A stretch of DNA of 64,000 bases, from the NCBI GenBank assembly GCA_964576115.1, contig CAZNUA010000009.1, positions 20,364-84,363 on the forward strand, in the 5' to 3' direction. Position 1 is the stretch's first letter. Each line of letters starts with the position of its first letter. The position numbers were made by a program, and so were the translations under genes. This DNA comes from an uncultured Gemmatimonadota bacterium (lineage in GTDB: Bacteria; Blakebacterota; Blakebacteria; Blakebacterales; Blakebacteraceae). Below are positions 1 through 64,000 of the stretch, piece after piece. The notes below the pieces were generated by a model, which saw only the letters and a list, made by a program, of their open reading frames with translations, was not told the origin of the DNA and searched no databases.

Positions 1-693
1 AACGCCGATTTCCGCCACTCCCTGGCGATCACCTTCCTCTATACCCTGCACGTGCCGGTCTCGATGGCCCTGGCCCTGGGGCTGGCCCTGCTCCTGAACC
101 GGCCCCGGCGGGGTGTGGGTCTGTTCCGGACCCTGTTCTTCCTGCCCTCCATCACCAGTTTCGTGGCCATTGCGATGGTCTGGGAGTGGATCTACAATCC
201 CGACTTCGGCCTGGCCAACGTCGCCCTGGGGCTCTTCGGCCTGGACGGCTCGGGGTGGCTGACCAATCCCGCGACCGCCCTGGTGAGCCTGATGCTGATG
301 GCGATCTGGATCAGCATGGGCTATCAGATGGTGATCTTCCTGGCCGGCCTGCAGGGCATTCCCCACACCCTGCACGAGGCGGCGGTGATCGACGGGGCGG
401 GACCGGTGCGCCGGTTTTTCCGCATCACTCTGCCCCTGCTCAAGCCCACCATCTTCTTCGTGCTCGTGACCAGCCTGATCGGTTCCTTTCAGGTCTTCAC
501 CCAGGTCTACATCATGACCGACGGAGGACCGGTGCGGGCCACCGACGTAGTCGTCTACCATATCTATTCGGCGGCCTGGGATCAGTTCCGGATGGGCAGC
601 GCGGCGGCGATGTCGTGGGTGCTGTTCGTCATCGTCATGCTGCTGACCCTGCTGCAGTTCCGTCTGGCCGGGCGGGAGGTCTCCTATGTCTGA
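1..693 (+). CDS. Carbohydrate ABC transporter permease (MalF/UgpA-like), 5'-truncated by window edge
   Basis: Frame 1 is open from base 1 (NADFRHSLAITFLYTLHVPVSM...). EAA motif EAAVIDGAG and multiple TM segments. Confidence 0.93.
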   Translation, partial: NADFRHSLAITFLYTLHVPVSMALALGLALLLNRPRRGVGLFRTLFFLPSITSFVAIAMVWEWIYNPDFGLANVALGLFGLDGSGWLTNPATALVSLMLMAIWISMGYQMVIFLAGLQGIPHTLHEAAVIDGAGPVRRFFRITLPLLKPTIFFVLVTSLIGSFQVFTQVYIMTDGGPVRATDVVVYHIYSAAWDQFRMGSAAAMSWVLFVIVMLLTLLQFRLAGREVSYV

Positions 694-1546
694 TCGGGGG
701 GTCGAACTCGCAGTGGTGCGCGGGCCCCTGGCCCGGTTGAGCGACGGCCTGACCTACGCCGTGCTCGTCGTGGGCGGTCTGACCATGCTGGCCCCCTTCC
801 TCTGGATGGTCTCGACCAGCCTGATGGACTCCTTCGAGGTCTTCAGCTTCCCCCCCCGCCTCGTGCCCGAGATCGTGCAGTGGAGCAATTACCCCGAGGC
901 CCTGACCGCCCTGCCCTTCGGGCAGTTCTTCCTCAACTCGGCCATCATGGCGGTCTGCATCGTCTCGGGACAGCTGCTGATCTGCTCGCTGGCCGGCTAC
1001 GCCTTCGCGCGGCTCACCTTCCCCGGGCGCGACCGTCTCTTCGTGCTCTTCCTGGCCAACCTGATGATTCCGGTGATCGTGCTCATCATTCCCCGCTTCC
1101 TGCTGGTGAGCATGGCGGGGGGGGTGGACACCTACTGGGGCCTGATCGTGCCCGAACTGGTGAGCGTGTACGGGATCTTCCTGATGCGGCAGTTCTTCCT
1201 GACCCTGCCGCGCGATCTGGAAGACGCGGCCCGCATCGACGGGGCGGGGGAATTCACCATCTGGCTCAGGATCGCCCTGCCCCTGTCCAAACCCGCCCTG
1301 GCCACCCTGGGGGTTTTCAGTTTCGTGGCCACCTGGCAGTCGTTTCTCTGGCCGCTGATCGTGACCCGCAGCCTGCAGATGCGTCCGGTCGAGGTGGGGA
1401 TCGCTTCCTTCCACGGTGCCTTCGAGACCAACTGGCCCTTCCAGATGGCGGCCGCGGTGACCGCGGTGGTGCCTCTGATTCTGCTGTTTCTCTTTACCCA
1501 GCGCTATTTCGTGCGCGGCATCGCCCTGACCGGCATGAAGGGGTGA
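686..1546 (+). CDS. Carbohydrate ABC transporter permease (MalG/UgpE-like)
   Basis: EAA motif DAARIDGAGEF, hydrophobic TM pattern, overlaps the upstream permease. Confidence 0.94.
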   Translation: MSDRGVELAVVRGPLARLSDGLTYAVLVVGGLTMLAPFLWMVSTSLMDSFEVFSFPPRLVPEIVQWSNYPEALTALPFGQFFLNSAIMAVCIVSGQLLICSLAGYAFARLTFPGRDRLFVLFLANLMIPVIVLIIPRFLLVSMAGGVDTYWGLIVPELVSVYGIFLMRQFFLTLPRDLEDAARIDGAGEFTIWLRIALPLSKPALATLGVFSFVATWQSFLWPLIVTRSLQMRPVEVGIASFHGAFETNWPFQMAAAVTAVVPLILLFLFTQRYFVRGIALTGMKG

Positions 1547-1568
1547 ACAGCGGGCCGGTTACCGTCGA

Positions 1569-2012
1569 TCAGTCGGCAACCTCCACCGGCTCACCGCCGT
1601 TGATGGTATAGCGGTGAAAAATCTCGGCCCCGGGAATGAGCGACTGGCTGACGATGCAGTAGGTGTCGCGGCTCAGACGAATCGCCTTCTCCAGTTTGTC
1701 GGGATCCAGATCGGAGCCGGTGAAGTGATAGAGGACCGTCAGGGTCTCGAAACGCTTGGGATAGGAATCGGGCAGGGTGGAGGTGACCTCGACTTCGAAG
1801 GCGTCGAGCTCGATTTTCATCTTGCCCATGATATGGATCACATCCATGCCGGTGCAGGCGCCCAGGGCGATGGGGAGCAGCTCGGTCGGGGTGGGACCGG
1901 TTTCGGGATCCTCGCGGTCCTTCCACCCGTCGAGGCGGATCGGCTTGCCGGTGTGACTCTCGGTTTCGAAGTGGTACCCCTCGACCCAGCGGCAGCGGGC
2001 GTTTCTCTCCAT
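1569..2012 (-). CDS. OsmC/Ohr family protein (YhfA-like)
   Basis: C-terminal 147 aa of the long track ORF 1569..4334. GPTPTELLPIALGACTGMDV and YCIVSQSL give the two family cysteines; SD GGGAGG upstream of the ATG at 2012. Confidence 0.9.
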   Translation of the reverse strand: MERNARCRWVEGYHFETESHTGKPIRLDGWKDREDPETGPTPTELLPIALGACTGMDVIHIMGKMKIELDAFEVEVTSTLPDSYPKRFETLTVLYHFTGSDLDPDKLEKAIRLSRDTYCIVSQSLIPGAEIFHRYTINGGEPVEVAD

Positions 2013-2119
2013 GGATCGTCCTCCCTGTGCTCGGTTCAACTCGGCGGCCACCAAGGTACGGTCTGTCGGAGGCGAGCGCCAGTGGGGGAACGACCGCAGG
2101 GGTACCCGAGCGGCCTGTC

Positions 2120-2148
2120 TTGACGTTGCCGGAAGGGCTCCGTAACGT
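2120..2148 (+). promoter_or_regulatory. Sigma70-type promoter, probably (near-)leaderless, for the GH63-like gene
   Basis: TTGACG (2120-2125), 17 nt, TAACGT (2143-2148), 8 nt, ATG (2157); no SD. Confidence 0.55.
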
Positions 2149-2156
2149 TTCGGGTT

Positions 2157-4604
2157 ATGCACACCATCGCCCGCAGCGACAAGTGGTACCTCGGGGGCGG
2201 AGATCGCCTGCTGTGGAGTCCCCCCTTTCCGGTCTGGCTCCGGCATCCCGGCCTGTGGGATGAGGTGCACTACTTCAACCGCGCTCTCTTCCCCTGTTTC
2301 ACCTGGACCCTGCTCGACGCCCGGGGCCGCCCCTGGCCGCTGCAGCGCAGCCGGCTGGCCTGGTCGCCGGCCGGTCTCTCGGCTCTGCTCGAACCCTCCG
2401 GCCTGTCCCTGCATGGCTCGCCCGTAGACGACGGCTTCACCGGCGGCGGTCGGGGCGAAGTCACCGCCTGGGAAGCCCTGGCCGTGACCGAGGAGGACCT
2501 GCTCTGTGCCGAGGTCACCGTCGAGGGTGACGACGCGGCCTGGGAAGGAGGGCTCTGGCTGGTGGTGTGGACCGCTCAGCCCGATACCGGCGGTCTCTAC
2601 GTTCTGCCCGATGGTCAGGAAACCAGCGCGCGCGATTTCGCCGCCGGAGAGTGGGGGGTGCTCTGGACCCGTACCATCATGCCCGCCAACCACCCGCGGT
2701 TGGAACTGCGCTGCCGCCTGAGCCTGGACCGTCCCGCCGATTCGTGGGCGGTGCAGTTCTCCGAAGGGCGTCCGGCCCAGCCGCACTGGGGTCTGACGCC
2801 GTGGTCGGGGCCGTGGGAGAAACCCGGTCTGCCGGGGGACGTGCGTCAGTCGGGCAACGCCCCCCACGGACTCTACTACGCCGGTCTGGCGGTCGAACTC
2901 GAGGGGGTGGGTGACGGGCGCGACACCGTCCTGGCGGCCTTCGACGTGCTCGGCGAGACGGGGGAAACCGCCGTCGCGAGCGAGCGGGTCGAGGCGGGCG
3001 CAGAAACGGTGCGCGACCATCCGGCCTGGGTCGAACTCATCCAGGCCGAGCGGGAGAGCGTCGCGAGCGCCGAACCGGATGTTGAAGGGCCGGTACCTTT
3101 CGGAGGCAGCGTGCCGGGGGTGCTGCTGCGGCACAGCGCCCGCAGCTGGGACCGCTCGCTGGCCGACAGCCCGGTTCTGGAATCGTCCGATCCCTGCCTG
3201 GCCGCGGCTTTCAGGCACCGCTGTTACGCCCTGCGCCTGCTCGAGGGCCGGGGCGGACACGGGCGCCAGGAGCAGCCGCACGTCTGCGAGGGAATCGGGT
3301 ACTTCCGGATCCCGATCGCCTACTCGGCCCACGCCCACATGCGCGATCTGCGCTGGCGCCGCTCCCCGACCGCGGCGCAGGGCAGCCTGCTCAATTTCAT
3401 CGCCAACCAGCTCCCCGACGGCTCCTTTCCCGGTCGCATCTATCACAATACCGACCGTAAAAGCGATTTCTACCTGGCTGACTGGGGGGCGGCGGCCCTG
3501 GCCGTGGACGCCGTCCATCCCGATCCGGTCTGGATCGAGCGGATCTACGAGCCGCTCGGCCGCTACGCGGCCTTCTTCGACACCGAACGCGATCGGGAGC
3601 AGTCGGGGCTCTACGATATCGTCAGCCACTACGAGACCGGTCAGGAGTACATGAGCCGATACATGGCGGTGCATTCTGAGGCCGACACGGTCGGGTGGGT
3701 ACCGAACATCAGGCTCAAGGCGATCGACGCCACCGTTTATGTCTACCGCCTCAAACGCGCCCTGGCCCGTTTCGCCCGGCGCCTGGGGCGGGAGGCAGAA
3801 GCCGACGACTGGGACCGGGGGGCCGACCGGATCGCGGTCGCGGTGCGCGAGCGGATGTGGGACGAGGACGAGAAGTGGTTCAGCGACGTCGATCCACGCA
3901 CCATGGAACCGACCGGGGTGAAGGCGGCGGTCGGCTTTTATCCCTTCATGACCGATATCGCGGGGGTCGAGCACACCGTCGCTATCTGGGAACATCTGCT
4001 CGATCCCGACCAGTTCTGGACCCCCTTTCCGGTGCCCGCCACCAGCGCCGACGATCCCTGGTTCGACCCCGACGCGCGCTGGAAGGGGAAGCGGATGAAC
4101 TGTCCCTGGAACGGGCGGGTCTGGCCGATGACCAATTCCCACGTCTTCGACGCCCTGCTGCGGGCCGCCCGTACTCTCGATGCCGGCCTGGCGCCTCACG
4201 CCGCCCACTTTCTGAAAAGATTCGTGACAATGCTCTTCACCGACGGCGATCCCGAACGGCCCAACACCTTCGAACACTATCATCCGTATACCGGCCGGCC
4301 CTGTTTTTACCGCGGTATTGACGACTACCTGCATTCATGGCTTCTCGATCCCATCCTGCAGGGGGCGGTGGGACTGCATCCACCCGAACTCGAGGGGGCC
4401 GATGTCGAGGCCGCCGCCGAGAGCGGGCTCGAACTCGACCCCCTGCCGACCGGGATCGAGCGGCTGCACTGCCGGGGCATACCCTGGCGCGGTCACCTGC
4501 TCGATGTCCAGCTCGAAGGCTCCCGGGCCCGGGTTGCGGTCGACGGCGCCGTCGTCGCCGAAGGGGATCGTTCGGCCGGACTCGTCATCCCGGTCCAGAC
4601 CTGA
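2157..4604 (+). CDS. GH63/MGH1-like glycoside hydrolase, (alpha/alpha)6 barrel
   Basis: C-terminal motifs YETGQEYMSRY, VDATVYVY, FYPF, WNGRVWP and FEHYHP resemble the MGH1/trehalase-like catalytic domain; sugar-ABC context. Confidence 0.75.
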   Translation: MHTIARSDKWYLGGGDRLLWSPPFPVWLRHPGLWDEVHYFNRALFPCFTWTLLDARGRPWPLQRSRLAWSPAGLSALLEPSGLSLHGSPVDDGFTGGGRGEVTAWEALAVTEEDLLCAEVTVEGDDAAWEGGLWLVVWTAQPDTGGLYVLPDGQETSARDFAAGEWGVLWTRTIMPANHPRLELRCRLSLDRPADSWAVQFSEGRPAQPHWGLTPWSGPWEKPGLPGDVRQSGNAPHGLYYAGLAVELEGVGDGRDTVLAAFDVLGETGETAVASERVEAGAETVRDHPAWVELIQAERESVASAEPDVEGPVPFGGSVPGVLLRHSARSWDRSLADSPVLESSDPCLAAAFRHRCYALRLLEGRGGHGRQEQPHVCEGIGYFRIPIAYSAHAHMRDLRWRRSPTAAQGSLLNFIANQLPDGSFPGRIYHNTDRKSDFYLADWGAAALAVDAVHPDPVWIERIYEPLGRYAAFFDTERDREQSGLYDIVSHYETGQEYMSRYMAVHSEADTVGWVPNIRLKAIDATVYVYRLKRALARFARRLGREAEADDWDRGADRIAVAVRERMWDEDEKWFSDVDPRTMEPTGVKAAVGFYPFMTDIAGVEHTVAIWEHLLDPDQFWTPFPVPATSADDPWFDPDARWKGKRMNCPWNGRVWPMTNSHVFDALLRAARTLDAGLAPHAAHFLKRFVTMLFTDGDPERPNTFEHYHPYTGRPCFYRGIDDYLHSWLLDPILQGAVGLHPPELEGADVEAAAESGLELDPLPTGIERLHCRGIPWRGHLLDVQLEGSRARVAVDGAVVAEGDRSAGLVIPVQT

Positions 4605-7600
4605 TGCTGAGGGTCGGATTCATCGCCCCGGGCGCCGGGCTGCGCAGCCTGAGCGAATCGGAACGCTACGCCTACGGCTGGATCTGCGAGCGGTCCGGCA
4701 TTGCGGCCCGGCTGCTGCCCGTCGCCGAGGCCGGCACCGGCGAGGTCGACATCCTCTGGTGGCATGCCGCCCGCTCGCTGCCCCCCGACACCGCTGTGCT
4801 GAAAACCGTCACCGGTATGCTGGCCGAAAGGATCGAAGCCGGTACGGCATTGCTGCTCACCGGTACCGCTCTGGCCGCTCTGCCCCTGCTGGGGCTCGAA
4901 GAGGAGCCCCCCCGCTCGAGCCCGGGCGAACCGTACGCCGGTCCGGTCGGCGAGCACGAACTGCGGGGGCACCTGACCTTTGCCGGGCATCCCGCCTTCC
5001 GTTCGTTCGGGACCGGGGCCTACACCTGGAAACCGGCCGCCGGAGTGCCGGTCTGGGACGCCTGGTACGAAGCGGCCGCCCCGCCGTGCGGACGCATCGT
5101 CTGCGTCGAACGCCGCTACATCGGTCTCGATCCGACCCGGTTCACCGGACTGTCCTGGGCGCGGGAGAGCAGCCGGGTCGGAGCGCTGGGAACCCACCTG
5201 CCTTTCCACGACCGAGCCAATCCATTGCGCAGCCACCTCGAACTGCTCGTCGAAGGCTGGCTGCGCTGGCTGGCGCAGCCACCCCCGGACCGCTCCGCCG
5301 GGGGCGGTCCCGGTGCCGGCGAACCGGACACGTTCCTTTATGCCGGCTTCAGAGCCGAGCAGCGCGACCGGGCCTGGCCGGTGCCCCGGCCCGGGGTGTG
5401 CGAGACCGCGCCCGATCCCGTCTGGGCCCAAAGCGATCTCCCCGCTCCCCTGTCTCCTCCCGCCCCGGGGGCCTTCGACGCGATCTGGAAGAGTGAGGCG
5501 CCTCGGGGGTGCGAGAGCGTGACCTCAGAACCCGGCGACGATTTCTTCGATGTCGTCGGCCGCCGCCACATCGTTCTGGGCCATGCCCGCTCCGGGGTGG
5601 CCGAAGCCTGGACCGGCGGATTGCGCCTCTTCCGGCGTCTGGCGCTGTCGTGGCAGGCACCCGGGGGCAAACCGGTCCTGCTCGACGATCCCCGCCGCTC
5701 CTGCTGCCGCCGCACCGCGCTACGACCCGGTTCGTGGCGCCGCGAACTCGAATTCCCCCCCGACGGCGCCGAGGCGGGCGCCGGCGGCGAGCTGCGCCAG
5801 ATCGTGGTCGCTCATCCCGAGTTGGGGGGCGGCGGCACCCTGATCGAGGTTTCCAGCCCTTCCGGCGGCACCCTGCACCTGGAGGGTCTGGCCGATCTGC
5901 GCCTGCAGTGGCCCCTGCCGGCCGGGATTCTCGCCCCGCTGGCCTGCAGTCATCCCGCCGGGGGCATTGTGGCCCTGCGGGGAAGCGAACGCGACATGGG
6001 GGGCGTCCTGGCCCTGACCGGGCCCCGGGGACCGGGCCGGTGGACCGCCGCTCCCGCCTCGGCTCCCGACCCGTCGGGAGCCGAGGAGGTCGCCGCCCTG
6101 CGTCTGCTCGGCGAGGTCGAACTGCCCCCCGGCCGGCACACCGTCTGCCTCGCCTGGGCGGCCTCGACCTCGGGCCCGCGTCCGCTCGAACGGGTTCTGA
6201 CGGAGCTCGTCGCCGATCCCGAACGCGTGGTCCGGCTCGCCGAGCTGCGCCTGAACCGGCTCACAACCGAGCGGGTGCGCCTCGAAACCCCCGACCGCGA
6301 CTTCGGTGAGGCATTCAACCGGGCCGTGGCGGGTCTCGACCCCTTCCTCTTCACCTCCGACAAAATGGGTTCGTCGCTGCTGGCCGGATTCAATGTCACC
6401 GGTCGCGACTGGCTGTCGGGCCGGCCGGGGTATGCCTGGTTCTTCGGTCGCGACTCGGTCTTCACCGCACTCGGTCTGCTGGCTCTCGGCGACCGGGAAG
6501 CGGCGCCCGCCACCCTGCGTTTTCTGGCCGCTCACCAGGAGTTCACCGGCAAGATCCTGCACGAGGCCACCCTGAGCGGCGTGGTGCACTACGACGCCGC
6601 CGACGCCACTCCCCTCTGGCTGATCCTGCTCGGCGCCTGGTACCGGGCGACCGGCGAGAACGGGCTGGTGCGCGAGCTCTGGCCCGCCGCCCGCCGGGCC
6701 TTCGATTTCTGCCGGCGCACCGACACCGATCGCGACGGTCTGATCGAGAATACCGGGGTCGGGCACGGCTGGATCGAGGGGGGTGCGCTCTACGGCGCCC
6801 ACGTCACCAGCTACCTGGCCGGAGTGTGGGCGGCTGCGGCCGACGCTTTTGCGGATTGCGCCGAGGCCGTGGGCCGGAGCGACTCAGCGAGCGAAGCCCG
6901 CCGCCTGGCCGGGCTGGCCCGGGGAGCGTTCGAAGACACCTTCTGGATCGAAGCCGAAGAACGCGGCACCGGCAGTGCGGGGCATTACGCCCTGGGGTTG
7001 AACCTCGACCGCTCGGTGCAGCCCGATCTGACCGTCATGCCCACCGTACCGATCGGGCTCGGTCAGACAGATCCCGTTCGGGCCCGCGCTCACCTCATGC
7101 CGCTGGCGGGCGAAGAGTTCAACGCCGACTGGGGAATGCGCATGGTCGGGCGCTCGCATCCCCATTTCGATCCCCGCGGCTACCACTACGGTTCGATCTG
7201 GCCCCTCTACACCGGCTGGACGGCCCAGGCCGAATACCGCACCCACCGGCACGAATCCGGCCTGGCCCACCTGCAGGCCGGTCTGGCGACCCTCTTCACC
7301 CCGCCCGCCGGCTGTCTCGAAGAGGTTCTGCACGGCGAGATCTACGGACCCGCCGGGGTCTGTCCCCACCAGGCCTGGTCGCACGCCACCCTGCTCCAGG
7401 CTGCGGTCGAGGGACTGATCGGCTGGCGTCCCGACGCCCGTCCCGGGGCCCGGAGTTCGCTCGTGCCCCACCTGCCCGAAGACTGGCACTCGCTGCGCTG
7501 CACCGGCCTGCGGGTGGGCGAGCGCCGCCTGAGCGCGGCCGTCGAAGGCGAGCCGGGCCGGCGCACCTGGCGGCTCGAGCTGGCGGGGGGAGAGGGACCC

Positions 7601-8185
7601 TTCGAACTGCGATTCTCGCCGGCCCTGCCACCCGAGGCGCGCCTCGAACGGCTGACCGTCGACGGTTCGGCCGAGCACGCCATCATCAGCGACACCACCG
7701 ACGGCCAGCACCTCGAACTCGACCTCACCCTGGTCCCGGGCCGGGCGGTCGAGATCGGGCTGGAGTATGTCTTCGACCTGGTCGTCGTCATTCCTCCGCC
7801 CGCTCTGGAGCCGGGCGCCCGATCGAGCCACTGGCGTCTGGTCGACCGCTGGTGGGAGGGTGGCGAGGGATCGACCGCCGCCCCCCCCGAGGCCTGCCGC
7901 CTGATCCTCGAGGGCCCCCCCGGTTCGCGGGCCGCGATCGACTGCCTGATGCCGGGGCGGCGGCCGAAGGCGGTGCTGGGAGCCGAATGGGCCGAACCTC
8001 CCCGCCGCGGCCGCGGGCGCCTGCTGGTGCAGTTTCCCGAAGCACCCGAGCCCCTCCACGACGGTCCGGCCGGCGCCGTCGATCACGCCGGAGCCATCGA
8101 TCCCGCAAACGCTGCTGGTCCGGCCGGCGCCCCAGACACCACCGTACGCTATACCGCGGTCGTGGTGCAGGTCTCGTTCGGGTGA
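4604..8185 (+). CDS. Amylo-alpha-1,6-glucosidase (glycogen debranching GDE_C-like) multidomain protein
   Basis: ATG at 4604 overlaps the upstream TGA. Motifs GYAWFFGRDS, DAADATPLW, GHGWIEGG, YHYGSIWP, CPHQAWS. Confidence 0.78.
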   Translation: MLRVGFIAPGAGLRSLSESERYAYGWICERSGIAARLLPVAEAGTGEVDILWWHAARSLPPDTAVLKTVTGMLAERIEAGTALLLTGTALAALPLLGLEEEPPRSSPGEPYAGPVGEHELRGHLTFAGHPAFRSFGTGAYTWKPAAGVPVWDAWYEAAAPPCGRIVCVERRYIGLDPTRFTGLSWARESSRVGALGTHLPFHDRANPLRSHLELLVEGWLRWLAQPPPDRSAGGGPGAGEPDTFLYAGFRAEQRDRAWPVPRPGVCETAPDPVWAQSDLPAPLSPPAPGAFDAIWKSEAPRGCESVTSEPGDDFFDVVGRRHIVLGHARSGVAEAWTGGLRLFRRLALSWQAPGGKPVLLDDPRRSCCRRTALRPGSWRRELEFPPDGAEAGAGGELRQIVVAHPELGGGGTLIEVSSPSGGTLHLEGLADLRLQWPLPAGILAPLACSHPAGGIVALRGSERDMGGVLALTGPRGPGRWTAAPASAPDPSGAEEVAALRLLGEVELPPGRHTVCLAWAASTSGPRPLERVLTELVADPERVVRLAELRLNRLTTERVRLETPDRDFGEAFNRAVAGLDPFLFTSDKMGSSLLAGFNVTGRDWLSGRPGYAWFFGRDSVFTALGLLALGDREAAPATLRFLAAHQEFTGKILHEATLSGVVHYDAADATPLWLILLGAWYRATGENGLVRELWPAARRAFDFCRRTDTDRDGLIENTGVGHGWIEGGALYGAHVTSYLAGVWAAAADAFADCAEAVGRSDSASEARRLAGLARGAFEDTFWIEAEERGTGSAGHYALGLNLDRSVQPDLTVMPTVPIGLGQTDPVRARAHLMPLAGEEFNADWGMRMVGRSHPHFDPRGYHYGSIWPLYTGWTAQAEYRTHRHESGLAHLQAGLATLFTPPAGCLEEVLHGEIYGPAGVCPHQAWSHATLLQAAVEGLIGWRPDARPGARSSLVPHLPEDWHSLRCTGLRVGERRLSAAVEGEPGRRTWRLELAGGEGPFELRFSPALPPEARLERLTVDGSAEHAIISDTTDGQHLELDLTLVPGRAVEIGLEYVFDLVVVIPPPALEPGARSSHWRLVDRWWEGGEGSTAAPPEACRLILEGPPGSRAAIDCLMPGRRPKAVLGAEWAEPPRRGRGRLLVQFPEAPEPLHDGPAGAVDHAGAIDPANAAGPAGAPDTTVRYTAVVVQVSFG

Positions 8186-8231
8186 CGATCAGGAACGCTC
8201 AGCGGGTATCACGCCGCTCCTGAGGTGGCGT

Positions 8232-9332
8232 TCAGATATCGTGTAAAGAGTAACTCGTGCTCCGTCCCCCCTCGGGATTCTTTGTCAGAACTCCCCGGTC
8301 GACGAGATCGGTGATATCCCGCCAAGCAGTATCCTGCGAGCAGCCGGCCATCCTGGCCCATTTCGAAGAGGTCAGCCGGCCTTCCAACCCGTCGAGGATA
8401 CGGTTGAGCATGGTGATCTGGCGTTCGGTAAATGATTCGGCGGCGTATTGTTCCCAGAAGCGTGCTTTGCGGGTGCTGTCCATTAAGGTCTCCCCGGCTC
8501 GCTCGATCGCCCGGGCAAAACAGGCCAGGAACCACTCCAGCCAGGGGGTGATATCGAGCGATCCCCGCTGAGTCGACTCCAGCCGGTGATAGTACTCCCG
8601 GCGTTCGGCTCTGATCTGGGATGACAGGCTGTAGAACCGGCGTTCGTTCTGCTCGCCGCGGGCCAGAACCATCTCGGCAATCGCCCGGGCAATCCGACCG
8701 TTCCCGTCCTCGAAGGGATGGATCGTAACGAACCAGAGGTGTGCGATTCCGGCTTTGAGAACCGGATCCGGGTCCGCTTCTGATTCGAACCACTCCAGAA
8801 ATCGCTCGATCTCGGATTCGATCCGGTCGGCCGGCGGGGCCTCGAAGTGAACCTGGCGCCGGCCGATCGGCCCCGAGACGACCTGCATCGGACCTGACCT
8901 GTCATCCCGCCACTGACCGGTCAGGATAGATTGCAGGCCACTGTATTGCGTCGGGAAAAGAGCTGCCTGCCAGCGCTTGAGACGTTCGGCCGTCAGGGGA
9001 CGATTGAAAGAATGAGTGGCATCGAGCATGACCTCGACAATCCCCTCGACATTGCGTTCGACCTGATCCACGCCGCCGATGTCGATCCCGAGCCGGCTGG
9101 CCAGGGAAGAGCGGACCTGGGAGGTCGAGATGATTTCACCTTCGATTTCGCTCGTACTGACGACTTCCTCCGTCAGGGTGGCCAGGACCGACTCCTGTTG
9201 GATCGTAAAACCAAGCGCCTGCATTCGTCCCAACAGTAATCCCTGCTCATGCCGGGTTCGGGCCAGAGGTTGAGTGAGTCGAGACGTGTCGAAAGTGACC
9301 TCGGGCCAGTTCGCGCGCTGCCACAGATACAT
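8232..9332 (-). CDS. Fic family protein with N-terminal DUF4172-like region and C-terminal winged HTH
   Basis: The translation comes from the minus strand (CAT at 9330-9332, TCA at 8232-8234); the + label in the track is wrong. Fic motif HPFEDGNGRIAR, inhibitory motif TSEIEG, wHTH-like end SQDTAWRDITDLVDRGVL..GGRSTSY. Confidence 0.93.
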   Translation of the reverse strand: MYLWQRANWPEVTFDTSRLTQPLARTRHEQGLLLGRMQALGFTIQQESVLATLTEEVVSTSEIEGEIISTSQVRSSLASRLGIDIGGVDQVERNVEGIVEVMLDATHSFNRPLTAERLKRWQAALFPTQYSGLQSILTGQWRDDRSGPMQVVSGPIGRRQVHFEAPPADRIESEIERFLEWFESEADPDPVLKAGIAHLWFVTIHPFEDGNGRIARAIAEMVLARGEQNERRFYSLSSQIRAERREYYHRLESTQRGSLDITPWLEWFLACFARAIERAGETLMDSTRKARFWEQYAAESFTERQITMLNRILDGLEGRLTSSKWARMAGCSQDTAWRDITDLVDRGVLTKNPEGGRSTSYSLHDI

Positions 9333-9363
9333 GGTACCGTCTCCCTGCTGGACAGTGATAATA

Positions 9364-9433
9364 TCCGTAATTTATGCGGAGATTATACTATGCTGGGGAA
9401 GAAAATCAAGCTATTATTCGCATATTTTGCGGA
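9364..9433. promoter_or_regulatory. Pair of imperfect palindromic operators (TCCGCA-N5-TGCGGA consensus) flanking the Fic promoter
   Basis: TCCGTA-ATTTA-TGCGGA (9364-9380) and TTCGCA-TATTT-TGCGGA (9417-9433), centres 53 bp apart. An extra perfect inverted repeat TGCGGAGAAT/ATTCTCCGCA lies at 9428-9455. Confidence 0.5.
9382..9409 (-). promoter_or_regulatory. Sigma70-type promoter of the Fic gene
   Basis: Minus strand TTGATT, 16 nt, TATAAT; SD-like GGGAG upstream of the ATG. Confidence 0.6.
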
Positions 9434-9521
9434 GAATGGATGCATATTCTCCGCACGGGACAGTTTCAGCGGACCGGCCGGATGGAAGGGAGAGGAGACA
9501 GATGTCCGATGGGACGATCTC

Positions 9522-10451
9522 TCAGCGGTAGAGGGGAACGTCGCGTTCGGCCCGCAGGCGGTTGTAGAGCAGGATCTCGGGGCGGTATTCGAAGTGGATG
9601 GTATCGAAGCGGGCCCACTTGCCCCCCCACACGAAGCCGTGCCGCTCGAAGATTTCGATGACCGCCTGCGGCGGGCTCCAGCGCTGATCCAACGGCAGGC
9701 GGTCCCACCGTCCGTACCAGACCCGGGTCCATTCCCAGAAGACCTGCCGGCGGCCGTAACTGCGTGGTTCGAGATCGAGCGCCAGCCCGTAGGCGTGAAA
9801 GCTGCTGATGCCGGTATTCGAGATCGAGCGGGTCTGGAAGGAGTAGACGGTCCTGAGTTCCTCGATCCAGGTTTGCAGGTCGGGATCGGTGCGGGCGGCG
9901 GCGAGCAGTTCTGCTTCGATGGCCGCCAGTTCCTCGGCGCAGAAGGTGTTGATGAAAATGCTGTGCTCGAGGAAACGGGCCGAACGGCCGTGGGTGCGCC
10001 GTTGCGCCTCGTTGCGGCCGAAGATGGCATCCAGAAAATCGGAGGCGATCCGGATTCGCTCGCCGGCCCAGGGCACCGGCTCGGTCAGCGGATCGAGGGG
10101 GTAATCGTAAAAGATCGAATCATAGCGGTGGGCCCATTCCAGGTGGCCGGGTCCCAGCAGCTTGCCGTCCTGGAAGTGAATTCGCTGGCGGCCGATCGCA
10201 AAGACGACGTCATCGGGAGTGGTGATCAGGGAATCGATGAACTCGCCGTAGGTCCGTTCGAGGGCCAGCAGCTGCAGTTCCCGCTCGTCGCTGGTGAAGG
10301 ACGCGGGATCGGCCGCGGCCGGGCCCACGGTTCCGGCCTCGGCCGCTCCGCTCGAGGGCGGCGACAGGTGCAGTGTCAGCAGGCCGGCCAGGCCGACCAT
10401 GATCAGGGCCAGCGCGAGCGCCGCCCGCCGGGAGTACGGGGTCGCTGTCAT
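9522..10451 (-). CDS. M15 family zinc peptidase (D,D-carboxypeptidase / L-Ala-D-Glu peptidase-like), membrane-anchored or secreted
   Basis: SFHAYGLALD (SxHxxGxAxD) and DTIHFEY zinc motifs; hydrophobic N-terminus. Confidence 0.85.
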   Translation of the reverse strand: MTATPYSRRAALALALIMVGLAGLLTLHLSPPSSGAAEAGTVGPAAADPASFTSDERELQLLALERTYGEFIDSLITTPDDVVFAIGRQRIHFQDGKLLGPGHLEWAHRYDSIFYDYPLDPLTEPVPWAGERIRIASDFLDAIFGRNEAQRRTHGRSARFLEHSIFINTFCAEELAAIEAELLAAARTDPDLQTWIEELRTVYSFQTRSISNTGISSFHAYGLALDLEPRSYGRRQVFWEWTRVWYGRWDRLPLDQRWSPPQAVIEIFERHGFVWGGKWARFDTIHFEYRPEILLYNRLRAERDVPLYR

Positions 10452-10615
10452 CGCCGCGGGCCCCCGCGGCGAGCTTGATCTAAGTATCTTAGGGCAGACA
10501 TCAGATCCTGATACGCGGCAGGATCGGAAAGGTTCCGGGGCCGGGACCGCGATCCCCGCAAGGCGCCGTGTCCGTCCGGGCGCCGTCGCATCCGGACGGC
10601 GGCCGTGACCCTGTA

Positions 10616-10644
10616 TTGACCCTGACGGGGCGGCAGTCTATCGT
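10616..10644 (+). promoter_or_regulatory. Sigma70-type leaderless promoter for the dinG-like operon
   Basis: TTGACC (10616-10621), 17 nt, TATCGT (10639-10644), 5 nt, ATG (10650); no SD. Confidence 0.6.
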
Positions 10645-10649
10645 GCGGC

Positions 10650-13247
10650 ATGCGTTCGGATCGTCCTCCGGCCTCGGGGCCGGCTCCCGCCGGCACCCCT
10701 CTCAAACGTTCGACCCGTCCCGCCCGGGAGTGGTTCGAGCCCGCCGTGGCCCGGGCCGTGGCCGCCGAGATCGCGGCCGCGGGCGGGAGCGAGGTGTTCT
10801 TCGTCGGCCGGCTCTCGGATGCCGGCGTCATCGTCGAAGCCGAAGTGGCCGCCCGGGGCAGCCGCGAAGCGGTCCCCGTCATCGCCCGCGCCGTCCGGCC
10901 GGGCGAGATCGTTCTGCACAACCATCCCTCCGGTTCGCTGGCGGCCTCGGGCCCCGATCTCGAGATCGCCGCCGCCTTCGGAAGCGACGGGATCGGCTTC
11001 GCTATCATAGACAACGACTGCCGGAATATCTACGTGGTGGTGGAACCGGGCCGGGCCGACGAGATCCGGCCGGTCGATCTGGCCGAGGTCGAAGCGTTCT
11101 TCGCCCCCGGGGGCCCCCTGAGCCGGACCCTGCCGGGGTACGAACCCCGGACGGTTCAGAGCCACATGGCGCTGGCGGCGGCCGGTGCTTTCAACGACGG
11201 CCGGGTGGTACTCGTAGAAGCCGGCACCGGGGTGGGCAAGAGCCTGGCCTATCTGGTCCCGGCCGTGCTGTGGGCGTGCCGCAATCACCGCCGGGTGGTG
11301 ATCTCGACCAATACCATCAACCTGCAGGAACAGCTCCTGGGATCCGATCTGCCGGTCCTCGAAGAGGCGGGGCTGGAATTCAGGGCGGTTCTGGTCAAGG
11401 GCCGCCGCAACTATGTCTGCCTGCGCAAGGTCGACGAGGTACGGCTCGAACCCGATCTGTTCGCCGAACTCGACGGCGATGTCACAGAACTCGAGCGGCT
11501 CATCACCTGGGCCGGGCGAAGCGAGGACGGCAGTCTGGCCGACCTGCGCCCGCCTCCTCCCGAGCGGGTCTGGGAGAAGGTGGCCACCGAGAGTGACGAC
11601 TGCGCCCGGGCCCGCTGCCCCTGGTTCAACGAGTGCCGTTTCTACCGGGCCCGCCGGCGCGCCGCGACGGCCGATCTGCTGATCGTGAACCACCACCTGC
11701 TCTTCACCGATCTGGCCCTGCGCCAGGCCCTGGGGCCGACCGGCAATACGGCCGTCCTGCCAGCCTACAGCCATGTCATCATCGACGAGGCCCAGCATGT
11801 CGAGGAAACCGCCACGTCTCACTTCGGCACCGACATATCCAGTGTCGGGGTTCAGCGCCAGATCGGACGGCTGCAGCATCGCACCCGTTCCACCCGGGGA
11901 CTGCTCCCGGTGCTGCAGCGCGTCCTGCTGCCCCTGGTCGAAAAAGATCCCCAGGCGGCCCGCGCCCTGGACCGGCTCGAAACCGCAGTACGGCCTGCGT
12001 GCCGGCAGGCCGCCGAAGAGGTGGCGGCCCATTTCTCTCATCTCGACCGGGCTCTGCAGCCGCTGCTCACGGCCTCGGGACCCGAGACCCGCCTGCGCCT
12101 GACCGAGGCGGTCGAGAGCGATCCCGCCTGGGGCGAGGACGCCCGGGTGACCTGCCAGGCACTGCGCCGCGAGCTGGCCAGGCTCGTCGAAGAACTCGAG
12201 AAACTGCTGCGCGACATCGAGCCGCTGCGCGACGAATACGCCGACGACCTCGATTCTCCCCGCCTCGACATCGCCGCCTCGACCGGCCGTCTGAGCCGGG
12301 CCGCAGCGGCCCTGGCCCGCTTTACCGAACCCGACGATAGCGACGCGGAGAGCGTCCGGTGGATCGAAACCTCGCCCCGGCGCCGCGGCACCGCGCGGGT
12401 GGTTCTGGCCACCGCTCCGATCGAGGTCGGCCCCCAGCTGGCCCGGGCCTGCTTCGAGACCGTCGAGGGGGCTCTGCTCTGTTCGGCCACGCTGGCGGTC
12501 GACGGTGACTTCGGGTATACCGCCACCCGTCTCGGGCTCGACCGCCTCGAATCGGGCCGCGTCGTCGCCGATCTGCTCCCCAGCCCTTTCCGCTATGACG
12601 AGCAGACTCTCTTCATGGTTGTCGACGACCTGCCGCTGCCCGATCAGGAGGGGCAGGAGGAGGCGATGGCGGACCTGCTGACCGAGGCGATTGCGGCCGC
12701 CGGGGGGCGCACCCTGGTACTCACCACCGCCTGGGGCGCCCTGCGGCGCCTGCACGAGCGGCTTGCCGAACCCCTGGCCGCGCGGGGGGTGACCCTGCGG
12801 CGTCAGGGCCAGGCTCCCCGGGCCGACCTGCTCGAATCTCTGCGGACCGGAGAGGGCCAGGCTTTGCTGGCCACCGATTCGTTCTGGGAGGGAATCGACG
12901 TACGCGGCGAAGCTCTGAGCCTGGTGGCGCTGACCCGTCTGCCGTTCCGGGTGCCCTCCGAACCGGTTCTGCAGGCCCGCGCCGAACGGCTGGAACGCGA
13001 GGGGGGCAACGCCTTCACGGAATTGCTCCTGCCGATGGCGGTCCTCAAATTCAAGCAGGGCATGGGACGGCTGATCAGGCACCGCAACGATCGCGGGATC
13101 GCCCTGGTGCTGGATCCCCGGATCGTGCGCCGCGCCTATGGCAAGACCTTTGTCGCCTCGCTCGGCTGGGGGGCGCCCGAACCGGTCCCGGCGCGCGAGG
13201 CGCTCGAACGGATCAGGGAGTGGTTTGAAGAGGAGGCGCGTCCATGA
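10650..13247 (+). CDS. DinG/YoaA-family Fe-S SF2 helicase with N-terminal JAB/MPN domain
   Basis: Walker A EAGTGVGKS, motif II DEAQH, four Fe-S Cys (YVC, DDC, RC, EC), FWEGIDVRG, QGMGRLIR. N-terminal HNHPSGSLAASGPD fits the JAMM motif HxHx7Sx2D. Confidence 0.9.
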   Translation: MRSDRPPASGPAPAGTPLKRSTRPAREWFEPAVARAVAAEIAAAGGSEVFFVGRLSDAGVIVEAEVAARGSREAVPVIARAVRPGEIVLHNHPSGSLAASGPDLEIAAAFGSDGIGFAIIDNDCRNIYVVVEPGRADEIRPVDLAEVEAFFAPGGPLSRTLPGYEPRTVQSHMALAAAGAFNDGRVVLVEAGTGVGKSLAYLVPAVLWACRNHRRVVISTNTINLQEQLLGSDLPVLEEAGLEFRAVLVKGRRNYVCLRKVDEVRLEPDLFAELDGDVTELERLITWAGRSEDGSLADLRPPPPERVWEKVATESDDCARARCPWFNECRFYRARRRAATADLLIVNHHLLFTDLALRQALGPTGNTAVLPAYSHVIIDEAQHVEETATSHFGTDISSVGVQRQIGRLQHRTRSTRGLLPVLQRVLLPLVEKDPQAARALDRLETAVRPACRQAAEEVAAHFSHLDRALQPLLTASGPETRLRLTEAVESDPAWGEDARVTCQALRRELARLVEELEKLLRDIEPLRDEYADDLDSPRLDIAASTGRLSRAAAALARFTEPDDSDAESVRWIETSPRRRGTARVVLATAPIEVGPQLARACFETVEGALLCSATLAVDGDFGYTATRLGLDRLESGRVVADLLPSPFRYDEQTLFMVVDDLPLPDQEGQEEAMADLLTEAIAAAGGRTLVLTTAWGALRRLHERLAEPLAARGVTLRRQGQAPRADLLESLRTGEGQALLATDSFWEGIDVRGEALSLVALTRLPFRVPSEPVLQARAERLEREGGNAFTELLLPMAVLKFKQGMGRLIRHRNDRGIALVLDPRIVRRAYGKTFVASLGWGAPEPVPAREALERIREWFEEEARP

Positions 13248-14494
13248 GCGGCGAGCAGACACTCACTGCGGTCGAACGGGCGCGAGCCGGACTTCGCCGG
13301 CTCAAGGTCGAGGCCGAACGTGAGGGCTGGCGGGCCGGCGCGGCGGTGCGCCTCGGGCTGGCGCCGGGACGGGTCAACCTGTTGGGCGAGCATGTCGATT
13401 ACAGCGACGGCTGGGTGATGCCGGTGGCGATCGACCGCCATGTCGCGGCCGCGTATGAGCCCGGCGGCGGGACGCACCTGGTCGTGCACAGCCTCGATTT
13501 CGCCGACACCTTCCGCATCGATCTGACCGAACTCGAAGCCGTGGGCTCCGAGCCCGACCGGTTCGAGGCCCTGGTGGGCGGAGCCCATACCCGCTGGCGG
13601 CGCTACGCCGCCGGGGTCGTCCTCGAACTCGCTGCGGCCGGCGATGTTCCGAGGCCGGGTCTGATGGCGATCGCCGGCGATGTTCCCCTCGGGGCCGGAC
13701 TCTCTTCTTCGGCCGCGCTCGAGGCCGCGCTGTACACCGCCCTGGCCGCCGACCCCGCGGCGAGCCCGGAAGCGGCCCGGCTCTGCCAGCGGGCCGAGAA
13801 CCGTTGGGCGGGGATGCCGTGCGGGATCATGGATCAGTTCGCCAGTTTCATGGGCGAGCGGGAGAAGGTGCTCTACCTGGACTGCCGTACCCTCGAATTC
13901 CGCTGTCTCGCTTTACCCCCCGGGCTCGAACTCACCGTCGTCGACAGCGGGGTGCGGCGCGAGCTGGCAGCTTCGGCCTACCGCGGGCGCCGGCAGGAAA
14001 TCGAAACGGCGTGCGAACTGATCGGCCGCTTCACCGGCCCGATTCAGACCCTGCGCGACGTGCCGGCCGGATCGTTTTCCGCGTTCGAGGACCTGCTCCC
14101 CGAACCGTTGCGCTCCCGGGTCGAACACGTGCTGGGCGGTTTCGACCGGGTCCGGGAGGGAGTCCGGGTTCTGGCCCTGGGGCAGGGCGAAGCCTTCGGC
14201 GAGCTGATGACGGCCTGCCACCGCTCTCTGGCCGAACTCTATGCGGTGAGTATTCCCGAACTGGATCTGATCGTCGCCTCGGCGCTCGAGGTCGAGGGGG
14301 TTCTCGGGGCCCGCCTGACCGGAGCCGGTTTCGGCGGCTGCTGCGTCGTGCTGCATCGTCCGGATTGCACCGCCGAGCTGACCGGGAGGATCTCCTCGGC
14401 CCTTCGCGAGCGCTTCGACATCGAGCCGCTCTGCCATCATCTTGCTGTCGCCGACGGAGCCCGCCGGCTGGAACCGGAAGGAGAGGGCGCATGA
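13244..14494 (+). CDS. galK: Galactokinase (GHMP kinase)
   Basis: PGRVNLLGEHVDY, PLGAGLSSSAA, CGIMDQ, GARLTGAGFGGC; ATGA overlap with the helicase gene. Confidence 0.9.
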   Translation: MSGEQTLTAVERARAGLRRLKVEAEREGWRAGAAVRLGLAPGRVNLLGEHVDYSDGWVMPVAIDRHVAAAYEPGGGTHLVVHSLDFADTFRIDLTELEAVGSEPDRFEALVGGAHTRWRRYAAGVVLELAAAGDVPRPGLMAIAGDVPLGAGLSSSAALEAALYTALAADPAASPEAARLCQRAENRWAGMPCGIMDQFASFMGEREKVLYLDCRTLEFRCLALPPGLELTVVDSGVRRELAASAYRGRRQEIETACELIGRFTGPIQTLRDVPAGSFSAFEDLLPEPLRSRVEHVLGGFDRVREGVRVLALGQGEAFGELMTACHRSLAELYAVSIPELDLIVASALEVEGVLGARLTGAGFGGCCVVLHRPDCTAELTGRISSALRERFDIEPLCHHLAVADGARRLEPEGEGA

Positions 14495-16662
14495 GCATGC
14501 GGCTCATCGGGGTGGATACGGGAGGCACCTTCACCGACCTGGTGGCCCTGACCGCCGGGACACTCGAACACCACAAGCTGGCCAGCACACCGGCCGATCC
14601 CGCCCGGGCGGTCCTGGAGGGTGTCGGCGTCCTGACCGGGGGGGCGGGCCCCGATCCCGACGATCGGGTGGCCCATGGCACCACCGTCGGCACCAACGCC
14701 GTTCTGACCGGACAGGTGGCGGCGGCCGTGCTCGTGACCACCCGCGGTTTCGAGGACGTGCTCGAGATCGGGCGCCAGGACCGGCCCCGGCTCTACGACC
14801 TGGAGGTCGAGCGGCCCCGGCCGCTGATTGCCGCCGGGCGGCGGCTGGGTATTGCGGAGCGGATCGGTCCCGAAGGTCAGGTGGAGCAATCCCTGGCGGC
14901 CGGCGACCGCGCCCTGGCCGGATTGCTCGAGGCGCTGGAAGCCCTCGATCCTCCCCCCGAGGCGATCGCCGTTTCGCTCCTGCACGCCTACGCCAATCCG
15001 AACCACGAACGCCTGATCGGGGCCGAACTCGCGCGCCGCTTCCCCGGGATTCCCCTGACCCTTTCGAGCGAGCTGATTCCCGTCTTCCGGGAGTACGAAC
15101 GGACCTCGACCGTGGTTGTGAACGCCGCCGTACAGCCGGTCATGAGCCGATATCTCGGGCGGCTGCGCGAGGGATTGGGCTCGCAGCGGCTCACCATCAC
15201 GACCTCGAGCGGGGGCTCGGTGTCGGCGCGGCGAGCCGCCGAGGAGCCGGTCCGCACCCTGCTCTCGGGCCCGGCCGCAGGAGTGGCCGGAGCTCTGGCC
15301 GTGGCCCGGCGGGCCGGGTTCGAGAAGGTTCTGACCTTCGATATGGGCGGGACCAGCACCGACGTGGCCCTCTGCGACGGCGCCATCCGCCTGACCGCCG
15401 AGGGAGGGCTGGAGGGCTATCCCCTGCTCGTCGACCAGGTGGATCTGCATACCGTCGGAGCCGGCGGGGGAAGTCTGGCCCGGGTCGACCGGGGGGGCGC
15501 CCTGGTGGTCGGACCGCAGAGCGCCGGGGCCGATCCGGGACCGCTCGCCTACGGCCGCCGCACCGCGGGCGAGGCCGGCGAGGGGGTGACCGTCACCGAC
15601 GCCAACCTTCTGCTCGGCCGGCTGCCCGCCGCCGGCCTGCTGGGGGGCGGCATGGCCCTGGACGACGGGGCCGCGCGGAGCGGACTGGAGCGTCTGGCCG
15701 CCGCGGCCGGCCGGGTGCCCGGAGCGCGCCCGATGACTCCCGAAGAATGTGCCGAGGGAGTGGTGCGGGTTGCGGTCACGACCATGGCGGGGGCCCTGCG
15801 GCGGATCAGTGTGGAGCGGGGCAAGGATCCCCGCGGCTATGTGCTGGTTTCGTTCGGCGGGGCCGGCGCGATGCACGCCGCCGCCCTGGCCCGGGAAATG
15901 GGAATCGACACCGTCCTCATTCCCCGCGAGCCCGGTCTGCTGTCGGCCGTGGGAACGCTGGTGGCCGGTATGCGGATCGACCGGGCGCGCACGGTGCTCG
16001 GGCTGGATCCCGGCACCGACGCCGGAGCCGAGCAGCTCGAATGTGCCTGGCGCGAACTGGAAGATGAAGCCGTCACCGGACTCGACGAGTCGGGTGCGGA
16101 GCAGAGCGGTCGCCGGATCGAACGCTGGGCCGACCTGCGCTACCGCGGCCAGTCGTTCGAGCTGACGGTCGAGGCCTCGACTCCAGCCACATCCGGGCGC
16201 CAACCGCAGCGGGCGCCGGGGGATCTCTGGACCGCACTGCGGGAGCGTTTCGCCGCCGCACACCGGGAGCGCTACGGCTACGATCGGCTCGAGACGCCGG
16301 TCGAACTGGTCTCGATCCGGGTGGCGGGTCACGGCCCCCCGGCGGCCGGCCTCGACACCCTGCTGCCGCCCCTGGCACAAGAGAGCGAAGAGGGCGGAGC
16401 GGCCTCGCCCGGCGCGGCCACCGGAGGCCGGGCAGCCGCCGCGGCCGGGGAACGAGCGCCGGCGCAGGATGCGTATCCGCGGCGGGATATGATCTGGGAG
16501 GGGCAGATGTATCCGACCCCCCAGATTCCCCGCTCGGCGCTTACGGCCGGGACCAGCTTGCGCGGCCCGGCCCTGATGTACGAATTTTCCGCTACCACGA
16601 TCGTCCCCCCCGGAGCCCGGGTCGAGATCGACCCCTGGGGCGATCTGATTCTGAAGGTCTGA
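14491..16662 (+). CDS. Hydantoinase/5-oxoprolinase subunit A (HyuA-like)
   Basis: GVDTGGTFTD, HGTTVGTNA, SGPAAG, DMGGTSTD, GAGGGS, TVTDANLLLG; ATG at 14491 overlaps the galK stop. Confidence 0.92.
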   Translation: MSMRLIGVDTGGTFTDLVALTAGTLEHHKLASTPADPARAVLEGVGVLTGGAGPDPDDRVAHGTTVGTNAVLTGQVAAAVLVTTRGFEDVLEIGRQDRPRLYDLEVERPRPLIAAGRRLGIAERIGPEGQVEQSLAAGDRALAGLLEALEALDPPPEAIAVSLLHAYANPNHERLIGAELARRFPGIPLTLSSELIPVFREYERTSTVVVNAAVQPVMSRYLGRLREGLGSQRLTITTSSGGSVSARRAAEEPVRTLLSGPAAGVAGALAVARRAGFEKVLTFDMGGTSTDVALCDGAIRLTAEGGLEGYPLLVDQVDLHTVGAGGGSLARVDRGGALVVGPQSAGADPGPLAYGRRTAGEAGEGVTVTDANLLLGRLPAAGLLGGGMALDDGAARSGLERLAAAAGRVPGARPMTPEECAEGVVRVAVTTMAGALRRISVERGKDPRGYVLVSFGGAGAMHAAALAREMGIDTVLIPREPGLLSAVGTLVAGMRIDRARTVLGLDPGTDAGAEQLECAWRELEDEAVTGLDESGAEQSGRRIERWADLRYRGQSFELTVEASTPATSGRQPQRAPGDLWTALRERFAAAHRERYGYDRLETPVELVSIRVAGHGPPAAGLDTLLPPLAQESEEGGAASPGAATGGRAAAAAGERAPAQDAYPRRDMIWEGQMYPTPQIPRSALTAGTSLRGPALMYEFSATTIVPPGARVEIDPWGDLILKV

Positions 16663-16679
16663 GAAAGAGGAGTCAGAGG

Positions 16680-17933
16680 GTGAGCGAGGAGACCGACCGT
16701 AGCGACACACCCGGCCGCAAAGCCATTCCCGACCGCAGCGACATCTCCAGCCGCGCCTTTCCGACCCGCGCCGTGCACGCGGGCGAGGGCGACGATCCCG
16801 CCACCGGAGCCGCCGCGGTGCCGATCTACCAGACGGCGCCCTTCGGCTTCACGACCGCACAGGGACTCGAGGATGCTTTTCTGCGGCCGCGGGGCGAGTA
16901 CATCTACACCCGGCTCGGCAATCCGACCGTGCGCGCGCTCGAAACCAAGGTCAGCGCCCTCGAGGGGACCGAGGATGCCGTCGCGGCCGCCTCGGGTATG
17001 GCGGCCATTTCCACGGCCATGTTCACCCTGCTTGAGCCGGGAGGGCGGCTGGTAGCCTACCGCGATGTCTACGGCGGCACCTCGGGATTCTTCCAGCGCC
17101 TGCTCGAGCCATGGGGGATCGAGGTGAACTGGGTCGAGGCGGGAGCCGAAGCCGGTGAGGGCAAGCGCCTGCGGGCCGCCCTGGGGAACGGGGCCGACGT
17201 TCTTTACCTGGAGTCGCCCACCAATCCCACCCTGAAGATCTGCGACCTCGCCGCCGCCGCCCGGCTCGGGCACGAGGCCGGTGCGGTGGTGGTGGTCGAC
17301 AACACCTTCGCGTCGCCCGTGCTGCAGCGCCCTCTCGAGCTGGGGGCCGACCTGGTGGTGCACTCGCTGACCAAGTTCCTCGGCGGTCACGGCGACACCA
17401 CCGGCGGAATCGTGGCCGGAGGGGCCGAAAAAACGACCGCGATCCGGAGCCGGCTGGTCGACCTGGGAGGCATCATGGATCCTCTGGCGGCCTTCCTGCT
17501 GATGCGCGGCATCAAGACGGTCGCGGTCCGGGTCAGGCAGGCCTCCGAAAACGCCCTGGCCCTGGCCCGCTGGCTCGAGGAGCACCCCCGGGTGAAAAAG
17601 GTCAATTACCCGGGGCTCGAGAGCCACCCCGGACACGCCGTGGCTGCGGCGCAGATGAGTGCCTTCGGGGCGATGCTTTCCTTCGAACTCGAAGCCGACC
17701 TCGAGGCCACCCGCCGGGTGGTCGACACCCTGCAGCTGATCAGAATCATCCCCAGTCTGGGGAGCGTGGAAACAACCCTGCTGTTGCCAGCGGTCTCGTC
17801 ACACTACAAGTTGAAGAAAGCAGAGCGTGAAGCGATCGGGATACCCGACGGACTGATCAGGATTTCCGTGGGTATCGAAGAGGTGGATGATGTCGTGGCC
17901 GATCTGGAAAACGGCCTGGCGGTGCTCGCCTGA
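16680..17933 (+). CDS. PLP-dependent trans-sulfuration enzyme (cystathionine gamma-synthase / methionine gamma-lyase family)
   Basis: YTRLGNPT, SGMAAI, VVDNTFASP, HSLTKFLGGH (Schiff-base Lys), SLGSVET. Confidence 0.9.
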   Translation: MSEETDRSDTPGRKAIPDRSDISSRAFPTRAVHAGEGDDPATGAAAVPIYQTAPFGFTTAQGLEDAFLRPRGEYIYTRLGNPTVRALETKVSALEGTEDAVAAASGMAAISTAMFTLLEPGGRLVAYRDVYGGTSGFFQRLLEPWGIEVNWVEAGAEAGEGKRLRAALGNGADVLYLESPTNPTLKICDLAAAARLGHEAGAVVVVDNTFASPVLQRPLELGADLVVHSLTKFLGGHGDTTGGIVAGGAEKTTAIRSRLVDLGGIMDPLAAFLLMRGIKTVAVRVRQASENALALARWLEEHPRVKKVNYPGLESHPGHAVAAAQMSAFGAMLSFELEADLEATRRVVDTLQLIRIIPSLGSVETTLLLPAVSSHYKLKKAEREAIGIPDGLIRISVGIEEVDDVVADLENGLAVLA

Positions 17934-17996
17934 CGTTCACGCCGCACCCGGGGGCGCGATCCGCCGCCGGAGGGCGATAGAGGGATCGACGACAGC

Positions 17997-19043
17997 ATGA
18001 ATGCGAAACGGAAATCGAGCCCGCCGCGCAGCACGCGCGAGAACGCAGCTGCCGACGACGGCTGCTGTTCGAAGGCCGATGTGGTCGGCCTGGGGACCTG
18101 CACCGTCAACTACGAGGCCCTGGTACCCAAACTGGGCTGGCAGAAACCGAAGGTCTTGAGCCAGGGCTTCGAGGTCGCCCCGGGGGGAGCTACCGCCCTG
18201 AGCCTGATCCAGCTCGCCCGGCTGGGGGTCAGTACCGCCTGGCTGGGCATTCTGGGCGACGACGAGGAGGGGGAGATGATCCTCTCGGCCTTCGAGGCCG
18301 AGAATATCTCCACCACCTGCATCGAGAAGCGGCGGGGCCAGCGCTCGCCCTTTTCATGGGTCGCCGTGACCCCGAAAGGGGACCGGGCCACGATCGTCTT
18401 CCCCAACGTGCTGAACTATCTCACGCCCGAAAAGGTCGACGCCGCCATGGTGGGCTGCATCGACTCTTCACTGCACTTTCACACCGACGTGGCCAGCGTG
18501 CCGCTGCGGACCACCCTGCAGGCGATCGAGGTGGCCCGGGCCGCCGACTGCTTCGTGTTGACCGACCTGGACACCGAACCCACCTACCTGGTCGAGGAAG
18601 CCGGTCTGGGCCGGCATAAGGAACTCGAGGCGATCCTGAAGAAGAGCGACGTGGTCAAGGCCTGCTTCGCCGCCGCCACGGCTCTGACCGGAGCCGGGAC
18701 GCCCGCTGAAGCCTGCCGGATTCTGCATTCCACCTATGCTTCGCGCTATACCGTGGTGACCGCCGGCCGCGAAGGCAGCGTGTTGATGTACAACGGCGAG
18801 ACCTGGGACATTCCCGCTCTGGGACCGGCGGTCGACCCCACCGGTGCCGGCGGCGCCTACTTCGGCGGTCTCTCCTACGCCCTGCTGCGGGGCCTGACCG
18901 GCGAGCAGGCCGGTTACTTCGCAGCCGCCTGTGCCGCCTATGCCTGCGCCCGTGTCGGCTCCCTGGCCCTGGGCACACTCGAGGATATCGATGTCATCCT
19001 CAACGGCACTCTCCAGGTCGAGGGGGCCGAAGACGACACCTGA
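17997..19043 (+). CDS. PfkB/ribokinase-fold protein with degenerate catalytic motif
   Basis: Fold signatures PGG..L.QLARLG, LGDDEEG, VVTAGREGS; C-terminal DPTGAGG instead of DxxGAGD. Confidence 0.8.
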   Translation: MNAKRKSSPPRSTRENAAADDGCCSKADVVGLGTCTVNYEALVPKLGWQKPKVLSQGFEVAPGGATALSLIQLARLGVSTAWLGILGDDEEGEMILSAFEAENISTTCIEKRRGQRSPFSWVAVTPKGDRATIVFPNVLNYLTPEKVDAAMVGCIDSSLHFHTDVASVPLRTTLQAIEVARAADCFVLTDLDTEPTYLVEEAGLGRHKELEAILKKSDVVKACFAAATALTGAGTPAEACRILHSTYASRYTVVTAGREGSVLMYNGETWDIPALGPAVDPTGAGGAYFGGLSYALLRGLTGEQAGYFAAACAAYACARVGSLALGTLEDIDVILNGTLQVEGAEDDT

Positions 19044-19044
19044 C

Positions 19045-20697
19045 ATGACACTCGATCCCGTCCTGCTCGAAGTCTACAAGCACCGCTTCGCCGGGGTGGC
19101 TGAAGAGATGGGCGCGGTTCTGCAGCGGACCGCGTCCTCGCCCAACATCAAGGAACGCCGCGACTACTCCTGCGCCCTCTTCGACTCCGCCGCCCGGGTC
19201 GTGGCCCAGGGCGATCACCTGCCGGTCCATCTGGGAAGCATGCCCCGATCGGTGGCCGCAGCCCTCGCGGGGGGGCCGCTGCGTCCGGGTGAGATCGTCA
19301 TCCTGAACGATCCCTTCGCCGGCGGCACGCACCTGCCCGACATCACCATGGTGGCGCCGGTCTGCGTTCCCGACGCCGCTCTCGCAGGGGTACAGGCCTC
19401 CGACCCCCCGCAGGGCTCCGGGGCCGGGAGCGCTTCCGGTCAGGATCGCTTCGAACCGCCCCGGTTTTACGTCGCGGCGCGGGCCCATCATGCCGATGTG
19501 GGCGGCATCGCGCCGGGATCGATGGCGGTCGCGACCGAGATCTACCAGGAGGGCCTGCGCATTCCGCCGATCCGCCTGCGCCGCCCCGGACAGACCGAAC
19601 CCGATCCCGACACCGTGGCGCTCCTGCTCGCCAACGTGCGGACCCCGGCCGAGCGCGAAGGGGACCTGCGGGCGCAGATGGCGGCTCTGGACGTCGGTGT
19701 GCGGCGGATGAACCAGATCATGGCCGAGCGGGGCGCCGGGGAACCGGTCCGCTACGCCGGGCATCTCATCGACTACGCCGAACGGATGACCCGGGCCCTG
19801 ATCGACGCTCTGCCCGACGGCACCTACAGCTTCTCCGACGCTCTGGACGACGACGGGCGGGGGAGCGGGCCCCTGCCGGTCACGGTCGCCGTCACCGTGG
19901 CGGGCGACAGTGTGACGGTCGATTTCACAGGCACCGCCCCGCAGTGCGCGGGACCGATGAACGCGGTCGAAGCGATCACCCTCTCGGCCACCGTCTATGT
20001 CTTCCGCTGTCTGCTCGATCCCTCGGTGCCGCCCAATGCCGGTTCCTTCGCGCCGATCAGGCTCGTGGCTCCCGCCGGCTCGCTCGCCAACGCCCGTCCC
20101 CCGGCGGCGGTGGCGGCCGGGAACGTGGAAACGAGCCAGCGCCTGGTGGACGTTCTCTTCGGGGCCCTGGCTTCGGCCGTGCCCGACCGGGTGCCGGCGG
20201 CCAGCCAGGGGACCATGAACAATCTCTCGATCGGGGGCACCGATCCCCGCACCGGAACGAGTTTTGCCTATTACGAGACCACCGGGGGCGGCATGGGAGG
20301 GCGGCCCTCGGGACCGGGCCCGGCGGCGATCCACTGTCACATGACCAATACCCGCAACACCCCGGTCGAGGCGCTCGAGCACGCCTACCCCTTCCGGGTG
20401 CGCCGCTACGGCATCCGGGCCGGCTCCGGCGGGGCGGGGCGGCATCCCGGTGGAGCGGGGATCGTGCGCGAACTCGAAATGCTGGCACCGGTCACCGTGA
20501 GCCTGCTCACCGAACGGCGCGTGACCGCTCCCTGGGGTCTGCAGGGCGGCTCGCCCGGCGCGGTGGGCCGCAATACCCTGCTGCGTCCGGGCTTCGAGCC
20601 CGAGGATGCGGGCGGCAAGGGCACCTGGCAGCTCGAACCGGGCCAGGCCATCCGGCTCGAAACCCCCGGTGGAGGCGGGTGGGGAGCAGGAAAGTAA
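19045..20697 (+). CDS. Hydantoinase/5-oxoprolinase subunit B (HyuB-like)
   Basis: SPNIKERRDYSCALFD, PVHLGSM, NDPFAGGTHLPD, AHHADVGG, TNTRNTPVE, ETPGGGGWG; ATG starts after a 1-nt gap from the pfkB stop. Confidence 0.92.
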   Translation: MTLDPVLLEVYKHRFAGVAEEMGAVLQRTASSPNIKERRDYSCALFDSAARVVAQGDHLPVHLGSMPRSVAAALAGGPLRPGEIVILNDPFAGGTHLPDITMVAPVCVPDAALAGVQASDPPQGSGAGSASGQDRFEPPRFYVAARAHHADVGGIAPGSMAVATEIYQEGLRIPPIRLRRPGQTEPDPDTVALLLANVRTPAEREGDLRAQMAALDVGVRRMNQIMAERGAGEPVRYAGHLIDYAERMTRALIDALPDGTYSFSDALDDDGRGSGPLPVTVAVTVAGDSVTVDFTGTAPQCAGPMNAVEAITLSATVYVFRCLLDPSVPPNAGSFAPIRLVAPAGSLANARPPAAVAAGNVETSQRLVDVLFGALASAVPDRVPAASQGTMNNLSIGGTDPRTGTSFAYYETTGGGMGGRPSGPGPAAIHCHMTNTRNTPVEALEHAYPFRVRRYGIRAGSGGAGRHPGGAGIVRELEMLAPVTVSLLTERRVTAPWGLQGGSPGAVGRNTLLRPGFEPEDAGGKGTWQLEPGQAIRLETPGGGGWGAGK

Positions 20698-20805
20698 GCC
20701 CGGACAAAGAGGCCGGGAGCCGGTTCGACCTCCCCTTTTGTCGGGGGTCGCTGTAGGATGGTATCTCGATGAGCTTCCTACCCCCCCCAGAGCGAGGATC
20801 TGTGA

Positions 20806-21972
20806 TTGGACGCCTGTCTGGTCCTTGAAGACGGCCGTGTGTTTCGGGGCAAGGCCTTCGGTGCCGTGCGTGACGCTCCCGGGGAAGTCGTTTTCAATAC
20901 CGCCATGACAGGGTACCAGGAGATCCTCACCGACCCCTCCTACGCCGGTCAGATCGTGGTCATGACCTACCCCCTGATCGGAAACTACGGCGTGACCCCT
21001 GAAGACGCCGAATCACGCGGGGTGTGGCCCGAGGGATTCGTAGTGCGCGAGTACAGTGATCTCTTCTCGAACTGGCGGGGACGACAGGACCTGGTGCTCT
21101 ACCTGCGCGAGCACCGGGTGGCGGGCATCACCGGGGTCGATACCCGGGCCCTGACCCGGCACATCCGTTCGGCCGGCGCCATGCGCGGGATCATCTCGAC
21201 CGACCCCGACACCGACCGCCTCCTCGAGGCGGTCAGGGCCAGCCCCGAGATGTCGGGGCGGGACCTGGTCCACGACGTCACCGTCGCCGAAGCCTACGGC
21301 TGGCACGAGCCGACCCCGATCCCCTTCGGCATCCACGACGAAACCCTCGCTCACGAGGCGGTGCCGGCCGGGGAGCCCCCCCTGCCCGCCGGCGAGCTGC
21401 GCGTGGTGGTGATGGATTACGGCGTGAAATACAACATCCTGCGGCGGCTGGTGGATGTCGGGGGGACGGTGACGGTCGTGCCCGCCGACACGAGCGCCGA
21501 CGAGGTGCTGGCGCTGCAACCCCACGGGGTGGTCTTTTCGAACGGTCCCGGCGATCCGGCCGCCCTGCCCGGCATCGTCGAGACCGCCGGTCATCTGGCC
21601 CGGGCGGTCCCCTGTTTCGGGATCTGCCTCGGGCACCAGATCCTGGGCCAGGCCTTCGGCTATCGAACCTTCAAGCTCGCTTTCGGCCACCACGGCGCCA
21701 ACCATCCGGTCCGGCGCCTGGATACGGGCCGGGTCGAGATCACCAGCCAGAACCACGGCTTCGCGGTCGATCTCGCTTCAGGGGGCTCGGGGCTCGTCGA
21801 GACCCACCTCAACCTCAACGACGGCACCAACGAGGGCTTCCGGCACGCCGAACTGCCCGTTTTCGCCGTGCAGTACCATCCCGAGGCTTCGCCGGGACCG
21901 CGTGATGCGGCCTACCTGTTCCGGGAATTCGTCCGTGCCATGGGCACCTGCCGCGATTCGGGAGGGCCCTGA
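20806..21972 (+). CDS. carA: Carbamoyl-phosphate synthase small subunit
   Basis: [38 protein letters not shown]. Confidence 0.97.
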
Positions 21973-21974
21973 AA

Positions 21975-25219
<3,245 letters not shown>

Positions 25220-25223
<4 letters not shown>

Positions 25224-26626
25224 ACGTTACCCCCGATCCCGAAACCGAACAGTTGACCGAGATCGACGGTCCGACCCCGGATCAGGACTCCAGGGCTCTG
25301 ATCCCCCCGCCGGGGGAGGAAGGGGACGGGCTGCGCGACGGCCTGCTGGTCAAGGACGCCGAACCGGAGACGATCGTCCGCCGGCGTTCCGAATACCTGC
25401 AGCGGGCCTATCTGATGATCCGGGGCCGGTGGATCGCCATTATCGTCCTGGCGGTCACAACCGTCCTGGTCACCTGGATCGGTCAGTTCAAATACGATCT
25501 GAGGTGGCCCGGTCTTGTCCTGGTGGCAATGGCCCTGTACAACGTTTTCTTCGAGATCGATTTTCACTTCCGGGAGCGGCGCGAACTCGACCTCAAGGGA
25601 CTGGGGGCGGTCTACCGCTCGGGCCTGGTGCAGATCGACCTCGATCTGGTCGCGCTGACGATTCTGATCTATCTCACCGGGGGAATCGAGAGCCCCTTCG
25701 TCTTCTTTTACATTTTCCATACCCTGGTGGCGTCCTACACCCTGTCACGCCGCGAGACCTACTGGCAGGCCACCCTGGCGGTGGGGCTCTTTCTCTCGAT
25801 GTGCCTGCTGAACTACGATCCGATCACGCTCGATATCATCAACGCCGAGGTCCTGAAATTCATCGGCATCTACACCGATTACGAGATCGCCATCAACCCG
25901 ACCGGCGATCCCCTGCTCGATCCCCGCTATCTGAACATCTCCTTCATTCTGGCCTACAATTTCGCCCTGGCGGCCGTGCTCTATATTTCGGCGGCGATCG
26001 GCTCCTCGCTCTCTCAGCGCTACCGCGAGAAAGAACAGGCGATCCGCGAGCAGGCCATCACCGACGGCCTGACCGGCCTCTACAACTACCGCCACTTCAG
26101 CTCCCAGCTCGAACTGGAGTTCGAGCGGGCCCGCCGCTACGGACACGAGATGAGCCTGGTGATGATCGACATGGACGGTCTGAAACGCTGGAACGACATG
26201 CACGGACACCTGCTGGGCTCGCAGGCCCTCAAGGAGATTGCCGAGATCCTCAAAGGCACCACCCGCCCGGTCGATGTCGTCGCCAAGTACGGCGGAGACG
26301 AATTCGCTCTGATTTTACCCGAAACCGGTAAGGAGGGGGGAACCCTGGTGGCCGAACGGATCCGGCAGGAGGTGCAGGATCACAATTTCATGGAAGCCGA
26401 CCGCAAGCGCACCGGGCGGCTCTCGGTTTCGGGCGGGGTGGCGGTCTTTCCCGACGACGCCTCGGCCATTCGCGAGCTGGTCGATGTCGCCGACAGCTGT
26501 CTGTACGCAGCCAAACAGGCGGGGCGCAACCGCATCAAAGTGGCCGGCCGCGAGGGCTTTCTGGGCGGGGATGTCGACGGGATCGGCCGCGAAGGACCGG
26601 CCGCGGTCCCCGATTCGGGTTCCTGA
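25220..26626 (+). CDS. Membrane-bound diguanylate cyclase (GGDEF)
   Basis: Several N-terminal TM helices; [14 protein letters not shown]-site, YGGDEF; GTGA overlap with the carB stop. Confidence 0.92.
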
Positions 26627-26668
26627 TAGCGGGAACAGGCTCATCCTCTCAACCGTCATACTTTTACC

Positions 26669-28930
26669 GTGATGAAACGTCTGCGACCGACATATGACCT
26701 GCGCCCCCGGCGCCGAACGGCGGTTGCGGTTCTGCTGCTGGCGGGGCTGACGCTCACGACTGCCGCGGCGTCGCCGACGGCCGACCGGCTGCCTCAGGAG
26801 CCCCCCGACGACATGGCGGCGGCCATGGCCGAAGGAATCCGGGCCTTCGGGCTGCCCGATTACGACGCCGCCCGGGACGCCTTCCGGCGGGCCGCCCGTC
26901 TCGATTCGCGCGCGCCCCTGCCCCACGTCTGGCTGGCCCGCTGCGACATCGCCGAACGAAACGACGATTTCGATCGCGACGACCGTCACCGCAGGGCCGA
27001 GCGCGAACTCGATCGGGCCCTGCGCCGCGACCCGGGGAACCGCGAGGCGCGGTACTGGCAGGCCCGGCTGCTGACCATCATGGGGGGCAACCGCAACCTG
27101 GCCGACGCGAAAACCCTGTACCGCGAACTGCTCGACGAAGCCCCTCTCTACGAAGATGTCATGCTCCGCCTGCTCGAGATCAATATCGAGTCGCGGACGC
27201 TCGACACCTACCTGGTCGAACTCGACGAACTGGCCCGTACCGATCCCGACGATCCGGTGAACCTCTACCGCTACGCCGATGCCCTGCGCATGAACGGCGA
27301 TTTCGGACGGGCCGAGGCGATGCTGCGTCTGATCGGGCGCCGGTGGCGCGACTTCGCGCCCGGCTGGGTCAGCTATTCCCTGGCCCTGACCCTCTTCGAG
27401 CTCGAGGAGTGGGGCGAGGGTACGGCCGCGTACCTCGACGCCATCACCTTCATGGAGAACCCGGCCCTGGCCCGCACGATGTGGGAGGATATCCGCTACA
27501 TCGCCAACCTCTATGAACTGGCCCGCTTCCGCCGGGCCTCGACGGTCGAAGAGTACCGCGAGGCCCTGCGGGCTTTCTGGAAGCGGCGCGATCCCACCAA
27601 GACCAGCCCCGACAATGAGCGGATCGGGGTGCACTATCAGCGCCTGAAGGTGGCGTGGGAATCGTACCGGCTGGCCGGCCTGCGCACAGCCTACAACGAT
27701 CCCGATACCGACGGTCTCCTGCGCAAACCGCCCACCTACGATATCGAATCCCCCTTCAACGACATGGGCCTGGTCTACCTGCGGCACGGCGAGCCCGACG
27801 AGACCTCGCATTCGCACGATGTCGAGGTGGACAACATGTCGTGGGCGTACTACGAAGAGGCGGGGCGGCCGGAGATGTTCTTCCACTTCGAGCAGCACTC
27901 CCTCGGCGGAAGCTGGCGTCTGGTCCCCTTCCCCGACCCTGCCTATGCCGAATCGCGCACCTCGATGGATCCCAAATTCGGGCTGCTGATGCGCGGGGTG
28001 GACCCGCAGATCGAATCCATGTTCGCCGCCGACGCCAATGCCGACGTGCAGGAGGGCTTCACCACCGACACCTATCTTCCCGAACGGGAGGTCATCCCGC
28101 TCACCGTCTTCAACGATGAGGCGACCTTCAAGGCCGCCGGCGGCTTGAGCCGCCACGAAGCCTACTGGGCGATCCCGATCGTCGAGCTGCTCACCTCCGA
28201 AGCCCTCGAGCGCGGCTCGGTGACGGTCAAGGTCAGCCTCAGCCTCTTCACGGATGACTACCGCGAGGTGTACCGCAACGAACGCCTTCTGCCCCTGCGG
28301 CTGAGTTCCGATATGGCGGCCGGGAGCATCACGGTCGACCAGGAAGTCATGGCGGTTCCCCCGGGGAATTACCTGCTGGCCCTGCAGGTCTGTGACGAGA
28401 GCGAAGAACGGATGCAGATCCAGGAGATCGAGACCGTCGTCGACGCTTACCCCGAGGGCGAACTGCTGATCAGCGACGTCGAGATCTGCTCCCAGATCAG
28501 GGAAGGGGTGTTCAGCGGCCCGCTGCGGGCCTTCGCCAAAGGAGGGGGGACGGTCATTCCCCTGCCGACCCGGATTTATCCGCCCGATCAGCCGGCTCTG
28601 ATCTACTTCGACATTTACGGGCTGGCCAAGGACGAGTACAACGCCACCCGCTATCGCATTTCCTACCGGCTCGACCCGGGCAGCGGTGAGCAGGGGCGCA
28701 TGGACAGGGTGCGGATCGGCGGCCGGGAGGGACGCTCCCAGGAGACCGGCGGGATCATCGTGACCCTCGACGAGGAGTCGGGTATCTCGAGCGATGAACA
28801 CAGGACCTTGACCATCGACCTGGGTGAGAGCAGCTTCAGAACGTACACCCTGCGGATCACGGTCGAGGATCTCGTCTCGGGCCGCGAGACTTTCCAGACC
28901 ACCTTCTTCAGGGTCAACCGGGGCGGGTGA
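26669..28930 (+). CDS. Secreted TPR plus GWxTD-like domain protein
   Basis: Signal peptide, TPR-like helices, FWKRRDPT..DNE..HYQR, NDMGLVYLRHGEPD, beta-rich C-terminus. Confidence 0.72.
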   Translation: MMKRLRPTYDLRPRRRTAVAVLLLAGLTLTTAAASPTADRLPQEPPDDMAAAMAEGIRAFGLPDYDAARDAFRRAARLDSRAPLPHVWLARCDIAERNDDFDRDDRHRRAERELDRALRRDPGNREARYWQARLLTIMGGNRNLADAKTLYRELLDEAPLYEDVMLRLLEINIESRTLDTYLVELDELARTDPDDPVNLYRYADALRMNGDFGRAEAMLRLIGRRWRDFAPGWVSYSLALTLFELEEWGEGTAAYLDAITFMENPALARTMWEDIRYIANLYELARFRRASTVEEYREALRAFWKRRDPTKTSPDNERIGVHYQRLKVAWESYRLAGLRTAYNDPDTDGLLRKPPTYDIESPFNDMGLVYLRHGEPDETSHSHDVEVDNMSWAYYEEAGRPEMFFHFEQHSLGGSWRLVPFPDPAYAESRTSMDPKFGLLMRGVDPQIESMFAADANADVQEGFTTDTYLPEREVIPLTVFNDEATFKAAGGLSRHEAYWAIPIVELLTSEALERGSVTVKVSLSLFTDDYREVYRNERLLPLRLSSDMAAGSITVDQEVMAVPPGNYLLALQVCDESEERMQIQEIETVVDAYPEGELLISDVEICSQIREGVFSGPLRAFAKGGGTVIPLPTRIYPPDQPALIYFDIYGLAKDEYNATRYRISYRLDPGSGEQGRMDRVRIGGREGRSQETGGIIVTLDEESGISSDEHRTLTIDLGESSFRTYTLRITVEDLVSGRETFQTTFFRVNRGG

Positions 28931-29013
28931 GCGGACGTCGGCGGGATGGCGCGGGTGAGCCGACGCCGGCCGGGCGGCGCGGGCGCACCGCCCCCGGAGC
29001 GAAAACGGACCGG

Positions 29014-29763
29014 ATGAGCACAAACCCCTGCACGGGAGCCGAAGCGATCCTCTTCGATGTGCTCCACACCCTGGTGGATGACGACGGCTTTCCCCGCTAT
29101 CAGCTCCGCGAGATGCTGGCCGCCGAGGGCCACGAGGCCGACCTGCCCCTGTTCGAGGAGGTCTACCGCGAACTCACCACCCGCGAGTACGACTGGGAAA
29201 CGGCGGCCCGCGAAGAGCCTTTCCGCTCGATCCACGACCGCCATCGCAGCCGGCTCACGACGCTCTACCGTCACTACGGTCTCGATCGCGACCGCGATCT
29301 GGAAAGCGACATCGCCCGGCTGTGGGAACGGATAGGGGAATCCTCGCTCTATCCCGAGGCCGCGGACGTGCTCCGGGCTCTGGCCGCACGAGGCTACCGG
29401 CTGGCCCTGGTCAGCAACGCCGACGAGGACGATCCGGTCCTCGGCGCTCTCGGTCGGGCCGGGCTCGAAGTCCAGTTCGCAGCTGTGGTGACCAGCCAGG
29501 GGGCCGGGGCCTACAAACCCGCCCCGGCTGTCTTCGAACAAGCTCTGGGAACTCTCGGTATCGAGCCCGCCCGGGCGGTCATGGTGGGAGACAGCCCGGC
29601 CTCGGATATGCTCGGTGCGCACCGGGTCGGGATCCCGACGGTCTGGGTCAACCGGAAGGGCCGTCCCTACCCCCCCGGGTACCCCGAGCCGGGAGTCGAA
29701 GTCGCCGACCTGCGGGGACTGCTCGATATTCTGCCCGGTCCGCCGGGAACCGGGGGCGGTTGA
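29014..29763 (+). CDS. HAD-superfamily hydrolase (subfamily IA)
   Basis: ILFDVLHTLVD, LVSNAD, YKPAP, MVGDSPASD; start could alternatively be GTG at 28927. Confidence 0.88.
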   Translation: MSTNPCTGAEAILFDVLHTLVDDDGFPRYQLREMLAAEGHEADLPLFEEVYRELTTREYDWETAAREEPFRSIHDRHRSRLTTLYRHYGLDRDRDLESDIARLWERIGESSLYPEAADVLRALAARGYRLALVSNADEDDPVLGALGRAGLEVQFAAVVTSQGAGAYKPAPAVFEQALGTLGIEPARAVMVGDSPASDMLGAHRVGIPTVWVNRKGRPYPPGYPEPGVEVADLRGLLDILPGPPGTGGG

Positions 29764-29802
29764 GGGTACGATACCCGGCATCATTTTCGGAGGAGGCGAG
29801 GA

Positions 29803-30414
29803 ATGCGTTTCGTCGGCACGCTGATCATGGGATTCGTTCTGGTGCTCATCATCGCTGCGGTCGGATTCCTCTTCGTCGGCGGCACCGAGCAGGCGGTGAT
29901 CGAGACCGAACCGGGCCGGATCGTGATCACCTTCTTCGGCCGCGAGGCTCCCGGGCATGTGAAGAATTTCAAGAAGCTCAGCCGGGACGGATTCTACGAC
30001 GGGACGGCCTTTTTCCGGGCCGTGCCCGGTTTCGTGGTCCAGGGAGGCGATCCGCGGACCCGGGACGACAATCCCTACAACGACGGCACCGGCGGGCCGG
30101 GGTACACGCTCGAACCCGAGTTCAACGAGATTCCTCACCAGCGGGGTATCGTCTCGATGGCCCGGGGGGAACGGCTCGATACCGCCGGCAGCCAGTTCTT
30201 CATCTGTCTGGACCGTCTGCCCGCGCTGGATCGGCAGTACACCGTCTTCGGTCAGGTCGTCGAGGGTATCGAAGTCTGCGACGCCATCGCCGCCCGGCCC
30301 CACTACAGCGACGATCCCATGCTCTACGAGCACCTGCGCGAACCGGTCGTGGTCCGGTCGGTCACGATTCAGACGGTGTACCGCCTGCCCCTGATCGGGG
30401 AGTTCACGCTGTAG
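29803..30414 (+). CDS. Cyclophilin-type peptidyl-prolyl cis-trans isomerase, N-terminal membrane anchor
   Basis: APGHVKNF, FYDGT, FVVQGGDP, SMARG, AGSQFFI, YTVFGQV; strong SD. Confidence 0.93.
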   Translation: MRFVGTLIMGFVLVLIIAAVGFLFVGGTEQAVIETEPGRIVITFFGREAPGHVKNFKKLSRDGFYDGTAFFRAVPGFVVQGGDPRTRDDNPYNDGTGGPGYTLEPEFNEIPHQRGIVSMARGERLDTAGSQFFICLDRLPALDRQYTVFGQVVEGIEVCDAIAARPHYSDDPMLYEHLREPVVVRSVTIQTVYRLPLIGEFTL

Positions 30415-30480
30415 AGAACGTCCCCGGGGGGCCGGAACATCGGCGGGGGAACAAACATCGGCGGGATTTTCTCGCGGTGA

Positions 30481-30511
30481 AAGAAACCCCCCGGGCTGCG
30501 AGCCCGGGGGG
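30481..30511 (-). terminator. Intrinsic terminator downstream of the ECF operon
   Basis: 11-bp stem CCCCCCGGGCT/AGCCCGGGGGG with a 3-nt loop, followed on the minus strand by TTTCTT. Confidence 0.65.
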
Positions 30512-30612
30512 CGGGGGGTGGCGGTGAGGGTGGCTTCTCACCGCCGGTCGGAAGGTTTCTGGAGTTGCGGCCGGATCCGGGCGGGCGGAACGATCGCCCG
30601 CGGGCAGGACCG

Positions 30613-32136
30613 CTACTCCGGCTTTTTATTGGTCACCAGCCGGTTGTAGAGCCACTCGGGGGCGTCGGCCTGCCCGGCGGCCTGGCGCACGTCGCTGATG
30701 CGGGCCTGGACCAGGAAACGGCTCACCCCCGACTGCAGCAGGGCCGCACCCGAACCCACGTCGTAGTTGATCCCGACCCATTCGTCGTCGTCCAGTTCGG
30801 TCAGGGTGGTGCCGTAGGTGGCCAGGATCTCGGCGGTCTTGTGCATCAGGGCCTCGAGGTGCTCTTCGAGCCGGGCCCGCGAGGCCTCCGGATCGTCCAG
30901 AACGGTGCGCAGGGGGCGAGCGGTCCGCCGCTCCGAGGTCGGAAGGTCGGGCTCCGGTACGGCAACGTCGGTCTCCATCATGACCACACTGCTCATCCGG
31001 GCACTGCGGTTGAAGATCACTCCGTAACCGGGCAGATAGCGGGCGCGCGAGCCGCCGCCGTACACGCTCCAGGAACTGCCCCCCCCGATGACATAGGTCT
31101 GGGCCAGCATGTCATAGGCTTCGGCCGCTTCTCCCTCGCGCCGGGAAGTAAACCCCCGGAAGGACTCGGCGATGATCTCATTCATGATCTGGACCTGGGT
31201 CCGCAGCGCCTCGCTCATGTCGTTGGTGCCGCGCGAGACCTGCACCGCCTGCCGGGCCCGCTCGATCTCGCCGGGGCCGCCCAGCCGGTCGCGCTCGACG
31301 GTCAGGGTGAGGTTGTGCTCCTCGTCATCGCCCTGTTCGAAGAGGATGGTGATGACCTCGTCGTCGGCGGCCTGGTGCAGGGTGTGGCCGTAGGTGGCCA
31401 GGGCGGTTACCAGGGCGTCGAGGATGCGATTCTCGTACTCCCTGCGCCACTGAGCGAACAGTTCGCTGAGGTGCTCGGACCGCTGCCGGCGTTCCTGCAG
31501 AGTCGCCTCGACCCGCTGTTCGGTTTCTTCGTCGGGCACGGTCTCGGTCCGCCCGCTCCGGCCGGCGGCGGCCCGGCTATCCTGCCGTCGGGCGATCAGG
31601 TCCTCGAGCTGGCGGTTCTGCTCCTGAAGCTGCAGCACCAGGTTGCCGCCGTCGGATACCAGACCGATACCGCCCGAGCGCAGCGACCAGCGGATGGTGA
31701 AGAGGTACCCGTAGCCGTTCATGTAGAAACCCGACACACTGCTCGGGCCCGAACCGGGATACCGGAAGTAGTTCACGGGGACATCTCTTTCCAGAACACG
31801 GCCCTCGCGCAGGAAGTAGGCGGAAAAGGTGTTCGCTCCTTCGGTATCCACCAGCTCCTCGGGCACATCGGGGGCTTCGACCGCCGACAGGGTGGTCGAG
31901 AGAATCCGGTTCATGATCCGGATCTCGGGTGATTCCTGCGGGCCCTCGCTCACCCCGATCTGGGGGTAGTAGGCACCGGCAAGCTGGTCGTACATAACCA
32001 GGTTGGAGCCGACGGCAACGTACGTTTCGTCGGGGGTGGTAACCTCGGCGACCTGGGCTCGGGCCCCAACCGCGCCGAGCAACAGAGCGGTGCCCAGACC
32101 GATCAACAGGGGGCTGGAGTACCGTTTCATGATCAT
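30613..32136 (-). CDS. Secreted hypothetical protein with two homologous internal repeats
   Basis: Signal peptide MKRYSSPLLIGLGTALLLGAVGARA; repeated IMN.I / YxxGYGxxF / LATYGxTL blocks; overlaps the anti-sigma stop. Confidence 0.8.
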   Translation of the reverse strand: MIMKRYSSPLLIGLGTALLLGAVGARAQVAEVTTPDETYVAVGSNLVMYDQLAGAYYPQIGVSEGPQESPEIRIMNRILSTTLSAVEAPDVPEELVDTEGANTFSAYFLREGRVLERDVPVNYFRYPGSGPSSVSGFYMNGYGYLFTIRWSLRSGGIGLVSDGGNLVLQLQEQNRQLEDLIARRQDSRAAAGRSGRTETVPDEETEQRVEATLQERRQRSEHLSELFAQWRREYENRILDALVTALATYGHTLHQAADDEVITILFEQGDDEEHNLTLTVERDRLGGPGEIERARQAVQVSRGTNDMSEALRTQVQIMNEIIAESFRGFTSRREGEAAEAYDMLAQTYVIGGGSSWSVYGGGSRARYLPGYGVIFNRSARMSSVVMMETDVAVPEPDLPTSERRTARPLRTVLDDPEASRARLEEHLEALMHKTAEILATYGTTLTELDDDEWVGINYDVGSGAALLQSGVSRFLVQARISDVRQAAGQADAPEWLYNRLVTNKKPE

Positions 32137-32921
32137 CACTTCCTTTCCTGGAGTCCGCCCGGCTGGAGCAGAGCAGCCAGGATGGCGTTGGTCTTCTGAA
32201 GTTCGCTTCCCGTGATGTCGTAGAGGTCCTGGTAGGCCAGGGTGAGGTTGGCCAGGCCGTTGCGCAGGGAGGTGAAATCGGTTGCAAAGGCGTTGTCCAC
32301 GGCGGTCAGAAGCGACTCGGTCAGGCGGGCGTCCCGCCCGTCGAGTTCCTCCTGCAGGGTGGCCAGCAGAAGCTGGCGGTCACGGGCCCGGGTGTTCTGT
32401 ACCAGGTCGGTCATGTATCCGGCCATTTCCTGCATGGCCAGGGTGAACTCCTCGCGGCTCACCGGGACGATCTCCTCCCCGGCGTTTGCCTCGGTCTGAG
32501 CCATTTGGGTCGCTTCGCTGACGGATCGCGGACCGAAGCCCACCTGCAGGACACCTTCGGGGGTGACCTGGAAGCGGACGGTCGCGGCCGCGATCACGAT
32601 GACGATCACCCCGGCCGCCATCGCCAGGGCCGGGCGCAGCAGGGCGCCGGCGCCCCGGGAACCGAATTCGCTCAGGCGGCGCCACAGGCGGGCCGCCCCG
32701 CGATCGGTGTCGGTTTCGGCGACGTAGACGATCCGGGGGGCGTTGGTCACGTTCGGCCAGGCGGCCAGCATGTCGCGGGTGCCGAGGAGTTCCTCGTACG
32801 CCTGGCGGCATTCGGCACACTCGGCCAGGTGGGCCCGGGCCGCGGCCAGTTCGGTCGGATCTCCATCCTCGTAGAGGAGAGAGATCAACATTTCTTCCCG
32901 GTTCTCACAGGTGGCGTTCAT
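32136..32921 (-). CDS. ZAS (zf-HC2) anti-sigma factor with one TM helix
   Basis: HLAECAEC (HxxxCxxC), TM segment LAMAAGVIVIVIAAA, ATGA overlap with the sigma gene. Confidence 0.88.
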   Translation of the reverse strand: MNATCENREEMLISLLYEDGDPTELAAARAHLAECAECRQAYEELLGTRDMLAAWPNVTNAPRIVYVAETDTDRGAARLWRRLSEFGSRGAGALLRPALAMAAGVIVIVIAAATVRFQVTPEGVLQVGFGPRSVSEATQMAQTEANAGEEIVPVSREEFTLAMQEMAGYMTDLVQNTRARDRQLLLATLQEELDGRDARLTESLLTAVDNAFATDFTSLRNGLANLTLAYQDLYDITGSELQKTNAILAALLQPGGLQERK

Positions 32922-33622
32922 GACATTCCTCCGCTGCCCGGCATACCGAACAGGCCGGTTCGCTCCAGGCTCTCCCGCATCGACCGCAGGGCGTGGTAGA
33001 GGCGGGACTTGACCGTCCCCTCGGGGACATCGAGAACGTCGGCGATCTCGCGGAAGGTGAGTTCCTGGTATTCCTTGAGCAGGATCACGATCCGCTGTTC
33101 CTCGGGCAGAGCGCTGAGCAGCCGGCGGACGGTTTCTTCTCGCTCGGCCGTCAGGAGCTCGGCATCGGTGCGGGCCCCGTTATCGGCGACCCGGTCCTGG
33201 ACGTACACCGTCTCCCCCGCGGCGTTGGCGTACGCATCCTGCAGGGACACCATCGGCAGTCGTTTGCGCTTCAGGTGATCCTTGCAGAGGTTGACGGCGA
33301 TTCGGTACAGCCAGGTACTGAAACTGCCCTGGTGCGTGTACCGGGCGATCGATTTCAAGACCCGCATGAAGGTGTCCTGGACCAGATCTTCGGCCAGGGT
33401 CGCGTCCCCCACGTACTTGTAAATGAAGTTGTACAGGGGCTTCTCCCACCTCCAGACGAGCAGGTTGAAGGCGGCGGCATCCCCCTCGCGGCAGGCCGCG
33501 ATCATGCGGGCTTCTTCCGCCGAGCCGCCTTCGATCCGGTGCACGCTCAACGCTTCAGTGGCTGCGCCCATGTTCTCGCTCGTGCTCGGGGTTTGGTTGC
33601 TTTCTCTCTTCATTGCTCTCAA
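32918..33622 (-). CDS. ECF RNA polymerase sigma factor
   Basis: Region 2 AEDLVQDTF..FSTWLYRIAVN; region 4 LTFREIADVLDVPEGTVKSRLYHA. Exact start uncertain. Confidence 0.95.
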   Translation of the reverse strand: MRAMKRESNQTPSTSENMGAATEALSVHRIEGGSAEEARMIAACREGDAAAFNLLVWRWEKPLYNFIYKYVGDATLAEDLVQDTFMRVLKSIARYTHQGSFSTWLYRIAVNLCKDHLKRKRLPMVSLQDAYANAAGETVYVQDRVADNGARTDAELLTAEREETVRRLLSALPEEQRIVILLKEYQELTFREIADVLDVPEGTVKSRLYHALRSMRESLERTGLFGMPGSGGMS

Positions 33623-33819
33623 ACGATTTCGGCCCGTGATAGTTGAGGAAAAATGGCGGTCTTCATTCTCGGCTTACCGGCGGGCAAAGAAAAGCCCGAT
33701 CGGAGATCGGAGTAGGGTGGCAGAACGCCGAACGGGTGCATACCTTGCACCGCAGAGGTATCTGCCGGCCGTGCCCATCATCACAGATTCCCCACGGGAT
33801 CTGAACCAGGAGCCGTGAT

Positions 33820-35145
33820 ATGCCCGAAGTGTCCCCGGCCGACGTCCACGCCGTCTTAGCCAAACACATGCTGGTGGATGGGTACCCGCTGGTTCTCGAT
33901 CTGGAGCACAGCACGCCCTTCGTCATCCGTGACGCCCGAAACGGCACAGAGTATCTGGATTTCTTCACCTATTTCGCCTCTTCCCCCTTCGGGACCAACC
34001 ATCCCGACCTCACCGCGCCCGAATTCGTGGAAAGAATCGGCCGGGTGGCGGTCAACAAACCCAGCAACTCCGATCTGTATACGGTCGAGATGGCCGGGCT
34101 GGTCGATATCATGTCGCGGGTGTGCATTCCCGACTACCTGCCCCACCTCTTTTTCGTTTCCGGCGGAGCCCTGGCGGTCGAGAACGCCCTGAAGGTGGCC
34201 TTCGACTGGAAAGTGCGCCGCAACCTGGCGGCGGGTACAGCCGGTGACGAGACAAATCCCAAGGGCAGCCGGGTGCTTCATTTCACCCACGCCTTTCACG
34301 GCCGCACGGGTTACACCATGAGCCTCACCAACACCGCCGATCCGCGTAAATACATGTACTTCCCCCGTTTCGACTGGCCCCGGGTCGAACCGCCGATCCT
34401 GCACTTCCCCGTCGACGACGGTCTGGCCGAGATCAACGACACCTCCGCACTCGAGGCGGTCGAAGCCGCGCTGGCCGCCGACCCCGATGACGTGGCCGCC
34501 CTGATCATCGAGCCGATCCAGGCCGAGGGCGGGGACAACCACTTCACGGCGCGCTTCCTGCAGGGACTGCGCGAACTCTGCGACGCCTACGACGTCATCT
34601 ACGTCATGGACGAGGTGCAGACCGGCATGGGTCTGACCGGCCGCATGTGGTGCCACCAGCATTTCGCCGACGCCCGTCCCGACATCATCGCTTTCGGCAA
34701 GAAAGCGCAGGTGTGCGGGATCATGGCCGGGCCGCGGATCGACGAGGTCGCCGGCAACTGTTTCGAGGAGTCGAGCCGCATCAATTCCACCTGGGGCGGC
34801 AATCTGGTCGACATGGTGCGCTTTGCGCGCATCCTCGAGATCATCGAACGCGACTCCCTGGTCGAGAATGCCCGCACCGCGGGTGACTACCTGCTCGAAC
34901 GGCTGCGTGAACTCGACGAGGAATTCGATCAGGTCTCCAACGTGCGCGGCCTCGGGCTGATGTGCGCTTTCAGCCTGCCCGACGCCGGAGTGCGCGACGC
35001 CGTCTTGCAGGGCGCCATGGCCGAAGGTATGCTCATCCTCGGCTGCGGAGAGAACTCGGTGCGATTCCGCCCGCCGCTGCAGACCACCCCCGAGCACGTC
35101 GATGCGGGTATCGACGTTCTCAGGAGGGTCCTCGCCGCGCTCTGA
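33820..35145 (+). CDS. lat: L-lysine 6-transaminase (class III PLP aminotransferase)
   Basis: HMLVDG..LVLDL, NKPSNSDLYT, FFVSGGALAVENALKVAFDWK, AFHGRTGYT, DEVQTG, FGKKAQVCG, RINSTWGGN. Confidence 0.88.
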   Translation: MPEVSPADVHAVLAKHMLVDGYPLVLDLEHSTPFVIRDARNGTEYLDFFTYFASSPFGTNHPDLTAPEFVERIGRVAVNKPSNSDLYTVEMAGLVDIMSRVCIPDYLPHLFFVSGGALAVENALKVAFDWKVRRNLAAGTAGDETNPKGSRVLHFTHAFHGRTGYTMSLTNTADPRKYMYFPRFDWPRVEPPILHFPVDDGLAEINDTSALEAVEAALAADPDDVAALIIEPIQAEGGDNHFTARFLQGLRELCDAYDVIYVMDEVQTGMGLTGRMWCHQHFADARPDIIAFGKKAQVCGIMAGPRIDEVAGNCFEESSRINSTWGGNLVDMVRFARILEIIERDSLVENARTAGDYLLERLRELDEEFDQVSNVRGLGLMCAFSLPDAGVRDAVLQGAMAEGMLILGCGENSVRFRPPLQTTPEHVDAGIDVLRRVLAAL

Positions 35146-35165
35146 GTCCCCCCGGGGAGAACCCG

Positions 35166-36212
35166 ATGAAGAGGCGTTTCTGGAGACAGGAGACCGACGC
35201 CGATATCACGGCCCTGCGTCTGGAGCATTTCTCGGCCGTGCTCGAGACCCTGCTCGTCTTCGCGGTCTTCTACCTCATCCAGCAGCTCCTGGCGACCCAG
35301 GACTTTTTCGAGCGGACTCTGGCCATGCCGGGCACCGTCGGCCATCTCTCGACCCATCTGGGCTGGATCGTGGCGACGGTGCTGGGGCTCTTCGCTCTGC
35401 CCCTGTTCCTGCGGTGGTTCGTCGGTTCCTGGACTCTGCCCGATTTCGGTTTCCGGACCCGACCGGGGCGGCGCGACGTGGCCCTGGCCGCCTATCTCGG
35501 CTGCCTGCTCGGATTCTGGTTCGCGATCGGTTTCGCCCTCAGGCCCGAGGCCGTCACCGGCGCCCGGGCCTTACTGACCGTCCGCGATCCCGCGGATGCC
35601 GTGGTCTACATCCTGTACGTCGCGCCCTTCGTAGCCGCTCTGCGGGGCGAGTTCTTCTACCGCGGCTACGTGCAGAACCTGCTCATGCGTGAGTACGGTA
35701 TTTCGTGGGGAACCCTGCTGGGGTTGATCTTCTTCTGTTTCAGCTTCTTCTGGATCGGCTGGACCCACGTGGCCGCTCTGCTCCTGCCGACCGGTTTCGG
35801 GGCGGCCATTCTCTTCAACCGCCGCCGGAGCGTGTGGGGTCCCTTCATCTACCACGCCCTGGTGTTCGTGCTCGGTTTTGCAGCTTTCGCCCTGCTCGAA
35901 CTGACCCGCTCCGGATACACGCTCTTCACCGCCGGACTGGGGCTTGCGGTGGTGCTCTGGACCATGCGGATGATCGTTCCGCTCCAGGTGCTCTGGCGCG
36001 ACATCAAGCGTTTTTTCAACGGGCTGCGTTCGAACTGGATCCGCAACGGAATCATCGCCGTTTCCTATGCCGGAGCGGTTCTGCTGCTCTGGCGCACGGC
36101 GCACACCAACTTGCAGGCGCATACGGTCTTCACCGTTATCCTGGCGGCCGTCTGCCTGATCTACAAACTGAGTCAGCGCTACTTCGAGCTCAGACGCGTG
36201 CTCGAATACTGA
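35166..36212 (+). CDS. CPBP/Abi (CAAX protease-like) membrane protein with degenerate motifs
   Basis: Polytopic; GEFFYRGYVQ at the EExxxR position; YHAL at motif 4. Confidence 0.65.
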   Translation: MKRRFWRQETDADITALRLEHFSAVLETLLVFAVFYLIQQLLATQDFFERTLAMPGTVGHLSTHLGWIVATVLGLFALPLFLRWFVGSWTLPDFGFRTRPGRRDVALAAYLGCLLGFWFAIGFALRPEAVTGARALLTVRDPADAVVYILYVAPFVAALRGEFFYRGYVQNLLMREYGISWGTLLGLIFFCFSFFWIGWTHVAALLLPTGFGAAILFNRRRSVWGPFIYHALVFVLGFAAFALLELTRSGYTLFTAGLGLAVVLWTMRMIVPLQVLWRDIKRFFNGLRSNWIRNGIIAVSYAGAVLLLWRTAHTNLQAHTVFTVILAAVCLIYKLSQRYFELRRVLEY

Positions 36213-36332
36213 TCGATCGTTCCCCCTGACGCCCCCCGGCTGTGCCCCCCGAACCCCCGTACTGCGTCCCGCGCCTTCGAGTTCTCGGGCGCAGATACCC
36301 GCCCCCGCCGACCGCTCCCCGTGGAGGTATCC

Positions 36333-37031
36333 ATGTCCGATCCGGTCGTGCACACTCCTCTGAGCCAATGGCCCACGGGCGAGGGGCCGCGCGAGCGCCT
36401 GCTCGCGCACGGTCCCGCCTCGCTCTCGACCGCCCAGCTTCTGGCGGTGCTGCTGCGTACCGGCGGCCGGCGGGGTCAGACCGCTCTGGAACTCGCTCGC
36501 CGGGTCATCGCCCATTTCGGCGGCCTGGCCGAGCTGGCCCATGCAGGTCCCGAGGAGCTGCAGGCGATCCCCGGCGTCGGTCCCGCCGGAGCGGCCGCCG
36601 TCGCCGCCGCCCTGGAACTTGCCCGCCGCGCCGATCCCGCCGACCGCCGCCGCCGGCCGGTCTTCGCCTCGGCCGCCGAGGCCGCGCACTGGCTCATGCC
36701 GCGCCTGGCCCATCTGCGCAAGGAGCACTTCGTGGCTCTGCTCCTGGACGGCAAGAACCGGCTCATCCGGCAGGTGCGTATCTCCGAGGGCAGTCTCTCC
36801 TCCTCGATCGTGCATCCCCGCGAAGCCTTTCTGCCGGCGGTGCGGGCTTCGGCTGCAGCGGTGATCTTCGCGCACAACCATCCCTCGGGAGATCCCGGCC
36901 CGAGCCGGGAGGATCTGAGCGTTACCGAGCAGCTCCGTCAGGCCGGAGGCATCCTCGGCATCGCCGTGCTGGATCATATCATTATCGGCGCCGGCGAGTT
37001 CTACAGCCTGGCTCAGAACGGACGGCTCTGA
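36333..37031 (+). CDS. radC: RadC/UPF0758 JAB-domain protein
   Basis: PRERLL, HhH GVGPA, VHPRE, HNHPSGDPGPSRED, LDHIIIG; SD GGAGGT. Confidence 0.95.
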   Translation: MSDPVVHTPLSQWPTGEGPRERLLAHGPASLSTAQLLAVLLRTGGRRGQTALELARRVIAHFGGLAELAHAGPEELQAIPGVGPAGAAAVAAALELARRADPADRRRRPVFASAAEAAHWLMPRLAHLRKEHFVALLLDGKNRLIRQVRISEGSLSSSIVHPREAFLPAVRASAAAVIFAHNHPSGDPGPSREDLSVTEQLRQAGGILGIAVLDHIIIGAGEFYSLAQNGRL

Positions 37032-37131
37032 AACCGCGGGTAAGGGGGTTGATGCGGGCCGGTGAAAGGAGCATCTTTCCGGAGCCGGAACTCTGCCGGG
37101 ACCACCAGCACAGAAGAGGAGCTGACTCATC

Positions 37132-38625
37132 ATGAGCACCCAGTATCAGAACTACATCGGTGGCGCGTGGGTCGACGCTCTCGGAGGCCAGACCTTCGAG
37201 AACCGGAACCCCGCCGACTGGGAAGAGGTCATCGGGCTTTTTCCGAAGTCGACCAAAGAGGATGTCGACCGGGCCGTCAAGGCCGCCTGGGAGGCCCAGA
37301 AAGAGTGGCGCAAGGTACCGGTACCGATTCGCGGTGCCATCATGCAGAAAGCAGCGGATCTGCTCGCCGAGCGCAAAGAGGACTATGCCCGTGACATGAC
37401 CCGCGAGATGGGCAAGGTTCTCGATGAAACCCGTGGCGACATCCAGGAAGCCATCGATACCGGCTACTACGCCGGCGGCGAGGGTCGGCGCTTCTTCGGT
37501 CACACCGTACCGAGCGAAATGCGCGACAAGGTGGCCTTCACGGTCCACCTGCCGATGGGGGTGGTCGGGGTTATCTGCCCCTGGAATTTCCCCATGGCGA
37601 TCCCCTCGTGGAAGATCTTCCCCGCCCTGCTGGCCGGGAACGCGGTGGTCTTCAAGCCCGCCAGCGATGTACCCCTCTCGAGTCACAATTTCGTGCAGAC
37701 CCTGATCGACGCCGGCGTACCGCCGGGAGTCGTTAACCTGACCCACGGCACCGGGGGAAGCGTGGGAGGGCCGATCATCGAGCACCCCGACATCCGGGCG
37801 CTCTCCTTTACCGGCTCGACCGAAGTGGGCAAGTCCCTGGCCCGGTCCGCGACCGACAACCTGAAGCGGGTCAGCCTCGAGCTGGGCGGCAAGAACGCCC
37901 AGATCGTCTGGGCCGACGCCGATCTGAACCTGGCTCTGGAGGGCGTGCTCTGGGGCGCCTTCGGTACCACCGGTCAGCGTTGCACCGCCACCAGCCGCCT
38001 GATCCTGCACGCCGATATCCACGACGAGTTCGTCGAGATGCTTACCGCCGCCACCGAAGCCCTGACGGTCGGCAACGGCCTGGAGCCAGACGTACAGGTC
38101 GGCCCGGTGATCAACGAAGGCCAGCTCAAGATCGACGACGATTACGTGAAGATCGGCCAGGAAGAGGGCGCCACCCTGGTGACCGGCGGCCAGATCCTCT
38201 CCGACGGCATCCATGCCAAGGGCTTCTTTTACGCCCCGACCATTTTCACCGGCGTGACACCCGAGATGCGGATCGCCAAGGAAGAAATCTTCGGCCCGGT
38301 GCTCTCGGTTCTGAAAGTCTCGAGCTGGGACGAAGCCGTGGCGGTTCACAACAACACCAGCTACGGGCTGTCCTCGGCGTTCTACACCAACGATCTCAAC
38401 CTCTCGTGGCACGCCGTGGACGAACTCGAAGCCGGGATCACCTACATCAACGCCCCCACAATCGGGGCCGAGTGCCACCTGCCCTTCGGCGGTGTGAAGG
38501 AGACCGGCAACGGCCACCGCGAGGGAGGATGGGGACCGTACGAGTTCTTCACCGAGAACAAAACGGTCTACGTCGATTATTCGGGGGCCCTGCAACGGGC
38601 TCAGATCGACACCGAAGAGGCCTGA
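37132..38625 (+). CDS. NAD(P)-dependent aldehyde dehydrogenase (possibly aminoadipate-semialdehyde/P6C dehydrogenase)
   Basis: PWNFP, FKPAS, FTGSTEVG, ELGGKN, GQRCTA, EEIFGPV. Substrate is inferred from the nearby lat. Confidence 0.9.
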   Translation: MSTQYQNYIGGAWVDALGGQTFENRNPADWEEVIGLFPKSTKEDVDRAVKAAWEAQKEWRKVPVPIRGAIMQKAADLLAERKEDYARDMTREMGKVLDETRGDIQEAIDTGYYAGGEGRRFFGHTVPSEMRDKVAFTVHLPMGVVGVICPWNFPMAIPSWKIFPALLAGNAVVFKPASDVPLSSHNFVQTLIDAGVPPGVVNLTHGTGGSVGGPIIEHPDIRALSFTGSTEVGKSLARSATDNLKRVSLELGGKNAQIVWADADLNLALEGVLWGAFGTTGQRCTATSRLILHADIHDEFVEMLTAATEALTVGNGLEPDVQVGPVINEGQLKIDDDYVKIGQEEGATLVTGGQILSDGIHAKGFFYAPTIFTGVTPEMRIAKEEIFGPVLSVLKVSSWDEAVAVHNNTSYGLSSAFYTNDLNLSWHAVDELEAGITYINAPTIGAECHLPFGGVKETGNGHREGGWGPYEFFTENKTVYVDYSGALQRAQIDTEEA

Positions 38626-38640
38626 GCGAGGGCCCGGCGG

Positions 38641-39681
38641 GTGGCGGAAGCGCCTGTAGCGGGAGAGCATACGGCGGGAACGCAAGGAGGAGAAGCGCGG
38701 ACCGTCCTGGCATCCGTGACAGCCAATCCCGCCCGTCTCGCCGAACTCGAGCAGAGGGTGTCACAGGTCTCTCTGGAGACCGGGCACCCCCTGAGTCTGG
38801 TCGCCACCCGCGAGTCCACAGAGGTCCGTACGGTTCTGCCCGAGGCCGCGATTCTGCTCACCTACCGCTTCGATCCCGACCAGCTGGCGGCCGCGACCGC
38901 ACTGGAGTGGATTCACTTCGGGGCCGCCGGTATCGAACACTCGATCTTCCCCGAACTGCTGCACAGCGGCGTGCGGATCACGACCGCCAAGGGCATCCAC
39001 GGCGATGTCATGGCCGAGTACGTCGTGATGGCGATCATCGCTCTGGCCACGGGATTGCCGCAGAGCGCAGCAGCCGCCCGCCGCCGGGAGTGGATCGGCC
39101 GGGAACTGCGACCGCTGCATCATTCGATCGCCGGGCGGCGTCTGCTCGTGCTCGGGCTGGGGCACGTCGGCCGGCCGATCGCCCGGCTGGCGGCCGCGCT
39201 GGGCATGAAAGTGCGCGGCGTCAGGCGCCGGGCGGGGGAGGGAATCCTGCCCGACGGAGTCGGATCGGTCCATACCCTGGCTGAACTCGATGACCTGCTG
39301 CCCGAGACCGACTACCTGGTCATCGCCATGCCCCGCACCTCCGAAACCAACCGCCTGCTCGACCGGCGGCGTCTGCTGGCTCTGCCGGCCGGGTCCGGAA
39401 TCGTCAACGTGGCTCGGGGCACTCTGATAGACGAAGCGGCTCTGATCGAGGTGCTCGATTCCGGTCACCTGCGGGGTGCCGTGCTCGACAGTTTCGCAAC
39501 CGAGCCTCTGCCGGCCGAGAGTCCCCTGTGGGAACATCCGCGGGCGATCGTCACTCCGCATATCGCGGGCAACTTTGATGACTACACTCGGCGGGTCATA
39601 GTACAGTTCTGCGAGAATCTGCGTCGGTACCTGACCGGCGCCGAACTGCTCAACCCCTACGATCCCGAGGGGGGGTACTGA
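38641..39681 (+). CDS. D-2-hydroxyacid dehydrogenase family protein
   Basis: GLGHVG, NVARG, LDSFATEPL, TPHIAG; start uncertain. Confidence 0.9.
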   Translation: MAEAPVAGEHTAGTQGGEARTVLASVTANPARLAELEQRVSQVSLETGHPLSLVATRESTEVRTVLPEAAILLTYRFDPDQLAAATALEWIHFGAAGIEHSIFPELLHSGVRITTAKGIHGDVMAEYVVMAIIALATGLPQSAAAARRREWIGRELRPLHHSIAGRRLLVLGLGHVGRPIARLAAALGMKVRGVRRRAGEGILPDGVGSVHTLAELDDLLPETDYLVIAMPRTSETNRLLDRRRLLALPAGSGIVNVARGTLIDEAALIEVLDSGHLRGAVLDSFATEPLPAESPLWEHPRAIVTPHIAGNFDDYTRRVIVQFCENLRRYLTGAELLNPYDPEGGY

Positions 39682-39769
39682 TGCGCCGACGCTCGTGTGC
39701 CGTTGCGGCCGGGGGGGCGGGCGCTGAAGAACCGCTTCGATTCGGGGACTGACGATCAGGGAGAATCAC

Positions 39770-41152
39770 GTGGAGTTCCCTTCTGAACCGTTCAAGATCA
39801 AGGTCGTGGAGCGGATCCGCATGACCACCCCCGCCGAGCGGGAGGACATTCTCCGCCAGGCGGGCTACAACCTCTTCATGGTCCGGGCCGAGGACTGTCA
39901 CATCGATCTGCTGACCGATTCGGGCACCTCGGCCATGAGTGACGAGCAGTGGGCGGGGATGATGCGCGGGGATGAATCCTATGCCTCGAGCCGCTCTTTT
40001 TTCCGCTTCGAGTCCGCGGTGCGCAATCTGACCGGTTTCGAACACATCATCCCGGCCCATCAGGGCCGGGCGGCGGAGAAGATCCTGTTCAGTATCCTCG
40101 GCGGACAGGAAAAGGTGGTGCCGAACAACACCCACTTCGATACTACCCGTGCCAATGTCGAGTACTCCGGCGCCCGGGCTCTCGATCTGCCGGTTCCCGA
40201 GGCCCGCGTGCCGGCCGCCGAACATCCCTTCAAGGGAAACATGGACCTGGAGGCGCTCGAACGGGTCATTGCCGAGGTCGGGATCGAGAATATCCCCCTG
40301 GTCATGATGACGCTGACCAACAACACCAGCGGCGGTCAGCCGGTCAGCCTGGAAAACCTGCGCGGGGTGCGGACGATCTGTGACGAGCACGGCATCCCCC
40401 TCTACCTCGATGCCTGCCGCTTCGCCGAGAACGCCTTCCTGATCAGGGAGCGGGAAGAGGGCATGGCTGACCGCTCGATCAGCGAAATCGCCCGGATGAT
40501 CTTCGACCTGGCCGACGGCTGTACCATGAGCGCCAAGAAGGACGGATTGGCCAACATCGGCGGATTCCTTTGCACCCGGGACGCCGAGCTGGCGACTCAG
40601 GCCCGCAACCTGCTGGTGCTGACCGAGGGTTTCCCCACCTACGGCGGACTGGCCGGGCGCGACCTCGAAGCGGTCGCTCAGGGCCTGGAAGAGGTGGTCC
40701 ACGAGGACTACCTGAGCTTTCGCATCAACCAGGTCCGCCACCTGGGCGAGATGGTGAGCCGGACGGGGGTGCCGATCATGAAGCCGGTGGGGGGACACGC
40801 GGTGTACCTCGATGCGCGGGCCATGCTGCCGCACATACCCTCGCTCGAATATCCCGGGCAGGCCCTGACCATCGAACTCTACCGGGAGGCCGGCGTCAGG
40901 GGAGTGGAGATCGGCAGCGTCATGTTCAGCCGGCGCGATCCCGAAACGGGGCGGGAACTCCCGGCCGACCTGGAGCTGGTCAGACTGGCCATCCCGAGGC
41001 GGGTCTACACCTGGAGCCACATCAACTACGTGGCCGAAGCCGTGATCCGGGTTCACGAGCGGCGCGAAGCCATCCGGGGGGTACGGATCGTCGAGCAGGC
41101 CCCGATGCTGCGGCACTTCACCGCCCGCTTCGAACCCTTAACCGATAAATAA
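39770..41152 (+). CDS. tnaA: Tryptophanase / tyrosine phenol-lyase family beta-eliminating lyase
   Basis: EPFKIKVVE, IDLLTDSG, HQGRAAE, HFDTTRA, MSAKKDG, PTYGGLAGRD, RLAIPRRVYT. Trp versus Tyr specificity cannot be resolved by eye. Confidence 0.85.
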   Translation: MEFPSEPFKIKVVERIRMTTPAEREDILRQAGYNLFMVRAEDCHIDLLTDSGTSAMSDEQWAGMMRGDESYASSRSFFRFESAVRNLTGFEHIIPAHQGRAAEKILFSILGGQEKVVPNNTHFDTTRANVEYSGARALDLPVPEARVPAAEHPFKGNMDLEALERVIAEVGIENIPLVMMTLTNNTSGGQPVSLENLRGVRTICDEHGIPLYLDACRFAENAFLIREREEGMADRSISEIARMIFDLADGCTMSAKKDGLANIGGFLCTRDAELATQARNLLVLTEGFPTYGGLAGRDLEAVAQGLEEVVHEDYLSFRINQVRHLGEMVSRTGVPIMKPVGGHAVYLDARAMLPHIPSLEYPGQALTIELYREAGVRGVEIGSVMFSRRDPETGRELPADLELVRLAIPRRVYTWSHINYVAEAVIRVHERREAIRGVRIVEQAPMLRHFTARFEPLTDK

Positions 41153-41171
41153 AGCTCGGGTGACATACGTT

Positions 41172-41200
41172 TTGTAAGAGAAGGAGGGCGCGGGTATATT
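41172..41200 (+). promoter_or_regulatory. Sigma70-type promoter for the TPR gene
   Basis: TTGTAA (41172-41177), 17 nt, TATATT (41195-41200) in an AT-rich gap. Confidence 0.5.
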
Positions 41201-41260
41201 GGGAGCTTTCCGAGGCCCGGAAGCACGTGTCTCCGATACCCGAAACCCGCGTGATTGACA

Positions 41261-42583
41261 ATGAGAACGGGAAGAACCGAGCAGGTTACGAAATCGAAAC
41301 AGGTTGCGGGAGCTGCGGCGGGCCTTGCTGTACTGCTCCTGCTGGCGGTTCCCACTCTCGTGCTGGCCCAGGGCGAGGAACAGGAGGGGCCACCTCCGCA
41401 GTTGCTCATGAGCAACGCGACGACCTACTACACGACGGCCACCGACAAGGTCCAGACCGGGGATGGTAATCCCATCAACGATTACCACGAGGCTATCCGG
41501 TACTACCATCTCTACCTCGATGCCGTGCCCGACATCGCCTTCGAAGACTCGGTCTCGATCTATTCGAAGATCGCCGATTCGTACTGGAAGCTGAGCGATT
41601 ACGCCTCCAGGAACAACAGTGAGGTGGAGTGGACCGAAGCGCTGGAGTACTACCAGTGGCTGATCGACCGCGATCCGCCCCAGGAGGACCAGAGCTACAA
41701 TTACTTCCAGGCCGGATGGGCCAAGGTCCAGCTCGAGGGGTACGCTCCGGCCATGGAGTACTTCGAGACCTACCTCGAGTTGCGTCCTGAAGACCTCGAA
41801 AAGCAGGTCTGGGTAGCCCAGATCTACCTCTCGATCACCAATCCGAACAAGGCTCTCGATCACTTTCTCTATGTCTTCGAGCGAAATCCCGATTACCCCG
41901 ATATCGAGCAGCAGGTTCTGAACCAGCGCCTGCGGCTCGAGTTCCGTTACGAGGAGATCACCTCGCTGCTGGTCGAGAAGCGGCCCGAGACGCCGCAGTA
42001 CGAGTTCGATCTGGCCCGCTACTACCTGCGGCAGGCCCGCTTCGACGAGGGGCTTGCGCTGCTGCAGTCGTATCTCGGGAAGCGTCCCGACGACATCGAA
42101 GCCCTGAACGCTCTGGCCGATGAGTACGTCCGGCGCGGCAACTACGCCGACGCCCACGCCCAGTACGACCGGATCCTGGCCGTCGAGCCTCAGAACATCG
42201 ATGCTCTGTGCGCCAAGGCCTATGCCTATCTGCAGCAGAACGACATCATGGCCACCATCCGGTTGGCCGACCGGGCTCTGAGAGTCGACGCCGATCACCC
42301 CTATGCCAACCGGCTCATGGGTGACGCCGGTCAGCAGTGGGCCCTGCGCAAGTTCGCCGAAGACTATCCCGAGCGCGACCTCTCGCTCATGACCTACGAT
42401 TACAAACTGCTCATGAAGCGGTTCGCCGATGAGTTCTACGAGAAAGCCAAGGCCGATCCGTCACAGCGCTCGCACGCCAACAGCCAGATCACATACCTGC
42501 AGCAGTTCTTCCCGCAGCCGCAGGACCAGTTCATGTGGGACCGCAACAAGGATCCGGTCATTCCCTTCCCGCCGCCGTGCTGA
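41261..42583 (+). CDS. Secreted tetratricopeptide-repeat protein
   Basis: Signal peptide, repeated Tyr/Ala-rich TPR helices. Confidence 0.8.
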   Translation: MRTGRTEQVTKSKQVAGAAAGLAVLLLLAVPTLVLAQGEEQEGPPPQLLMSNATTYYTTATDKVQTGDGNPINDYHEAIRYYHLYLDAVPDIAFEDSVSIYSKIADSYWKLSDYASRNNSEVEWTEALEYYQWLIDRDPPQEDQSYNYFQAGWAKVQLEGYAPAMEYFETYLELRPEDLEKQVWVAQIYLSITNPNKALDHFLYVFERNPDYPDIEQQVLNQRLRLEFRYEEITSLLVEKRPETPQYEFDLARYYLRQARFDEGLALLQSYLGKRPDDIEALNALADEYVRRGNYADAHAQYDRILAVEPQNIDALCAKAYAYLQQNDIMATIRLADRALRVDADHPYANRLMGDAGQQWALRKFAEDYPERDLSLMTYDYKLLMKRFADEFYEKAKADPSQRSHANSQITYLQQFFPQPQDQFMWDRNKDPVIPFPPPC

Positions 42584-42608
42584 GCCCGACCTGATCAACA
42601 GAGCGTGA

Positions 42609-42646
42609 ATGAGAAACGGCCCCGGAAACCCGGGGCCGTTTCTCAT
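42609..42646. terminator. Probable bidirectional terminator between convergent genes
   Basis: Perfect 14-bp inverted repeat ATGAGAAACGGCCC/GGGCCGTTTCTCAT. Confidence 0.7.
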
Positions 42647-42770
42647 GGGAGGACGATAATACTTCCGCTCCATACCGGACTGTCGCGTTCTATCGCTGTC
42701 TGTCGTGTACCCCTTTCGTCTCGTGCTGCATAGACTGCGTCTCCGGCGCGTCGGGCGCCGCCGGATAGCA

Positions 42771-45173
42771 CTATTTCCGGTCCCACCAGCGCTTCCAGGC
42801 CTTGATATCCCAGCCGAATTCCTGACCGGTGGCTTCCTGCAGGGTCTCGATGGTGCGGCGGTCCCACATGGTCATGCTGTAACGACGCCGGCGTTGGGTA
42901 CCGTCGCGCGAAGTGACGACGCCGGTGAAGTCCTGCCAGGCCTGGTCGATCAGGGTGCCGATGAAGTGCCGGTTGCCCTCTTCGACCATGATCCGGAAGG
43001 CTTGTAGCGCGTTCTCGGAACTCATGAGGTAGTAGTGACCCTGGTACTGTTCGAAGTACTTGAGGACGATCCCGTTGTACTCGGGATGCCCCCGATAGGC
43101 CAGGACGATAGCGGCCCGGAAGCGTGCCGTACGTTCCTCGGTTTCGTCCCGAGCAATCGCCGCGAGCAGTTCGATCCCTGGGTCGCCGAGCCGGGAAAAG
43201 AGGGGAATAACAGTCTCTCCCCGTGGATGATACCAGGCCCGCTGCTGAACCTCGAGGCGCATGAAGGGACGGCTCTCGGTCCAGAAGGAAATGGCGTTCT
43301 CCTGGCGCGCTTGAACAAGATCGGTGAGGTAACGCCCGAGCGCTTCCTGTGCCAGTGAGTATATGCGTATGGCTTCGCGAATCCTCCCCGAGAGATTCCC
43401 CCGGTTCCCTGTCCTGGCCCCAAAGGGGATCTCCTTGAGTTGGTCGTAATACTGCCGCATTGTCGCCAACTCGGTCCGAGCCGCCCGCCAGAGAGCGGCC
43501 GGGTATTCAGGTGCGTCCCAGGCCTTCAGATAGGGGAGTATATCCATGTCCGCGGGAGTGGATTCAGCCCGCTGGTGATGACTTTGATCCAGCCAGAGGG
43601 AACGCCTGACCAGATCGGCATCAGCACTCGATCCATGCTCCCGGAACCAGATCTGAGCCACATTTCTTTTATACCCATCGCTCCTTCTATACCAATCCGT
43701 GCGATCATCGGGATCGACCAGGAGCCACGTTTCCATCAGGGAACGGACCTCGGATCCGAAGTCGATACCCCACCGAAAGTACCGGCTGCTGAATCGATAG
43801 ATGACAGAAACGTCATTGTAGGTGAGAAGATCGTTCTGCAGGCTTTCCGTTCCCCGTGGATCTTCCCGCGCAAAAAGCACCGTGGCGGCCATCAGGCGGA
43901 CGGTGAGGGAGGGGCTCTCGAGAAAAGAGGCGATCATCTCGGTGTGTTCGGGATGGTTGGCGACCCCGGCCAGGTGCAGGGCGGTCAACCGGTGCAGGTC
44001 GGAGTGATCGGGTTGGGCGGCGACTGTCAGGCAGCGCCCGATCCAGTTCCTGCTCCGGTGCCTGGCGGCCAGTTCCTCCAGCTCGGTGATATCATCGACC
44101 GGCGATCTGTCCCGCAGTGTCACCGGTTCGGGTTGATACTCTTTACCCAGCAGGGTGTGAGCCGTACGAATGTAATAGTCGTCAGTATAGCTTTGAGGAG
44201 AGCGGATGTAGGTGCGCCAGATGAACTGCCGTGCGATTGCGGCCGGTTCACCCTCGTGCATTGAGGCCCGGGCTTCGATGAACCGGTCGAGCAGAACCTG
44301 AAGACTTGCCTCGGGGGGGCCGAGACGGATGGTGAGGTGGTTCAGGTAGCGGCGGGGCTGCTGCCAGGCGACGCCGGGGGGGATGAAGGTCACCGTCCAG
44401 AAGACGACGGCGTAGATGAAGATCGCCAGGCCGCCGACGAATACCGGCCGGCGTACGAGGAAGCCGCTTTCTCCTTCTCGGTCGGGCACAGCCACCACGA
44501 CTGCGGCCACGGCGACGAGCAGAGGGATGAGAATGTCGGCGATCCATCGCCGGCTCGGTTCGGTGTCAGTTATGGTGTCAGTTATAAAGAGCAGCTTGAG
44601 AGGACTTATGGTGAACAGCACGTAGCCGGCGACGATCACGAGGGCCGTTACCAGAAGTGCCTGAGTCTGCCGGCCGAAGATCCTGCCGAAATAGAGACCG
44701 AGGCTGAGACCGGCGGCGGCGATCATGAATCCCCCCAGCCACCGTTCGAAGGCCCACGGCGCGGGGATATTCCACTCGATCGGCCAGGCCCCGGTCCAGA
44801 TCTCGATGACGCCGAGCACGATCATGAAAATGAAGATCTCACCCAACCGCACGCCGAGCTTGGTGGCGAAGATGTCGTCTTCGGGGATCGGCTTGGCCAG
44901 CAAGGGAGTCAGGGTTTCCTGTTCCTGTTCGACGGCGTAGGCGGTCACCCCGAGACAGATGGCGATGAAGAGCAGGACGGTGATGACCGAGGTGTGGAAT
45001 CCGATTCCCCAGATGTAGGCGCTGAATTCCACCGAGTTGTACAGCGTTCTCTGGGGCGTGCTCATTGCCAGGTGAACGATCATGAAGAGGAAGGCCAGCG
45101 TGATGAAAAGCCACGTTTCTCTGACTTCCTTCCACCACAGTTTCTGCTGCTGTTGGAGCCACCAGTGCTTCAT
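42771..45173 (-). CDS. ABC-2 type permease fused to a large helical (HEAT-like) C-terminal region
   Basis: WWKEVRE start, E.ETLTPLLAKPIP..IFATK, about 6-7 TMs, then about 500 aa soluble ending LQEATGQEFGWDIKAWKRWW. Confidence 0.72.
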   Translation of the reverse strand: MKHWWLQQQQKLWWKEVRETWLFITLAFLFMIVHLAMSTPQRTLYNSVEFSAYIWGIGFHTSVITVLLFIAICLGVTAYAVEQEQETLTPLLAKPIPEDDIFATKLGVRLGEIFIFMIVLGVIEIWTGAWPIEWNIPAPWAFERWLGGFMIAAAGLSLGLYFGRIFGRQTQALLVTALVIVAGYVLFTISPLKLLFITDTITDTEPSRRWIADILIPLLVAVAAVVVAVPDREGESGFLVRRPVFVGGLAIFIYAVVFWTVTFIPPGVAWQQPRRYLNHLTIRLGPPEASLQVLLDRFIEARASMHEGEPAAIARQFIWRTYIRSPQSYTDDYYIRTAHTLLGKEYQPEPVTLRDRSPVDDITELEELAARHRSRNWIGRCLTVAAQPDHSDLHRLTALHLAGVANHPEHTEMIASFLESPSLTVRLMAATVLFAREDPRGTESLQNDLLTYNDVSVIYRFSSRYFRWGIDFGSEVRSLMETWLLVDPDDRTDWYRRSDGYKRNVAQIWFREHGSSADADLVRRSLWLDQSHHQRAESTPADMDILPYLKAWDAPEYPAALWRAARTELATMRQYYDQLKEIPFGARTGNRGNLSGRIREAIRIYSLAQEALGRYLTDLVQARQENAISFWTESRPFMRLEVQQRAWYHPRGETVIPLFSRLGDPGIELLAAIARDETEERTARFRAAIVLAYRGHPEYNGIVLKYFEQYQGHYYLMSSENALQAFRIMVEEGNRHFIGTLIDQAWQDFTGVVTSRDGTQRRRRYSMTMWDRRTIETLQEATGQEFGWDIKAWKRWWDRK

Positions 45174-45856
45174 GAGGTACTCCTTGTCACTTCACCGCGG
45201 GCGAAGAACACCGCTGCCAGTGAACCCGAGATCACGATCAGGGCGATATGGGCCCAGAAATAGCGCCAGGGCGCCTGGTAAAACGGGATCTCCCAGATAC
45301 CGAGAAAGATCGGCAGGGCCGCCAGGGCGGTGCCGAGAGATCCTCCCACGATGAGAGCGGTGCTTTGATACGGCACCCGCACCGAGACTGCCGCGGTGAC
45401 GAGTACGATCACCAGTTGCGCGGCCAGAATCGACAGGGTGGCGTACCAGATCGCGTAGGGGGGCGTCCAAAGAAAGAGGGAGGGCACCACCGCGTTCAGG
45501 CGGATGAGACCGATGGTGGTGAGCGTCACACTCAGGACAAGAGTGAGGACGAGCCGCAAGCCGATCTTGGCCGCCAGCAGGCGAGTTAGCGGAATCGGCT
45601 TGCTGAAAAGGAACTCCTCGGTTTCCTCGTCGCGCTCTCCCACGTGGGCATCCATGCCCAGAATCATGGGGATGAGAATCATGGCCACTCCCCAGCCCAG
45701 GATGGCGAGCGGTAAAGTGGTGAACCAGTCGGTGTAGTACGAACTGATCTCGCTCCCGATGGGTTCGATCGGCATGAGGCTGATGGTGACGAGGTAGAAA
45801 GCTGCCAGAACCAGGAACCGTGTTCTGATTGCCCGCCACTCCTTCCAGAAGATCAT
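45170..45856 (-). CDS. ABC-2 type transporter permease
   Basis: MIFWKEWR, ERDEETEEFLFSKPIP..LLAAK, 6 TMs. Confidence 0.85.
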   Translation of the reverse strand: MIFWKEWRAIRTRFLVLAAFYLVTISLMPIEPIGSEISSYYTDWFTTLPLAILGWGVAMILIPMILGMDAHVGERDEETEEFLFSKPIPLTRLLAAKIGLRLVLTLVLSVTLTTIGLIRLNAVVPSLFLWTPPYAIWYATLSILAAQLVIVLVTAAVSVRVPYQSTALIVGGSLGTALAALPIFLGIWEIPFYQAPWRYFWAHIALIVISGSLAAVFFARGEVTRSTS

Positions 45857-46863
45857 GCCGTCACCTCCCCGGGGCCGTTTTCCTCTGAGCCCCCTCCCTC
45901 GGGCACGGCCGCGGTCTCCTCCCCCGGCAGGTTCGGCTCTTCGACCAGCGGAACGTAAGCTCCGGCTCCCTCGCCCGGACTCGAGCCGAGGACGATCTCG
46001 GCGAAGATCTCGTCCAGACTCAGGCTGTGGGTCTCCAGGCTCAGGGGGGCGTAGGCATCGCGCAGGCGGCTGACGATCACACCCGGTTCGCCCCGGGCGG
46101 TCAGAATCAGGTCGCGACCGCTGGAAGACAGGCGCAGCAGGCCGTCGAGTTCGATCGAAGTCGGGGCGGGGCCCTCGAGAGTGAGTTCGTAGCGTTTGAC
46201 GCTGGCCTTGAGTTCATCCACCGGCGCGGCGGCCCGCAGCTTGCCTTTATCCAGGATCCCCACCCAGTCGGCCACCTGCTCGAGTTCCTGCAGGATGTGG
46301 GTCGAGAAGAAGACCGTACGGCCCTCTTCCTGGATGGCCCGGACGATGTCGCCCAGGAACTCCTGCCGGCTGATCGGATCCAGCCCCATGGTGGGATCGT
46401 CGAGGATCAGCAGGTCGGGTCGGGGGGCCAGGGCCAGCAGGAGGCTGAGGCGGGCGTTCTGGCCCTTGCTCAAGGTCTTGATTTTCGCCTCGGGATCGAG
46501 TTCGAAGCGGTCGCGGAATTTCTCGGCCAGATCAGTATCCCAGACCTCGTAAAAACCGCTGGTGAAGCGCATGATCTCGCGCACCCGCATCCAGCCGTAC
46601 ATTTTCTGTCCCTCGGCTACGTACCCGATTGTCTGGCGCATCGGCACCGGGTCGGCCTGGGGATCGTATCCCAGCACCCGGGCCGAGCCCGAGGTGGGGC
46701 GGATGAGGTTCAGCAGAAGCTTGATGGTGGTCGTCTTGCCCGAACCGTTGCGGCCGAGGTAGCCGAAGACACTGCCGCGCGGTACGTCGAGGTCGAGCCC
46801 GTCGAGTGCAGTGACCTCGCCGAAGCGACGGGTCAGTCCGCTGGTGGTGATAACCGTCTCCAT
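45853..46863 (-). CDS. ABC transporter ATP-binding protein (YtrB-like)
   Basis: GRNGSGKTT, LSKGQ, LILDDPT, FSTH. Confidence 0.94.
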   Translation of the reverse strand: METVITTSGLTRRFGEVTALDGLDLDVPRGSVFGYLGRNGSGKTTTIKLLLNLIRPTSGSARVLGYDPQADPVPMRQTIGYVAEGQKMYGWMRVREIMRFTSGFYEVWDTDLAEKFRDRFELDPEAKIKTLSKGQNARLSLLLALAPRPDLLILDDPTMGLDPISRQEFLGDIVRAIQEEGRTVFFSTHILQELEQVADWVGILDKGKLRAAAPVDELKASVKRYELTLEGPAPTSIELDGLLRLSSSGRDLILTARGEPGVIVSRLRDAYAPLSLETHSLSLDEIFAEIVLGSSPGEGAGAYVPLVEEPNLPGEETAAVPEGGGSEENGPGEVTA

Positions 46864-46865
46864 GA

Positions 46866-47270
46866 TCAGGCGTCTCCCTTCATAGTCTCGGCGTCGAAGA
46901 GGGCTTTCAGACGCTCCTGGATGAGTTCTTCGAGCTCGGCCCGGGGCAGCCGCAGGTGTTCTGCCTCGACCAGGGCCAGGTCGAGTTTCTCGGATACCGC
47001 CTTGCGGCGTTCAGATTCGGTGATCGATACGTCACCGTCGGCCACGAACGTCCCGATCCCCTTGCGCGTCAGGACGATCCCTTCGCGTTCGAGCAGCTGG
47101 TAGGCCTTGGCGACGGTGTTGGGATTGACAGTCAGCATCTCGGCCACCTCGCGCACCGACGGTACCTGTTCGCCGCTGCGCAGGCTTCCCAGGGCGATCG
47201 AACGTTTGATGGCCCGGGAGATCTGGAGGTAAACCGGGACGCCGCTGTCAGGGTCGATTGGGAACCGCAT
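46866..47270 (-). CDS. GntR-family regulator, YtrA subfamily
   Basis: PVYLQI, VPSVREVAEMLTVNPNTVAKAYQLLEREG..RKGIGTFV, short C-terminal helix; heads an ABC operon. Confidence 0.93.
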   Translation of the reverse strand: MRFPIDPDSGVPVYLQISRAIKRSIALGSLRSGEQVPSVREVAEMLTVNPNTVAKAYQLLEREGIVLTRKGIGTFVADGDVSITESERRKAVSEKLDLALVEAEHLRLPRAELEELIQERLKALFDAETMKGDA

Positions 47271-47286
47271 CATACACCCCCCGATT

Positions 47287-47329
47287 GGTGTCTGCTGATG
47301 TAATACACCAGACACCGGGGGTGTGTCAA
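47287..47329 (-). promoter_or_regulatory. Promoter with overlapping inverted repeat (candidate YtrA operator)
   Basis: Minus strand TTGACA, 18 nt, TATTAC; GGTGTCTG (47287-47294) and CAGACACC (47309-47316) flank the -10. Confidence 0.6.
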
Positions 47330-47359
47330 GGGTGATGAGGGAGAAAAGGCGATTGCTGG

Positions 47360-47743
47360 TCAGGTCATTGTTACATGTTCTCGGAACCAGTGTGCTATGG
47401 TGGCCAATCTCATGTGGGTGGTGGCCACCTTCAGGGTGAATGATTGCAGAACCGCATTGCTGACGGACAGGTCGTAACCGTTTATCTGCAGAAAGAGCAC
47501 CGCCGCCCCGACAGCCGTTCGCTTGTTGCCGTCGATGAAAGGATGGTTGCGGGCGATCGACTCCATCAGGGCCGCCGCATTGTCGAACAGCTCCGGGTAC
47601 AGATCTCGGCGGTTGAAAGTCAGCCATGGTCTCTCGACCGCTGCGGTGAGGGCTCCCAGATCGCGCACACCGTGACTGCCCCCGGTCTCGGCTATCAGTC
47701 GGGCATGCAGGAAGAGTACCTGGGACACTGTGAGACGTTTCAT
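47360..47743 (-). CDS. doc: Death-on-curing (Doc/Fic) family toxin
   Basis: HPFIDGNKRTA Doc-type motif; GSHGVRDLGAL; overlaps the antitoxin stop. Confidence 0.92.
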   Translation of the reverse strand: MKRLTVSQVLFLHARLIAETGGSHGVRDLGALTAAVERPWLTFNRRDLYPELFDNAAALMESIARNHPFIDGNKRTAVGAAVLFLQINGYDLSVSNAVLQSFTLKVATTHMRLATIAHWFREHVTMT

Positions 47744-47985
47744 CCCCGGTTGGCCAGTTTTTCCAGCGCCGGCCGGTACTCCTCGATGAACTCGGCAACC
47801 TGGCTGGCGAATTCACGATCGATATCGGTCGGATAGGACGGGCTGAAGGTCACCAGGATGCGGCGGCTTTCATGGTCCACTTCGACCTCGGCTTCGCTAC
47901 CTTCAGTCAGACCGAGCTGTTCCACTACGTCTCTGGGGATCGAGACGACCAGGCTGTTCCCGGCTTTGAAGACTTTACGGGGCAT
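47740..47985 (-). CDS. AbrB/MazE-family antitoxin
   Basis: RKVFKAGNSLVVSIP..LGLTEG; acidic C-terminal helix FIEEYRPALEKLA. Confidence 0.9.
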   Translation of the reverse strand: MPRKVFKAGNSLVVSIPRDVVEQLGLTEGSEAEVEVDHESRRILVTFSPSYPTDIDREFASQVAEFIEEYRPALEKLANRG

Positions 47986-48002
47986 GTGATCCCTCGCGTA
48001 TC

Positions 48003-48023
48003 TGTTATAACAGTGTTATAACA
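48003..48023. promoter_or_regulatory. Tandem palindromic operator of the toxin-antitoxin pair
   Basis: Two perfect palindromes TGTTATAACA (48003-48012, 48014-48023) 1 nt apart, containing a TATAAC -10-like hexamer. Confidence 0.7.
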
Positions 48024-48223
48024 TCATAATGGCAGCCAGACCGCGTGTCCACCCTGTTCAGATCGGGCTGTGCGATGAAGATCGGGACAGGCGGTCGGAA
48101 GAGCCCGAACCCGGCTTGTGAGCCGGCAGGGGGGAGGCGTATATTGACGGTTCCCGTCGCGGCGAACGTATCCGGGTGAGCGCGTGCGGGCGGATGCGCA
48201 GGCGCGAATTCATTCAGGCTACC

Positions 48224-48299
48224 GTATCCGAGCCAGCGCATCCGGGCGAACGCATACGAGCGACTGCATCCGAGCGACTGCATCCGAGCGAACGCATCC
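48224..48299 (+). repeat. 14-bp tandem repeat, about 5.5 copies (consensus GCATCCGAGCGAAC/CT)
   Basis: Units start at 48224, 48238, 48252, 48266, 48280 and 48294 (partial); a related unit at 48168 and an inverted core at 48191-48199. Confidence 0.9.
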
Positions 48300-48371
48300 A
48301 CACGAGATCGAGAGAGGTACCGGACGGCCGGGAGGCAGGTCCGGGACACGAGCGCGAAAGGTGATACAAAG

Positions 48372-51038
48372 ATGGCCGAGAAGTACGTCTACGCATTCGG
48401 AGCCGGGAAGGCTGATGGGACCGGGAAGATGAAGGATCTGTTGGGCGGCAAGGGCGCCAACCTGGCCGAGATGACCCGTATCGGCATCCCCGTGCCACCC
48501 GGCTTCACGATCAGCACCGAGGTCTGTACCTACTATTCCCAGAAGGGCGGTACATATCCGTCCGGCCTGAAGGGGCAGGTTTCAGCGGCCCTGAAGATGG
48601 TCGAGAAGATCATGGGACGGCGTTTCGGTAATCCGGAGGAACCGCTCCTGTTCAGCGTGCGCTCGGGCGCGAAATTCAGCATGCCCGGCATGATGGACAC
48701 CGTCCTGAACCTGGGCCTGAACGATCGCAGTGTGAAGGGCCTGGCTGCAGCGGCCGACGGCGACGAGCGCTTCGCCTGGGACTGCTATCGCCGGGTCATC
48801 CAGATGTACGGCGGGGTCGTGCTCGAAATCGACGGCGAGCACTTCGAGGAGATCATCACCGCGCAGAAGAAAAAGCGGAAGGTCGCGCTCGACCTCGAAC
48901 TTACCGCCGCCGACTGGAAGGCAGTCGTGTCGGCCTTCAAGAAACTGGTTCGCACGAAATCGGGCCGGGCCTTTCCGCAGAAGCCCGAAGATCAGCTCTG
49001 GGGCGCCATCGGAGCGGTTTTCGGATCGTGGGATAACCCGCGGGCGGTCAAGTACCGCGAACTGAACAACATCCCCGACGATCTGGGCACGGCCGTGAAC
49101 GTGCAGGCCATGGTCTACGGCAATCTGGGCGAGGGTTCGGCGACCGGGGTGGCTTTCACCCGCGACGCCGCCACCGGAGAGAACATCTTCTACGGCGAGT
49201 GGCTGCCCAACGCCCAGGGCGAGGACGTGGTGGCCGGCATTCGCACGCCCCTGCCGATCCGCAAGGTGAAGGGCGCCACGCTGCCCTCGCTGCAGGAGGA
49301 GATGCCGAAGATCTACAAGCAGCTCGAGGGCATCAGGGCCAAACTCGAGAAGCACTACACCGATATGCAGGACGTGGAGTTCACCATCGAGCGCGGCACG
49401 CTCTGGATGCTGCAGACCCGCACGGGTAAACGTACCGCCCAGGCTTCGCTCAAGATAGCCGTGGACATGGTGCGCGAGAAACTGATCACAAAGGAAACGG
49501 CTGTACAGCGGATCGATCCGGGTCAGCTCGATCAGCTCCTGCACCCCTCTTTCGAGGACAAGGCCGAGAAGACGGTCCTGGCCAAAGGGTTGCCGGCTTC
49601 GCCCGGTGCCGCGGTCGGCCAGGTCGTCTTTCATGCCGACGTGGCCGAGAAGTGGGCTGCCGACGGCAAGGACGTCATCCTGGTGCGGGTCGAGACCAGC
49701 CCCGAGGATATCGGCGGTATGGATGCCGCTAAAGGTATTCTCACGGCTCGCGGTGGCATGACGTCTCACGCCGCCGTGGTGGCCCGCGGTATGGGCAAGT
49801 GCTGTGTGGCCGGGTGCGAAGAGATTCAGGTCGACTATCGCAAGAAGCTTTTCAAGGTCAACGGCACGAACTTCAAGGAGGGGGCCTGGATCAGTCTCGA
49901 CGGCACCACGGGGCAGGTCATGAAGGGCAAGGTTCCGACCCGCAAACCAGAGTTGAGCAAGGAATACAATCAGCTCATGAAGTGGGTCGATGCGATCCGC
50001 CGCCTCAAGGTGCGCACCAACGCCGATACGCCGGGCGATTCGAAGGTGGCCCGCGAGTTCGGGGCCGAAGGGATCGGTCTCTGCCGTACCGAGCACATGT
50101 TCTTCGAGGGTGAACGCATCACCCGTATGCGCGAGATGATCCTGGCTTCGGACGAGGCCGGTCGCCGGGCGGCCCTGAAGAAACTGCTCCCCGTTCAGCG
50201 GCGCGACTTCGAAGGCATCTTCCGTGCCATGGACGGCCTGCCCGTCACGATCCGCTTGCTCGATCCGCCCCTGCACGAGTTCCTCCCCCATGAGGATGAC
50301 GCCGTGAAGGCGGTGGCGCGCGAACTCAAGATCAAGCCGGCTGAAGTGCGCCGGCGGGCCGAGGCGCTGGCCGAATTCAACCCGATGCTCGGGCATCGCG
50401 GCTGTCGGCTGGCGATCACCTACCCCGAGATCTGCGAGATGCAGGCCCGAGCCATCATCGAAGCTGCCTGCAACGTGCAGAAGAAGGGCGTGAAGGTTCT
50501 GCCCGAGATCATGGTCCCGCTCATCGGCACCGAGCGGGAATTCACCCTCCTGCGCGATATCATCGTCGAGGTGGCCGAAGAGGTCGCCAAGCGCAAGAGC
50601 GTGAAGGTGAAGTACCTGGTCGGGACCATGATGGAGATCCCGCGGGCTTGCCTGGTCGCCGACCGGGTGGCCGAGACGGCCGAATTTTTCAGCTTCGGCA
50701 CCAACGACCTGACCCAGATGGCCTACGGTTACAGCCGCGACGATTCGGGCCGCTTTCTGGACGAGTACATCCAGAGCGGGGTTCTGACCGGCGATCCCTT
50801 CCAGAGTCTGGACACCGTGGGGGTCGGACAGCTGGTCGAGACCGGAACCCGCCTGGGCCGGGAGCAGAATCCGAAGCTCAAGGTCGGGGTATGCGGCGAG
50901 CACGGCGGCGACCCGGCCAGCGTGCATTTCTTCCATCATGTGGGGCTGGACTATGTTTCCTGTTCGCCTTACCGTGTTCCCATTGCGCGCCTGGCGGCCG
51001 CCCACGCCGTACTGGGCGAGCAGGAGCGCGACAAGTAG
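48372..51038 (+). CDS. ppdK: Pyruvate, phosphate dikinase
   Basis: LLGGKGANLAEM, SVRSGA, GGMTSHAAVVARG (phospho-His), GLCRTEHMF, FSFGTNDLTQ, GVCGEHGG. Confidence 0.98.
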   Translation: MAEKYVYAFGAGKADGTGKMKDLLGGKGANLAEMTRIGIPVPPGFTISTEVCTYYSQKGGTYPSGLKGQVSAALKMVEKIMGRRFGNPEEPLLFSVRSGAKFSMPGMMDTVLNLGLNDRSVKGLAAAADGDERFAWDCYRRVIQMYGGVVLEIDGEHFEEIITAQKKKRKVALDLELTAADWKAVVSAFKKLVRTKSGRAFPQKPEDQLWGAIGAVFGSWDNPRAVKYRELNNIPDDLGTAVNVQAMVYGNLGEGSATGVAFTRDAATGENIFYGEWLPNAQGEDVVAGIRTPLPIRKVKGATLPSLQEEMPKIYKQLEGIRAKLEKHYTDMQDVEFTIERGTLWMLQTRTGKRTAQASLKIAVDMVREKLITKETAVQRIDPGQLDQLLHPSFEDKAEKTVLAKGLPASPGAAVGQVVFHADVAEKWAADGKDVILVRVETSPEDIGGMDAAKGILTARGGMTSHAAVVARGMGKCCVAGCEEIQVDYRKKLFKVNGTNFKEGAWISLDGTTGQVMKGKVPTRKPELSKEYNQLMKWVDAIRRLKVRTNADTPGDSKVAREFGAEGIGLCRTEHMFFEGERITRMREMILASDEAGRRAALKKLLPVQRRDFEGIFRAMDGLPVTIRLLDPPLHEFLPHEDDAVKAVARELKIKPAEVRRRAEALAEFNPMLGHRGCRLAITYPEICEMQARAIIEAACNVQKKGVKVLPEIMVPLIGTEREFTLLRDIIVEVAEEVAKRKSVKVKYLVGTMMEIPRACLVADRVAETAEFFSFGTNDLTQMAYGYSRDDSGRFLDEYIQSGVLTGDPFQSLDTVGVGQLVETGTRLGREQNPKLKVGVCGEHGGDPASVHFFHHVGLDYVSCSPYRVPIARLAAAHAVLGEQERDK

Positions 51039-51074
51039 GACACAGGCCGGAGGAACCGGAAGAAGAAGGGGCTC

Positions 51075-51860
51075 GTGAGCAGGGTTATTGCGGTCGCGAA
51101 TCAGAAGGGCGGAGTGGGTAAGACCACCACCGCCGTCAACGTGTCGGCCTGCCTGGCCGAAGCCGGGCATACGACCTGCCTGATCGACATTGATCCCCAG
51201 GCCAACGCCACCTCGGGACTGGGGGTGGACCCCAACTCGGTCGATCTGACCATTTACGAAGCTCTGATCGAGGAAATCTCGATCGAGGACGCCTTGATCT
51301 CGACCTCGGTCAACGGGCTCGACCTCGTGCCCAGCCACATCCGCCTGACCGGGGCCGAACTCGAAATGGTGGCCATGATCGGGCGCGAGAAAAAACTCCA
51401 GCAGGCCCTGGAGCCCCTGCGCGACGCCTACGAGTTCATCCTCGTCGACTGCCCCCCCAGCCTGGGACTGCTGACCCTCAATACCCTGACCGCGGCCGAC
51501 TCGGTCATCATCCCCATCCAGTGCGAGTACTACGCCCTGGAGGGCCTCGGCAAACTGCTGAACACCATCCGCCTGGTCCAGAAGCACCTGAATCCCAACC
51601 TCGATATCGAAGGCGTTCTGCTGACCATGTTCGACAGCCGGCTCAACCTGAGCCGGCAGGTAGCCGAAGAAGCGGTCCGTTTCTTCAATGACAAGGTCTA
51701 CAAGACCCGGATCATGCGGAATGTCCGGCTCGGTGAGGCGCCCTCGTTCGGGATGCCGATCATCCAGTACGACATCCTGTCGACGGGCGCGGAGAATTAC
51801 ATCAGCCTCACCAAGGAGATCGTCGCGTATGCCCAGAAAGGCGCTCGGCAAAGGGCTTGA
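51075..51860 (+). CDS. parA: Chromosome partitioning ATPase ParA/Soj
   Basis: [45 protein letters not shown]. Confidence 0.97.
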
Positions 51861-52737
51861 CGCCCTCATCCCGGGCGCGGGCGATGAAGGGGCGTCCGCC
51901 GCCCGTTCGGAGCAGGCTCCCGGCCAGCCCGGTGAGGCGGGTACCGTCGTCAAGGTCCGCCTGAGCGAGATCACTCCCAATCCCTGGCAGCCACGACAGG
52001 ATTTCGACCGCGAGACCCTCGAGGAACTGGCCGCCTCAATCAAACAAAAGGGTATTCTGCAGCCGGTTCTGCTGCGCCGGGTCGAAGAGGGGTACGAACT
52101 GGTGGCCGGGGAGCGGCGGTTCCGGGCCGCCCGGCTCGCCGGACTGCGGACCATCCCGGCCATCGTCTACGATATCGAGAGCGCCGGAGACATGCTCGAG
52201 TTCTCGTTGATCGAGAATGTCCACCGCGAAGATCTCAATGCCATCGACACCGCCCGGGCCTATCGGCAGCTGGCCGAAGAGTGCAAGCTGACCCAGGAGC
52301 AGATCGCCGAGCGGATGGGGAAAAGCCGGGCGGCAATCGCCAACACCCTGCGTCTGCTCAATCTGCCTGACGAGGTGCAGAAGAAAGTGCGTCAGGGGGA
52401 TATGGGTGAGGGACACGCCCGGGCTCTGCTTGCCCTGACCACGAAGAAACAGCAGGTCGAGCTGGCCCGGCGGATCGTGCGGCGCGGTCTGTCGGTACGC
52501 GAGGTGGAACGTCTGGTCCGCCGGATCGTCGAGGGAGAGGACGGAGCCGGGACCAGGGCGAAGAAAATGCGCCCGCTCAGCCCGCGGCTGCAGGCCGTAC
52601 TCGAGGAAATGCAGCGGGCCCTGGGCACGAAGGTGGCGATCACGGGAACCGAAAAGAAGGGTTCGGTGAAGATCGAGTACTACTCCGCGGATGACCTGAC
52701 CCGCATCTGCGACCGGCTTGATATCATGCTGGATTGA
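51829..52737 (+). CDS. parB: Chromosome partitioning protein ParB/Spo0J
   Basis: ATG at 51829 ([12 protein letters not shown]), [40 protein letters not shown]. Confidence 0.97.
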
Positions 52738-52764
52738 TTCCCGACCCGGGAGAAGGATGACACG

Positions 52765-53586
52765 GTGGGCAGGCGACGCAGCTGGACGATAGTATTCGTA
52801 CCCGATGACGAGACGGGGCCGCGCCAGGTCACCCTCGGTCCCGGTTCGGTGCGTCTGCTCACGATCCTGGTCGTCCTGCTGATCGTGATTCTCGGGTTCG
52901 GGGTAGCCACCTACTGGCGGGTGGCCAGAGTGGCGATCGAGACGACCGCGGTCAAGGAGCAGAACCGACAGCTGCAGGCCCAGGTCGAGACGGTCTGGGA
53001 ACTCGAACGCCTGATGGCCGATCTGCTCGAGACCGATTACAAACTGCGAACCCAGCTCGGGATCGAGTTCCCCGAGGACTGGCCCGGATACAACTACCAG
53101 CTGGGACCTGAAATCGCCCCCGACACCGGTGGCGAGCGGCCGGCCGGCACCCTGCCGGAAGGGACGATCGCCGAGAGCGGCGCAGAGGAAGAGCGTGCCC
53201 TGCTCTTTGTCATGCCTGTCACACAGGGCTGGCCGAGCGCGGAGTTCGGTTCGGGCGAGGGCGCCAGCGCGGCAGCCCATACGGGTATCGACTTCGCCGC
53301 CCGGACCGGCACCCCGATCCGGGCCGCGGCGGATGGTCAGGTCGTCTTTGCCGGCATGGATGACCGCTACGGGTATCTGCTGGAAATCAGGCACTCGACA
53401 CGGCTTTCAACCCGCTACGGCCACTGCCAGAGGTTGCTGGTGCGGCAAGATCAGCTTGTCAAGAGAGGCGACATCATAGCATACGTAGGGAGCACAGGGC
53501 GGGTCACCACCGGTCCGCATCTGCACTTCGAGGTGCTCAGAAACGGTCGACCGGTGAATCCCCGCGACTACCTCCCCAGCTTCTGA
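52765..53586 (+). CDS. M23 family metalloendopeptidase with N-terminal TM and coiled coil
   Basis: HTGIDF, TRYGHC, TGPHLHFEV. Confidence 0.93.
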   Translation: MGRRRSWTIVFVPDDETGPRQVTLGPGSVRLLTILVVLLIVILGFGVATYWRVARVAIETTAVKEQNRQLQAQVETVWELERLMADLLETDYKLRTQLGIEFPEDWPGYNYQLGPEIAPDTGGERPAGTLPEGTIAESGAEEERALLFVMPVTQGWPSAEFGSGEGASAAAHTGIDFAARTGTPIRAAADGQVVFAGMDDRYGYLLEIRHSTRLSTRYGHCQRLLVRQDQLVKRGDIIAYVGSTGRVTTGPHLHFEVLRNGRPVNPRDYLPSF

Positions 53587-53596
53587 AAGGAATACT

Positions 53597-54037
53597 ATGT
53601 CGAAGATCGCTTCCGGTGACGGGACGATGAACACTCTGCTCGGCCACGGTACGGTGGTTGAAGGCACGTTCAACGTTTCGAGCAGCATGCGGGTGGACGG
53701 CAAGATCACCGGTCAGATCACCTGCTCCGACAGTCTCCTGGTGGGCAAAACCGGAGTGCTCGAAGCCAGCGTCAAGGTCAAGAACGCTACGGTCGGCGGT
53801 CGGGTCGAAGGCGATATCGTGGCGAGCGAGGTGGTCATCCTGGAGAGCAACAGCACGGTGCTGGGTGATGTGACCACCAAGAAGCTCATCATCGAAGAGG
53901 GCGCCGTCTTCAACGGGACCTGTCACATGGGCGGGGATGCTCCCAAGGGTGCCAAACCCGCGGTCCGCACCGAATCGTCCGTGGCTACACCCTCCGATGC
54001 CGCACCGGGACTGCCGCTGGAGAAGGGGGCGGACTGA
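53597..54037 (+). CDS. Bactofilin (polymer-forming cytoskeletal protein)
   Basis: TLLGHGTVVEG, RVDGKITG, VEGDI, IEEGAVFNG beta-helix repeats. Confidence 0.94.
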   Translation: MSKIASGDGTMNTLLGHGTVVEGTFNVSSSMRVDGKITGQITCSDSLLVGKTGVLEASVKVKNATVGGRVEGDIVASEVVILESNSTVLGDVTTKKLIIEEGAVFNGTCHMGGDAPKGAKPAVRTESSVATPSDAAPGLPLEKGAD

Positions 54038-54131
54038 GGCTGTCGCTCTCTGCCCTCGACCGGGTTTTTTCCCGACCCGGCCCATCCCGGGCTGTCCGGG
54101 ACCGCCGGCCGGTGATCCGGCGCCAGGCCGC

Positions 54132-54292
54132 TGTGGAAAAGGTACGCGGTGAAGGTCCCGGCGGGAAGGCTGCAGGGGGATGGCAGGCAGGGATGTTGAT
54201 AACTGACCCGGGACTGTGGAAAACCACCCATCTTCATATTTTACAATAGCTTGACCGGAGAACCTCAGTGATGAGTTCACGGGTTATCCACA
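54132..54292. promoter_or_regulatory. Cluster of four DnaA-box-like 9-mers around a short AT-rich tract
   Basis: TGTGGAAAA 54132-54140, TGTTGATAA 54194-54202, TGTGGAAAA 54215-54223, TTATCCACA 54284-54292. Confidence 0.65.
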
Positions 54293-55599
54293 ACCTCAAC
54301 CATGCCAGCCGGGAACGGGCTATCCTGGTCGCAGTCGACCTGGCCGACAGTGAAGGAGTCGAGGTTGAGGAATCTCTGGCCGAACTGGCTCAGCTCGCCG
54401 ATACCGCCGGAGCCGAGGTGATCGACCGCCTGGTCCAGAGCCGCGAGAAGCTCGATCCGGCCACCTATGTCGGACGAGGATTCGCCGAACGGATCGGCCG
54501 GCGGGTTCGGGCCCAGGCGGCCGACCTGGTCATCTTCGACGAGGATCTGAGCCCGGCCCAGGTGCGCAATCTGGAACGCGAGGTTGAGGTCAAGATCATC
54601 GATCGCTCCGGGCTGATCCTCGACATCTTCGCCGAACGGGCCAAAACCCGCGAGGCCAGAACCCAGGTCGAACTGGCTCAGCTCGAGTACCTGCTGCCGC
54701 GCCTGACCCGGGCCTGGAGTCACCTGTCGCGGCAGGTCGGCGGCATCGGAACCCGGGGGCCGGGGGAGACCCAGCTCGAGGTGGACCGGCGGCTGGTCCG
54801 CAACCGGATCGCCGAACTGCACAAGGATCTGGCCCGGATCGAACGCCAGCGCGACACCCAGCGGGCGGGGCGCAGCGACTTTTTTCAGATCACACTGGTG
54901 GGTTATACCAACGCCGGCAAGTCGACTCTGCTCAACCGTCTGGCCGGGGCCGAGGTCTTCACCGAGGACCGGCTCTTCGCTACCCTGGATGCCACGACCC
55001 GGTCGGTGCGCCTGCCCGAGGGACCCGACGTGCTGATAACCGACACGGTCGGTTTCATCCGCAAGCTCCCCCCCGGGCTGGTGGCCAGCTTCCGCAGCAC
55101 CCTCGAAGAGGCAGTCGTAGCCGACCTCCTGGTCCATGTCGTGGACCTGAGTCATCCCTGGTATGCAGACCACATCTCGAGCGCCAACCGGGTGCTCGAC
55201 GATCTCGATATCCTCGACCATCCCACCGTCATGACTTTCAACAAGGTCGACCTGGTTTCAGAGCGGGAGTCGGAGATCGCCCGCAATGCCTGGCCCGGAG
55301 CGCGGGTTATCAGCGCCGCGGACGGACATGGAGTCGAGGAACTCATATCGGCTCTGGTGGAGCAGGTGCGGGCCCAGCAGGTTGTCGCCGAGATCGCGGT
55401 TCCCCAGCAGCGTCAGGATCTGGTGAATATCGTCCACGAGATGGGCAGCGTGCTCGAACGGAACTATGATGAGAAAGTCGCCCGATTCACCCTGCGGACC
55501 ACCGCCGCCCGCTGCGGCCGTCTGGCCCGTCTTCTCGAGGATGTCTACGGTGCCTCCCTGACGGTGGCGGGTCGGCCGGTAGAAAGTGACCATGCCTGA
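54271..55599 (+). CDS. hflX: Ribosome-splitting GTPase HflX
   Basis: ERAILV, ILDIFAERA, GPGETQLE, GYTNAGKS, DRLFATLD, DTVGFI, NKVD. Confidence 0.96.
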   Translation: MSSRVIHNLNHASRERAILVAVDLADSEGVEVEESLAELAQLADTAGAEVIDRLVQSREKLDPATYVGRGFAERIGRRVRAQAADLVIFDEDLSPAQVRNLEREVEVKIIDRSGLILDIFAERAKTREARTQVELAQLEYLLPRLTRAWSHLSRQVGGIGTRGPGETQLEVDRRLVRNRIAELHKDLARIERQRDTQRAGRSDFFQITLVGYTNAGKSTLLNRLAGAEVFTEDRLFATLDATTRSVRLPEGPDVLITDTVGFIRKLPPGLVASFRSTLEEAVVADLLVHVVDLSHPWYADHISSANRVLDDLDILDHPTVMTFNKVDLVSERESEIARNAWPGARVISAADGHGVEELISALVEQVRAQQVVAEIAVPQQRQDLVNIVHEMGSVLERNYDEKVARFTLRTTAARCGRLARLLEDVYGASLTVAGRPVESDHA

Positions 55600-56584
55600 A
55601 CACTCGCAGACCTGGCCCCCCTGTGAACCCGGTTCGGCGCTGGAACCCTCGCAGTGGCCGTTCGTCTGCATCGGTCCGGGACGGGTGGGCAGTACTCTCT
55701 CTCGGGCGCTGATCGCACTCGGATTCCCCCCGGTCGGGATCGGCGGGATCCCCACCGCCGAGGTCGAGCGCCTGGCCGACGAACTCGGAACCGTCGTGCG
55801 GGGTGTCGCAGGACAGGGTACCGCCGGGCGGAGTGCCACAGCAGGGGAAACCCCGGCGCAGGACACCGACTGGTCCGGCTTGGGCCGCACCGCCCGGCTC
55901 ATCGTGCTCACCGTTCCCGATGACGTACTCGGCGAGGTCTCGACCCGGGTGTTGAACACCGCCGGCCTCGGCCCGGGGAACTGCGTGCTGCAGACCTCGG
56001 CCACGATTGCGGCCCGCCCCGCGGTCGAGCATGTGCCCGACGAACCGCTCTTTGTGAGCCTGCATCCCATGAAACCGATCCCGGCTCCCGATCTCGAACC
56101 GGCTCATTTCCACGGGGTTGTCTTCGGAGTCGAAGGTAATGAACCGGCCCGTGAGCTGGGATGCGCACTGGCTCACCTGCTGGGCGGGCACCCGATCGAA
56201 CTGGCGGCGGCCGACAAGCCCGCCTACCACGCCGCCGGTGTGCTGGCCTATACCGGCCTGATGGCTCTCTACGGCGCGGTCTCAGACCTGGCCCGGATCG
56301 TCGACCTGCCCGGGCAGTGGCTGCAGCAGGGAATCGTCCCGGGGTTGGTCGACACCCTGGAACAGCTTCAGGGGACCGGACTTCCGGCCGCTCTCACCGG
56401 GCCGGTCAGCCGGGGTGACTGTGGCGTGATCCTCGCTCACCTCGAAGCCCTCGAGACCCGCGTGCCCCATCTGCTGCCCCTGTACCGCGAGATCACCCGC
56501 TTCAACATCGGTGTGGCCGAGGCCGGGGGAAAAGTCGACTGCGATACCATCTGCGCTCTCCGGGACCTGCTCGAAACCTTCTGA
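55592..56584 (+). CDS. Rossmann-like plus DUF2520 domain protein (PanG-like oxidoreductase)
   Basis: IGPGRVG, LTVPDD, LHPM, YHAAGV, ALTGPVSRGD. Confidence 0.85.
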   Translation: MPEHSQTWPPCEPGSALEPSQWPFVCIGPGRVGSTLSRALIALGFPPVGIGGIPTAEVERLADELGTVVRGVAGQGTAGRSATAGETPAQDTDWSGLGRTARLIVLTVPDDVLGEVSTRVLNTAGLGPGNCVLQTSATIAARPAVEHVPDEPLFVSLHPMKPIPAPDLEPAHFHGVVFGVEGNEPARELGCALAHLLGGHPIELAAADKPAYHAAGVLAYTGLMALYGAVSDLARIVDLPGQWLQQGIVPGLVDTLEQLQGTGLPAALTGPVSRGDCGVILAHLEALETRVPHLLPLYREITRFNIGVAEAGGKVDCDTICALRDLLETF

Positions 56585-56682
56585 TACCCGGGCGGGACGA
56601 CATATCCGGATACCCGGGTGGGGCGACACAACCGAACGGTCTGGTACCGGGTACGTGCAGGGGGACCGATGCAGGCCGGGAA

Positions 56683-59400
56683 TCAGAAGTGGAAACCGAG
56701 GCCGGCATAGAACCGGCCGTACCCGCCCTCGCGCAGTCCGTACGCCACTTCGAGCGGCCCGATGGGAGAATCCAGCGCGATCTTGAGCCCGATACCGCTG
56801 ATGAGATCGGAGAAGGCGACCTCATCGGCTTCCTCCCAGCCGCCGCCCCAGTCGTAGCGCACTCCCAGGTGCACCGGCGCGATCGGTCGCCAGGGAATCC
56901 GGAAGCGGTACTCTCCGGAGATGAGAAGGACCTGGCGGCCGCGGATCTGGTCGCGGGCATACCCGTAGAAGCTGTCCAGGCCGCCCAGACGGAACCAGTT
57001 CACGAAGGGCAGGGTGGCATCGGCGGTGCCGAAGAGGATGCGCGGGTGGAAGGTGTGACGTCCGAAAGTGGCGAAGGATTCCATCGAGAGGAAGAGACGG
57101 ACGTAGGAACTCTCGCTGCCGAACAGGCCGGGAGTGCTTTCGTACAGGAACTCGTGGCGCACCCCCGAGGTCGGGAAGGGCCGGCGGTCCTGGGAATCGA
57201 TGATCGTGCGCAGCAGGAAACCGCGCAGGTTGAGGTTGCTGCTGACGTTGAACAGACCGTCGATGGTCCGGGCGTGGATGTCCTCGGCCCAGAAGCCGAA
57301 ACTGAGCATTCCCATCCGCTGGACCTGCTGACCCACGGTCGCCGAGAGTGAGTAGCGTTCGTCTTCGTATGTGCCGTTGAGCACCTGCCCGGCATAGGTG
57401 TGGATCTCCTCCCGATCCCACCCGGCCGCCAGCTGCCAGGAAAGGAAGGTACTGAAGAGGCGGTCGATCCGGGCCTGCATGCCGAGCGAGGTGCGCCGGC
57501 TCCCGGTCAGGCCGCGCAGGCTCAGGGTACCGGCCATACCGAGCAGATTCTCGTTCCGATACTCGAGAAAGGCCTCGGTTTTCTGTTCCTCGAGATAGTG
57601 CAGGCCGATACGGGCCACATGTCGGGGCCGTTCCTCGACCCGAACCCGGATCGCGAGTCCTCCACCGGCGGTCCGTTCGGGTTGGATCGAGACCCGTTCG
57701 AAGAGCCCGGAGGAATAAATGTCATCGACGATCTCGCGGATCGAATGAGCGCCGGAGGGCTCGCCGACCCGGAAGGGCAGGTCGCGCCGGATGATCATTT
57801 CCCGGGTGTGTTCGAGCCCCTCGATGGAGATCTCTTCGATCCTGGCTTCATCGAGAATGAAACTGAGCCCGCCCGAGCGTTCGTCGAAGCGCACCTCCCG
57901 GACCAGAGCCAGCGGATAGCCCCGGGCGGCGTGGTAGTGTTCCAGACGGCGTACGTCCCCGGCCACCAGGTGACAGTCGAGCGGTTCGCCCGGCCGACTC
58001 TGGACAGCCCGCCGCAGATCGGGGGGATCGTAGAGGCTGGCGCCGACGAAACGGATCTCTTCAATCAGGGGGCGACTCGTCAGCCGGGCGGTCAGGGTGA
58101 CACGCGCTTCAGATCCCGGGGCCTCCCCCGGCGCTTGCAGTACCTGCAGACGCACCCCGGCCAGGGTGCCGTCTTCCATCAGCCGGCGGGCGGCTGCTTC
58201 CAGCCCGACCGGATCGGCGCTCCGCCCCCCGAGCTCGCGTTCGAGGAAGGTGCGCGCCCGTCGGCGCTGCTCCTCGCTCCCCCCTTCGGTCTCGATCCCG
58301 ACCACCCGCAGAGCCGGTCCGTGCTCGGGATGCACTCCGGCCAGGCGCACGAGGTGGCGGGACGCTTCGCTCCCTTCCCAGAGTTCGATCGCCCGCCGGG
58401 CGGCGGCGTAGCCCGCCGCCACGAGGGTGTCGAGATCGGCGAAATCGCTCGAGAGGTGATCGCCGAGGTTGGGGGCGATCACCAGGTCGGCCCGTTCGAG
58501 CGAGAGCGCGTTGGGGCCGCGCATGGTGATGCTCATGATCTGATCGAGGATCTCGACCGGGGTGCCGAGACGGTCGGGAGGGCGCAGAGCCGCCGACACA
58601 TCGGACGCGATGATGACGTCGGCGCCCAGTTCCTCGACCACCCCGACCGGGATGGCGTCGACCAGCCCGCCGTCGACCAGCAGATGATCCCCGATCCGGA
58701 TCGCGGCGATCAGGACCGGTACGGCCGAAGACGCCATCAGAGCTTCGGCCAGGTTTCCCGAACCGAGCACGACCTTCTCCCCGGTCAGCAGATCGGTGGA
58801 CACGGCCCGGAAGGGGACGGCCAGAGCGTCGAAATCGCCGGCGGCGAGGTAATCCCCCTTGAAGGTCAGATCGCTGAACAGGGTCGCCATGCGTTGACCC
58901 ATCATGTAGCTGGTGGGCAGAATCGGCACCCCCCCGCTGAATCGGATCTGCAGCAGGTAGCTGGCCCGTTCCTCTTTCTGCGGCAGGAAAAGGTTGGTGC
59001 GTTCGGGGGAATCGGTCAGCAGATCCTGCCAGTCCACATCTCGGGCCAGCTGCTCGAGTTCGTCCGGGTTCAGACCGGCGGCGTAGAGACCGCCGATGAC
59101 GGCCCCGGCACTCACGCCGGTGACGAAGGCGGGCGTCAGGCCCGCTTCCTCGAGTGCTTTCAGTACCCCGATGTGCGCCATGCCCCGGCTTCCCCCGCCG
59201 CTCAGGACCAGGCCCACTTTCGGTCCCGCCGGGACGAAAAAGGGCAGAGCGTGCATCGGTTCGAGATGCGGGGTGAATTCGTACAGCAGTTCCTGGGCCT
59301 GCAGAGACCCTGAGCCGGCGCCGAGCAGGAGTCCGGCCAGCAGCAGGAAAAGGGGCCGGCTCAGGCGGCCGGCGGATTGTGTGCGGTTACTGTTGCGCAT
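56683..59400 (-). CDS. Patatin-like phospholipase fused to POTRA domain(s) and an Omp85/BamA-type barrel (PlpD-like)
   Basis: Signal peptide; LSGGGSRG, GVSAG (GxSxG), VDGG; POTRA-like IEEISIEGLEHT; barrel ending FYAGLGFHF. Start may be 59400 or 59436. Confidence 0.88.
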   Translation of the reverse strand: MRNSNRTQSAGRLSRPLFLLLAGLLLGAGSGSLQAQELLYEFTPHLEPMHALPFFVPAGPKVGLVLSGGGSRGMAHIGVLKALEEAGLTPAFVTGVSAGAVIGGLYAAGLNPDELEQLARDVDWQDLLTDSPERTNLFLPQKEERASYLLQIRFSGGVPILPTSYMMGQRMATLFSDLTFKGDYLAAGDFDALAVPFRAVSTDLLTGEKVVLGSGNLAEALMASSAVPVLIAAIRIGDHLLVDGGLVDAIPVGVVEELGADVIIASDVSAALRPPDRLGTPVEILDQIMSITMRGPNALSLERADLVIAPNLGDHLSSDFADLDTLVAAGYAAARRAIELWEGSEASRHLVRLAGVHPEHGPALRVVGIETEGGSEEQRRRARTFLERELGGRSADPVGLEAAARRLMEDGTLAGVRLQVLQAPGEAPGSEARVTLTARLTSRPLIEEIRFVGASLYDPPDLRRAVQSRPGEPLDCHLVAGDVRRLEHYHAARGYPLALVREVRFDERSGGLSFILDEARIEEISIEGLEHTREMIIRRDLPFRVGEPSGAHSIREIVDDIYSSGLFERVSIQPERTAGGGLAIRVRVEERPRHVARIGLHYLEEQKTEAFLEYRNENLLGMAGTLSLRGLTGSRRTSLGMQARIDRLFSTFLSWQLAAGWDREEIHTYAGQVLNGTYEDERYSLSATVGQQVQRMGMLSFGFWAEDIHARTIDGLFNVSSNLNLRGFLLRTIIDSQDRRPFPTSGVRHEFLYESTPGLFGSESSYVRLFLSMESFATFGRHTFHPRILFGTADATLPFVNWFRLGGLDSFYGYARDQIRGRQVLLISGEYRFRIPWRPIAPVHLGVRYDWGGGWEEADEVAFSDLISGIGLKIALDSPIGPLEVAYGLREGGYGRFYAGLGFHF

Positions 59401-59424
59401 CGCATCCGGGTGGTTTCTATTCAG

Positions 59425-59453
59425 TTGACGCTCCATCGGGCCGGACATAGTGT
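59425..59453 (+). promoter_or_regulatory. Sigma70-type promoter, probably (near-)leaderless, for PTS IIA
   Basis: TTGACG (59425-59430), 17 nt, TAGTGT (59448-59453), 8 nt, ATG (59462); no SD. Confidence 0.55.
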
Positions 59454-59461
59454 ACGCACCC

Positions 59462-59938
59462 ATGAAACTGACCGACATTCTCACTACCTCGCGGATCGAT
59501 CTGGACCTCGATGCCGCCACCAAAGACGAGGTGATCGAGCGTCTGGTGACCCTCGCGGTCAAGACCATCAACGGCGTCGATCAGAATGCCGTTCTCAAAG
59601 CGGTCCGTGCCCGTGAGCAGCTCATGAGCACGGGGGTGGGCAATAGTGTAGCCATTCCGCACGGCAAGACCAACGCCGTCACGTCTCTGATCGCCGCCTT
59701 CGGACGCTGCTCCGAACCGGTGGAATACGAAGCCCTTGACGGCCAGCCGGTCACCCTGGTCTTTTTGCTGGTCGGGCCCGAAGACGCCGCCGGTCCCCAT
59801 ATCAAGGCCCTGAGTCGCATCTCGCGCCTGCTCAGTTACGAAGAATTCCGGGCTCTGCTCAGTAACGCCCGGACGGCTGAAGAAGTCCTCTCGGCGATCG
59901 CTGCCGAAGAGGAGCAGCATTTCGACCTGAAGGGTTAG
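59462..59938 (+). CDS. PTS EIIA domain protein (fructose/mannitol/PtsN-like)
   Basis: RE..MSTGVGNSVAIPHG phospho-His motif; HIKALSRISRLL. Confidence 0.92.
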   Translation: MKLTDILTTSRIDLDLDAATKDEVIERLVTLAVKTINGVDQNAVLKAVRAREQLMSTGVGNSVAIPHGKTNAVTSLIAAFGRCSEPVEYEALDGQPVTLVFLLVGPEDAAGPHIKALSRISRLLSYEEFRALLSNARTAEEVLSAIAAEEEQHFDLKG

Positions 59939-60053
59939 CCGCCCGGAGACCGCCGCCACACCGTCCCTGCGGTCCTCCCGGCGATCGCGGTCAACGCACG
60001 ATCGCGCTCCCCCGGCACGAATAGCACGCTCACGACGAAGGAGATCTCTGCCG

Positions 60054-60593
60054 GTGAACAACCTGTTTTCGCGACCGGGTGTCGCCTGGATCCTGTACCT
60101 GCTCTGGGCCGGGGCCATCTGGGTCGGTTCCTCGCTCAGCCTGGGGCCCGAGTCGCCCCTGCATCTTACGTTCCCCGACAAGCTGGGCCATGCTATCGAG
60201 TTCGGCCTTCTGGGCGCGCTGGGAGCCAATGCCCTGCTGACCCGAACCCGTCTTTCTGCTACAAAGAAGGGACGGGATCGGGCCTGGCTGGGGGCGGTGA
60301 CCCTGGCCGCTCTCTGGGGGATCGTCGATGAAGTGCATCAGCTCTTCGTCCCGGGGCGTCAGTCCGATCCTCTTGATGCCGTGGCCGATGTGATCGGGGC
60401 CGCGGTCGGAGCCTGGCTCCTGATCCGGTTTCTGCCGCCGCAGACCGCAGTGGCTCCCGAACCGGGTACGTCCGTTCTACCGTCCGTCTCACCCGGGACC
60501 GGGATAGAAACCGAGCCGGGCAGGCCTGGTCGCGAATCGCGGTCCGAACCGGCCACGACCGCACCGCAGACCGAGAGCGAAATGGATATCTGA
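60054..60593 (+). CDS. VanZ family membrane protein
   Basis: DKLGHAIEFGLL, DEVHQLFVPGR, D.VAD.IG. Confidence 0.88.
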   Translation: MNNLFSRPGVAWILYLLWAGAIWVGSSLSLGPESPLHLTFPDKLGHAIEFGLLGALGANALLTRTRLSATKKGRDRAWLGAVTLAALWGIVDEVHQLFVPGRQSDPLDAVADVIGAAVGAWLLIRFLPPQTAVAPEPGTSVLPSVSPGTGIETEPGRPGRESRSEPATTAPQTESEMDI

Positions 60594-61972
60594 TGTCAAA
60601 CGAACCGCTGCAGGCGATCCGCGGCACCCGCGACCTGCTTCCCGGCGAGACGGAGGCCTGGGATGTGGTCGAGGGTATCGTCCGCGAGGTCATGGCGCTC
60701 TACCAGTACCGGGAGATCCGCACCCCGGTCTTCGAAGAAACCCAGCTCTTCGCCCGCGGGATCGGGGAACATACCGATATCGTGAGCAAGGAGATGTACA
60801 CCTTCACCGACCAGGGCGGGCGCAGTATCACCCTGCGTCCCGAAGGCACCGCCCCGGTCGTGCGGGCCTGGTTGCAGCACCGCCTGGGCGCCCAGGGATC
60901 GATCGACAAGCTCTACTATCTGGGACCGATGTTCCGCCAGGAGGCGCCACAGAAAGGTCGGGCGAGGCAGTTCCACCAGTTCGGAGCCGAGATCATCGGT
61001 ACCGACGCCCCCGAAGCCGATGCCGAAATCATCCTGCTCTTCGTCGCCATTCTGGAGGCTCTGGGGCTCAACAGCTGGAACCTGCACCTGGGCACACTGG
61101 GGTCGCTCGAGAACCGGCGGGCCTACCGCACCGAGCTGGTCGCTTTCATGAAGGGCATCGAGAAACTGCTCTGCGACGACTGCCGGACCCGGATCGATAC
61201 CAACCCCCTGCGCATCCTCGACTGCAAGCGTGAAAGCTGCCGGCTGGCCACGGCCGGGGCGCCGGTCCTGCTCGACTATCTCGATGCCGAAAGCCAGGCC
61301 CACTTCGAGGCTGTCCAGGCTCTGCTCACCGACCGGGGGACGGCCTTCACGGTGGATCCGCGTATGGTCCGCGGGCTCGACTACTACGAGCACACCACCT
61401 TCGAATTTCTCAGCCCCGATCTCGGAGCCCAGGATTCCATCTGCGGGGGCGGGCGCTACGACGGTCTGGCCGAGATGATCGGTGCCGGCGAGCGCGTTCC
61501 CGGGGTCGGATTCGCCGCCGGTCTGGAGCGGATCATGCTCGCGCTCGAGGCCGCGGGAAGCGAGCTGGACTTCGAGCCGCTCTGCGAGGTGGCCCTGGTG
61601 GCGATCGGCGGCGAGGCCCGGCGGGTTCTTTTCGGTCTCTGCGATGCCCTGCGCCGGGCCGGTGTGGCGGCTTCGATGGAACTGACCGAGCGGTCGGTCA
61701 AAGCCCAGATGCGCGAGGCCAACCGCCGGGAGGCCCTGCTGGCCCTGATCGCGGGCGAGAAAGAACTGGCCGGGGGGACGGTCACGCTCAAAGACCTGAA
61801 CGACGGATCCGAGCGGGTGATTGCGCTCGAAGAAACCGTTCCCCGGGTGCTGGAGAGCCTCGAGGAACTCGAGGCCGGTGCGATCGAGGAAGAACCTCCC
61901 GATACCCTGCCGGCCGGTGAGGGGGACGACGGCGGGCAGGACGACTCCGACGATCCCGGAGAGGCGGCATGA
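60593..61972 (+). CDS. hisS: Histidyl-tRNA synthetase
   Basis: IRGTRD, LRPEGTA, FRQEAPQKGR.RQFHQ, VRGLDYY, GGGRYDGL, GFAAGLER. Confidence 0.97.
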   Translation: MSNEPLQAIRGTRDLLPGETEAWDVVEGIVREVMALYQYREIRTPVFEETQLFARGIGEHTDIVSKEMYTFTDQGGRSITLRPEGTAPVVRAWLQHRLGAQGSIDKLYYLGPMFRQEAPQKGRARQFHQFGAEIIGTDAPEADAEIILLFVAILEALGLNSWNLHLGTLGSLENRRAYRTELVAFMKGIEKLLCDDCRTRIDTNPLRILDCKRESCRLATAGAPVLLDYLDAESQAHFEAVQALLTDRGTAFTVDPRMVRGLDYYEHTTFEFLSPDLGAQDSICGGGRYDGLAEMIGAGERVPGVGFAAGLERIMLALEAAGSELDFEPLCEVALVAIGGEARRVLFGLCDALRRAGVAASMELTERSVKAQMREANRREALLALIAGEKELAGGTVTLKDLNDGSERVIALEETVPRVLESLEELEAGAIEEEPPDTLPAGEGDDGGQDDSDDPGEAA

Positions 61973-63897
61973 ACGGCATGACGAACGAGAACCGAAAGAC
62001 AGCGGCCGGGGGCACGACGGGGGGCTCGTTTCCGACCGGCTACCGGACCCATACCTGTGGTGAACTCCGGGCCGCGGAGGCGGGCAGCGAGGTCACCGTG
62101 GCGGGCTGGGTGAGCGCCCAGCGCGACCACGGCGGGCTCATCTTCATCGATCTGCGCGACCGCTGGGGCGAGGTGCAGGTGGCGGTGGATCCCGCCGAGG
62201 ATCCCGAGGGGCTCGAGGTAGCCCGTGCAGCGCGGCTCGAGGATGTCGTGCAGGTGACCGGAACCGTCCGGGCCCGGCCCGAGAGCGCGGTCAATCCCGA
62301 GATGACGACCGGGGACTGCGAGGTGCATGCTCACCGGCTGGTGATGCTGGCTGAAACCGAAACCCCACCCTTTGTCATCGGCGAAGAAGCCACCGCCAGC
62401 GAGGAGATGGGACTGACGTATCGCTATCTCGATCTGCGCCGCCCGCCGCTGCAGCGCAATCTTGCCCTGCGCCACCGGGCTGCCCAGATCACCCGCCGGT
62501 ACTTCGATGCCCGTGGTTTCCTGGAGATCGAGACGCCGTTCCTGATCCGCTCCACCCCCGAGGGGGCGCGTGATTACCTGGTCCCCAGCCGACTGCACCA
62601 CGGCCGTTTCTACGCCCTGCCGCAGTCGCCGCAGCAGTACAAACAACTCCTGATGATGAGCGGTTTCGACCGCTACGTGCAGATCGTGCGTTGCTTCCGC
62701 GACGAGGATCTGCGGGCCGACCGCCAGCCCGAGTTCACCCAGGTGGATGTCGAGATGTCCTTCGTGGGCGAAGAGGACGTCATCGAGGTGGTCGAGGGGT
62801 ATGTGGCCGAGCTGCTCCGCGAAACCCGGGGAGTGGACCTGCACCCGCCCTTCGAGCGCTTCGGTTACGACGAAGCCATGCGCCGCTTCGGTACCGACCG
62901 GCCCGACCTGCGGTTCGGACTCGAAATCGTCGATCTCTCGCCGGTGGTCAGCGACACTGCCTTCAAGGTCTTCAGGACCGCCCTCGAAGAGGGGGGGCTG
63001 GTGGGGGCGATCGCGGCGCCCGGATACGGTGAGATCAGCCGTAGCGAGGGAGACCGCCTGGGCGATGTGGCCCGCGAATACGGTGCGGCCGGAGCGATCC
63101 CGCTCACGGTCTCGCCTGAGGGTCTGGAGGGCCCGGTGGCGAAGTTCCTCTCCGAGGCTGAGAAGACGGAAATCGTCACCGCCCTCGGTGCCGAACCGGG
63201 AGCCCTGGTGATCGTCGTGGCCGGGGAGGCCGGCACGACCCTGCCGGCCCTCGGCGCCCTGCGTCTCTCCCTGGCGCGGCAGCTGGATCTGATCGACGAG
63301 AGCGAATTCCGCTGCGCCTGGGTGCGCGATTTCCCGCTGCTGGAATGGAGCGAGGAGGAGGCCCGGATGGTCGCGGTACACCACCCCTTCACCTCGGCCG
63401 CCGAGCCCGAGCGGGTGGTTGCTCTGGCCGCCGAACTGATAGAGGGGGGAGCGCAGGTCATGGCGTCGCCCGAATGGCGGCAGCAGGTCTGCGGGCTGCG
63501 GGCCCGTGCTTACGATGTGGTCCTGAACGGGATCGAGATTGCGGGCGGCAGCATCAGGAACCACCGCATGCGCGAGCAATCGGCTCTGTTCACCCTGCTG
63601 GGCATGGATGAAGCCGAAACCCGCCGGCGGTTCGGTTTTCTGCTCACCGCCCTGGGCTACGGCGCCCCGCCGCACGGCGGTATCGCCTTCGGTTTCGACC
63701 GTCTGGTCATGATCCTGGCCGGGGCCGGGTCACTGCGCGAAGTGATCGCGTTCCCGAAAACCACCAGCGCCATGTCGCTGATGGACGGCTCTCCGGCCGA
63801 GGTCAGTGATGAGCAGCTCGACGATCTCGGTCTGAAGCTTCGTCGAGGCGTGAAGAAGGATGAGGAAGCACAAAAAGATAGCGGGAATGACGAATAG
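61969..63897 (+). CDS. aspS: Aspartyl-tRNA synthetase (bacterial type)
   Basis: YRTHTCG, RDHGGLIFIDLRD, STPEGARDY, LPQSPQ, FRDEDLRADRQPEFTQ, YGAPPHGGIAFG. Confidence 0.97.
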   Translation: MNGMTNENRKTAAGGTTGGSFPTGYRTHTCGELRAAEAGSEVTVAGWVSAQRDHGGLIFIDLRDRWGEVQVAVDPAEDPEGLEVARAARLEDVVQVTGTVRARPESAVNPEMTTGDCEVHAHRLVMLAETETPPFVIGEEATASEEMGLTYRYLDLRRPPLQRNLALRHRAAQITRRYFDARGFLEIETPFLIRSTPEGARDYLVPSRLHHGRFYALPQSPQQYKQLLMMSGFDRYVQIVRCFRDEDLRADRQPEFTQVDVEMSFVGEEDVIEVVEGYVAELLRETRGVDLHPPFERFGYDEAMRRFGTDRPDLRFGLEIVDLSPVVSDTAFKVFRTALEEGGLVGAIAAPGYGEISRSEGDRLGDVAREYGAAGAIPLTVSPEGLEGPVAKFLSEAEKTEIVTALGAEPGALVIVVAGEAGTTLPALGALRLSLARQLDLIDESEFRCAWVRDFPLLEWSEEEARMVAVHHPFTSAAEPERVVALAAELIEGGAQVMASPEWRQQVCGLRARAYDVVLNGIEIAGGSIRNHRMREQSALFTLLGMDEAETRRRFGFLLTALGYGAPPHGGIAFGFDRLVMILAGAGSLREVIAFPKTTSAMSLMDGSPAEVSDEQLDDLGLKLRRGVKKDEEAQKDSGNDE

Positions 63898-64000
63898 AGG
63901 GATCAACGGCGGATAACGGGACAGACGAAAGAGAGCGGCCGGAAAAAAACCGGGAACGGAACATGGAGTAAGATCGTCTGTTACAAAGAGTAAGGAAGGT

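Follow-up and report, generated by a model that had tools for sequence, protein, structure and literature searches.

A Gemmatimonadota-like member of the RadC-like DinG family joins an intact RadC-type JAB domain to an Fe-S DNA helicase

Fusions of a RadC-type JAB domain to a DinG/RAD3 helicase have already been reported, together with the argument that the JAB domain sits in a slot otherwise occupied by a nuclease (Iyer, Zhang, Rogozin and Aravind, 2011; PMC3239186). A 2025 review named this architecture RadC-like DinG, gave the Desulfuromonas soudanensis protein A0A0M4DKS9 as its exemplar, and stated that no experiments on the group exist (section 3.8; PMC11981726). The same review cites E. 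coli radC mutants as having normal sensitivity to DNA damage. Our literature searches found neither experimental work on RadC or JAB-DinG nor a demonstrated activity for any RadC-family protein, whether standalone or part of a fusion. Gemmatimonadota are not named for this fusion in either paper (PMC3239186; PMC11981726), and the Gemmatimonadales representative in the review is a plain DinG. The gene described here is a new, Gemmatimonadota-like member of this catalogued family. A sequence-only reading of the locus had placed the JAB domain in the nuclease slot, as Iyer et al. did, and had supposed that the fusion was biochemically uncharacterised but probably noted in comparative genomics, which agrees with both papers. 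The architecture, the conserved residues and the nuclease-slot argument are all already in print.

The gene occupies positions 10650..13247 on the plus strand of the window, the 64,000-nucleotide stretch of DNA that we analysed; the features within it are given on the same strand. The reading frame is open throughout and translates to 865 amino acids, in the order JAB domain, linker and Fe-S DinG helicase, and an AF2 model of the whole protein was obtained with a pLDDT of 87.9 and a pTM of 0.83. A long antisense ORF (10638-13262, minus strand) lacks homologue support of the kind that the plus-strand ORF has and is probably a shadow ORF. A gene-fusion artefact or misassembly was ruled out because hundreds of full-length homologues have the same architecture. 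The gene really does join an intact RadC-type JAB domain, of the zinc-hydrolase type, to an Fe-S DinG DNA helicase.

The N-terminal domain (residues ~28-135, 10731..11054) is a RadC-type JAB/MPN+ domain of three helices and five strands. In a Pfam scan of residues 1-160 alone, RadC (PF04002) scored 23.4 bits, above the cut-off of 22.1; on the full-length protein the score is 18.2 bits, so that the match clears the threshold only for the domain by itself. PF04002 is matched by 26 of 27 aligned homologues, and a PDB profile search with the JAB domain placed the RadC structure 2qlc at the top (5.9e-6). The sequence-only reading had staked its claim on an N-terminus that would model as a JAB fold, and it does: the AF2 model is confident (pLDDT 89.9), and Foldseek with this model returned RadC 2qlc first (E 2.5e-5), followed by Rpn11, PfJAMM1, CSN5, BubCD and AfJAMM. 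By sequence and fold alike, the best solved relatives after 2qlc are JAMM/MPN+ peptidases only. A linker (residues 136-160, 11055..11129) that forms two short helices in the models separates this domain from the helicase; it is marked by a drop in identity to distant relatives, to only 27% compared with 45% for the JAB domain.

The JAB domain carries a complete JAMM site. An exact HxHx7SxxD motif, HNHPSGSLAASGPD, spans residues 90-103 (10917..10958) and is predicted to bind zinc (H90, H92, S100, D103), while Glu48 of the upstream GSEVFF (10791..10793), which lies directly ahead of the first strand (residues 49-55) in the model, is the predicted general base. Both elements had been picked out in the sequence-only reading, which had further tied its case to their conservation in orthologues. 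Glu48, His90, Ser100 and Asp103 are found in 120 of 120 homologues and His92 in 119, the exception being a single H92Q, and the full set is therefore present in 119 of the 120 full-length homologues. The motif falls at an identical alignment position in the same proportion (119/120), and for that reason is not a chance occurrence. Among 149 cluster representatives, 146 have the exact motif and the remaining three retain its residues around a loop insertion. The protein thus shows the E...HxHx7SxxD motif on an MPN fold that characterises JAMM/MPN+ isopeptidases, and it possesses the putative metal-centre residues of RadC-like DinG proteins (E, two H, D) together with S100. Identity to distant relatives is 44-47% for the Fe-S and motor domains and 27% for the Arch domain; the JAB domain is conserved as strongly as the former, a pattern in the alignments that points to selection.

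This conservation bears on whether the domain is an enzyme at all. A JAB domain that serves instead for docking, regulation or DNA binding, such as in place of the HolC-binding role of YoaA, would fit the report that fusion-bearing organisms lack HolC (PMC11981726), the loss of zinc ligands in fusobacterial versions (Iyer et al., 2011; PMC3239186) and the one H92Q homologue seen here. However, all but one of the 120 homologues and all 149 representatives have the catalytic residues, and the domain equals the motor domains in conservation. This is the pattern of an enzyme and not of a scaffold, and we consider a non-catalytic role improbable.

A survey of the architecture's distribution, a check named in the sequence-only reading, located it in at least 596 species genomes from many phyla. 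Standalone versions of the JAB subtype were considered and rejected: most of 70 short matches to the JAB profile stop within helicase sequence or in frameshifted sequence, and therefore look like fragments of fusions. As far as these matches indicate, the subtype appears to be found essentially only fused to a helicase. The window also contains a standalone canonical RadC (ORF 36321-37031, with an internal ATG at 36333), which has UPF0758_N, HhH and RadC matches (147 bits) and carries HNHPSGDPGPSRED, the same motif, as the sequence-only reading had noticed. It lies 23 kb from the fusion gene, and its product shares only 32% identity over 69 amino acids with the fusion protein. Since the fusion and a canonical RadC are present in one genome, they are apparently not redundant.

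The remainder of the protein is a DinG-type helicase, and every helicase motif and the four cysteines that the sequence-only reading had described after the JAB domain could be located. Pfam identified Helicase_C_2 (4e-39) and DEAD (4e-8) on the protein. In the Walker A motif AGTGVGKS (residues 191-198, 11220..11243), none of the 120 homologues departs from the A, G, T, G, G and K. The Fe-S domain (11400..11654) presents the four cysteines of a RadC-like DinG at the residue level, namely C257, C318, C323 and C329, each likewise invariant (120/120); by analogy with the DinG/XPD family, it would bind an Fe-S cluster. Motif II reads DEAQH (residues 379-383, 11784..11798), in which D379 and E380 are invariant but residue 382 is Q in only 8 of 120 homologues and H in 112, giving DEAQ here and not DEAH; relatives mostly have DEAHH or DEAHN. 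The Arch domain (residues ~401-600, 11850..12449) is built of long helices, with those at 434-472 and 492-559 visible in the full-length model, and is the least conserved part. It is followed by a SAT motif at residues 612-614 and by the second motor domain, Helicase_C_2 (PF13307, 4.2e-39; residues 679-838, 12684..13163), which includes the invariant motif VI QGMGRLIRHR at 803-812. Both motor domains, MD1 and MD2, with their ATP- and DNA-binding motifs, and the Arch domain are therefore present, as in other RadC-like DinG proteins.

The NCBIfam models for YoaA, DinG and ExoDinG all match this helicase part, and YoaA is the best HMM. The YoaA equivalog NF053712 scored 530.9 bits (cut-off 680) and the DinG equivalog 372 bits (cut-off 598); with scores under both cut-offs, the protein is no orthologue of either characterised helicase. 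The ExoDinG models NF005981 and TIGR01407 also fell below their cut-offs (439 vs 789 and 318 vs 548 bits), and their exonuclease part is unmatched because both alignments begin at approximately query residue 156-164. The closest fold to the full-length model is E. coli DinG (6fwr; E 3e-37, TM 0.74 on target), and the second is the S. aureus exonuclease-DinG.

Iyer et al. proposed that the JAB domain is itself a nuclease, replacing the DnaQ-like 3'-5' exonuclease of closely related DinG helicases and making the protein a helicase-nuclease. The domain does occupy the position that a nuclease domain has at the N-terminus of ExoDinG and EndoDinG, and both the 439-bit match of the Bacillus-type model and the second-ranked S. 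aureus fold are in keeping with the idea. Furthermore, RadC JABs elsewhere occur in fusions with DNA-binding modules (HhH, primase and ArdC-N), and the JAB domain has a deaminase-like fold whose members mostly act on nucleotides (PMC3239186); the window's own RadC has an HhH. Such association with DNA is, however, equally compatible with a DNA-targeted peptidase. A JAB-fold nuclease is so far without a demonstrated example, and no nuclease appeared among the Foldseek matches of the JAB domain or in the fold searches of the review (PMC11981726). In addition, phosphodiester cleavage would not obviously require the invariant JAMM serine, and the domain is acidic (median pI 4.7 over 120 homologues), so that DNA binding by the JAB domain alone is unlikely. 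We therefore hold the nuclease reading as a tentative one, more doubtful than not.

The surroundings of the gene are core chromosomal and core-metabolic, with downstream synteny retained in relatives at 62-80% identity. When all ORFs within 6 kb on each side were clustered across 80 loci, no conserved partner gene (ubiquitin-like, E1, nuclease or NUDIX) was found; the most widespread neighbour family reaches at most 15 of the 80 loci and reflects Geobacter-specific synteny. Beta-grasp and E1-like genes are absent from the examined contexts of the gene and its relatives. Only Desulfuromonas AOP6 has a NUDIX gene downstream.

Two observations could place the helicase in a defence system, either as a type IV CRISPR CasDinG or as a member of a defence island: PADLOC matched its 'typeIV_DinG, CAS-IV-A associated' model at 417 bits, although that model is generic, and the gene two positions upstream has a SoFic match of 165 bits. 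Yet the NCBIfam Csf4 equivalog TIGR03117 reached only 115 bits, its cut-off being 400, and the 10 kb to each side of the gene contain no cas genes. Relatives lack the Fic and M15 genes at the corresponding position but retain the downstream metabolic genes, and no neighbour is conserved across the 80 loci. With Csf4 far under its cut-off, no cas genes nearby and a core-metabolic context, the CRISPR or defence reading was rejected as very unlikely indeed.

Directly upstream of the gene, a consensus scan found a candidate promoter, TTGACC-17 nt-TATCGT (10616..10644, plus strand), which ends 5 nt ahead of the ATG. It has 9 of 12 consensus matches, where shuffled sequence gives 0.1 sites, and a related genome (locus L008) has the same two hexamers and the same sequence between the second of them and the ATG. 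A promoter this close to the start codon could possibly yield a leaderless mRNA. A search for SOS boxes also found a conserved AT-rich palindrome upstream, which was not assigned to LexA.

Taken whole, we think it very probable that the protein is a RadC-like DinG member in which a helicase delivers a hydrolase, and that it works as a self-contained chromosomal enzyme of DNA repair or of replication obstacles. A small RadC-type JAB/MPN+ domain with a predicted one-zinc site (Glu48, His90, His92, Ser100 and Asp103) is fused N-terminally to a DinG/YoaA-type superfamily-2 helicase. By analogy with E. coli DinG, the helicase would bind single-stranded DNA and move 5' to 3' on ATP. Translocation would then bring the zinc hydrolase, attached to the helicase, to any obstacle on the strand or to its end, and the hydrolase would act in cis on the substrate so delivered, outside of defence and ubiquitin-like systems. 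As for the bond that is cut, an amide or other C-N bond, in protein or peptide on DNA, is a plausible target at somewhat less than even likelihood; the DNA backbone is a weaker candidate, and the rest of the likelihood falls to some other target or to none.

The first of these targets corresponds to a JAB domain that acts as an amidohydrolase or peptidase tethered to DNA: the helicase, moving 5' to 3', would meet a protein or peptide held covalently on single-stranded DNA and the JAB domain would cleave it, as a single-chain analogue of the eukaryotic FANCJ and SPRTN. The JAMM set is invariant as a whole, and among its residues are the Ser and Glu that characterised JAMM enzymes use for amide hydrolysis; the acidity of the domain makes DNA binding on its own unlikely. 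A precedent exists in the unfolding of a DNA-protein crosslink by FANCJ, which allows SPRTN to cut the crosslink (PMC12279946). Nevertheless, the known targets of JAMM enzymes are isopeptide bonds after ubiquitin-like tails and not general polypeptides, RadC-type JABs are without the groove for a ubiquitin tail according to Iyer et al. (PMC3239186), and no ubiquitin-like or E1-like gene is linked in the 80 loci. Amides are also a minority of the bonds in DNA-protein crosslinks, and no genetic link with crosslink repair is known. On balance, we see a DNA-tethered peptidase as a serious candidate that falls a little short of an even chance. The more specific idea that RadC-like DinG is a self-contained bacterial clearer of DNA-protein crosslinks and other protein roadblocks, with the helicase unfolding or presenting what the JAB domain hydrolyses, we put forward as speculative and on the unlikely side.

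RadC is among the most widespread bacterial proteins without a known activity, and its fusion to a helicase is the strongest contextual clue to the role of the JAB domain. The architecture being already named, the locus adds little as a discovery; what is new is that the group reaches Gemmatimonadota, that the JAB subtype exists almost only as a fusion, and that it coexists with a canonical RadC. The intact site, strong conservation and absence of a partner gene make this protein a clean candidate for a first nuclease or DNA-tethered peptidase assay. If crosslink clearing were true, it would give the near-universal RadC family its first biochemical activity and FANCJ plus SPRTN a one-polypeptide counterpart.

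Comparison with known systems places the protein among several partial relatives. Like DinG, FANCJ is an Fe-S helicase of the XPD/DinG family. FANCJ and SPRTN also pair a helicase with a zinc metalloprotease on single-stranded DNA; the likeness is a functional analogy only, as these are two separate proteins and SPRTN is a zincin, not a JAB, and a bacterial single-chain counterpart is our proposal. The JAMM/MPN+ isopeptidases (Rpn11, CSN5, AMSH, PfJAMM1, AfJAMM and the bacterial Cap3/BubCD) have the fold and the complete catalytic motif in common with the JAB domain, but the latter is a minimal core of ~105 residues, is fused to a helicase, and has no linked genes for a ubiquitin-like substrate or its conjugation in the 80 loci. 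ExoDinG of S. aureus and B. subtilis (8zef/9ii8) likewise carries an N-terminal hydrolase before a closely related helicase core; in contrast to the JAB domain, that hydrolase is of the unrelated RNase H-like DEDDh fold (a DnaQ-like 3'-5' exonuclease), with demonstrated nuclease activity. E. coli DinG (6fwr/6fws) and YoaA (NF053712) have the same Fe-S SF2 helicase architecture, although both are without an N-terminal enzymatic domain. Canonical RadC/UPF0758 (PF04002; 2qlc, Chlorobium tepidum) shares the JAB fold and the HNHPSG..PS..D motif, but it has UPF0758_N/HhH ahead of a C-terminal JAB, whereas the fusion protein lacks these and has a helicase instead. With the RadC-like DinG group, the protein shares the domain order, the E...HxH...S..D site, the four-Cys Fe-S domain, the motor motifs and the C-terminal helix. 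Full-length homology to the published exemplar was followed through the RadC-like DinG homologue P0055, which aligns with 96% of the query length at 44% identity and has nearly the same N-terminus as the D. soudanensis protein (Figure S8 of PMC11981726). Relative to the published RadC-like DinG, the present clade adds an N-terminal extension of 20-25 amino acids (PLKRxxRPxxEW) and reads DEAQH in motif II, and the closest named relatives of this protein are Gemmatimonadota.

The ORF at 10650–13247 (+) is open throughout and encodes a protein of 865 aa. Its translation contains an exact HxHx7SxxD motif, HNHPSGSLAASGPD, at residues 90–103 (nt 10917–10958), together with Glu48 within GSEVFF. Downstream of the JAMM motif, alignment of the translation locates the Walker A sequence AGTGVGKS (residues 191–198), four cysteines (C257, C318, C323, and C329), motif II DEAQH (residues 379–383, window 11784–11798), and the C-terminal motor motifs. 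These features bear out the sequence-only reading of the gene as a DinG-family helicase carrying an intact JAB domain. The glutamine of motif II occurs in just 8 of 120 aligned sequences, this protein counted, the family norm being DEAHH or DEAHN. An antisense ORF (10638–13262, 874 aa) lacks support of the kind found for 10650–13247 and is presumably a shadow ORF.

The Pfam RadC-like JAB model scored 18.2 bits on the full protein, under its cut-off of 22.1, and 23.4 bits on residues 1–160 alone; 26 of 27 aligned homologous N-termini matched it. A profile of N-termini retrieved the RadC structure 2qlc from the PDB (5.9e-6) and, weakly, AfJAMM. Residues 1–160 were modeled confidently by AlphaFold2 (pLDDT 89.9) as a minimal core built from three helices plus five strands, in which E48 sits just ahead of the first strand, the third strand ends at H90/H92, and the next helix begins at S100/D103. 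The N-terminus therefore models as a JAB fold, with five 2qlc chains as the top Foldseek matches in the PDB, followed by Rpn11, PfJAMM1, CSN5, BubCD, a Caldiarchaeum Rpn11 homologue, and AfJAMM, and with no nuclease among the matches. Within 10650–10730, residues 1–19 come out disordered in modeling. A PLKRxxRPxxEW motif at about residues 17–28 is kept in a subset of close, Gemmatimonadota-like relatives and is missing from Desulfuromonadales proteins.

A search of a large protein database yielded 7351 relatives, and the best 120, all 823–933 aa long, were aligned. The motif residues proved to be kept among these orthologs: 119 have the JAMM motif at the same alignment position, E48, H90, N91, P93, G95, S100, and D103 are invariant, and H92 is replaced by Q in one homologue. 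Identity to distant relatives is 45% in the JAB domain, 44% in the Fe-S domain, and 47% in motor domain 2, and falls far under the JAB value, to 27% each, in the Arch domain and the linker. An exhaustive JAB-domain profile search returned 1338 cluster representatives, 295 of them with E ≤ 1e-30. The best 149 new representatives comprise 79 full-length fusions and 70 short sequences, which we regard as fusion fragments because most stop within the helicase or in frameshifted sequence. The exact motif is missing in three of the 149, in all of which the loop separating HNHP from SxxD is longer. Since the short forms look like fragments and the motif variants differ in loop length, this JAB subtype occurs essentially only fused to the helicase, with its active site kept. 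Scanning species-representative genomes, we found the fusion in at least 596, from Gemmatimonadota, Spirochaetota, Geobacter and other Desulfuromonadales, Thermodesulfobacteriota, Dadabacteria, KSB1, Nitrospirota, Nitrospinota, Bacillota, Deferribacteres, Binatia, and Hydrogenedentota.

Judged from these alignments, the JAMM-type site is intact and under strong purifying selection, and a non-catalytic JAB domain seems very improbable. Amide hydrolysis, by a peptidase or amidohydrolase, is a real possibility, though we stop short of calling it probable. It is favored by the full, unchanged JAMM set, serine included, by the structural neighbors, whose characterized members other than RadC all belong to the JAMM/MPN+ peptidase group, and by the acidity of the domain (median pI 4.7). 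There is also an analogy in the SPRTN metalloprotease, which is served by FANCJ, an unfolder of DNA-protein crosslinks (PMC12279946).

Against NCBIfam, the helicase scored 531 bits with YoaA, 439 with Bacillus-type exonuclease-DinG, and 372 with E. coli DinG; all three alignments begin at about residue 156, and none of the equivalog cut-offs was reached. The full-length model (pLDDT 87.9, pTM 0.83) matched, in order, E. coli DinG (6fwr, E 3e-37), S. aureus exonuclease-DinG, and CasDinG and XPD, and no solved structure joins a JAB domain to a DinG-type helicase. The JAB domain occupies the same position as the N-terminal domains of ExoDinG (a DnaQ-like 3'-5' exonuclease) and EndoDinG, and RadC is elsewhere fused to DNA-binding modules. 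Both points favor a nuclease, a reading we hold as doubtful; they would equally suit a DNA-targeted peptidase. The remaining probability falls to action on other substrates. By family resemblance, the helicase would translocate 5'-3' on single-stranded DNA, driven by ATP, and the tethered zinc hydrolase would act on whatever the helicase encounters. The PADLOC 'typeIV_DinG' model gave 417 bits on the helicase; a CRISPR or defence role was rejected because the curated Csf4 model scored far under its cut-off and the 10-kb flanks contain no cas gene.

No linked ubiquitin-like, E1-like, cas, or nuclease partner was found near the fusion gene. When every ORF in the 6-kb flanks of the gene was clustered over 80 loci, no gene family other than the helicase and its shadow ORFs was common to more than 15. 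The JAMM-type site and the DinG-type Fe-S helicase are permanently linked and have no dedicated partner, and their chromosomal setting is a core one. On the 3' side, the window and its relatives (62–80% identity) share a metabolic gene run extending to about 23000. It opens with a GHMP/galactokinase-like kinase whose start overlaps the helicase stop (ATGA, 13244–13247), continues with hydantoinase A, a Cys/Met PLP enzyme, PfkB, and hydantoinase B in each of three related lineages, and closes in two of the three with carbamoyl-phosphate synthase. A repair helicase heading such a run is odd, and the association is probably just synteny; Desulfuromonadales neighborhoods differ from that of the window.

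The upstream side varies among relatives. This variable stretch holds a DUF4172 and Fic protein (8232–9332, −) with an HPFEDGNGR motif, which matches SoFic, a PADLOC single-gene defence model (165 bits, E 7e-49), and is missing from that position in relatives. A Peptidase_M15_4 gene (9522–10451, −; D-Ala-D-Ala carboxypeptidase-like, hydrophobic N-terminus) is divergent from the helicase. The GC-rich intergenic region between them contains a perfect AT-rich palindrome, CTAAG-TAT-CTTAG (10480–10492), which is letter-identical upstream of the orthologue in a related Gemmatimonadota genome; it may be an operator, although we could not link it to LexA. A promoter-like TTGACC-17 nt-TATCGT lies within 10616–10649 and ends 5 nt short of the ATG, no Shine-Dalgarno sequence is evident ahead of that ATG, and the same orthologous locus is identical in both hexamers and in everything between the second of them and the ATG. 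Together, these observations suggest a leaderless helicase mRNA.

The standalone RadC that had been noted at 36333 with the same motif is also present, as ORF 36321–37031 (+; internal ATG at 36333; UPF0758_N, HhH, and RadC, 147 bits; motif HNHPSGDPGPSRED). The fused JAB domain does not look like a RadC replacement, because the two coexist in one genome about 23 kb apart and are only 32% identical, over just 69 residues.

The fusion protein is a clean choice for assaying a RadC-type JAB domain biochemically for the first time. As a hypothesis, the proposed interpretation finds support, and it is identical to the one published for the RadC-like DinG group (Iyer et al., 2011). Little here is otherwise new; the addition is a member in Gemmatimonadota, a phylum unnamed for RadC-like DinG in PMC3239186 or PMC11981726.

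Follow-up and report, generated by a model that had tools for sequence, protein, structure and literature searches.

The gene that we call pfkB* encodes a protein of the PfkB/ribokinase fold in which the catalytic aspartate of the anion hole is replaced by glycine. On balance our data favour a pseudokinase maintained by selection, probably serving the HyuAB/PLP system, among whose genes its own lies, as a ligand-binding or a structural partner (Table 1). Judged by sequence it is probably a pseudoenzyme, since essential catalytic residues have been lost while the fold is intact and the gene is under purifying selection across species: dN/dS is 0.09-0.23, like that of hyuA, the PLP gene and hyuB, and pfkB* with Gly286 is present in 10 of 10 genomes of its GTDB phylum. 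A non-catalytic helper or sensor is its most likely role; that it lacks kinase activity, binds a ligand and partners HyuAB we infer from comparative evidence. The preliminary description of this DNA had allowed for either a pseudokinase or altered chemistry. Our analysis supports that choice and leans to the pseudokinase, because the residues of the pocket (and those of the NxxE region and the adenine-side Asn) are variable; had a new substrate been acquired, one would expect the pocket to have been fixed anew.

Table 1. Features of the pfkB* locus; positions refer to the window, the whole 64,000-nucleotide stretch that was analysed
Feature	Position	Strand	Basis
galactokinase-like GHMP kinase (galK), upstream in the same tightly packed run	13244..14494	+	Pfam GalKase_gal_bdg, GHMP_kinases_N, GHMP_kinases_C; TIGR00131 231.6 bits (cut-off 226.65)
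hyuA, ATP-binding subunit, hydantoinase/oxoprolinase family	14491..16662	+	Pfam Hydantoinase_A 2.7e-83, Hydant_A_N 2.1e-39
Cys/Met-metabolism PLP enzyme, γ-lyase/γ-synthase family	16680..17933	+	Pfam Cys_Met_Meta_PP 2.2e-131
pfkB*, PfkB/ribokinase-fold protein, 348 aa, GAGG replacing GAGD; read as a probable pseudokinase	17997..19043	+	Pfam PF00294, AF2/Foldseek, orthologues
N-terminal extension, ~27 residues, basic, predicted disordered	17997..18077	+	pLDDT <50 over residues 1-23; sister clade without extension
N-terminal strand G33-T-C-T-V-N-Y39; N38 for sugar-binding Asp (RbsK D16)	18093..18113	+	MAFFT alignment
GG motif G63-G-A-T-A-L68; A65 for RbsK K43, L68 for N46	18183..18200	+	MAFFT alignment
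anion-hole motif D280-P-T-G-A-G-G286	18834..18854	+	sequence reading; alignment to solved kinases and E. coli RbsK D255
hyuB, hydantoinase B/oxoprolinase subunit	19045..20697	+	Pfam Hydantoinase_B 1.1e-200

Assignment of PfkB* to its family comes from both profile and structure. The protein matches Pfam PF00294 over residues 27-322 with 125.9 bits (2.6e-36; cut-off 25.8), and its AF2 model (pLDDT 85.5, pTM 0.85) has ribokinases, YihV and YdjH as its only top Foldseek matches (TM 0.72-0.76; 0.74-0.76 to the ribokinases). In the model the fold is intact, with Rossmann-like core and β-sheet lid both kept. The ribokinase models TIGR02152 (an equivalog; 82.1 bits, cut-off 299.65) and NF008353 (65.1 bits, cut-off 341) score below threshold, no NCBIfam model reaches its cut-off, and a look-up in the ESM Atlas returned generic PfkB clusters only. 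Set beside E. coli RbsK (1RKD) and the sulfofructose kinase YihV (7AG6), PfkB* has a like fold (TM 0.74-0.76, Foldseek E ~1e-23), a GG motif, equivalents of the T223/G228 loops and of D249, and the G-A-G of the anion hole. It departs from RbsK at a series of functional side chains.

Foremost among these is residue 286. The preliminary description had read DPTGAGG, with GGC (18852-18854) at the place of the catalytic Asp, and the alignments bear this out: Gly286 stands opposite the Asp of TGAGD/TAAGD when the protein is aligned by HMMER with the ribokinases of Leishmania and Thermus and with E. coli YihV, and opposite catalytic D255 in a MAFFT alignment with E. coli RbsK (from NC_000913), so that the DTxGAGD signature lacks its final Asp. 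In the pseudouridine kinase of Arabidopsis, mutation of the corresponding Asp to Ala cuts activity to 0.6% (PMC7797080). Two further losses claimed at the outset, of the N-terminal Asp in GTCTVNY and of the GGxxxN Asn in GGATAL, are likewise found in the RbsK alignment (D16 to N38, N46 to L68), together with N14 to T36 and K43 to A65. G63-G64 are kept and the polar acceptor residues around them are replaced; in two orthologues the dipeptide itself reads AG. The NxxE motif is missing (N187 to C223, E190 to A226) and its region varies within the GAGG clade, while on the adenine side H279 of RbsK, an Asn in most PfkBs, is A310, a replacement that had escaped earlier notice.

The nearest relatives of PfkB* form an uncharacterised GAGD clade, mainly from MAGs of Acidobacteriota ('Ca. 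Acidiferrales') and Vulcanimicrobiota (members P0025-P0030 and P0048; loci L028-L056); identity is 36-42%, and the score to the clade profile 299 bits. The two clades have in common FPNV, HFHT[ED], DLDxxP, a YL/YF-x-E-x-GLG insertion and K-x-C for the NxxE Asn – the sister clade, too, is without a canonical NxxE. Unlike PfkB*, however, its members carry the D16-equivalent Asp, the GGxxxN Asn, the TGAGD Asp and the FANA Asn, each in at least 90%; they score 184-194 bits against PF00294, compared with 126 for PfkB*, and have no N-terminal extension. In a quick-search tree with SH-aLRT support only, the GAGG proteins form a single clade (SH-aLRT 100) nested among GAGD proteins (support 96), its stem measuring 1.48 changes per site and its internal branches 0.02-0.28; on this phylogeny the GAGG clade has a single origin. 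Gly286 is found in all 16 aligned orthologues (54-89% identity to the protein of the window), so that the observation named beforehand as counting against the reading, an Asp in close orthologues, was looked for and not found; Asp appears in the nearest outgroup clade. Among the best 150 of 1.84e9 (1.84 billion) representative proteins Asp occupies the site in 141, and a genuine Gly occurs in the GAGG clade only; the same genome carries three further PfkB genes, all of them GAGD.

Relaxation in the GAGG clade is concentrated at functional side chains, taking in 9 of 13 such positions against 54 of 306 others (Fisher p = 1e-4), the 13 having been listed beforehand, after the 1RKD literature, as what we take to be the functional residues of RbsK. 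The equivalents of RbsK N14, D16, N46, I110, I112, E188, T189, H279 and S294 are among the sites that vary in the GAGG clade although conservation over 33 sister sequences is 90% or more; those of K43 and D255 are fixed to other residues. At position 38, where 90% or more of the sister clade has Asp, 11 sequences have N, three H and two L; at position 68 the Asn of the sister clade gives way to L, V or M; and at position 65 Ala is fixed in the GAGG clade, Val in its sister. Constraint is relaxed in the acceptor pocket, around NxxE and at the adenine Asn. At the same time 19 positions are invariant in the GAGG clade yet variable in its sister, among them D28, Q56, R116, E145, D156, E178, E201, K208, Y247, R250, Y251, Y265 and Y307, and the glycine-rich phosphate loops (T255, G260 and D-x-T-G-A-G-G) do not vary at all. 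This last feature shows a phosphate site still under constraint; it would also suit a working phosphotransferase.

A critical issue, then, is whether PfkB* might be an active enzyme of altered chemistry. It could bind nucleotide and phosphorylate a group such as a carboxylate, phosphate or thiolate, for which a general base is unnecessary, or take its base from another residue, such as D164, H162 or E59, or from a group of the substrate; Gly286 would make room for the acceptor, and what is formed would pass to the PLP enzyme or to HyuAB. The invariance of the anion-hole loop and of the T255 and G260 loops is in keeping with such an enzyme, as are the retention of H160, H162, D164, D190 and D192 and the constancy of Gly286, which has not drifted to Ala, Ser or Asn. 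The pocket, however, has not been re-fixed: within the clade position 36 is T, M, V or S, 38 is N, H or L, 68 is L, V or M, and 132-134 are variable, as are 222, 224, 225 and 229 of the NxxE region, and the adenine Asn equivalent at 310 is A, S or G. No new conserved polar residue is found at the acceptor site, and the fall in Pfam score relative to the sister clade points the same way. ThiD (HMP-P kinase) and ThiM (hydroxyethylthiazole kinase), both of the ribokinase superfamily, are active with Cys at the GxGD Asp position and so show that the superfamily tolerates replacement of this Asp with activity kept. But the Cys is nucleophilic or basic, unlike Gly; the two belong to families apart from PF00294 (PF08543 and PF02110); and their substrate pockets are conserved, whereas that of PfkB* is relaxed. 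We therefore consider altered chemistry unlikely, while PfkB* may have weak or substrate-assisted kinase activity.

A selected pseudokinase could have come about as follows. The common ancestor of this small phylum would have carried an active PfkB gene, related to the GAGD clade now found mainly in Acidobacteriota. In a burst of change this gene would have lost its catalytic base (Asp to Gly286) and its polar acceptor residues (equivalents of RbsK D16, K43 and N46), and in the same burst constraint on the NxxE region and on the Asn that contacts adenine would have been lifted; the Rossmann-like core, the β-sheet lid and the glycine-rich phosphate loops (T255, G260, D280-x-T-G-A-G) would have been kept throughout. 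Ordinary purifying selection would have followed, while charged and aromatic residues at other positions became invariant. PfkB* would now be a non-catalytic component of the HyuA/HyuB/PLP system, perhaps a structural or assembly subunit; alternatively it may be a sensor whose retained anion hole binds a ligand, anionic or phosphorylated, and which modulates the ATP-dependent HyuAB reaction.

The proposed partners of PfkB* lie on either side of its gene. HyuA matches N-methylhydantoinase (1e-107) and caprolactamase/5-oxoprolinase (7e-87) in the PDB, HyuB matches N-methylhydantoinase (8e-81) and the caprolactamase beta subunit (1e-60), and the PLP enzyme, whose best PDB matches are methionine γ-lyases (~1e-104), keeps the PLP lysine (SLTK) and has YGGT in place of YGCT. 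Spacing is close: the ATG of hyuA overlaps the galK stop (ATGA); pfkB* begins 63 nt past the stop of the PLP gene, with its ATG 11 nt 3' of a Shine-Dalgarno-like GAGGG site; and between its TGA (19041-19043) and the ATG of hyuB at 19045 there is a single nucleotide, the gap being 1-30 nt in eight of nine genomes. Co-transcription of pfkB* with hyuB, and translational coupling of the two, seem likely. A scan gave only one plausible promoter, upstream of the helicase gene, and no terminator-like site between genes (count not above shuffles), which agrees with one transcript without proving one.

The order hyuA, PLP, pfkB*, hyuB is kept in all contigs of the phylum that are of sufficient length, and also at those metagenome loci that reach far enough upstream (L073, L075, L076 and L077). 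At more distant HyuB loci (46-57% identity) hyuA lies directly upstream in ~55 of 75, and a PLP or PfkB gene is found there in none of the 75. It is the conserved order, the short gaps and the absence of the arrangement at these distant loci that point to a partnership with HyuAB. Sister-clade genes had no conserved neighbours at the loci examined, nor did hyuA or hyuB adjoin them. At one of 26 sister loci, L034, a PLP γ-family gene is found ~3 kb away; we judge this coincidental.

Within the phylum, however, synteny extends over all 15 kb and takes in genes without functional relation (the helicase gene, galK and carAB), and gene order in so shallow a group is therefore weak evidence of a functional link. 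This equal retention of unrelated genes is what might be expected were PfkB* a selected, non-catalytic protein with an independent role – a metabolite-binding regulator, for example – and its position between hyuA and hyuB an accident of history frozen by the shallow divergence of the phylum. The lack of conserved neighbours in the sister clade agrees with such independence, as does a search among proteins of 610-2000 aa that found no fusions of pfkB* relatives with HyuA, HyuB or the PLP enzyme (itself weak evidence). Against it, hyuA and hyuB adjoin in most distant relatives, and it is unusual for the two genes of an obligate two-subunit enzyme to be parted by an insertion; the gap to hyuB is a single nucleotide here and short in other genomes; and the linkage of PLP, pfkB* and hyuB survives in L075 despite a different downstream neighbour. 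An independent role thus seems to us improbable. As for sequencing or assembly error, or a decaying pseudogene, to which the loss of the catalytic residues and nothing further lends itself, the preliminary description was right to discount error, and both are ruled out, since the substitutions are fixed in all orthologues of a gene under purifying selection, the reading frame is unbroken, the Gly recurs in ten independent MAGs spelled by four codons (GGC, GGG, GGA and GGT), and the exact protein of the window occurs on four contigs.

To our knowledge, pseudoenzymes of the ribokinase/PfkB fold are known from plant plastids only (FLN1 and FLN2). Our searches of the literature on PfkB pseudokinases, ribokinase pseudoenzymes and PfkB with hydantoinase found this plant precedent alone, and found neither a bacterial PfkB-fold pseudoenzyme nor a PfkB-like partner of a HyuAB-type enzyme; on the literature searched, a non-catalytic helper or sensor of the PfkB fold in bacteria is of a kind not yet described. 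The FRUCTOKINASE-LIKE proteins FLN1 and FLN2 have the PfkB fold and no detectable kinase activity, and are non-catalytic partners in the plastid RNA polymerase complex (PMC5405513). They are a precedent for non-catalytic PfkB-fold partners in a larger complex and differ from PfkB* in several respects: they are eukaryotic, fall within the fructokinase branch without specific kinship to the GAGG clade, and partner an RNA polymerase rather than the HyuAB-type enzyme proposed here. FLN chains are weak matches to PfkB* (8xzv and 8qma; E ~5e-5 to 8e-4), and the substitutions in the two are of independent origin.

A more far-reaching and decidedly tentative form of the pseudokinase reading would have a four-gene machine – HyuA, PLP γ-enzyme, PfkB* and HyuB – specific to an uncultured sediment phylum and coupling the opening of a lactam or hydantoin ring to PLP-dependent γ-chemistry, with PfkB* as its phospho-ligand sensor or as an obligate subunit that does not catalyse. 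PfkB* would then be the first bacterial PfkB-fold pseudoenzyme, and the ATP-dependent lactamase/carboxylase family would gain an accessory subunit of a new type. ATP-dependent hydantoinases, oxoprolinases, caprolactamases and acetone carboxylases are of biocatalytic interest and vary in subunit composition; an extra component of HyuAB, if that is what PfkB* is, would bear on how these enzymes are assembled or regulated. The clade also offers a natural case of kinase inactivation, with a clear, presumably active GAGD sister group, a single origin and defined changed sites. Public annotations across the phylum name the orthologues 'carbohydrate kinase' or 'sugar/nucleoside kinase', labels that probably mis-state its metabolism.

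Two minor features of the family remain to be recorded. PfkB-SIS fusions occur in more distant relatives and are uninformative about the GAGG clade in particular. The N-terminal extension of PfkB*, for its part, starts with M-x-A-[KR]-R-x-S-S-P-P-R, a sequence common to the closer orthologues.

On balance we favour the view that the gene encoding the GAGG protein, a PfkB-fold protein with GAGG in place of the GAGD of active kinases, specifies a selected pseudokinase working with the HyuA/HyuB/PLP system: the two subunits of an ATP-dependent hydantoinase/oxoprolinase and an enzyme of the γ-lyase/γ-synthase family. The firmer part of this reading, which we think very probable from the sequence comparisons below, is that canonical kinase chemistry has been lost and the protein maintained by selection. 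The reading frame is intact (348 residues), and PfkB membership is evident from both profile (Pfam PfkB match 2.6e-36, residues 27-322) and fold. No NCBIfam equivalog model came near its cut-off, the best scores being 83 against 300 bits (5-dehydro-2-deoxygluconokinase) and 82 against ~300 (ribokinase), and the family's catalytic signatures are missing, both GAGD and NxxE as well as the polar residues around the GG motif.

Codons 280-287, read directly from the DNA, are GAC CCC ACC GGT GCC GGC GGC GCC (D-P-T-G-A-G-G-A), with GGC for Gly286 as the preliminary description had it. In HMMER alignments with solved Leishmania and Thermus ribokinases and E. coli YihV, Gly286 lies opposite the Asp of TGAGD or TAAGD; 'gtctvny' pairs with 'gscfldy', and 'ggatal' with 'ggkgan'. 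Alignment with E. coli ribokinase (RbsK, 1RKD; gene from NC_000913) places N14, D16, K43, N46, N187, E190, D255 and H279 of RbsK against T36, N38, A65, L68, C223, A226, G286 and A310, respectively, and T223, G228, D249 and A253-G254 against T255, G260, D280 and A284-G285. The three substitutions named earlier (anion-hole Asp, N-terminal Asp and GGxxxN Asn) are therefore real, and the NxxE region and the adenine-side His/Asn are changed as well. In Arabidopsis pseudouridine kinase the Asp is the base, and a D311A mutant keeps 0.6% of activity (PMC7797080).

We compared 16 members of the GAGG clade (mean pairwise identity 64%) site by site with 33 sequences (71%) of the sister clade, the nearest GAGD-bearing group. 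Conserved in both are 63 positions, including structural glycines and phosphate loops (G64, T255, G260, D280, T282, G283, A284 and G285 among them); 17 are fixed differently, including A65 versus V (RbsK K43), D164 versus E and G286 versus D. Relaxed positions, which vary in the GAGG clade where the sister clade shows 90% conservation or more, include 35-38 (sister C-T-V-D; RbsK N14, D16), 68-69 (sister N-N; RbsK N46), 132-134 in the lid strand (RbsK I110, I112), 222, 224, 225 and 229 in the NxxE region, 310 (sister Asn; RbsK H279) and 324 (RbsK S294). Among the 13 positions that we take, from the 1RKD literature, to be functional side chains of RbsK, a list written before the test, nine are changed or relaxed, against 54 of 306 others (Fisher one-sided p = 1e-4). 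Nineteen positions variable in the sister clade are invariant in the GAGG clade: D28, G47, Q56, R116, E145, A149, D156, L174, E178, E201, G203, K208, Y247, R250, Y251, Y265, G299, G302 and Y307. Since constraint was relaxed at the acceptor pocket and at side chains contacting the nucleotide, and arose anew at other sites, our interpretation is that the kinase function was lost and another role acquired, perhaps that of a binding surface. The preliminary description had left the choice between a pseudokinase and altered chemistry. Chemistry that needs no general base would fit the invariance of the phosphate loops and Gly286 in the clade, but the acceptor pocket is unconstrained; we consider it unlikely, and the pseudokinase is modestly preferred.

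The AlphaFold2 model of the GAGG protein (alignment A1; pLDDT 85.5, pTM 0.85) confines predicted disorder to residues 1-23, 48-54 and 341-348, and Foldseek matches it in the PDB to ribokinases, YihV and YdjH (E ~1e-23, TM 0.72-0.76); the core and β-lid are thus intact. The protein begins with a basic, predicted disordered extension of ~27 residues, whose start (M-x-A-[KR]-R-x-S-S-P-P-R) is conserved among closer orthologues (family f1); the sister clade and canonical PfkBs are without it.

An orthologue-profile search of 1.84e9 representative proteins returned the clade's own representative (598 bits) and one fragment; the next score was 299 bits. Of the best 150 matches, 141 have Asp at the position aligned to 286; genuine Gly is limited to the GAGG clade, and two further rows without Asp are scrambled at the C-terminus. 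In a quick IQ-TREE search (LG+C20+F+G4 PMSF, SH-aLRT support only) the GAGG proteins form one clade (support 100) nested among GAGD proteins (support 96). Its stem measures 1.48 changes per site against internal branches of 0.02-0.28, which is the pattern of a single burst of change followed by conservation.

Features of the gene run and its surroundings in the window
Feature	Position	Strand
Promoter-like site	10616	
Conserved 15-kb order	10650-25223	
RadC-JAB/DinG helicase	10650-13247	+
galK-like	13244-14494	+
hyuA	14491-16662	+
PLP γ-family enzyme	16680-17933	+
Sigma-70-like match	17722-17749	
GAGG gene (pfkB-like)	17997-19043	+
N-terminal extension	17997-18077	
Gly286 codon (GGC)	18852-18854	
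hyuB	19045-20697	+
carA	20806-21972	+
carB	21975-25223	+

HyuAB/PLP as the partner is a more tentative proposal. ATGA overlaps mark the helicase/galK and galK/hyuA junctions, and gaps of 17, 63 and 1 nt follow hyuA, the PLP gene and the GAGG gene; across genomes the last is 1-30 nt in eight of nine. A signal scan found no terminator-like sites between the genes of the run, whose sole notable promoter-like site lies upstream of the helicase. A weak sigma-70-like match (TCGACA, 16 nt, AATCAT) within the 3'-terminal part of the PLP gene, ~250 nt upstream of the GAGG gene, may represent an internal promoter or have arisen by chance.

The 15-kb helicase-to-carB order holds in each contig of the phylum that has the necessary length, and across all three families (L011, L012, L014, L015, L017, L018); because the whole order is conserved in a phylum of shallow divergence, synteny by itself argues only weakly for a functional link. 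Five of 80 metagenome HyuB loci fetched belong to the same lineage (72-81% identity to the window's HyuB), and the GAGG gene lies directly upstream of hyuB in all four with enough upstream sequence (L073, L075, L076, L077), the fifth, L074, having just 169 nt. L075 (1-5692) keeps the PLP gene, GAGG gene and hyuB, followed by a gene that is not a carA orthologue. It is the one case found of broken flanking synteny; a partial carA match (34%) lies much further along. A pseudokinase unrelated to HyuAB would be compatible with the shallow synteny, but the arrangement kept in L075 speaks against it; we consider this explanation improbable. At the 75 loci of 46-57% identity neither a PLP nor a PfkB gene was detected, and hyuA directly precedes hyuB in ~55; the two-gene insertion between hyuA and hyuB is thus derived and lineage-specific. 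Sister-clade kinases, in the loci compared, never adjoin hyuAB and have no conserved neighbour. Some HyuB relatives (L092, L129, L087, L102; 46-54% identity) have no visible hyuA in flanks of 3-6 kb, so hyuB may in some cases stand alone or be paired at a distance.

As a pseudokinase allied to this system, the GAGG protein would serve as a structural subunit or, alternatively, act as a sensor through the anion hole that it has kept. The nearest structures of HyuA and HyuB are a fused N-methylhydantoinase (7HK5) and caprolactamase (6YRA). The PLP enzyme retains its lysine (SLTK), and its closest PDB relatives are methionine γ-lyases, of which YGCT is typical. It has YGGT there, and its ~25 N-terminal residues are non-homologous; it may therefore be a γ-lyase, a γ-synthase or a sulfhydrylase.

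Sequencing error, already discounted in the preliminary description, and gene decay are excluded: Gly286 is present in 10 of 10 species genomes of the phylum, encoded by GGC, GGG, GGA or GGT, and dN/dS is 0.09-0.23 (pairwise NG86; dS near saturation for deeper pairs), a range that cannot be told apart from those of hyuA (0.12-0.30), the PLP gene (0.09-0.20) and hyuB (0.07-0.21). These ten genomes, all that the GTDB phylum holds, span one order, three families and six genera, under the NCBI titles 'Gemmatimonadota bacterium', 'bacterium' or 'Zixiibacteriota'; the sources of the MAGs are marine or hydrothermal sediments. When 5.8e9 proteins were searched by word index, ~23 clusters matched at 59-89% identity; below them came a distinct group at 32-42% and, after it, ordinary fructokinases. 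The 16 orthologues aligned all have TGAGG[AS], none with the Asp that would have marked an ordinary kinase; relatives at ~40% identity have TGAGDA and retain the N-terminal Asp and GGxxxN Asn. The window's genome has three further PfkB genes, each with normal GAGD.

The idea of a non-catalytic PfkB protein has a plant precedent in FLN1 and FLN2, in which kinase activity could not be detected (PMC5405513); they are unrelated to the GAGG protein within the family, and their partner is the plastid RNA polymerase. Full-text literature searches turned up neither a PfkB pseudoenzyme from bacteria nor a PfkB-like protein acting with hydantoinase/oxoprolinase enzymes. The sister clade (L028-L056; P0025-P0030, P0048) is unusual in its own right: a conserved P-C-K-A-A-A-x-E replaces canonical NxxE, and a 10-residue YF-x-E-A-G-L-G insertion is shared with the GAGG protein. 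More distant relatives include C-terminal SIS (sugar isomerase) fusions (P0082, P0100, P0094, P0148) and a tandem double PfkB (P0078).

Follow-up and report, generated by a model that had tools for sequence, protein, structure and literature searches.

A rigidly spaced cluster of DnaA boxes between a parAB locus and hflX in an uncultured bacterial clade

Why should DnaA boxes cluster between a parA-parB-M23-bactofilin gene group and hflX, in a 64-kb stretch of DNA (the window, meaning the whole of the stretch that was analysed) that contains no dnaA gene? A first-pass annotation, made from the letters of this DNA, offered three answers: an origin of replication uncoupled from dnaA, a sink for DnaA, or DnaA control of hflX. 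Only in a few model bacteria is much known about non-origin DnaA sites that adjust initiation or gene expression, and the locus described here presents an unusually clean phylogenetic footprint, with three boxes kept at exact spacings in 13 uncultured lineages, beside partition genes.

The box cluster and its gene neighbourhood

The cluster in the window comprises one perfect DnaA box and three boxes with a single mismatch, all within 161 bp. Box A (54194..54202, minus strand, TTATCAACA; top strand TGTTGATAA) lies at -90 relative to box C. Box B (54215..54223, minus strand, TTTTCCACA; top strand TGTGGAAAA) has the same orientation as A, and box C (54284..54292, plus strand) is a perfect TTATCCACA, inverted with respect to A and B. 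Measured start to start, A and B are 21 bp apart and B and C are 69 bp apart. A fourth box (54132..54140, minus strand, TTTTCCACA) sits within a 10-nt duplicate (CTGTGGAAAA) of box B, as a direct repeat. The number of 9-mers, their positions, their mismatches and the opposite orientation of the three imperfect ones all agree with the first-pass annotation.

The cluster is well beyond chance expectation. The whole 64-kb window has six boxes with at most one mismatch, compared with 3.15 expected from shuffles, and as two of these lie outside the cluster, four of the six fall within 161 bp. Among 20,000 mononucleotide shuffles of the 263-bp gap (61% GC), none contained three or more boxes and 0.015% contained two. 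When the window was joined to the 10-kb extensions of its own contig (L166 and L169), giving 83 kb of source contig, the bactofilin-hflX gap still contained the sole box cluster and box C was still the sole perfect DnaA box.

Pfam assignments gave the gene order PPDK-parA-parB-M23-bactofilin-gap-hflX-DUF2520, with a gap of 230 bp. The parA-parB-M23 peptidase-bactofilin group (51075..54037, plus strand) ends 95 bp ahead of the first box. The GTPase gene hflX (54268..55599, plus strand; Pfam GTP-bdg_N, GTP-bdg_M and MMR_HSR1) overlaps box C. Its called product begins at ATG 54271, and GTG 54268 aligns with the GTG starts of three relatives (L172, L174 and L175). Counted from ATG 54271, box C spans codons 5–8, so the perfect box does lie within the first codons of hflX, as had been claimed. 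A DUF2520/Rossmann-like gene (55592..56584, plus strand; Pfam) overlaps the end of hflX and probably shares one operon with it; other Gemmatimonadota loci, which lack the boxes, also have hflX paired with DUF2520. A motif scan together with Pfam found no dnaA, dnaN, gidA or rnpA in the 64-kb window, and no dnaA was called in the 10-kb extensions on both sides of it. The two observations from which the first-pass annotation started, a parA-parB-M23-bactofilin group ahead of the boxes and no dnaA in the window, were thus both borne out.

The 60-bp B-C spacer (54224..54283) contains, in order, an AT tract (54230-54252), TACAAT, GGAG and the start of hflX (GTG 54268/ATG 54271). The AT tract, which the earlier annotation had correctly placed between the boxes, has 22% GC over 23 bp, and just one other tract in the window, at 47999, is as AT-rich. 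The -10-like TACAAT (54242-54247) is located 19 bp after a TGGAAA inside box B, and GGAG (54257-54260), a Shine-Dalgarno-like motif, lies 7 nt ahead of the GTG start.

Conservation of the triad in thirteen lineages

We compared the orthologous gap in 13 lineages (the window, L001, L175, L172, L174, L002 (= L086), L087, L003 (= L088), L089, L178, L179, L177 and L176), which belong to an uncultured FCB-superphylum clade with HflX identities of 63–100% and loci of 54–70% GC. The HflX homologues of this clade form a distinct group at 63–100% identity, after which identity drops to 59% or less. The DNA is metagenomic, and contigs of 97 kb (JGI) and 94 kb (ENA) encode an identical HflX product. The nearest genomes are MAGs labelled Gemmatimonadota, with one labelled Zixibacteria, and an S8 peptidase with a Por-secretion tail nearby is consistent with the FCB superphylum. 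The 13-way alignment was anchored on box C and required one gap, in L176.

The triad A-B-C was present in 13/13 lineages, always in the same orientation. Box A (TGTGGATAA-type) was found at the same position in every lineage as TGT(G/T)GATAA, with 8/9 columns invariant. Box B was found at -69 in 13/13 as (T/G)GT(G/T)GA(A/T/C)A(A/G), a core of GT.GA.A being kept, and box C was a perfect TTATCCACA in 12/13 (TTGTCCACA in L176). The A-B spacing was invariant at 21 bp (13/13), and the B-C spacing was 69 bp (68 bp in L176). The 12-bp A-B spacer had no conserved column among the 13 lineages, and the sequence upstream of A and downstream of C showed no conservation in the 13-way alignment. The B-C spacer was fixed in length (60 bp, or 59 in L176; n = 13), and its GC content of 37–55%, against 54–70% for the loci, was always 14–23 percentage points below that of its own locus, the highest value (55%) being that of L177. 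Few of its positions were conserved, and some were semi-conserved, such as a GGTTCA just upstream of box C.

Around this constant core the number of boxes varies. Relatives carry 3–6 DnaA boxes at the gap; in L177 and L178, whose genomes are 62–69% GC, a stretch of 100 bp contains three perfect TTATCCACA boxes. Many lineages have extra weaker boxes, oriented as A and B, at -100 to -102, -113 and -124 from C, a phasing of about 11 bp. The window species is without boxes at about -101, -113 and -124; in their place it has the box at 54132, which recurs in same-species contigs but whose position other lineages do not share. When the proposed check of box conservation in the bactofilin-hflX gap of relatives was carried out, the triad was therefore found in 13/13 and the fourth box was not.

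The coding context of box C differs among lineages. It lies inside the hflX frame in five (the window, L001, L172, L174 and L175), within an upstream ORF of 23–31 codons in four (L002, L087, L003 and L089), and in apparently non-coding DNA, 40–108 bp upstream of hflX, in L179, L177 and L176. The module never lies more than about 110 bp ahead of the hflX start, and in some lineages it overlaps that start. Synonymous positions over box C are invariant, including a rare GTT codon. As box C is kept whether its context is coding, upstream-ORF or non-coding, the constraint acts on the DNA and not on a protein. Taken together, the conserved boxes, the rigid helical spacing and the free A-B spacer are what the footprint of a DnaA-binding module should look like. 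The premise shared by all the answers of the first-pass annotation, that the cluster is a functional site of DnaA binding, is thus strongly supported as a prediction from sequence, with boxes and spacing kept in 13/13 lineages and the DNA between A and B not.

The short ORF that contains box C in four relatives (MSIEVIHNLL..., 23–31 codons) is located about 80 nt upstream of hflX (L002:9867-9962, L087:1439-1534, L003:9910-9981 and L089:416-499). It ends at or near the hflX ATG, with a TGATG overlap in L002 and L087, whereas in the window and L001 this peptide, joined in frame, forms the N-terminus of HflX itself. The short ORF could encode a leader peptide, or it could be what is left of a fusion or a split.

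The neighbourhood is conserved along with the boxes. The upstream parA-parB-M23-bactofilin cluster was seen in the sampled lineages wherever upstream sequence exists, and synteny of the whole region is kept across the clade, so that rearrangements cannot separate a link of the boxes with hflX from a link with parAB. The M23 peptidase and bactofilin pair (window 52765-54037) is joined to the parAB cluster throughout the clade, and we take it to recall the Csd1-CcmA cell-shape pair of Helicobacter pylori. ParA (window 51075-51860 compared with L002 and L003) is 92% identical, against just 59–75% for HflX, ParB and M23, which indicates that ParA is unusually constrained. In some lineages a further gene separates bactofilin from the boxes and encodes a small membrane protein weakly similar to ATP synthase subunit I (PF03899; AtpI-like) (L002:9338-9748, L003:9334-9738, L178:8432-8896 and L179:4847-5278). 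This gene is absent from the window, L001, L172, L174 and L175, and tblastn found no remnant of it in the window.

Outside the clade, no comparable cluster was found ahead of hflX in 2.06 Mb of hflX-flanking DNA from other phyla. The single other cluster of at least three boxes in these 2.06 Mb of hflX loci was inside a long dnaE-like ORF of an unrelated lineage (L126:8024-8107, also in L063, L123, L127 and L131; labelled Deltaproteobacteria), where three one-mismatch boxes fall within 84 bp. The ORF encodes 1176 aa, resembles DNA polymerase III alpha by eye and is 2 kb upstream of hflX; this cluster is probably a by-product of the coding sequence.

Operator, control site or origin

The reading that we favour, and to which we give about an even chance of being right, takes the triad to be a DnaA-binding module outside the origin, which would serve the hflX-DUF2520 operon as an operator placed at its 5' end. 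From the conserved arrangement we infer both that DnaA binds to the boxes and that it affects hflX transcription, with repression of hflX the likelier direction. Boxes A and B, which are separated by exactly two helical turns and often accompanied by weaker upstream boxes, would nucleate a DnaA oligomer, and the inverted high-affinity box C, 69 bp downstream, would bind DnaA facing the A/B oligomer. Between them, A/B and C would bracket the AT-richer 60 bp that contain or immediately precede the hflX translation start. Bound DnaA could then control RNA polymerase that starts in the spacer or reads through from parAB-M23-bactofilin. Occlusion is one conceivable mechanism; others are a roadblock formed at box C and a loop joining box C to the A/B array. 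The expression of hflX would thereby be tied to the cell's DnaA and replication status, and the cluster would also keep some DnaA away from the origin.

Transcription signals at the gap bear on the operator model from both sides. No terminator or stable structure was detected between bactofilin and the boxes (fold z-score of 0.17), and with no terminator after the upstream cluster, transcription entering hflX from there must cross the boxes. The boxes also bracket the 60 bp that precede the hflX start and that contain TACAAT. The promoter scan, however, found 0 sigma-70 promoters at the gap, and a weight-matrix scan across the 13 lineages found no conserved -35/-10 hexamer pair and no shared position, which weighs against an operator, as does the variable distance between box C and the hflX start (from within the ORF to 108 bp upstream) in the case of an operator for a single promoter. 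A full-text literature search on hflX and DnaA boxes turned up no regulatory link between DnaA and hflX. Control of hflX and a role as a DnaA sink are not mutually exclusive and may coexist.

The chief rival is a dedicated site for the control of DnaA activity, of the datA, DARS or DnaA-box-cluster type, with no important effect on hflX, a second reading that we regard as tentative and somewhat doubtful. On this view a particular DnaA oligomer would form on the rigid triad and either titrate DnaA or alter its nucleotide state, and the triad might act together with the products of the adjacent parAB. The boxes and their exact spacing are the sole strongly conserved features, promoter elements not being among them; the distance to the hflX start is variable; and the fixed, relatively AT-rich 60-bp B-C spacer would suit a bend or wrap. 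The cluster also adjoins parAB, and in B. subtilis DnaA-box clusters damp initiation synergistically with Spo0J/Soj (PMC3245932). Against this, the architecture fits neither datA nor DARS (PMC5742627), no IHF consensus (WATCAR-N4-TTR) was found in the six lineages tested, and the module has just 3–6 boxes. Its position exactly at the 5' end of a gene is equally expected of a transcriptional operator. A bolder proposal, which we consider unlikely, would make the triad a DnaA-control element of a new type, defined by its architecture and functionally analogous to datA or DARS, or else an unconventional origin that unwinds between facing DnaA arrays, in either case conserved in the clade and physically coupled to parAB.

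That the gap is the clade's oriC, uncoupled from dnaA, with the AT-rich 60 bp between the facing boxes as its unwinding element, seems to us very unlikely. The layout has its attractions: helically phased, co-oriented boxes are clustered with an inverted high-affinity box, and E. coli oriC likewise consists of two facing half-arrays, which the layout of the triad resembles. With four boxes of at most one mismatch in 161 bp here and three to six in relatives, the locus has the box cluster expected of an origin. It is also the sole cluster in 83 kb, is rigidly conserved, adjoins parAB, and contains a tract among the most AT-rich in the window.

Strand organisation points the other way. Genes on the plus strand make up 38/51 to the left of the site and 17/18 to its right (83 kb), with no divergence at the site, as the first-pass annotation had itself cautioned. 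As genes run through the site on the plus strand, an origin here would place parAB, PPDK and carAB head-on to the leftward fork. There is no skew inflection at 54.2 kb, and the composite of 83 kb is without a V shape. GC3 skew follows the coding strand (about -0.13 in the sense direction) and is no different in the genes just left and just right of the site. The cumulative-skew check proposed by the first-pass annotation, as applied to these 83 kb of contig, therefore went against an origin at the site. A skew minimum near 43 kb in the 1-kb cumulative profile was considered as origin evidence and rejected, as it coincides with a 5-kb block of minus-strand genes and follows gene strand.

The gene content near the site does not help the origin either, with no dnaA, dnaN or gidA nearby. 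The first-pass annotation had taken parAB as a sign of origin proximity, an argument that carries little weight at this locus: no parS (TGTTTCACGTGAAACA, up to 3 mismatches) was found in the 83 kb or in the relatives scanned (L001-L003 and L086-L089), and a search with the parS 16-mer consensus allowing up to 4 mismatches returned just one match, with 4 mismatches, which is chance-level. As there is no parS-like site, parAB gives no independent evidence of origin proximity here. Either parS is located elsewhere or its sequence has diverged in the clade.

The fine structure of the gap also disagrees with an origin. In the known unwinding module, a GC cluster, DnaA-trios and an AT-rich element lie 3' of a TTATCCACA-oriented box, as at R1 of E. 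coli (PMC8287927, PMC8235120). The AT tract here is 3' of the TGTGGATAA-oriented boxes and 5' of the TTATCCACA box, which is the opposite polarity. Under the DnaA-trio rule (a box with up to 2 mismatches, a spacer of 0–16 nt and at least 3 trios with a central A on the complementary strand; PMC8287927), there was no match in the window, L001, L174, L176 or L179, so that the earlier caveat about trios holds for the window. Matches in other lineages were scattered and modest compared with a chance rate of 0.14 per box, with no position shared by the clade; four matches after box C all came from closely related lineages. In addition, the B-C spacer of L177 is 55% GC, and in five lineages the hflX coding sequence begins within the site. 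Overall, gene orientation, skew, the absence of dnaA and parS, polarity and trios disfavour the origin that the first-pass annotation had listed among its answers.

We also considered, and rejected, the divergent intergenic region at 47986-48371 as an alternative origin, because it has no DnaA boxes and its tandem array is absent in L002. This array (48161-48299), upstream of the gene for pyruvate phosphate dikinase, has about 10 copies of a 14-bp unit (GGCGAACGCATCCG, 66% matches); all that L002 shares with the window in the orthologous region is a promoter-like TTGTGA-18 nt-TATATT pair. The window's other very AT-rich tract is also in this region, as a perfect direct repeat (48003-48023) of the palindromic unit TGTTATAACA(G). 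It is located just upstream of a minus-strand MazE/AbrB-type antitoxin and Fic/Doc pair (47360-47985) and is probably the operator of that toxin-antitoxin module.

Lastly, it is highly improbable that the conservation has nothing to do with DnaA and instead reflects the HflX N-terminal peptide or upstream ORF, an RNA leader, or a DnaA-box-like site of another protein: the peptide M-S/G-x-x-V-I-H-N does extend over box C as the HflX N-terminus or as the 23–31-codon upstream ORF, and some semi-conserved positions, such as GGTTCA, directly precede box C, but in 13 lineages the non-coding boxes A and B agree with the DnaA consensus, box C persists in L177, L179 and L176 even though the short ORF has no start codon there, and the synonymous positions are invariant. 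An RNA element was rejected, as the consensus fold of six lineages (-2.9 kcal/mol) showed no structure or covariation and Rfam, at both gathering and E-value thresholds, had no match at the gap.

Comparison with known DnaA-box systems

What the module would mean depends on which reading is right. If DnaA controls hflX, whose product is a ribosome-rescue GTPase, the recycling of ribosomes would be linked to replication status. Should the module instead control DnaA activity, it would be a new design, as its geometry is not that of datA or DARS. A new control element or an unconventional origin, if either were true, would add a deep-branching lineage, with a different geometry, to the bacteria in which elements controlling the DnaA cycle have been defined, until now chiefly E. 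coli and B. subtilis. As the boxes are canonical, the module is open to in vitro testing with any DnaA. The locus also serves as a caution that a DnaA-box cluster beside parAB is insufficient for calling an origin.

Among known systems, the basal unwinding system of oriC shares with the triad its tandem boxes beside an AT-rich segment and a short G+C-rich run (CCACCC) after box B. It differs in polarity, the AT tract here following the TGTGGATAA and not the TTATCCACA reading, and in the central-A trio run, of which no conserved instance is seen here.

Boxes I and II of the E. coli DARS sites are nearly adjacent. Like DARS1 and DARS2, the triad has three core DnaA boxes that include an inverted pair; unlike them, its inverted pair B/C is 60 bp apart, and the boxes that are 12 bp apart, A and B, are co-oriented. 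In DARS the three core boxes are closely packed, with I and II head-to-head (PMC5742627). At E. coli datA, the essential boxes (7, 2 and 3) all point in one direction and an IHF site is required (PMC5742627). The triad is like datA in being a small non-coding cluster with two to three key boxes at fixed spacing and a bendable intervening segment, and unlike it in that box C is inverted with respect to A and B and that six lineages have no IHF consensus.

The favoured reading, an operator at hflX, invites comparison with E. coli dnaA, mioC, nrdAB and asnC read-through, which are units repressed or blocked by DnaA, usually through one or two boxes. In those units the boxes overlap or follow promoters and act as an operator or a roadblock, as they would at hflX under this reading. 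The module at hflX differs in having more boxes and in its target, hflX, for which DnaA control is unreported in the full-text literature search.

The best-fitting known class is that of the DnaA-box clusters outside oriC (DBCs) of B. subtilis. These regulate neighbouring genes and damp initiation, together with Soj/Spo0J (Okumura et al. 2012, PMC3245932), and according to their authors they are without a defined shared architecture (PMC3245932). As in the DBCs, several consensus-like boxes occupy an intergenic region (here the bactofilin-hflX gap) outside oriC, at the 5' end of a gene, and the tests for oriC, trios and a switch in skew or orientation, came out negative. The DBCs interact genetically with Soj/Spo0J, which are ParA/ParB, and the cluster at hflX directly follows a parAB cluster. 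What sets the triad apart from the DBCs is its rigid geometry of two direct boxes plus one inverted box (21 and 69 bp), kept clade-wide. We would place the module among the non-origin DnaA-box clusters already known, where the rigidity and strong conservation of its architecture are unusual.
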